Below the pieces are notes generated by a model that was not told where the DNA came from, did not search any database, and was given only the letters and a program-made list of their open reading frames with translations. This document shows, piece by piece, positions 1 through 26,228 of a DNA stretch of 26,228 nucleotides. The position numbers were made by a program, and so were the translations under genes. Origin of the DNA: Thermoproteota archaeon (GTDB lineage Archaea; Korarchaeota; Korarchaeia; Korarchaeales; Korarchaeaceae); contig JAVCBY010000055.1 in the NCBI GenBank assembly GCA_037917625.1, forward strand, positions 1 to 26,228, written 5' to 3'. Positions within the stretch are counted from its first letter, which is position 1. Each line of letters begins with the position of its first letter.

Positions 1-125
1 ATAGTGACTACTGTGAAGAACGGTGCGTATACTGGCTGGCCGAAGGTGAGGGCATCCAGCCCCTCGGGACCTTTAGCTGGTATCGCTACCTTCTCCAAGA
101 GATGCACCTCCTACGAAAGCCCCAT
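1..125 (-). repeat. Perfect 125-bp inverted copy of 6045-6169 (SD region and first ~35 codons of the NifB/NifX-family gene); runs off the window edge
   Basis: The reverse complement of 1-125 matches 6045-6169 base for base (ATGGGGCTTTCGTAGGAGG...AGTCACTAT). Identity ends at 126/6044. Confidence 0.97.
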
Positions 126-261
126 TGCTCGCGCACGTAGCCAATCCATGCACTTTAGCTTCGAGCCAGAAATCGAGGAGCTTGTCTAGAGATATTAAAT
201 CTAGATCCCCCTCCTGAGTGAAGGGTGTGACATGAGGAGGTATTATACCGTGGAACTTCAT
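73..261 (-). pseudogene. N-terminal fragment of a dihydrodipicolinate synthase/N-acetylneuraminate lyase (DapA) family gene, truncated at ~position 125 by the inverted repeat
   Basis: MKFHGIIPPHVTPFTQEGDLD...VHGLATCASNG matches the DapA N-terminus (GIIPPxxTPF, GxxGE-like motif). After SNG the frame reads through foreign sequence. A TATA-like TTTTTATT lies ~25 nt upstream. Confidence 0.8.
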
Positions 262-300
262 AAAGAAACTTTTCCCCTTGGAAAAATAAAAAGTTGAGCT

Positions 301-1221
301 TCAGAGTGAGGACTTAATATTATCTATAATACTCTTGATCTCTTTAGGGATGTAGAACCTCCATAGAAACCTGCAAGCAAACCTCTTCAGGGGAGAGAGC
401 TTGATCCTACCTCCGCATGCGTATGGATGACCTCCTCCACCGTAACTCTCACATACAGCTCCGAGATCTATTTCCTTCATCCTCCCAGCGTAAAGGGAGA
501 ACCTCTTACAATTGAAAACGAAGCAAAAATCAGCTCCTAGATCCTCACTAGCTTTCCTAGCTATGAGGGAGCCTGGACCTCCAGCTCTAATATCTATAAT
601 GCAGAACCTCCTTCCCTCATGAGTCACCTCCACCCTGACCCTCTTCAATGCCTCCCTGACCTGAGACTCCAAATTTAGGAGCTTCCTCCTGCCGAATTCC
701 TCTAACTCATCATCTATTAATGATCCTTCCACTAACCTCCTGATGAGCTTGACTTTCATTCTCTCGCTCATCGAGATCGCGTTATATAGCCTGGATATCT
801 CTAACGCATACTTGCCCGTATCAGCATCATCAGCTATCTCAACTAGCTCCCTCTCGAAATCATCACCACCCAACCACTCCAGGACGAGCCTCGCATTGCT
901 CTGAGATGGCTTGAGCCTCAGCTCTATGAGTTCCGATAGCCTAGAGGAGCTCTCATCATCCCATCTGTGGTGATCGCACCAGTAGATCTTGCACCCAGAT
1001 CCTGCTAGTCTCCTGAGCTCAGCCTCAACTCTCTCCAACTTCGATCTATTGAGTCCTATATCAAGTATTAGGAGTTCATCAACTCCATTGGCCTTTGAGA
1101 GAGCTTTATCTATAGAACTAGGCCCGGAAAATTTCAATTCAGATTCTCCAAGTCTCCTGATCGCTATAACTGCGCTCAGGATCCCATCTACGTCTCCATG
1201 CGTTATTATCATACGCTTCAT
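301..1221 (-). CDS. DHH family phosphoesterase with DHHA1 domain (NrnA/RecJ-like)
   Basis: Motifs HGDVDG, LDIG, WCDHH, ADDAD and C-terminal GGGGH. Confidence 0.88.
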   Translation of the reverse strand: MKRMIITHGDVDGILSAVIAIRRLGESELKFSGPSSIDKALSKANGVDELLILDIGLNRSKLERVEAELRRLAGSGCKIYWCDHHRWDDESSSRLSELIELRLKPSQSNARLVLEWLGGDDFERELVEIADDADTGKYALEISRLYNAISMSERMKVKLIRRLVEGSLIDDELEEFGRRKLLNLESQVREALKRVRVEVTHEGRRFCIIDIRAGGPGSLIARKASEDLGADFCFVFNCKRFSLYAGRMKEIDLGAVCESYGGGGHPYACGGRIKLSPLKRFACRFLWRFYIPKEIKSIIDNIKSSL

Positions 1222-1222
1222 C

Positions 1223-2077
1223 TTATCCCTCTATCCAACTCACTTTCACTGAGCCCTCCAGTTCAGCTATTAAGCTCTCATCTACCTTGCTGGGCCCTTC
1301 GTAAAGAGTCGAAGCTGTGGCTGATGCTACGGAGAATCTAGCTATATCCTCAAGCCCTAGACCCCTGAGTAAAGCTATGCCCAGAGCTGCGGAGAATACA
1401 TCTCCAGCCCCCACATCATCCCTGGCCTCAACTTCAGGGGCTTCAGCATATAGAATAGCGTCTGAGAAGCTGAATAGAGCTCCATCCCTCCCCAATGTTA
1501 TAGCCACTATCGGGAAATGCCTGGATAAATCCTTCAAAGCTTCTCTCACACCCTTCCCAGTTGCAGCAGTAGCTTCGAGATCGTTCAAATGAACTACAAC
1601 TTCTAAATCAAGAAATTCATCTAAAGATCCCCTGGAAAGCCTTATTCCATCATCAAACACTCTCAATATCCCCTGCAGGTCTAGCAAAACTATCTTGGAG
1701 ATCTTAATAGATTCAAAAGCTACCTCCCTACCTATCTCATTGGCCACAGGGCCTAAATGTATTATATCAGCATCTAAAGAGCTTAGATCATCGACTGAAA
1801 TATCATCGCAACGGGAGGAGAGGGAGAGGGGATATGAGCCCCTGCTTATCGAGAACCTGGTGGTCCTCTCGCAGGACCTCTTGACTCTCGAGGTATCTAT
1901 ACCCTCCTCCTCCAGCTTATCCAGGAACTCCTCAGGGAAGTCCCTCCCAACCCTGGATACTACGGAAGCCCTCATCCCAAGCCCAGCAGCGAATAGGGAT
2001 CCATAGACTACGCTACCGCCGATCCTGACTCCATCAATCTCATCTATCGTCATATGGCCTACAGCGACGTAACTCAT
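1223..2077 (-). CDS. PfkB/ribokinase family carbohydrate or nucleoside kinase
   Basis: N-terminal VGHMTID...GGS, N-x-x-E (NDLE), ITLGRDGA and the DDVGAGD signature. Confidence 0.9.
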   Translation of the reverse strand: MSYVAVGHMTIDEIDGVRIGGSVVYGSLFAAGLGMRASVVSRVGRDFPEEFLDKLEEEGIDTSRVKRSCERTTRFSISRGSYPLSLSSRCDDISVDDLSSLDADIIHLGPVANEIGREVAFESIKISKIVLLDLQGILRVFDDGIRLSRGSLDEFLDLEVVVHLNDLEATAATGKGVREALKDLSRHFPIVAITLGRDGALFSFSDAILYAEAPEVEARDDVGAGDVFSAALGIALLRGLGLEDIARFSVASATASTLYEGPSKVDESLIAELEGSVKVSWIEG

Positions 2078-2544
2078 TCTACTACCCTCTTCTCAATCAG
2101 TTCTGAGTACCACTTGGGGAATGAGGCGTCCTTGACCATCCTAGATATCGTATAAGGCTTTATATCGAGAACGGGGGTCCCGTCATATGCATCCATATTG
2201 GAGACGTATATCCTTTCATCAGAAATATCTTTAACTCTCACTAAGTGGAGCCCTATGGGGTTAGGCCTGTGAGGGGAGTCCGTCGCGAAGACCCCCACTT
2301 CAGGAGCCTCGAGCCCCAGCCTCAGGAACCTCTTAGGCCTGACTATGAGAGTGGCTCTGCTCTCCTCAGGGACCTCGTGTAAGTACGATATGACGAATAT
2401 ATGTGAGAAACCGCTCAAACCGATTAGGCCATCCCTATACTCCTCCAAAATCTCTATGTACCCTTCGACACCATGGAAGCTCTCCTTGACTTCCTCCCTC
2501 GATGCTCCTGTCCTGAAGAAGCCTATGGGTTTGAAGCATATCAT
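2074..2544 (-). CDS. tsaA: tRNA (t6A37) N6-methyltransferase TsaA/TrmO (UPF0066) family
   Basis: FKPIG, GFSHIFVISYLH, GVFATDSPHRPNPIGL and DAYDGTPVLDIKPY signatures. Confidence 0.9.
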   Translation of the reverse strand: MICFKPIGFFRTGASREEVKESFHGVEGYIEILEEYRDGLIGLSGFSHIFVISYLHEVPEESRATLIVRPKRFLRLGLEAPEVGVFATDSPHRPNPIGLHLVRVKDISDERIYVSNMDAYDGTPVLDIKPYTISRMVKDASFPKWYSELIEKRVVE

Positions 2545-2752
2545 AGTCGGGGAGGGAAGGGGAGGCTAAAAAACGTTCAGATATGCTCGCTCGCCCAAAC
2601 ATGGTAAATAATTGAATCGGAGCTCAATTTCTGAAAGTATTTTTCACGGATATGGGTATTAAAAAGTATTCATTGCAATGGCTCCGGGATTGGAGCGGCA
2701 GTCTGAGCGAGCTCGAGTTTTATTTATTGACAGATACGCTGCAGGGGATCTG

Positions 2753-3889
2753 ATGAAAGGGAGAGCCATCGAGGTCTTCGGACAGGATAGCATGATGATG
2801 GTGATAGCTGGCAACATATCAGCTGTGCTGATGGGTGCGATCATCTGGATAGTGCTCGCAGGAGTTCTCTCTGTGAGCGATTACGGTAGAGCCAATTACA
2901 TACTCTCCTTAGGGGCCTTCCTCTCCACCTTCACGCTGCTCGGGCTCAACGTAACTCTAAGGACTTATCTCCCAAGGGGAAAGGATGAGATACTCCCTCC
3001 ATCGATACTGCTCACCTCCATATCCTCAATAATACTAGGAATGCCTTTCGTGAACTTGCATCCATCGATACCCCTCATAGTATTCAGCAACTCCGTCTTC
3101 ATCTTACTCACATCCGAGAGGCTCGGCCATCTCAAATACAGGGACTTCTTCATACTCCAGACAGTCACCAGAGTGCTCCAAATTATTCTGATAATGTTGG
3201 TAGTCCCGATATCTGGCCTGAATGGAGCTATTTACTCTATAACACTCCCGTTCACCCTATTCTCAATTCCCATGCTCCTCAAAGCTAGAAGAGGATTTAG
3301 GGGTATTAAAGAGCTCCTTAGATACCTCCGCTTCTCTATTCTCTCCTACTTGAGTGGGATAGTGGGCGCTTTGGGCACTAGGTTCGATAAAGTGCTCATA
3401 GGTTCCCTCTATGGGGAGAGGATCCTGGGGCACTATCAACTCGCTTTTCAGTTCTACTCAGCTATGCAAGCAGTTCCCACGGCGCTAGGCAGCTATATAC
3501 TTCCGATGAGATCATCCGGTAGATCCACGAAGGCTCAGGAGATAATGGGGTTCTCGCTCTCAGTCCTCACATCGATAGCTGGCTACTTCTTGATACCGAT
3601 TTTCGTGAGGATAATATTCCCGAACTTCTATCCCGAGTCCGCTTTAGCTGGGAGGATCATCTCCCTAGCTATAATATTCGATTCCCTCTACTCCATATAC
3701 TCATCCAGGAGGTTGAGCGAGGAGGATCCTAAAACTGTGTTAGTAGCGAGTATCGCATCCATCCCGATCCTCTTCTCATCGATATATTTCCTAGGATCAT
3801 CCTCAGGGATAGAGGGTCTCGCGATCTCCATCCTAATTTACAGGATCTCAGCGCTCTCCTTCATAATTCTAGCGAGGTGGATCAGCTAG
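2753..3889 (+). CDS. Oligosaccharide flippase / polysaccharide biosynthesis (Wzx/MATE-like) membrane protein
   Basis: About 12 hydrophobic segments; LSVSDYG, LGLN, RFDKVLIG...LGHYQLA. ATG 2753 is preferred over 2678 because of upstream GGGGA and a TATA-like TTTTATTTA at ~2718. Confidence 0.85.
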   Translation: MKGRAIEVFGQDSMMMVIAGNISAVLMGAIIWIVLAGVLSVSDYGRANYILSLGAFLSTFTLLGLNVTLRTYLPRGKDEILPPSILLTSISSIILGMPFVNLHPSIPLIVFSNSVFILLTSERLGHLKYRDFFILQTVTRVLQIILIMLVVPISGLNGAIYSITLPFTLFSIPMLLKARRGFRGIKELLRYLRFSILSYLSGIVGALGTRFDKVLIGSLYGERILGHYQLAFQFYSAMQAVPTALGSYILPMRSSGRSTKAQEIMGFSLSVLTSIAGYFLIPIFVRIIFPNFYPESALAGRIISLAIIFDSLYSIYSSRRLSEEDPKTVLVASIASIPILFSSIYFLGSSSGIEGLAISILIYRISALSFIILARWIS

Positions 3890-3985
3890 GCTGTGGCTCC
3901 ATTATCGCTCTAAAATTAAGTTAATCTATTTTTATAAGAAAGTAAAGTTTATTAGGTAGAGCTTCCCTCAATCTAGGGGGATATC

Positions 3986-4714
3986 ATGAGTGCGACGGAC
4001 TCAATCATAGCCGCTCTCAAGGATCTGAAGCTCGGATCGATATTATCGATACTCTCTGGCGTCTTAGGTATAATGTCCGTTCTTCCAATATTGCTTTCCC
4101 TCCCGAGGATGTTCATGAGGACAGAGACCCCGAGGGAAATGTGGAGGCAGATTATGCCCGGTATCGTCCCGGCGACCCTACTATTCGCTGCAGCCCTCGT
4201 AATAGGGATAATATCGCTTTACTTCTGGTTCAGGGCATCTAACAACTTCAAGAGATATGATGAGAGGCTGGGAATAGGTAAGATAGGGGCTATCCTCTCC
4301 ATAATAGGGGTAAGCATAATCGTGATCTCATTACTCATCCTTCTCGCTACCCTACCTCAGATAGTATCGATGATTGGGATGCCAATGGATGCTGTTGGAG
4401 AGCAACTTGCGATGAGATTCCTCAGTCTGATCCCCGCGGTGATAGTGATGCTCTTAGGCGCCTTGATCTACTTGATAGGCTGGATCCTCTACGGTGTGAT
4501 GGTGATGAGGTTAGGGGAGATCCAGGGATTGAATCCAGATTTCAAGTACGCGGGTATAATCATGATAGCTGGGAGCTTGCTCTCCTTCATAGGAAATCTG
4601 GCGATAGTAGGCCTTGTATTGGAGCTAGTTTCACTCATAATGATCTCAGTCTACTCCGATATGTCGATAAAATCGCTCACATCTCCTCAAGCTCAAGCCA
4701 CCTCAACTAGTTAA
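3986..4714 (+). CDS. Multi-pass membrane protein, DUF973/DUF996-like
   Basis: Crenarchaeal-type pattern LGIGKIGAIL...RLGE...FKYAGII with ~6 TM helices; SD GGGGG upstream; T-tract after the stop. Confidence 0.65.
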   Translation: MSATDSIIAALKDLKLGSILSILSGVLGIMSVLPILLSLPRMFMRTETPREMWRQIMPGIVPATLLFAAALVIGIISLYFWFRASNNFKRYDERLGIGKIGAILSIIGVSIIVISLLILLATLPQIVSMIGMPMDAVGEQLAMRFLSLIPAVIVMLLGALIYLIGWILYGVMVMRLGEIQGLNPDFKYAGIIMIAGSLLSFIGNLAIVGLVLELVSLIMISVYSDMSIKSLTSPQAQATSTS

Positions 4715-4721
4715 TTTTTTT
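4715..4721 (+). terminator. Putative oligo-T archaeal terminator
   Basis: A T7 run directly follows the TAA stop of the DUF973-like gene. Confidence 0.4.
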
Positions 4722-4744
4722 ACTTAGCACTAGAATATTTATAG

Positions 4745-5026
4745 ATGCCAGAACTCGTGAGAGCTCACCTCAGGATATACGGGAGAGTTCAAGGTGTTTT
4801 CTTCAGATCAACTATGAGAGAAGTCGCTTTAGAGCTAGGAGTCAATGGATGGGTTAGGAACATGCCTGATGGGAGCGTGGAGGCTGTAGTCGAGGGGGAA
4901 AAGGAGAGGGTGGAGGAGTTGATAAAGTGGGCCCATCGAGGTCCCCCTCTCGCTAAAGTCGAGAGAGTCGAGGTCAGATGGGAGAGCTACAGAGGGGATT
5001 GGGAGGGGTTCAGTGTAGTAAGATAA
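4745..5026 (+). CDS. acyP: Acylphosphatase
   Basis: GRVQGVFFR and [12 protein letters not shown] signatures; GPPLAKV. Confidence 0.96.
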
Positions 5027-5061
5027 ATAAATGCGTACCTCAATCATGGGTGGTGAGGGGA

Positions 5062-5991
5062 ATGACCGGAAGGGGTTTCTCTCTCCTCGGTCTGAGGCTC
5101 GATATGGTCTTCACGCTATCACTCATAATAGCGATATCTACCTTCGCCTTCACTCTAATCCTAGGCTCATCCATCGGTCTAATAGGCGGAGTACTAGCAG
5201 CATTGCTCTTCAATTTCTTCATGTGGATGATCTCTCCTTACTTACTGGTCTCTATGTACGGATTGAGGCAGCTGAGCAGAAAAGATATACCATGGCTCTA
5301 CGATTCTCTGGAATATCTAGCTAAGAAGAGCGGGCTGAAATCAACTCCTAAGCTTTACATAGCTCCGATGGGGGTTCCAAATGCATTCGCATTCGGGAGC
5401 CCTGTATTCGGTTATGGGGTCGCTGTAACAGACGGCTTGCTCAGGAATCTGAGCGAGGATGAAGTCGAAGCTGTCATAGGGCATGAGCTAGGTCATATAA
5501 AGCACGGTGATATGCAAGTCATGATGATAGCTACAGCTCTGCCCTCGATATTCCTCCAGATAGGCAGGTGGGTCATGCTGAGCTCCATGTACTCCGGAGG
5601 GGGGAGGAATAGGGGCGCATCCTTCTTAATAGGCACAGTCCTCATGCTTATAGGGTGGCTCCTCTACCTATTAGCCCTGAGGTTGAGCAGGCTCAGGGAG
5701 TTCTACGCAGATGCCCACTCAGCTATGACCGTTGAGAGAGGGGCTGAGAAGCTTCAGAGCGCCTTAGTCAGGATAGTCAGGGCGACTGATCCTAGGAAGG
5801 GTGAGCAGTTGGTAGCAGCGAAGGCCCTAATGATAGCGGATCCGACTCAGAGAGTGAGCTATAGTGAGATAAGGGAGTACATGGAGAGGGAACCATCGTT
5901 CTTCGAGAAGATCATGAACTTATTCTCAACGCACCCCAGGATAGAGGAGAGGCTAAGGAGATTGGAAGCTCTGAAGTCCCTTTACAGCTAA
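5062..5991 (+). CDS. htpX: Zinc metalloprotease HtpX (peptidase M48)
   Basis: PNAFA, AVTDGLL, HELGH (HExxH), SRLREFYAD, FSTHP. The start is placed at ATG 5062 after SD GGTGAGGGG. Confidence 0.93.
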   Translation: MTGRGFSLLGLRLDMVFTLSLIIAISTFAFTLILGSSIGLIGGVLAALLFNFFMWMISPYLLVSMYGLRQLSRKDIPWLYDSLEYLAKKSGLKSTPKLYIAPMGVPNAFAFGSPVFGYGVAVTDGLLRNLSEDEVEAVIGHELGHIKHGDMQVMMIATALPSIFLQIGRWVMLSSMYSGGGRNRGASFLIGTVLMLIGWLLYLLALRLSRLREFYADAHSAMTVERGAEKLQSALVRIVRATDPRKGEQLVAAKALMIADPTQRVSYSEIREYMEREPSFFEKIMNLFSTHPRIEERLRRLEALKSLYS

Positions 5992-6044
5992 TTTTTCAAA
6001 AGGGATCCCGCTCCGATATGTTTAAAATTTAATAATTCTTTTTT

Positions 6045-6169
6045 ATGGGGCTTTCGTAGGAGGTGCATCTCTTGGAGAAGGTAGCGATACCAGCTAAAGG
6101 TCCCGAGGGGCTGGATGCCCTCACCTTCGGCCAGCCAGTATACGCACCGTTCTTCACAGTAGTCACTAT
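6045..6169 (+). repeat. Native copy of the segment duplicated in inverted form at 1-125
   Basis: Exact reverse complement of 1-125; here it lies in its intact gene context. Confidence 0.97.
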
Positions 6170-6407
6170 AGAGGGAGGGGAGGTGAAGGAAGTGGAAGTG
6201 ATAAGGAATCCTGCATCAACCCTCTTACCTTACAGGGGCCCTAGCTTGGCTTCATGGCTCAAGCACATGGGTGTGAGTGTCGTAATAGCTATCTCATTCC
6301 CTGAGGACGTCATATACAGCTTGACCTCCTGGGGCATAAAGCCAGTATTCATAGTCGGTAAGAAAGTCAGGGAGCTGCTTGAAGCCTATCTCTCAGCCTT
6401 AAAATAA
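6063..6407 (+). CDS. NifB/NifX (dinitrogenase FeMo-cofactor-binding, MTH1175-like) family small protein
   Basis: KVAIP...GLD...APFFTVVTIEGGEVKEVEVIRNP...GVSVVIA...GIKPV...VRELLEAY pattern. The true start may be TTG 6072 after SD GGAGGTG. Confidence 0.75.
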   Translation: MHLLEKVAIPAKGPEGLDALTFGQPVYAPFFTVVTIEGGEVKEVEVIRNPASTLLPYRGPSLASWLKHMGVSVVIAISFPEDVIYSLTSWGIKPVFIVGKKVRELLEAYLSALK

Positions 6408-6412
6408 ACATT

Positions 6413-7498
6413 TCAAGATTTTTGACCCTTAGATTTTCTCCTCTTCTCAGATGGCTTACTATACTTTAACAGAAGGGATACGACGCTATCTACACAGCCC
6501 TCATCATCGCAGAGCTTAGCTAACTCGAGGAATTCCCTGAAACCGAAATCTGAGAAGAGAGATGACTTTCCAGCTATATAATTAGCTAGTTTCTCGCTCT
6601 TACCACTCCTCTCCATGACTAACTTCGTCACGATCTTCCTCCTCAATTCTTCATCCTCTATGGGCGGGAGGTGAAGAGTTATGAAATATGAGATGAGGTC
6701 CCTCGGTATCCCTCTCTCGCTCGAGGAAGACGCAGTTATAGTTGATCTATGCTGTATCACATCACCTACTTTCCTCACGAAGACCTTGTTTGAGGAGATG
6801 AAATTTACTAGGGTCGATAGATCGACTGAAGACCTCATCTTATCTAAGTTAGGGATTATAAGTGGATTCGGCTTTACGCTCCATAGCACCTCATCTAAGG
6901 ATGGATCAGCGCCCGGGACGTAGAAATAAGAGCCGGGTATTCTAGTCAGCTCCTCTATTATCAAGCTCTTCAGTGAGATCTTGGGCCCTAGGAGGAGGAA
7001 GTGAGCTGAGCCTCCGCTCTTCACGGATTTCAGAATCAAGTTAACGATGTTCCTGAAGTCAGAAATTAGATTGAAGAACTCCTCTGATTCCAATTCACCT
7101 TCAAGCTCTGGCAATTCTATCTTAGGCATTTCCTCAATGAGGCCCTTATCCTCAAGGACCCTCTTAACTAGCTCAGGTTTAACTAGCACGTAGCTGATTC
7201 CCTTGCTCCCTCCATGAGCTGCTTCTATGATGCCTAAGTTCACTAACTCCAGTATGTGGGAGAATGGGATGTTAGGTGAGAAGTCGGATGGGGAGAATGA
7301 GGGGTATATTAGAGTGGATCCGCACTGCCTGCACTTATACTGAAGCAAGGAGACCCTCTCTAAGTCCGAGGATCCGCACTTAGGGCACTTAAATACTCTC
7401 GAATGATAATCTTGTATGAGTTTCAACGTTTGGAGAAGCTTAAAATCCTTCTCCAAAGCCTTGCTTAATCTATCCAGCTCTTGCTCACTGTAAGGCAT
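6413..7498 (-). CDS. Zn-ribbon + winged-helix + degenerate AAA+ ATPase domain protein
   Basis: CPKC...CRQC; wHTH-like LELVNLGII...YVLVKPELVKRVL; Walker-A position HFLLLGPKISLKS; Walker-B position LIIPNLDKM; Arg-finger position LISYF. Confidence 0.7.
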   Translation of the reverse strand: MPYSEQELDRLSKALEKDFKLLQTLKLIQDYHSRVFKCPKCGSSDLERVSLLQYKCRQCGSTLIYPSFSPSDFSPNIPFSHILELVNLGIIEAAHGGSKGISYVLVKPELVKRVLEDKGLIEEMPKIELPELEGELESEEFFNLISDFRNIVNLILKSVKSGGSAHFLLLGPKISLKSLIIEELTRIPGSYFYVPGADPSLDEVLWSVKPNPLIIPNLDKMRSSVDLSTLVNFISSNKVFVRKVGDVIQHRSTITASSSSERGIPRDLISYFITLHLPPIEDEELRRKIVTKLVMERSGKSEKLANYIAGKSSLFSDFGFREFLELAKLCDDEGCVDSVVSLLLKYSKPSEKRRKSKGQKS

Positions 7499-7769
7499 TG
7501 TTGAGTAATGTGAGGCGAACTTCTAGATAATCATTTCGGCCCCATGAAGCTCTTCCTGAGTACGAGGGGTGATTGCCTAAGCTCGATAGGGAACGCTTAA
7601 AATAATCTCGGGGTTTTCCTGGATCTTAAGGCTATACTAACATTATTCTGATCGGCTGGAGAGATCTTATCTACTGAATGGAGGTCCTAAATTATCATGA
7701 TAGCGCTGCTTATCTCATGATCCGGAACTTCGCTGAATTCAATCTGCTGAGCTTTAAGCAGCGACCCCC

Positions 7770-9554
7770 TCATTCCCGGTATATGATATCAACGTAACTG
7801 AAGTTGACGGTATCTATTAATCCCCTATCCGTTATCCTCAGCTCTGGTAGGACATCTAGCGCTAGAAGGGAGATTGTCATGAAAGGAGATACCCAATTGC
7901 ATCCTCTCTCCCTCCAGATATCATAAGTCCTCTCCAGCTCCTCAGCTACTCTCTCAGGTTCCTCCGTTGACATCAAACCAGCCAGGGGGAGCTTGACTAG
8001 GGAGATAACTCTCCCCTCATCTACCGTAACTATACCCCCTCCCACTTCAGCCAGCGTATTCGCAGCTATCACCATATCCTCATCCTTCAACCCTAAGACG
8101 AGCAAGTTATGGTTATCGTGAGCTACAGTTGAAGCCACTGCCCCTAGCTTGAAGCCGAACCCCTTTACGAACCCTAAACCCATGTTTCCAGATGCTTTAT
8201 GCCTCTCCAAAACAGCCACTTTATATATACTCCTCTCAGCATCAGGGAGGACCTCCCAATCCCTCACATAGAGCTCCTCAATATTGCACTTAGTGAGGAC
8301 GCTGCCCTCTATCGCCTCTATCACCCTGACCTTCACGCTCCCATCCTTGAGGGGTGCTCTTATCGAGAAATCGCTAGCTTCTACCTTTCTTCGCAATCTC
8401 ACTGTCCTCAAGTACTTCTCATCATAGCTCGGTGCTCCTATCTCAGCTAATAATTTCCCTCCCTTCGCGATAATCTTGCCATCCGCTATTACTGTATCCA
8501 CATCCACCTTAGCTAAGTCCCTCAGCAAGAGGATATCAGCATACCTGCTCGGGGCTACGCTCCCTATCTCCCTAGCTAACCCGTAATGCTCGGCTGGATT
8601 TATCGTAGCCATCTGTATAGCCCTAATTGGGTCTACTCCCTCCTCTATAGCTCTCCTCACTACATGATCCATATGACCCTGCTTTATTATTGAATCGACT
8701 TCCCTATCATCGGTAACTAGACAGGCATGCCTAGAATCGAGCTTAGCCTCAGTTATCGCTTTTATAGTCTCCTTGACATCGAGCCAAGCGGAGCCCTCCC
8801 TCATGTACGCGTACATCCCGAGCCTGAGCCTCTCGATAGCATCTATTTTGCGAGTCATCTCGTGAGACGATGATATGCCTGAAGCTGAGTAAGCTGCGAG
8901 CTCCATCCCGAGGAGTCCAGCATCGTGACCCTCAACTACCTTACCAATCCTATGGGCCGCATTTATCTTACCCATGACCTCGGGATCCGTAGCTAGGACT
9001 CCTGGATAATTCATCATCTCCCCTAGGGCTATTACTTCCTCCCATCTCAGCATCTCCTCGACTTCCTTAACTCCTAAGTGAGCTCCCGATGTCTCGAACA
9101 TGGGATTAGCTGGTACGCATGACGGGGCTGTGACGAATACCTTCAATGGGAGCCCCTTGGACTCCTCTATCATTAGCTTAACCCCATCCAATCCCAAGAC
9201 GTTAGCTATCTCATGGGGATCTATGAAGACAGTGGTAGTCCCTCTGGGGAGCACTACTTTAGCGAAGTTAGTCAAATTGAGCATACTGCTCTCAACGTGT
9301 ACATGAGCATCTAAGAATCCGGGAACTAAGTACATTCCCCTAGCGTCAATTACCTCAGTATCCGGGCCTATCGTATGGGAAACCTGACCTATAGTAGCGA
9401 CTCTATCCCCCTTTATGGCCACACCGAAATTCTCGAGGATCTCGCCTGAGTTGACGTTGACAAATGTAGAGTTCAATATCACTAGATCCGCTTTCTCCTT
9501 ACCTAAAGCCACTCTGACGAGGGTATCGGAAACTTCCCATATATTGCTCCTCAT
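7770..9554 (-). CDS. ade: Adenine deaminase (AdeC family amidohydrolase)
   Basis: PGFLDAHVHVESS, DPHEIANV, LGEMMNYPGV, REGSA, TDDR, ATINPA, AHDNHN; 594 aa. Confidence 0.95.
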   Translation of the reverse strand: MRSNIWEVSDTLVRVALGKEKADLVILNSTFVNVNSGEILENFGVAIKGDRVATIGQVSHTIGPDTEVIDARGMYLVPGFLDAHVHVESSMLNLTNFAKVVLPRGTTTVFIDPHEIANVLGLDGVKLMIEESKGLPLKVFVTAPSCVPANPMFETSGAHLGVKEVEEMLRWEEVIALGEMMNYPGVLATDPEVMGKINAAHRIGKVVEGHDAGLLGMELAAYSASGISSSHEMTRKIDAIERLRLGMYAYMREGSAWLDVKETIKAITEAKLDSRHACLVTDDREVDSIIKQGHMDHVVRRAIEEGVDPIRAIQMATINPAEHYGLAREIGSVAPSRYADILLLRDLAKVDVDTVIADGKIIAKGGKLLAEIGAPSYDEKYLRTVRLRRKVEASDFSIRAPLKDGSVKVRVIEAIEGSVLTKCNIEELYVRDWEVLPDAERSIYKVAVLERHKASGNMGLGFVKGFGFKLGAVASTVAHDNHNLLVLGLKDEDMVIAANTLAEVGGGIVTVDEGRVISLVKLPLAGLMSTEEPERVAEELERTYDIWRERGCNWVSPFMTISLLALDVLPELRITDRGLIDTVNFSYVDIIYRE

Positions 9555-9805
9555 GGGGGGTCAGCTCTACTCACTCCACTCGATAAAAATCTTTTTGGCT
9601 CAGCGGGGTATGGGAGCTAAGCGGACTGGGGTTAAATCAGTAAGGAGGACCTTCAGCTAATACTCCGTTTTTCAAGTCTGAGGAAAATCCTTTTTAAGAA
9701 GACTCTTAATCCCCTGATGACTAACGTGATTCGGGAAGTCCCGGCTAAAAGGCAGGTAGATATATTAGCCCTAAAGATGACCCTTAAGATGAGTGATAAG
9801 CTCAA

Positions 9806-11764
9806 CTAACGGTTAAAGACTTCCCGATCATTGAGAGCGTCGATCAGACTGTTGTACATCCTCTCAATCTCCCTCTCCGGATCCTCAATACCGATGAATT
9901 TAGCGATGGAGAGATCGAGCTCGTACCTGTAGTCCTCGCCCAACTGAGCGTAGAGGGGAGGGAGATGCATATCCATCATCTCACTTATGCTCTCACTTAT
10001 CTCATCAGTTCCCTTACTGGGGTTTATCACGGGGAGCTCGAGGTAATCATTCTCCAGGAACCTCGTCCATGTATCGGATATCCTCCTGCCCAACAGGAAG
10101 AGAGCTGAGATGAAGAATGTGCTGTTGAGCCAACCCACGAGGGGCTTAGCTGAAGCCTCATCCTTTATTATGTAAAAGTTTTTAGATGCTACGACTTTTT
10201 CATTAACATAATTTGCAAATACTCCCCTTCTTCTGAAAAGCAAATCCACTTTATCTGGTATGAAGACGAGCCCGAAGGGGTCCTTCCTCCTCACTTGCTC
10301 GTGGACGTGGCTATACCAATACCTTCCATGAGCTTCGATAGCGGGCCTCGCAGCCCCTGACTCAATTCCCCACTCTATGTAGGTACGCAGATCCTCAGGG
10401 AGCTCGCTCATATCTTTGGGCGGTATTGAGAGCATGAAAGTATCCACATCAACCCTTACTTTATCATTGTAGAGGCTCGGCTTCCTCAAAGCCTTTATGA
10501 GGAATCTCCTATCAATAGCCAGCTCAATCCCATTTTCTATAATTAGGTGATCTTCTCCCTCACTGGAGATCCTCCAGAACTTATTGGGGATGAAGAAGAA
10601 GTTGGGCCCGTACATCTCGATCCCCCTTATCATATTCTTCCCCAGGACTTCCCTCCAGTAGCAGAGGGTCCCCTTCCTCAAACCTAGCTCGAATACCCTG
10701 ACCAAGATATCCCCCAATCCCTTCTCGAATAGAGCCAGCCAGTTGATATCTAAGAACTTGGGGAGGGAGCGTAAATCCAAGCTAGGATCAACTATCCTGA
10801 CATCCAAATTATTCAGATCTATGAACGCATTTCTCCTATCTGAACCCTTGGATGCAACTATAATGACCTCCTTGAAGCCGCTGCCCTCAGAGAAAGATGC
10901 TCTAGATCTCGATTCTATTATTGCATGTAAGCAATACTCATCCCTCAAGAAGGACCTGTATCCCCTCCCGTATATAGTGTAGAATGTCGAGGCCGGAAGG
11001 ACGGAGATCAGCAAGCCCCCATTCCTCAGGGCTTGATCGCATAGGAACATTGATAGGACGTGAAGACCTATCTCCCCTCTAATGTACTTCCCATAACCTA
11101 AACCTCTCATCAGGGAGATGAGGGACTCCCTGTAATCTCTCTCTAAATACTTCCATCGGGTGAAGGGGGGATTTGTTAATATTATATCAGCCTTGAGCCC
11201 TCGAGAAGGAATTTCTTTGAAGGAGTCCCCGACGATTACATTTATCGCCTCCCTTCTCCCCTCCATAGATTGGAGGAGTGAGGCGTAAGCGAGTAAGGCT
11301 GGTAGAGGTAGGGGCTCGATCCCCCATACCTTAAGAACCCTCTCAGCTCCTATCTCACTAATAGCAGTTGTTAGCGTGATTCCACTGCCGAGAAAGGGAT
11401 CAGCGATCACTAACTCACCCTTATCATAAAAATCCTTGACGATAGATGCCATTAGTTCAGCTCCTTGACGCGTAGTATAGTAAGTTGAGAACCTCCTCCT
11501 CTCATCCCTTGGGATTATCCTCTGAACTTTCTCCTGGTAATCCCTCGCTGAGAGCTTTATTTTCTCAGCCTCCGATAAAATTAGCTTCATTTCATCTGGC
11601 TCTAATTTACTCACGGGCAATATCGGGGAGACCCAATCGGATAGTGCATCGAGATCGCCAGCGTACTCAAATATAACTCTCAAACTGAAAGAGAGTATAC
11701 GGAAACTCTCAACATTCACATCTATTCCTAGCTTCTCCATTATACTCCTTATCCTCATCTCCAT
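9806..11764 (-). CDS. N6-adenine DNA methyltransferase (gamma class, Type IIG/Eco57I-like MTase + target-recognition domain), no nuclease domain
   Basis: Motif X (STYYT), motif I (DPFLGSG), motif IV (ILTNPPF), LRNGGLLISVLP, and a C-terminal TRD-like region with WLNST. Confidence 0.87.
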   Translation of the reverse strand: MEMRIRSIMEKLGIDVNVESFRILSFSLRVIFEYAGDLDALSDWVSPILPVSKLEPDEMKLILSEAEKIKLSARDYQEKVQRIIPRDERRRFSTYYTTRQGAELMASIVKDFYDKGELVIADPFLGSGITLTTAISEIGAERVLKVWGIEPLPLPALLAYASLLQSMEGRREAINVIVGDSFKEIPSRGLKADIILTNPPFTRWKYLERDYRESLISLMRGLGYGKYIRGEIGLHVLSMFLCDQALRNGGLLISVLPASTFYTIYGRGYRSFLRDEYCLHAIIESRSRASFSEGSGFKEVIIVASKGSDRRNAFIDLNNLDVRIVDPSLDLRSLPKFLDINWLALFEKGLGDILVRVFELGLRKGTLCYWREVLGKNMIRGIEMYGPNFFFIPNKFWRISSEGEDHLIIENGIELAIDRRFLIKALRKPSLYNDKVRVDVDTFMLSIPPKDMSELPEDLRTYIEWGIESGAARPAIEAHGRYWYSHVHEQVRRKDPFGLVFIPDKVDLLFRRRGVFANYVNEKVVASKNFYIIKDEASAKPLVGWLNSTFFISALFLLGRRISDTWTRFLENDYLELPVINPSKGTDEISESISEMMDMHLPPLYAQLGEDYRYELDLSIAKFIGIEDPEREIERMYNSLIDALNDREVFNR

Positions 11765-11791
11765 AGCCCTTATCGAATCCTCGAGGATCTC

Positions 11792-12028
11792 TCAATCCGT
11801 GAAGATTAATTTAACTTTAAGCCCCCTCTTGGAGAAGCTCTCCACATTGAAACCGTTCATCTTGAGTAAAATTAGGAGATCCTCGAGCCTAACTCCCTCC
11901 TTAATCCTCATCTTGACCTCCACGCAACTTACCCTCTCCCCTTCTGCAGTAACAGCATCCGATATCATTAGTCCCTCGAGCGTCCCGAACCTCCTGAGGA
12001 TATCCATTAACTTTCTGGTCGACATCAT
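11792..12028 (-). CDS. Small hypothetical protein (78 aa), probably co-transcribed with the MTase
   Basis: Host-like codon usage; TATA-like ATTTTTAGG ~20-25 nt upstream; 27 nt gap to the MTase start. Confidence 0.65.
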   Translation of the reverse strand: MMSTRKLMDILRRFGTLEGLMISDAVTAEGERVSCVEVKMRIKEGVRLEDLLILLKMNGFNVESFSKRGLKVKLIFTD

Positions 12029-12147
12029 GAACTTGAGATGGACAGCCTAAAAATATGGTGTGCCCATAAGTACTCCAAGCTTAATACGGCATTCATAAGA
12101 AACCTTTTTATGGTGAATAGCCGATCTAGGAGCGATTTTGGTGGTCA

Positions 12148-13134
12148 GTGATGGGCATGGAGGAGGGCCCGAGCTGGCTCATCTGGATGATAACGGCATC
12201 ATGCAATCTGAATTGCCCCTACTGTTACTCCACCCATTACCTGAAGGAGAGGCCGTTGGGGAAGGAGGAGGTCTTGGAGCTGCTCAGGGAAGCGGCATCT
12301 AACGGCATCAATTACATCAACTACACTGGAGGCGATCCCTTGATTAGGAGGGATATCTCAGAGATATTAGAGTGGACAGTTGACCTAGGAATTGATGCCT
12401 CAATATTCACGAATCTCACCCTCTTGAACCGAGATATCGCTTCCAAAATCTCTAGATTTGATATTGAAGTCATGACGAGTCTGGACGGCCCGCGTGAGAT
12501 ATACGAGAGAGTGAAGGGCCGAGGGACTTGGGAGAAGTTCTTGAGGGGGATAGAGGAGCTCAAGAGGATGAATATACCGTTTCACGTGAATATAACAATA
12601 TCTAAAATGAATTATGGGAGGGTGGGGGATGCTATAATTCTAGCTGATGATTTAGGAGCTGATAGTATCTCAATAATACCATCGATGGCATTCGGTAGGG
12701 CATTGGAGACCAAAAGCTTCATAGGAAGGGAGGAGTTCCTCAGGAGCCTCATTCAAGCTGATAGAGTGGCTGAGGAGATAGGGATAAAGATCAGTGTCTG
12801 GTGCGCTCCATTCTTAGGGGCCCTTAGGGGATTGAGGAACCTCCGCTATAGAGATTGCAGGGAGTTCAGGGAGCTGGATATATCGCCGGGAGGCAAGGTC
12901 TTGATGTGCGATATCATGGGCATAGAAGTAGCTGATCTAATGAAGGATGGGATAAAGGGAGCTTGGAGGAAGCTAAACGAGAATGAGCTTTACCTAAAGG
13001 TGAAGGAGCTGCCAGTAGAGTGCTTAGGTTGTGGAGCTTGTAGTGGAGGGTGTTACGCTAGGGCTTTCAACTACTGGGGGAGGCTCCCCTCAATAGACCC
13101 TCTATGCTCTATCGTTAAGCTTCCTCAGACTTAG
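12148..13134 (+). CDS. Radical SAM protein with SPASM domain
   Basis: CNLNCPYC, YTGGDPL, TN, SLDG; C-terminal C...GKVLMC...CLGCGACSGGC...DPLC. Confidence 0.92.
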   Translation: MMGMEEGPSWLIWMITASCNLNCPYCYSTHYLKERPLGKEEVLELLREAASNGINYINYTGGDPLIRRDISEILEWTVDLGIDASIFTNLTLLNRDIASKISRFDIEVMTSLDGPREIYERVKGRGTWEKFLRGIEELKRMNIPFHVNITISKMNYGRVGDAIILADDLGADSISIIPSMAFGRALETKSFIGREEFLRSLIQADRVAEEIGIKISVWCAPFLGALRGLRNLRYRDCREFRELDISPGGKVLMCDIMGIEVADLMKDGIKGAWRKLNENELYLKVKELPVECLGCGACSGGCYARAFNYWGRLPSIDPLCSIVKLPQT

Positions 13135-14896
13135 CTTCCTCAACCTCAACTACTTTCAGCTGCTCCTTATACATCTCGATTATCTCCTCCTCAGTCGTCG
13201 CGTCCTGAGGCCCCTTATCATCCCTCCAACCCATGAACCTCGGGAACCTTATCGCGAGGCCAGCGTTCTTCCTCACTTTATCCCATCCGCAAGTATGGGT
13301 GGGGCTCAGGGTTATCTCATCCCCCAGGACTTGAGCTACCTTAACTGGGACGAAGTGAACATCAGCCTCTATATTAGATATGACGCTCGGATGCTTGTGA
13401 TCTATCTTGTAATCCTCTAGTAGTTTAGGAAGTCTCGCTAACTCCTCATCAGTGAAACCGGATCCCATCTTGCATACTGTCTTGAAGGCGTCCTCCTCAG
13501 GGGAGTAAGCCGCCATTAGAAGAGCTCCATAAGTTCCAGCCCTCTTACCTTTCCCCCAGAAAGCTCCTACAACTACTAGATCGACCGGTTCTATCATCTT
13601 GCTTATGTAACTCCTCTTCAACTTTATCCAAGACCATCCCCTCACTCCAGCTTGATATATGGATCTCGGGTCCTTCACCACTAAGCCCTCCGTCCCCATC
13701 TCAACGGCATGCTCGAAGAACCTCTCAAGCTCCTCAAAGTTTCCATCTATCTCCTCATATTGGACTAACTTAACTCCCTCATTCTCCCTCAATATCTCCT
13801 TCAATATCTTCCTCCTATCATCTAATCGCTCATCTAAGAGCTCCCTGCCATCTAAATAGAGTAAGTCGAATGCGTAAGTCACAGTGGGATAAGTCCTCAT
13901 AGCTTCCTCAACCCCGTACTTCCTCCTCCTGTGCATCAACTCTTGGAAGGGGAGTATCTCACCGGTATCAGGGTTTATAGCAACAGTCTCACAATCTAGA
14001 ACCACTTCATGTCCTTCAACGGCCTTAGAGACGTGCTCCCTCACATCAGGATAGGGTTCTGTTATGTCCTCCAGCCTCCTGGAGAATATCCTCACCTTCC
14101 CATCCTTCCAAACGTGAATCTGCATCCTCTCCCCATCATACTTGAACTCCGCGAATATCCTGGGGCCTATCTTCTCCATTATCTCCTCAGCGGACCTCAA
14201 CCTCTGAGCGAGCATGGGCCTGACTGGGATCCCTAAAGTTATAGTTATCTCATCTAAACCCTCAATCCCCTTCTCCGCAACTACTTTAGCTATCTTCCCT
14301 ATATCCGGGTATATATTGTACTTCCTCTCTAGTTTATCTCTGTAAGCCCTCCCCTTGAGGAAAGCCTCGGATAAAGCATCCAAGACAGTCATATCCCTCA
14401 CTCCAAGCCTCAGCTTCTCAGTGACTATCCTAGCTATGTATCTAGCTTCCAAGGGCTTAGCATCGCTCAAAATACCGGCTATTAACCTCACCTTCAGGTC
14501 CTGAGCCCCTTCCCCAGTAGCTCTCGCCACTCTGGTGAGAGTATCGAAGACCCTCTCCACAGTTAGATCCTCAGTGAAGAATGATTGAGCTGCTTTCCTA
14601 CTTACGGCCCACTCAGCTAGCTTCCCTATGTCCCCTAACTTAGGATATTCCTCCTCCAGTCTCTCCTGAGGGATGCCCGTGGCTAAGGATAGGGCCCTCA
14701 GGAAGAGCTTCTCCCCGACCCCGAGCTCGATGCCCTCGAAGGATGCAGCTATATTCCCCAAGGTTAGGTAAACTATCTTATCTAATATCTCGGGGGGAGT
14801 GTTGAGAAAAAGGTTCTTCAGGTAATCTATCATCTCCAATCTTCCTGTAGTTGCCTCTATCTTCTCATATATTTTCGCCACATCTATGAAGTTCAT
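13115..14896 (-). CDS. lig: ATP-dependent DNA ligase (archaeal)
   Basis: PMLAQR, motif I EFKYDGER, FDLLY, EGLVVK, WIKLK, GSGFTD, IRFPRF...RDDK. Confidence 0.98.
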   Translation of the reverse strand: MNFIDVAKIYEKIEATTGRLEMIDYLKNLFLNTPPEILDKIVYLTLGNIAASFEGIELGVGEKLFLRALSLATGIPQERLEEEYPKLGDIGKLAEWAVSRKAAQSFFTEDLTVERVFDTLTRVARATGEGAQDLKVRLIAGILSDAKPLEARYIARIVTEKLRLGVRDMTVLDALSEAFLKGRAYRDKLERKYNIYPDIGKIAKVVAEKGIEGLDEITITLGIPVRPMLAQRLRSAEEIMEKIGPRIFAEFKYDGERMQIHVWKDGKVRIFSRRLEDITEPYPDVREHVSKAVEGHEVVLDCETVAINPDTGEILPFQELMHRRRKYGVEEAMRTYPTVTYAFDLLYLDGRELLDERLDDRRKILKEILRENEGVKLVQYEEIDGNFEELERFFEHAVEMGTEGLVVKDPRSIYQAGVRGWSWIKLKRSYISKMIEPVDLVVVGAFWGKGKRAGTYGALLMAAYSPEEDAFKTVCKMGSGFTDEELARLPKLLEDYKIDHKHPSVISNIEADVHFVPVKVAQVLGDEITLSPTHTCGWDKVRKNAGLAIRFPRFMGWRDDKGPQDATTEEEIIEMYKEQLKVVEVEEAKSEEA

Positions 14897-15228
14897 TCAA
14901 CCCTCACCCTCTTGAAAGTTATCTCTTTGGGCGGGGCCCATATGTAGAGGATCCCATTGATGAACCTCGCCTCCACCCTCTCGGGATCTATCTGTATTGG
15001 CGTCCTTATCAGCTTCTTGTACCTTACTCTCGCCCCGCCTACGTGGGAGAGGGCTTCCACGTATACAGCTTCCTCACTCGCGTTGAGCACGAGATCCTCC
15101 TTCCTAACGCCGGGGAGGTCGACAGTTATGACTACACCATCCTTAGTGAGCCTCACATCATAGAGGGGCTCCTCAACATCCCTAACGGCGAAGTAACCCC
15201 ACCTTATCTCCCTATAGAACCAACCCAT
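14893..15228 (-). CDS. Small heat-shock protein (Hsp20/alpha-crystallin family)
   Basis: EPLYDV...VDLPGVRKEDL...ARFINGILYI; SD GGGGGTGA; ATGA overlap with lig. Confidence 0.88.
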   Translation of the reverse strand: MGWFYREIRWGYFAVRDVEEPLYDVRLTKDGVVITVDLPGVRKEDLVLNASEEAVYVEALSHVGGARVRYKKLIRTPIQIDPERVEARFINGILYIWAPPKEITFKRVRVE

Positions 15229-15239
15229 CTTATCACCCC

Positions 15240-15968
15240 CTAACCTATGTAAGCAGTCGTAGGCGCTTCTCTAGCAGTTTGAAGAGTCTTAGCCATCAAC
15301 TCCTTCATCTTTAGCCTTATCGTCTCAGATTCAGCCTCCAGCTGAGCTATATCTATGCTGATCCCTAAAGCAGGCTCTATAGCTTTTAGGAGCTCAGCAG
15401 CAGCTCCAGGATCTGGATAGACATCGAAGCTCTGCACCATGACTGCAGCAGCCGGTATCCCCCTCCTTATAGCCTCCCTGAGGAAGTAAGCAGCGTAACC
15501 TGATAAGTAGCCGCCTTTCATGAGCTCCCCGCCTATGTTGTTAGCGGTCGCTTTAGCCTCCTCACTACTGAATACTATCATGACTTGCGGCCTCTCAACG
15601 TTCATCCTATTCTCATCCGGTATCCCCCCTATCACCATGACTAGCCTCGGCCTCTTCTTAGCTACCCAATCTAGCACAGCTTCAGTCATCCTGAGGAGGG
15701 GTTCCACGGGCAGGGGAACTTCTACCTTGATTATGTAGAGGCCTCTCCCACTGTATATCTTTATCGTATGAGATGCTACTCCCTCCCTAACCTCTACGAC
15801 CGGCGGGAATATCGGAGAATCTATCTTCCCGACTTCCTCGAGGCCAGCTGTCCTTATTATGTGATCAGCTGATATAGTTCCCACTAAACCGGCTCCGGGG
15901 ACTGATAGTATGAGTATGGGGTTCCTAACTTCAGGAGCGCTCTCTATTATATCAACGCTCATAAGCAT
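15240..15968 (-). CDS. Proteasome assembly chaperone (PAC2) family protein
   Basis: PGAGLVGTISADHI...FPPV...YPDPGAAA...L..I.IDIAQLEAESETI...YIG. Confidence 0.9.
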   Translation of the reverse strand: MLMSVDIIESAPEVRNPILILSVPGAGLVGTISADHIIRTAGLEEVGKIDSPIFPPVVEVREGVASHTIKIYSGRGLYIIKVEVPLPVEPLLRMTEAVLDWVAKKRPRLVMVIGGIPDENRMNVERPQVMIVFSSEEAKATANNIGGELMKGGYLSGYAAYFLREAIRRGIPAAAVMVQSFDVYPDPGAAAELLKAIEPALGISIDIAQLEAESETIRLKMKELMAKTLQTAREAPTTAYIG

Positions 15969-16005
15969 CTAATGGTATTGAGTTACGAGGCTTTAACCTT
16001 AACCA

Positions 16006-17100
16006 TCAGAACATTTCCAAATCGAGCTCGAAGGGAGGATCCCTCAAGATGAATTCATCGATTTTATCTACGAATTCCCTCCTCTTCCTCCTATGATCCT
16101 CAATTAGATTTATCAGAATCTCCTTAGCTCTCCTCTTAGCTTCCTCACATCCACGCGTTTTGTCCTCCGTATAGGAGGCTAAGGCATCATCGTAACCTTG
16201 AGTATCGAAGGCCCTCAAGTAATGGAGCGATGGTGGGAGCTCGCGGCATGAAGATCTATCTATCTTCTCTGATATTGAATCTGGTGTATCAGAGAGGAAT
16301 ATGGCTGAACTCGGATCACTAGTTCCCATCTTTGGCTCGCCATTTATCCCCGGGAGGAAAATTGAGTGTATTAACGCGGGCTCCTCAAGACCCAGCCTCC
16401 TAGCCGCTATTAAGGAGGGCATCATCAGGGGGTGCTGATCCACAGCCATCGGGACGATGCACTTATACTTCCCCTTGAAGAGCTGAAACATCAGAGCTGG
16501 TAGGGACTGAATTAATGAGTAATACAGTATAGCTGGATTGGATGTATCATCTAGCTTCGTGAAGCTCTTCAGTTCAGCTATCCTGAGCTTCTTAGCTATT
16601 ATCAAGCTCACAGGGTAGAGCCAATTTGACTCGCTGTCCCATATTATCCGAACTTCCCCATCGAAGAAGGCCAGTACATCAACTATATTTTCCCTAGCCC
16701 ATCTCCTAGCTTCCCTGAAGCTGAGATCTGGCCTCAGGGAGTACTTCTCATCATCGGATACTTGGAAGTATAAGGGGGAGTTTAGCTTCCCCTGGATGAA
16801 TTTGGCGAGCATAAGAGGAACTAGATTTCCTATATGAATAGGTCCTGAAGCTCCTCTCCCAGTGAATATGTAAGATTGATCCCCTCCCTTTACCCAGAGG
16901 AGGAAGCTCTCCAAGTTCTTGTGGGCGAAGAACACATCCCTAGCTATGAGGTGATGATCCCCCAGGACTCTTCTCATCAAGATCTTGAGGCTAGAATCTA
17001 TCCTATCTATACCGAAATCGCATAAGAGCCTCTCATAATCTATCCTATCCCCCCTGACTTCCCAGGGCGTCACTTTGAAGCTCGGGAGCATCTCAATCAC
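16006..17100 (-). CDS. trpS: Tryptophanyl-tRNA synthetase, archaeal/eukaryotic type, divergent (possibly a paralog)
   Basis: VTPWEV, IDYERL, TGRGASGPIHIGN, QVSDDEK, AVDQ, KMGTS, AIFLSD. The likely start is ATG 17091. Confidence 0.82.
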   Translation of the reverse strand: MIEMLPSFKVTPWEVRGDRIDYERLLCDFGIDRIDSSLKILMRRVLGDHHLIARDVFFAHKNLESFLLWVKGGDQSYIFTGRGASGPIHIGNLVPLMLAKFIQGKLNSPLYFQVSDDEKYSLRPDLSFREARRWARENIVDVLAFFDGEVRIIWDSESNWLYPVSLIIAKKLRIAELKSFTKLDDTSNPAILYYSLIQSLPALMFQLFKGKYKCIVPMAVDQHPLMMPSLIAARRLGLEEPALIHSIFLPGINGEPKMGTSDPSSAIFLSDTPDSISEKIDRSSCRELPPSLHYLRAFDTQGYDDALASYTEDKTRGCEEAKRRAKEILINLIEDHRRKRREFVDKIDEFILRDPPFELDLEMF

Positions 17101-17572
17101 CTATGAGCTTCATCAACTTCCTGAAGGAGAAGCAATCTCCGGCTGGATGGAACCTGACGGTCTTAATTCTAGGGAACTTCGACCTCACTTTCTCGAGCAT
17201 GTAGTCCCTATCGTCCACGTAGAGTACTTCCTCCTCCTCAACCCCTAAGCTACTCAGGATCCTCTCCATCATGAGCTGCTTCTCCGGATGGGGCTCTATC
17301 ACCAAAAGATCGAAGTAGCGATCTAATTCGAAAGCTTTGAGGACCTCTAGGGCCTTATCGAAGTGGTTCCAACTGCATGTTGAGAGCTTAATGCCTTTAC
17401 TCTTAGCGAAAGAGAGGAACTCCCTCGCATCATCCCTAAGCGTTACTATCTCACCCCACTTGTCCTCTATCATCCTCTCGCTCACCCTCTTGAACGGAGG
17501 GGTTAGATCGCTCACATTGTGATGATCCCAGAGGACCTTATCCAGATCTAGTACTATGGCCTTAAGCTTCAA
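17093..17572 (-). CDS. Magnesium-dependent phosphatase-1 (HAD subfamily IIIC)
   Basis: VLDLDKVLWDH, CSWN, HPEK, YVDDR; TTG start. Confidence 0.88.
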   Translation of the reverse strand: MKLKAIVLDLDKVLWDHHNVSDLTPPFKRVSERMIEDKWGEIVTLRDDAREFLSFAKSKGIKLSTCSWNHFDKALEVLKAFELDRYFDLLVIEPHPEKQLMMERILSSLGVEEEEVLYVDDRDYMLEKVRSKFPRIKTVRFHPAGDCFSFRKLMKLIGD

Positions 17573-18350
17573 TTATCCCTCCCCTCTCCCTCAACTTATC
17601 ATATATGAATTGTAATGCTGCTCTGACGTTCCCCTCAGCCTCATCCTCATTGAGGGATGATGAAGTCACGTTTATCCTAAGGACGGGCTCCCTCACCTCA
17701 TGGCCCGAGGGATGGCTCTTAATATAAACATCGTACTTCCTCATGGCTTCCTCTATTATAGGGGCTGCATCCGACTCTGGGACTCCTCTGACGATGAGAT
17801 CGATGCTGCTATAATATAGCTTAGGGGCCCTGGACCTTATGATGTCCTCAACTCTCTCGAATATATCCATCATCTCGGAGGGCACTCCAGGTAGGACTAA
17901 GATCAAAGCTCTTTTCTCCTCCACTAAGATCCCCGGGGCCGTCCCGACAGCGTTATAAATAGCTTTAGAGCCTTCAGGCATCATAGCCATCTTCAACCTA
18001 TGCTCAGTCATAGGGAGGTTCCTCTCAGCGTACTTCCTCTCAACTATCCTTAAAGCCTCCTCATTAATCACGTGCTTCCTTCCGAGAGCTTTAGAGAGGC
18101 ACTCAGATGTCATATCATCGAAAGTAGGTCCCAAACCTCCCGTGGAGATTATTAGATCTGCTCCACTATCTATAGCGAGCCTGAAGGCCCAAGCTATATC
18201 TTCGCAATCGTCCCTCACAGTTATCGCGCATCTGACTAAGTAACCATCGATAGTGAGCTTCTTAGACAGCCAAGAGAGGTTGGAATTGACTATCCTCCCG
18301 TTCAGGAGCTCATTCCCTACAGAGATTATCCAAGCCTCTGGAAGCTTCAT
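17562..18350 (-). CDS. CinA-like protein (MoCF-binding N-terminal domain; lacks the PncC domain)
   Basis: SVGNELLNGRIVNSN, TGGLGPTFDDMT, NAVGTAPG, LPGVPSEM, PESDAAP, YIKSHP. Confidence 0.88.
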   Translation of the reverse strand: MKLPEAWIISVGNELLNGRIVNSNLSWLSKKLTIDGYLVRCAITVRDDCEDIAWAFRLAIDSGADLIISTGGLGPTFDDMTSECLSKALGRKHVINEEALRIVERKYAERNLPMTEHRLKMAMMPEGSKAIYNAVGTAPGILVEEKRALILVLPGVPSEMMDIFERVEDIIRSRAPKLYYSSIDLIVRGVPESDAAPIIEEAMRKYDVYIKSHPSGHEVREPVLRINVTSSSLNEDEAEGNVRAALQFIYDKLRERGGIIEA

Positions 18351-18900
18351 CCCTAAGCATCACCTCCAGCTTACTTATCCTAACTTTAGCCCTCCTCAGC
18401 ATTTCGTTAGCTGTTCTCACTATTAAGCGGATCCCCTCCTCATCCACTATATCCTTATCCTCCAGCCTAAGGGGGATTTCCAGCCTCTCCGTCCCTCTAG
18501 CCTCTATAAACGGCTTCGATAAGTTCATTATGCAAGTTCTCTTGAACCCAGCTCTCCTCATGATCTTGAGGAGGAAGATGGAGGCCTCTAAACTGCAAGT
18601 GAAAGCGTGTATTATAGGTGGGAGGAGGGCTAGCCAGACGTTATAGCCCCTTATCTTACTTAAGATCTCATCAGGCTCCACTGGTGAATGCCACTTCCCC
18701 AAATTGATCATATCGAATTTCTCCCCTGGTACTCTAGCTTCATAGAGCTGTATCCTCCCTGAGCAACTGCTAGTAGTATAAGCGAATGGGAGGGAGTTTA
18801 TCGCATCCAAGAGGCTTAAGATATCTGGATCAACCCTACCTTGAGCTATGTGGAGCTTCAGCCTCTCTAAAGCAGCTCTCTTCCTCTCCCTCCATCCCAA
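18310..18900 (-). CDS. taw3: tRNA(Phe) wyosine-derivative methyltransferase Taw3/Tyw3
   Basis: VDPDI...IN...YTTSSCSGRI, KWH, PPIIH, AGFK, TERLEIP; TTG start. Confidence 0.9.
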   Translation of the reverse strand: MGWRERKRAALERLKLHIAQGRVDPDILSLLDAINSLPFAYTTSSCSGRIQLYEARVPGEKFDMINLGKWHSPVEPDEILSKIRGYNVWLALLPPIIHAFTCSLEASIFLLKIMRRAGFKRTCIMNLSKPFIEARGTERLEIPLRLEDKDIVDEEGIRLIVRTANEMLRRAKVRISKLEVMLRDEASRGLDNLCRE

Positions 18901-20069
18901 TTAGAGACCCCTAGCCGCTAACTCTAGCGCCATCTTGAGTTGAGCTTCTACCGGCTTTGGGAGGCCCTCTATCTTAACTTCCATGAATCCCCTGACTAAG
19001 ATGCTCCTCGCTTCCTCCTCACTGAAGCCCTTGGTCATCAAGTAGTAGAGCTGCTCCTCACTGAGCTTACCTACAGCTGCCTCATGAGAGAGCTGGACAT
19101 CATCGACTTTAGCGTCTAAGGCTGGTAGCGTCAGTATCCTGGAGCTATCTGAGAGGAGTAGCCCATCGCACTCTATGTGCCCCCTAGCCCCTCTGCCCTC
19201 AGCTGATATTAGGGACCTCGTTATCACATCAGCTCTGTCCTTCGTTATCACCTTGGATATTATTTCAGCTGACGTATTCTCAGCTCTCAAGAAGACGCTC
19301 CCCCCTATATCGATCTTAGATTCCTTAGGAGCTACTATAACTGAGGAGAGGTAAGCTCTCGCTCCCTCACCGACTAAATAGACCTTAGGATCCGTCTGAA
19401 GGCTGGCTATGGGGCTCATGTTTATGTAATGGCTCACATATTCCCCTCCTCTCTCCACTATGACTCCAGTCCTTGGTCTGACGTGAGAGGTCGGGGCCCA
19501 CTGATGTATCATGGTGAAAGTTAGCCTCCCCCCTTCCTTAACGTAGAACTCGGAAATTCCTGCGTGCAAGCCGGGAGCTTCGATGGAAGTCAAGCATCCA
19601 GTTATCACGTGGAGCTCCGCTCCCTCCTCAACTACAACTATGTTGTGAGGCGCTTGTATTGATCCGGGGGTGGAGAGGAGTAAGCATGAGAGGACAGGTC
19701 GCTCGACTTTCCTACCTCTCTCAGCTATGAATACGTAACCCTCATGCCCTCCGAATAACTCAGCCGCTGCTGTGTACTTATCAGTATCTATCTTAACCGC
19801 ATTCCAGAAGTAATCTCGGACGAGATCCTCCTCCAGAGCTTGCGAGAGGGTCAATACCTTGACTCCAGGTATCTCTGGCCTAACTTCCACAGGCTTATTA
19901 TCTACTTGGATGTAAGAAGCTCTCTCAGGCTCTATTCCGAGGCTGGAGAGCGCTCCCAAGTCCACTGGGGGCTCAGCTTTGGGCTTGAGGAAGTCCTCTA
20001 CCCTCAAGTCTATCCCGTAAGGGGAGGGTTTATTCAAAGCGTCCTCAGCTAATCTCCTCAACTCTAGCA

Positions 20070-20070
<1 letters not shown>
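18901..20070 (-). CDS. sufB: Fe-S cluster assembly scaffold SufB/SmsB
   Basis: DKYTA, HNIVVVEEGAELHVITGC, HAGISEFY, HVRPRT, GHIECDGL, LSHEAAVGK, YLMTKG. ATG 20070 overlaps the sufC stop after SD GGTGA. Confidence 0.92.
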
Positions 20071-22433
<2,363 letters not shown>

Positions 22434-22538
22434 ATCTCCTCAGACTCTTGATTATTTCTTCGAACCTCTTCCTATCCTCCTCCGTAGCCCTAAGGTACTG
22501 CTCTAATGCCCTCCCTATATCGTCCTCATTTCATCCTT

Positions 22539-22736
22539 ATGTAACCTCCTGAGACCGTGTGAGCTACCCACCCCTGAAGGGTATGGGCTTCCAGCGTTTA
22601 GAGTGGGCTTTGCGCCTACCTCCTCATCTGCTGGTTCGAGGGGCTCACATCTCCTCCATCCCATAGAGCTCGTTACCCTATGGGCTATTCTCATTTATCC
22701 ACCTCAGCCGATGCTTCATAGGTCATTGGAACATCC
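22539..22736 (-). ncRNA. Putative TnpB omega-RNA (reRNA): scaffold inside the element plus a ~16-20 nt guide from the flank
   Basis: Stems CCCATAGGG/CTCTATGGG, CCAGC/GCTGG enclosing a GGC-GCAAA-GCC hairpin, and the right-end hairpin. GTGAGC (22643-22648) is complementary to the terminal GCTCAC (pseudoknot). It lies downstream of an internal BRE/TATA; the 5' end is inferred. Confidence 0.6.
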
Positions 22737-22818
22737 TCAAACTACTTGGGCTCTCTAATTTTTTAAATTTTCGCATTCATCTCACTCGAATGGTGTGGGT
22801 TTTCTGGCGAAAACTTTG
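22559..22818 (-). mobile_element. Non-autonomous IS200/IS605-family miniature element (PATE/MITE-like), 260 bp, no tnpA or tnpB
   Basis: Minus strand left end: TTAT|CAAAGTTTTCGCCAGAAAA followed by a hairpin. Right end: GAAG-CCCATACCCTTCAGGGGTGGG-TAGCTCAC|. The guide/cleavage pairs AAAA-TTAT and GAAG-TCAC follow the IS608 rule. There is no target duplication, and excision restores the flanking frame. Confidence 0.85.
22760..22773 (-). promoter_or_regulatory. BRE/TATA promoter inside the element's left end
   Basis: The minus strand reads CGAAAA-TTTAAAAA, the canonical archaeal BRE+TATA, pointing toward the right end. Confidence 0.6.
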
Positions 22819-22981
22819 ATAATTATTTGAATGGGAGATCCACTTACTAGTATCTAATCCCCTGTTGAAATCATCGAAGAAGTAGAAAGTAGCATCACCG
22901 TCGCTCTCACTTGCAGCAGTAGGATTCCCGTAATACGTGTATAGTCGAGCCCGAAGGAGCTATTGAAAGAGAGCATCAAAC

Positions 22982-23431
22982 TCACGGCGACCTCTTCCCA
23001 CTCACCTCCTCTATCTCAATCCTTATGACCTCCACTTTATCTAACTCCTCATCTGGGACATCAAAATCCTCATCAGAGTACCTCTTGATTATGCAATTCA
23101 ATGCTTTTCTCTTCTCCTCTCTATCCTCAACGAAACTAGCTCTACCAACGCCTATCACACTCTTGTAAGCTAGAGTCCACTCGCAAGGGCTTCCAGACCT
23201 TATGAGGCTAATATCGACCTCAGTCTCAAAGCAAACGAGGTTGTTCCTCCTCAGTATATCTATCTTCCTCCCCTCCCTCGCGGAATGTATGTAGATGAAC
23301 CCATCGGAGTAGCAGAAGATGACGGGAACGCAGTAAGGCATTCCTCCATCGCACATAGCTATCCTGCAGATCTTAGCCCTCCTCAGGACTTCCTCTATTC
23401 CATCCTTCATCTCCTTATCGATACGCCTCAT
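22982..23431 (-). CDS. Pyridoxamine 5'-phosphate oxidase / NimA-like flavin-nucleotide-binding protein
   Basis: MRRIDKE, CRIAM...PYCVP...IYIHSAREGRKID...VCFE...YKSVIG.G...GK. The start at ATG 23431 is supported by TATA TTTATATG at 23453-23460 (leaderless). Confidence 0.88.
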   Translation of the reverse strand: MRRIDKEMKDGIEEVLRRAKICRIAMCDGGMPYCVPVIFCYSDGFIYIHSAREGRKIDILRRNNLVCFETEVDISLIRSGSPCEWTLAYKSVIGVGRASFVEDREEKRKALNCIIKRYSDEDFDVPDEELDKVEVIRIEIEEVSGKRSP

Positions 23432-23511
23432 GACGTTGAGGCGGTGAGAGCTCATATAAAGTTTATCTGGAGCGAGATTTCTCCTAAAAGATCGCGATTT
23501 TAACATGATAA

Positions 23512-23934
23512 CTATATTTTGAAGTCCCGATAACTCACTATATCGATCCCATACTTCCTCTTCAGCTCCTCCCTCACGGATAAAATCGAGGAATCCTCCG
23601 TAATCAGGACCTCCTTCCTCTCTATAGCTGTAGCAACTATTATGCGATTTATGTAGTCTCTCAAGCCGCGCAACTCATATGCTCTCCTCACTATACTCTC
23701 CTCATAAAATGGTACCACATCGAAAGACCTCATTATTATATCGGTAGCCTCCGTTACGTATCCCGGGGGTATATTCAAGCTGAATGCTTTCGCTTGCATT
23801 TCAAATATTGATATGAGGCTCACCTTTAGATCTGAAAGATCTACATTCACCTTCCCATCTGCTACCGCTCTTAAAAAATCTGTTTTCACGCCTATCCGCG
23901 CGAGAGGGAGGAGGTAAATAGTATCTAAGATCAT
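23512..23934 (-). CDS. vapC: PIN-domain (VapC) toxin
   Basis: MILDT, SLISIFE, IIVATA, LITED; ATGA overlap with the upstream antitoxin. Confidence 0.85.
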   Translation of the reverse strand: MILDTIYLLPLARIGVKTDFLRAVADGKVNVDLSDLKVSLISIFEMQAKAFSLNIPPGYVTEATDIIMRSFDVVPFYEESIVRRAYELRGLRDYINRIIVATAIERKEVLITEDSSILSVREELKRKYGIDIVSYRDFKI

Positions 23935-24167
23935 CTCCCCTCGAACCTCTTGCTGAGTTCAGCACGGAACTCCTCGAATTCCTCTTGGGAAATTTCTGCG
24001 ATTTTCTCGGAGTAGATAAGCCTTATCAAGTCATTCCTAAATCTCTCCTTGAGCAATTCTCCTATAACCTTTGATATCGCCCTAGCGGTCCCATACCTCC
24101 TAATGCTCTCCTGCACTAACTTCTCATACACATCGTCCTCTAAGATCACAGTTGTACGCTTAGGCAT
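23931..24167 (-). CDS. vapB: VapB-type antitoxin (ribbon-helix-helix/CopG-like)
   Basis: MPKRTTVILEDDVYEKL...ISKVIGELL with an acidic C-terminal tail. It lies upstream of the PIN gene; TATA TTTTATAT at 24187-24194 supports ATG 24167. Confidence 0.82.
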   Translation of the reverse strand: MPKRTTVILEDDVYEKLVQESIRRYGTARAISKVIGELLKERFRNDLIRLIYSEKIAEISQEEFEEFRAELSKRFEGR

Positions 24168-24194
24168 ATAATATATATGCCTATGCATATAAAA
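24161..24194 (-). promoter_or_regulatory. vapBC promoter with palindromic operator
   Basis: TAGGCATATA-ATA-TATATGCCTA (perfect 10-bp arms, 24161-24183) lies between the TATA box and the start codon, overlapping the ATG. Confidence 0.7.
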
Positions 24195-24306
24195 GCTTAT
24201 CTGCCGAGTGATGCGTTAGAGCTACTGGTGGGATTCCTCGCGTGGGTAACGTCTCGAATCCACTCAGGATCATGACTGAGAAACCTCCAGAAAGTGCCTA
24301 TCGTAC

Positions 24307-24339
24307 AGGAGTCCCTATAAAAAGTGATTAGGGACTCCT
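24307..24339. repeat. Perfect 11-bp inverted repeat with an 11-nt AT-rich spacer
   Basis: AGGAGTCCCTA-TAAAAAGTGAT-TAGGGACTCCT. Confidence 0.8.
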
Positions 24340-24478
24340 CGAATAATCCATTACCGATTTCACAATTGAAAATATTAGATATTTCATTATCTCAAAAACT
24401 AAATTTCCATATAGTAATTATCGTGAATGACGAGAACTTTCCACAGCATATTTATAAGCTCGACCGATCGGTTGATTC

Positions 24479-25096
24479 ATGATGAAGCACACGGGATACG
24501 AAGCTCTGATAGGTCTTTGGGGCCCCCTCGGGATAATAGCCTTCACTTTCCTGATAAGCTTAGTCCCCTTCGCCTCCCCATCTAACGCTGTGATGGCAGC
24601 TTTAATAGCTATGAGCTTCCCCAATATAGATAAGCTTTGGATAGGTGTATCCGTCGCTTTAGGAGCTACTCTAGCAAAACTAGTGCATTTCTCAGCATCT
24701 TACGGAGTGGGTAAGGTCATAGAGAGGAAGATGGGTGATGAGAGGCTCGGGAAGTATAGCAGGATCATGATGTACATAATGAACTTCGTGGCAGCAGCTA
24801 CCCCACTCCCGGATGAGTGGATAGTCATACCCATGGGCTTGGGGAGGATGAGCCCCATCTGGTTCTTCTTATCTTACTTAGCGGGGAAGCTCGTGATAAC
24901 TATACCCGCAGCTTACATAGGGAAGGGGCTAGCTCCCATAGTCGAGGGGATCTTCGGGGACAATACTTGGGTATTCTCCGCGGTGATCGGTGTAGTGATA
25001 GCTGTGATCTTCGTTTTCATAGACTTCAGGAAGCTCGGCGAGAGAATGGCTGGGGCCCTGAGGTTAAAGAGGGGGGAACCTCGAGGAGAAGCTTGA
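24479..25096 (+). CDS. DedA/VTT (SNARE-associated) family membrane protein
   Basis: SLVPFASP, ALGATLAK...YGVG, AATPLPDE...IPMG...FFLSYLAGK; TATA TTTATAAG ~25 nt upstream. Confidence 0.82.
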   Translation: MMKHTGYEALIGLWGPLGIIAFTFLISLVPFASPSNAVMAALIAMSFPNIDKLWIGVSVALGATLAKLVHFSASYGVGKVIERKMGDERLGKYSRIMMYIMNFVAAATPLPDEWIVIPMGLGRMSPIWFFLSYLAGKLVITIPAAYIGKGLAPIVEGIFGDNTWVFSAVIGVVIAVIFVFIDFRKLGERMAGALRLKRGEPRGEA

Positions 25097-25213
25097 GCTC
25101 TAAGATTTCCATTCTACAAAATTTTAAATTTCTCAACATGAAGCCACAATAAAAGGAAATTTAATTAACTATCCCAGATATTTGCTTAGCCTTCCGGAGG
25201 ATGCTTAGAGCTC

Positions 25214-25850
25214 TTATATAATGTTAGGGGCTAGGGGGAGGGAGCTGAGCACTAGAGATGAGAAGAGCATAACGATGTAGCTAAATGAGAATGATATCCC
25301 TATAGCTAGGAAAACGCAAGATATTAAAGCTGAGATCAAGACCTTCGAAAGCTCAGGACTTCCCAAGAACTTGAATTCCTAGATACTATCATGAAGGGAG
25401 GTCCTAAGTAAACAGCCCCGATGGAGAAGCTCATGAGGATCCCTATTAAAATAATAGAAGCTTCATTAACGTTCCCGAGCATATGTATGCCCCTGCCTGT
25501 AATATTATTAGGAGGGGGATGAGGGAGATCCTCACGAATCCCGCTAGGAGTTCAGATTCGTTCACTAGTTTAGCGACTCTCGAGCTCCAGGAGTAGTAGA
25601 AGGAGTTGAAGGCTGTCATGAACCTAGAGCCGGAGTAGGTTGAGAAGACTATCTCATCCCTGAACCTCCTCAGGAAGTTGACTTGTGGGGAGAGCTCTGA
25701 GCCATAAGCTGCTGTCGCTATCAAGCACCTAGATTCCTCAGTTATCTGAAGCTGAAAAGTCGATTGCCTCGTCAAGTTACCTGATGTCCCAGTCACAACC
25801 ACAGTGAAGTTCCCTAGGGTTTCCCCAGTCTCACTCTCCCTTTGAAAGTT
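25214..25850 (-). pseudogene. C-terminal relic of a CFI-box-CTERM surface protein, with two frameshifts and no N-terminus
   Basis: GNFTVVVTGTSG...RCLIATAAYGSELSPQVNFLRRFRD...FNSFYYSWS. It continues in other frames as NEASIILIGILMSFSIGAVYLGPP (shift ~25483) and LSKVLISALISCVFLAIGISF... (shift ~25377). Confidence 0.8.
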
Positions 25851-25885
25851 TGCTTTTGTCGTTATACAGGAATAATTCCATATCC

Positions 25886-26228
25886 TTACCCTTCGAACTT
25901 TTGAAGCGAAAATACAATTCTTCCTGGCTTCTTCAACTTGAAAACTTTATCTTTCTCATCATATATAATTCCTCTCTCCTCTGCCTTTCTCAAGATCTCT
26001 CTGAAGACCTCCTCTATCCCTCCTCTATCGTACGCAAATATAGCATCCCTCAAGAGGTTCAGGGTCTGCCAGCTCGGGACTTTCTTCAAGCTCTCTATAT
26101 CGTATACGAGGACTGTCACATCCCTCTTGAACTTCTTAATCAACCCACTGAACTCATAATAGAGCTTGTCCTGCTCCTCTAAGCTCAGTTCCCTCTCCGT
26201 TATCACGAAAATATCTATATCGCTTTTC
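25886..26228 (-). CDS. Minimal nucleotidyltransferase (MNT, Pol-beta superfamily); 5' end outside the window
   Basis: The frame is open to the window edge and reads KSDIDIFVI (DxD motif)...RDVTVLVY...LLRDAIFAYD. Confidence 0.82.
   Translation of the reverse strand, partial: KSDIDIFVITERELSLEEQDKLYYEFSGLIKKFKRDVTVLVYDIESLKKVPSWQTLNLLRDAIFAYDRGGIEEVFREILRKAEERGIIYDEKDKVFKLKKPGRIVFSLQKFEG

What the first reader, a model, noticed from the sequence alone, without database searches (positions are those of the whole stretch)
22539..22822. Protein-free IS200/IS605 mini-element that appears to be a self-contained omega-RNA (guide RNA) expression cassette
Seen: a 260-bp ORF-less insert on the minus strand. 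It runs from a left end through BRE/TATA (CGAAAA-TTTAAAAA) and ~175 nt of nested stems to a right-end hairpin ending in TCAC. The stems are CCCATAGGG/CTCTATGGG, CCAGC/GCTGG around a GGC-GCAAA-GCC hairpin, and GTGAGC complementary to the terminal GCTCAC. Established: TnpB omega-RNAs derive from the IS200/IS605 right end, close with a pseudoknot to the terminal bases, and take their guide from the adjacent flank. Inference: tnpA and tnpB were deleted while promoter and scaffold were kept, so the element could move using TnpA in trans and supply guides to a TnpB encoded elsewhere. That would make it a mobile stand-alone guide-RNA gene in a deep-branching archaeon.
Basis: partly seen in the sequence, partly recalled or inferred. 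Interest (0 to 1): 0.85.

Follow-up and report, generated by a model that had tools for sequence, protein, structure and literature searches.

The report
Guide-RNA mini-transposon without its nuclease gene
This is a 260-base gene-less remnant of a TnpB-type insertion sequence that keeps only the transposon ends, a promoter and the guide-RNA scaffold; it is a clear archaeal example of an element type that has already been described.

Summary
Window 22559-22818 (minus strand) is a 260-bp insertion. A genome of the same genus (G016) has the empty site, and one metagenome contig skips exactly these 260 bases. It sits 3' of TTAT, makes no target duplication, has no terminal inverted repeats and ends in TCAC. 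The 84%-complete genome holds 9 copies in two subfamilies.

The left ~95 bases align with the left end of full-length tnpB elements in relatives, including the BRE/TATA box and the tnpB start codon. The right 132 bases match the 3' end of tnpB plus the right end.

It is therefore a PATE-type deletion derivative of a tnpB-only IS200/IS605 element that keeps a promoter plus omega-RNA scaffold. Its use by TnpB in trans is inferred. I found no tnpB or tnpA in this assembly and no RNA data.

PATEs carrying omega-RNAs that need TnpB in trans are already in print (Meers et al. 2023; archaeal PATEs, Dyall-Smith et al. 2011). This is a new member of a known kind, of moderate interest.

The parts
22819..22822 (-). 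TTAT target tetranucleotide immediately 5' of the left end. It is the expected TnpA target and the expected TnpB TAM.
   Evidence: Empty/filled comparison. In the alignment, 7 of the 8 copies that have a left end show TTAT here; C35 has ATAT.
22559..22818 (-). The whole 260-bp non-autonomous IS200/IS605 derivative (PATE).
   Evidence: Absent from G016. A skip of exactly 260 bases in one X2 contig. 9 copies in G000.
22800..22818 (-). 19-nt spacer between the left cleavage site and the left-end hairpin.
   Evidence: Sequence; conserved in all 8 copies that have a left end.
22781..22799 (-). Left-end subterminal hairpin. In this copy it is weakened by G-to-A changes: GTGAG here against GTGGG in other copies.
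   Evidence: In C27 the left-end and right-end hairpins have the same shape: 5 bp, a 1-nt bulge, 3 bp and a TTCA loop.
22759..22774 (-). BRE/TATA-like box (GCGAAAA-TTTAAAAAA). This is the former tnpB promoter in the left end. The predicted transcription start is near 22737.
   Evidence: Aligned with the same box in the left ends of the full-length G030 elements and of mini-elements in G030, G033 and G041. The start site is inferred from the usual archaeal TATA-to-start spacing (recalled).
22724..22726 (-). Relic tnpB start codon. It is followed by only 11 codons (MTYEASAEVDK, then a stop).
   Evidence: Aligned with the GTG start of G030 tnpB; translation.
22559..22690 (-). 132-nt omega-RNA-like scaffold. 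It has six helices, including the closing helix GTGAGC (22648-22643) with GCTCAC (22564-22559) and the right-end hairpin (22587-22567).
   Evidence: Covariance model R1. Covariation. It overlies the 3' end of tnpB in full-length relatives.
22515..22694 (-). 59-aa frame that is the relic C-terminal tail of TnpB (about residues 368-415 of the 419 in the G030 protein). It lies after the last RuvC motif and is not a gene.
   Evidence: tblastn; no Pfam family; the frame is broken in other copies.
22539..22558 (-). Flank directly 3' of the right end: the predicted guide (about 16-20 nt). It matches the G016-type empty site directly after TTAT.
   Evidence: There is no other place in G000 with 2 or fewer mismatches next to TTAT. 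The guide role is inferred from the TnpB paradigm.

Best explanation
Window 22559-22818 (minus strand) is a palindrome-associated transposable element (PATE). It is a non-autonomous internal-deletion derivative of a tnpB-only (IS1341-type) IS200/IS605 insertion sequence.

Shown: the deletion removed nearly all of tnpB and fused two modules. The first is the left end: a 19-nt spacer, the subterminal hairpin, a BRE/TATA promoter and the tnpB start codon. The second is the last ~130 bases: the omega-RNA scaffold plus the right-end hairpin, ending in TCAC. The element inserted 3' of TTAT without a target duplication and has spread to at least 9 places in this genome.

Inferred mechanism:
- The left-end promoter transcribes a ~200-nt RNA starting near 22737.
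- Its 3' part folds into the omega scaffold and runs into the flank, which supplies a 16-20-nt guide.
- A Y1 TnpA supplied in trans excises and inserts the element as single-stranded DNA.
- A cognate TnpB supplied in trans, loaded with this RNA, would cut the vacated site (TTAT + guide match). Recombination then restores the element.

On this reading the element parasitises both proteins. In this assembly neither protein was found, so the copy may be idle at present.
For: Mobility and ends:
- Empty site in G016 and a 260-base skip in one metagenome contig.
- 9 copies with common sharp ends and unrelated flanks.
- TTAT lies 5' of 7 of the 8 left ends.
- No inverted terminal repeats and no duplication.
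- The left-end and right-end hairpins have the same shape.

Descent from tnpB elements:
- The right 132 nt lies over the 3' end of 409-419-aa ORFs in G030. These ORFs hit Pfam Cas12f1-like_TNB (E 6.7e-19 and 5.6e-21) and solved TnpB/Cas12f chains.
- The left end aligns with the G030 left end through the TATA box to the start codon: 69 of 94 positions.
- The relic tail of TnpB is seen in all 9 copies.

RNA structure:
- 12 of 36 pairs are compensatory among the 8 own copies.
- On 31 distinct sequences, 96.0% of cells pair against 78.5% in shuffles, and 25 of 36 pairs change on both sides. 0 of 500 shuffles reach this; slid controls give 32-44%.
- The scaffold travels with the cognate TnpB in Bathyarchaeia, Methanomethylicota and Nitrososphaera MAGs.

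Same architecture elsewhere:
- Six mini-elements in G030, G033 and G041 have a left end directly upstream of the scaffold, with different junctions. A TATA-like box is seen in five of them; L031 lacks it.

Concept in print: Meers et al. 2023 (passages read).
Against: - No tnpB of any clade and no Y1 tnpA was found in G000. Pfam searches and tblastn found only the 9 relic tails. The genome is 84% complete in 116 contigs, and repeats often fail to assemble, so this does not show absence.
- There is no expression evidence: no RNA run is listed.
- The window copy's left-end hairpin carries mismatches, so this copy may no longer be mobile.
- No oligo-T terminator follows the guide.
- Part of the covariation arose in full-length lineages. 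There the region is also coding, and helix 6 is also the TnpA-recognised DNA hairpin.
- No Rfam family matches.
Confidence: 0.78

Rival explanations
1. Inert fossil. The element is a PATE of the same origin, but it is no longer transcribed into a working guide or mobilised. Promoter and scaffold persist only because the copies are young.
For: No tnpB or tnpA in the assembly. The left-end hairpin is degraded in the window copy and in C24 and C41. The C69 copy has lost its left end. Subfamily A copies are only 3-6% diverged, so there has been little time for decay.
Against: The same promoter-plus-scaffold architecture recurs with different deletion junctions in mini-elements of G030, G033 and G041. 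Within subfamily B, whose three copies share one junction, helix 1 differs by three two-sided compensatory changes. Within subfamily A, both variable paired positions keep pairing. The assembly is incomplete.
Confidence: 0.15
2. The conserved pairing serves single-stranded DNA transposition (TnpA recognition), not an RNA.
For: IS200/IS605 transposes as top-strand ssDNA, and TnpA reads subterminal hairpins. Helix 6 is that hairpin. G-T wobbles are also possible in ssDNA of the same strand.
Against: By what is known of the family (recalled), TnpA needs only the subterminal hairpins and cleavage sites. Helices 1-5 reach 130 nt inward, covary, and have the layout of a TnpB omega-RNA: stem 1, then a helix that pairs the bases just before the guide with a distant 5' segment (ISDra2 structure, passages read).
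Confidence: 0.04
3. An exapted small RNA. The transcript acts independently of TnpB, for example as a regulatory or antisense RNA against the converging NAD(P)H-hydrate repair gene.
For: Transcripts overlapping the 3' end of IS1341-type tnpB genes were reported as functional ncRNAs in a haloarchaeon (Gomes-Filho et al. 2015; only the search listing and the start of the abstract were seen). The window copy points toward the 3' end of the 517-aa gene.
Against: The flanks of the 9 copies are unrelated and lie next to different genes. No guide has a second near-match in the genome. Conservation follows the TnpB-associated scaffold, not any host context.
Confidence: 0.03

Closest known systems
PATEs (palindrome-associated transposable elements) of haloarchaea, defined in Haloquadratum walsbyi (Dyall-Smith et al. 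2011, PMC3119063; passages read)
   Same: They lack a transposase, terminal inverted repeats and target duplication, and have near-terminal palindromes. They are described as IS605-type transposons that lost their core by deletion, leaving the fused termini.
   Different: That paper predates the discovery of omega-RNA and says nothing about a retained promoter or guide scaffold. The host here is a relative of Ca. Methanodesulfokora (Korarchaeia) from hot-spring material, not a haloarchaeon.
PATE-like gene-less IS elements of Geobacillus stearothermophilus (Meers et al. 2023, bioRxiv 10.1101/2023.03.14.532601; passages read)
   Same: They are minimal elements with IS200/IS605 left and right ends and no gene. 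[quoted passage not shown]
   Different: Those are bacterial, and cognate tnpA and tnpB lie in the same genome. Here no partner was found in the assembly. Their Extended Data figure on PATEs could not be seen.
ISDra2 TnpB omega-RNA (Nakagawa et al. 2023, PMC10097598; passages read)
   Same: A scaffold of about 116-132 nt spans the right end and overlaps the tnpB 3' end. The bases just 5' of the guide pair with a distant upstream segment next to stem 1. The guide comes from the flank.
   Different: There is no detectable sequence similarity and no Rfam hit. The TAM here is predicted to be TTAT. The three-dimensional pseudoknot or triplex is not testable here.
Classical MITEs (terminal inverted repeats plus target-site duplication)
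   Same: Short, non-coding, multi-copy, and mobilised in trans.
   Different: This element has no inverted terminal repeats and no target duplication, so it is not a MITE in the strict sense.

Membership tests
IS200/IS605 family, non-autonomous (PATE) | Insertion without target-site duplication | tested here: met
   Empty versus filled site, G016 against the window.
IS200/IS605 family, non-autonomous (PATE) | No terminal inverted repeats; asymmetric ends | tested here: met
   The ends are CAAAG... and ...GCTCAC.
IS200/IS605 family, non-autonomous (PATE) | Insertion 3' of a conserved tetra- or pentanucleotide at the left end | tested here: met
   TTAT at 7 of 8 left ends and ATAT at one. TTAT is retained at the empty site.
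IS200/IS605 family, non-autonomous (PATE) | Similar subterminal imperfect hairpins at both ends | tested here: met
   The C27 left-end and right-end hairpins have the same shape. Family consensus: CCCAC-N-CC(C) stem with a TTC(A) loop. The window copy's left-end hairpin is weakened.
IS200/IS605 family, non-autonomous (PATE) | Ends shared with a protein-coding IS200/IS605 element | tested here: met
   The left and right ends align with the G030 tnpB elements.
IS200/IS605 family, non-autonomous (PATE) | Mobilised by a Y1 HUH transposase (TnpA) | not testable with these tools
   PF01797 was not found in G000, G030 or G033. The tnpA-tnpB element of G017 has a different right end.
TnpB omega-RNA (reRNA) | Scaffold encoded at the right end, overlapping the 3' end of tnpB, on the sense strand | tested here: met
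   Model R1 hits lie over the tnpB 3' end in L015, L023, L022, L057, L058 and L059.
TnpB omega-RNA (reRNA) | Conserved secondary structure supported by covariation | tested here: met
   25 of 36 pairs change on both sides and 96% of cells pair, against controls.
TnpB omega-RNA (reRNA) | Bases just 5' of the guide pair with a distant 5' segment (pseudoknot-forming helix) | tested here: met
   Helix 2, GUGAGC with GCUCAC: 3 of 6 pairs change on both sides and 96.1% of cells pair. The tertiary fold was not tested.
TnpB omega-RNA (reRNA) | Transcribed; guide taken from the flank; bound by TnpB; directs TAM-dependent cleavage | not testable with these tools
   No RNA run is listed. No cognate TnpB was found in G000.
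TnpB omega-RNA (reRNA) | Match to a curated RNA family | tested here: not met
   No Rfam 15 hit at gathering score. At E up to 10 there are only chance-level hits to unrelated families.
MITE (strict sense) | Terminal inverted repeats and target-site duplication | tested here: not met

The most novel reading that the evidence does not exclude
Promoter-plus-omega-RNA mini-elements are not mere debris. They are a selected 'guide-only' lifestyle: hyperparasites that keep an expressed guide so that any compatible TnpB, whether resident, plasmid-borne or newly arrived, performs homing for them. Two observations point this way. Their modules recombine: subfamily A has a left end 90% identical to subfamily B but a scaffold closer to a full-length element of another genus. 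And they can outlive their nuclease in a genome, leaving a standing set of orphan guides, as the 9 copies here would be if tnpB is truly absent.
Probability: 0.25. Interest if true: 0.6.

Novelty: new member of a known kind. Interest (0 to 1): 0.35.

Why it matters
It is a clean, base-resolved archaeal example of a guide-RNA-only IS200/IS605 derivative: exact ends, an empty site, the predicted TAM, a parent element and a covariation-backed scaffold. It gives a defined TnpB/omega-RNA/TAM triple from Korarchaeia-related thermophiles that could be tested biochemically. It also raises a tractable question: does selection keep mini-elements able to express a guide when they no longer encode the nuclease? 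It does not change current understanding, because the concept is already stated in the literature.

Tried and rejected
- Rfam at gathering score and at E up to 10 on 22350-23050: only chance-level hits (OmrA-B, idnO, RNA-OUT and others, all far below their gathering scores).
- Single-sequence RNA fold of 22539-22822: z = -0.93, not informative.
- Own-genome searches for tnpB (PF07282, PF01385) and tnpA (PF01797): only weak zinc-ribbon hits below cut-off. tblastn with the two G030 TnpB proteins: only the 9 relic tails.
- RNA evidence: no RNA holder is listed among public runs. The two DNA runs laid are contigs and cannot show transcripts.
- Autonomous partner: the tnpA-tnpB element of same-genus G017 was inspected. 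Model R1 gives only 8.7 bits (E 0.29) there, and the ends differ. It was rejected as the parent, although its right-end hairpin loop is similar.
- Viral carriers of the cognate TnpB: none among IMG/VR contigs with this query.
- Trans-targets of the guides: no site with 2 or fewer mismatches is preceded by TTAT. A first run at 4 mismatches was too loose and its output was cut, so it was not used.
- The bacterial promoter/terminator scanner was not used, because it does not model archaeal promoters.
- Paper PMC12558985 (circular omega-RNAs in archaea) contains none of the six terms searched: MITE, PATE, lacking, orphan, without tnpB, in trans.

Full report
**1. What is in the sequence**

The interval lies in a 548-bp gap between two converging genes. 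One is a 517-aa NAD(P)H-hydrate repair fusion (YjeF_N + Carb_kinase, 20880-22433, plus strand). The other is a 174-aa pyridoxamine-phosphate-oxidase-like protein (22982-23506, minus strand).

**2. It is a mobile insertion with exactly defined ends**

- BLAST of the gap against the organism's own assembly (G000: 1.22 Mb, 116 contigs, 84% complete) finds 9 places.
- The window copy and C24, C25, C41 and C35 are full-length. The other four are 94-97% identical to the window copy.
- C69 is a 5'-truncated copy at 95% identity.
- Three diverged copies (C27, C107, C14) are 70-74% identical. I call these subfamily B and the first six subfamily A.
- Aligned with 70-nt flanks, the copies share sharp ends and have unrelated flanks.
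- Same-genus genome G016 has the same two flanking genes at 90-91% identity but lacks the element. The pairwise alignment shows ...AATTAT|ACGGTCTC... in G016 and ...AATTAT[insert]ACGGTCTC... in the window.
It has no target duplication and no inverted terminal repeats.
- One contig in hot-spring metagenome run X2 joins 22558 to 22819, skipping the same 260 bases. That contig is about 89% like the window and the shorter side is 26 nt, so it is probably a relative. It supports the boundary but not within-strain polymorphism.
- TTAT precedes the left end in 7 of the 8 copies that have a left end; C35 has ATAT.
- All copies end in TCAC.

**3. It descends from a tnpB-only IS200/IS605 element**

- In 60 relatives, BLAST matches occur in 8 genomes and cover only the right half of the element, about positions 129-265.
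- In G030 these matches lie over the 3' ends of 419-aa and 409-aa ORFs. The ORFs hit Pfam Cas12f1-like_TNB (E 6.7e-19 and 5.6e-21) and solved Cas12f/TnpB chains, including ISDra2 TnpB (E 1.4e-6).
- The window's 59-aa frame (22515-22694) is the relic of TnpB residues ~368-415, downstream of the last RuvC motif.
- The element's left ~95 bases align with the left end of the G030 element. The alignment runs from TTAT through the hairpin and the A/T-rich box to the tnpB start codon: 69 of 94 positions against G030a and 56 of 90 against G030b.
- The deletion therefore fused the start-codon region to the last ~45 codons.
- No conserved ORF survives. Subfamily A encodes 11-13 residues from the old start. 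In subfamily B the frames are 56, 33 and 3 residues.
- The full-length parents found carry tnpB only. I saw no evidence that this lineage ever carried tnpA.

**4. The RNA structure is real**

- RNAalifold on the 8 distinct own copies gives six helices, and 12 of 36 pairs are compensatory. Examples: GUGAGC/GCUCAC becomes GUGACAC/GUGUCAC, and CCAGC/GCUGG becomes CUCCC/GGGAG.
- A covariance model built on them (R1) finds 32 matches in own and relatives' loci.
- On the 31 distinct rows, 96.0% of cells pair against 78.5% in shuffles, and 25 of 36 pairs change on both sides. 0 of 500 shuffles reach any of the five measures. Sliding the 3' partner gives 32-44% pairing.
- This alignment was fitted to the model, which favours the structure. 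The independent MAFFT/RNAalifold result points the same way.
- The layout is: stem 1, then a helix pairing the six bases just before the guide with a segment ~85 nt upstream, enclosing three nested stems and the right-end hairpin. This parallels the ISDra2 omega-RNA, where bases -5 to -3 pair with -103 to -105 and stack on stem 1 (Nakagawa et al. 2023, passages read).
- Helix 6 is also the DNA hairpin expected to be read by TnpA. Its covariation does not discriminate between RNA and DNA roles.
- No Rfam family matches.

**5. The promoter**

- GCGAAAA-TTTAAAAAA (22774-22759) lies at the same aligned position as TTTAAAAAT or TTTAAATA boxes in both full-length G030 left ends and in 5 of the 6 left-end-bearing mini-elements of G030, G033 and G041. 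L031 lacks it.
- With the usual archaeal spacing (recalled), transcription would start near 22737. That gives a ~200-nt RNA ending in the flank.
- This is inference. No RNA run is available.

**6. The same architecture recurs elsewhere**

- I examined 24 scaffold hits in relatives' loci:
  - 3 follow an uninterrupted full-length tnpB (L015, L023, L022).
  - 1 follows a tnpB split in two pieces (L018).
  - 3 follow only the last ~90-110 codons.
  - 12 follow only 50 or fewer tail codons. Two of these sit at contig ends with no upstream sequence, and one has only 536 nt upstream.
  - 5 show no TnpB similarity.
- A left-end profile finds a left end directly upstream of the scaffold in six of them: L025, L035, L037, L033, L024 and L031 (E 5.5e-6 to 0.027). 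Their junction sequences differ.
- Genome-wide, R1 hits number 9 in G000, 10 in G030, 15 in G041, 7 in G033, and 1-3 in six other genomes. That is 10 of 61 genomes.
- Intact cognate TnpB (76% identity or more) was found only in G030 (2 copies) and G037 (1 copy). G014 has a copy interrupted by a stop.
- A short midpoint-rooted tree of the 132-nt region, without support values, intersperses mini-elements and full-length elements. I treat this only as a hint of repeated origin.

**7. Partners**

- G000 has no tnpB of any clade and no Y1 tnpA.
- G030 and G033 also lack PF01797. G017, G014 (a fragment) and G041 have it.
- The G017 tnpA-tnpB element has a different right end.
- Incompleteness and poor assembly of repeats mean that none of this shows absence.
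- The cognate TnpB with the same scaffold occurs at 69-82% identity in MAGs titled Bathyarchaeia, Methanomethylicota and Nitrososphaera. A record titled Ca. Methanodesulfokora washburnensis holds the locus identical to G030's. This indicates horizontal spread among TACK archaea.
- None was found in viral contigs with this query.

**8. Guides**

- The 16 nt after each right end are unique in the genome. The exception is C35 and C69, which share their flank.
- No site with 2 or fewer mismatches is preceded by TTAT.
- The G016 empty site is TTAT followed by a perfect match to the window's predicted guide. This is the target expected under the homing model of Meers et al. 2023.

**9. Comparison with the literature**

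- PATEs were defined in Haloquadratum. They were described as IS605-type transposons reduced by deletion to fused termini (Dyall-Smith et al. 2011, passages read).
- Meers et al. 2023 found PATE-like gene-less elements in Geobacillus. They state that PATEs often encode omega-RNAs that must be used in trans by TnpB from other elements (passages read).
- Literature searches found no paper on such elements in Korarchaeia or on promoter retention. Supplements were closed, and Altae-Tran et al. 2021 was not seen (recalled only).
- I therefore rate this as a new member of a known kind.

**10. Verdict**

- Function (expression, trans use by TnpB, mobilisation by TnpA) is inferred.
- Present-day activity in this genome is doubtful, because no partner was found and the window copy's left-end hairpin is weakened.
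- Interest is moderate.

Noticed in passing
G000 C35:152-411 (L005) and C69:115-298 (L006): These two copies have identical 132-nt scaffolds and share the first 38 nt of right flank, hence the same predicted guide. After that the flanks diverge. The C69 copy lacks the first ~80 nt (left end and promoter). An unrelated open frame with no Pfam hit, running from the contig start, reads into it and stops inside it. This may reflect a duplication or recombination involving the right end plus flank.
   Followed up: partly
G000 subfamilies A and B against the G030 full-length element: The elements are mosaic. The window's left end is 90% identical (84 of 93) to subfamily B but only 73% (69 of 94) to G030a. 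Its scaffold is 86% identical to G030a but only 67-74% to subfamily B. Left-end and right-end modules appear to have been exchanged between elements.
   Followed up: partly
G000 C14:389-626 and C27:14519-14755: In subfamily B the old tnpB start codon is fused in frame to the TnpB C-terminal tail, giving frames of 56 and 33 aa. The third copy (C107) is broken after 3 codons. This is probably a by-product of the deletion.
   Followed up: partly
G000 C25:6303-6869(-) and C69:295-870(-): Converging ORFs overlap the element's last 4 bases, so the reverse complement of the terminal TCAC supplies their TGA stop codon. The insertions may have altered these genes' C-termini.
   Followed up: no
window 22574-22675 in metagenome runs X1 and X2: Summed contig depth over the scaffold core is about 570-1300, against about 10-24 on the flanks. 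Many contigs break there. This scaffold family is highly repeated across the hot-spring communities sampled.
   Followed up: no
window 23512-24188 (minus strand): A 140-aa PIN-domain ORF (Pfam E 2.2e-5) is preceded by an 85-aa ORF that overlaps it by 4 bases and has no Pfam hit. The layout is that of a VapBC-type toxin-antitoxin pair.
   Followed up: partly
L057, L058, L059 (records): The same TnpB clade (69-82% identity) with the same right-end scaffold occurs in MAGs titled Bathyarchaeia, Methanomethylicota and Nitrososphaera. This points to horizontal transfer across archaeal classes.
   Followed up: partly
L017 (G041:C221) 540-671 and 1091-1209: Two scaffold hits lie on the same strand about 420 nt apart on one short contig. 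One follows a C-terminal tnpB fragment that has its own left end. These may be nested or tandem degenerate elements.
   Followed up: no
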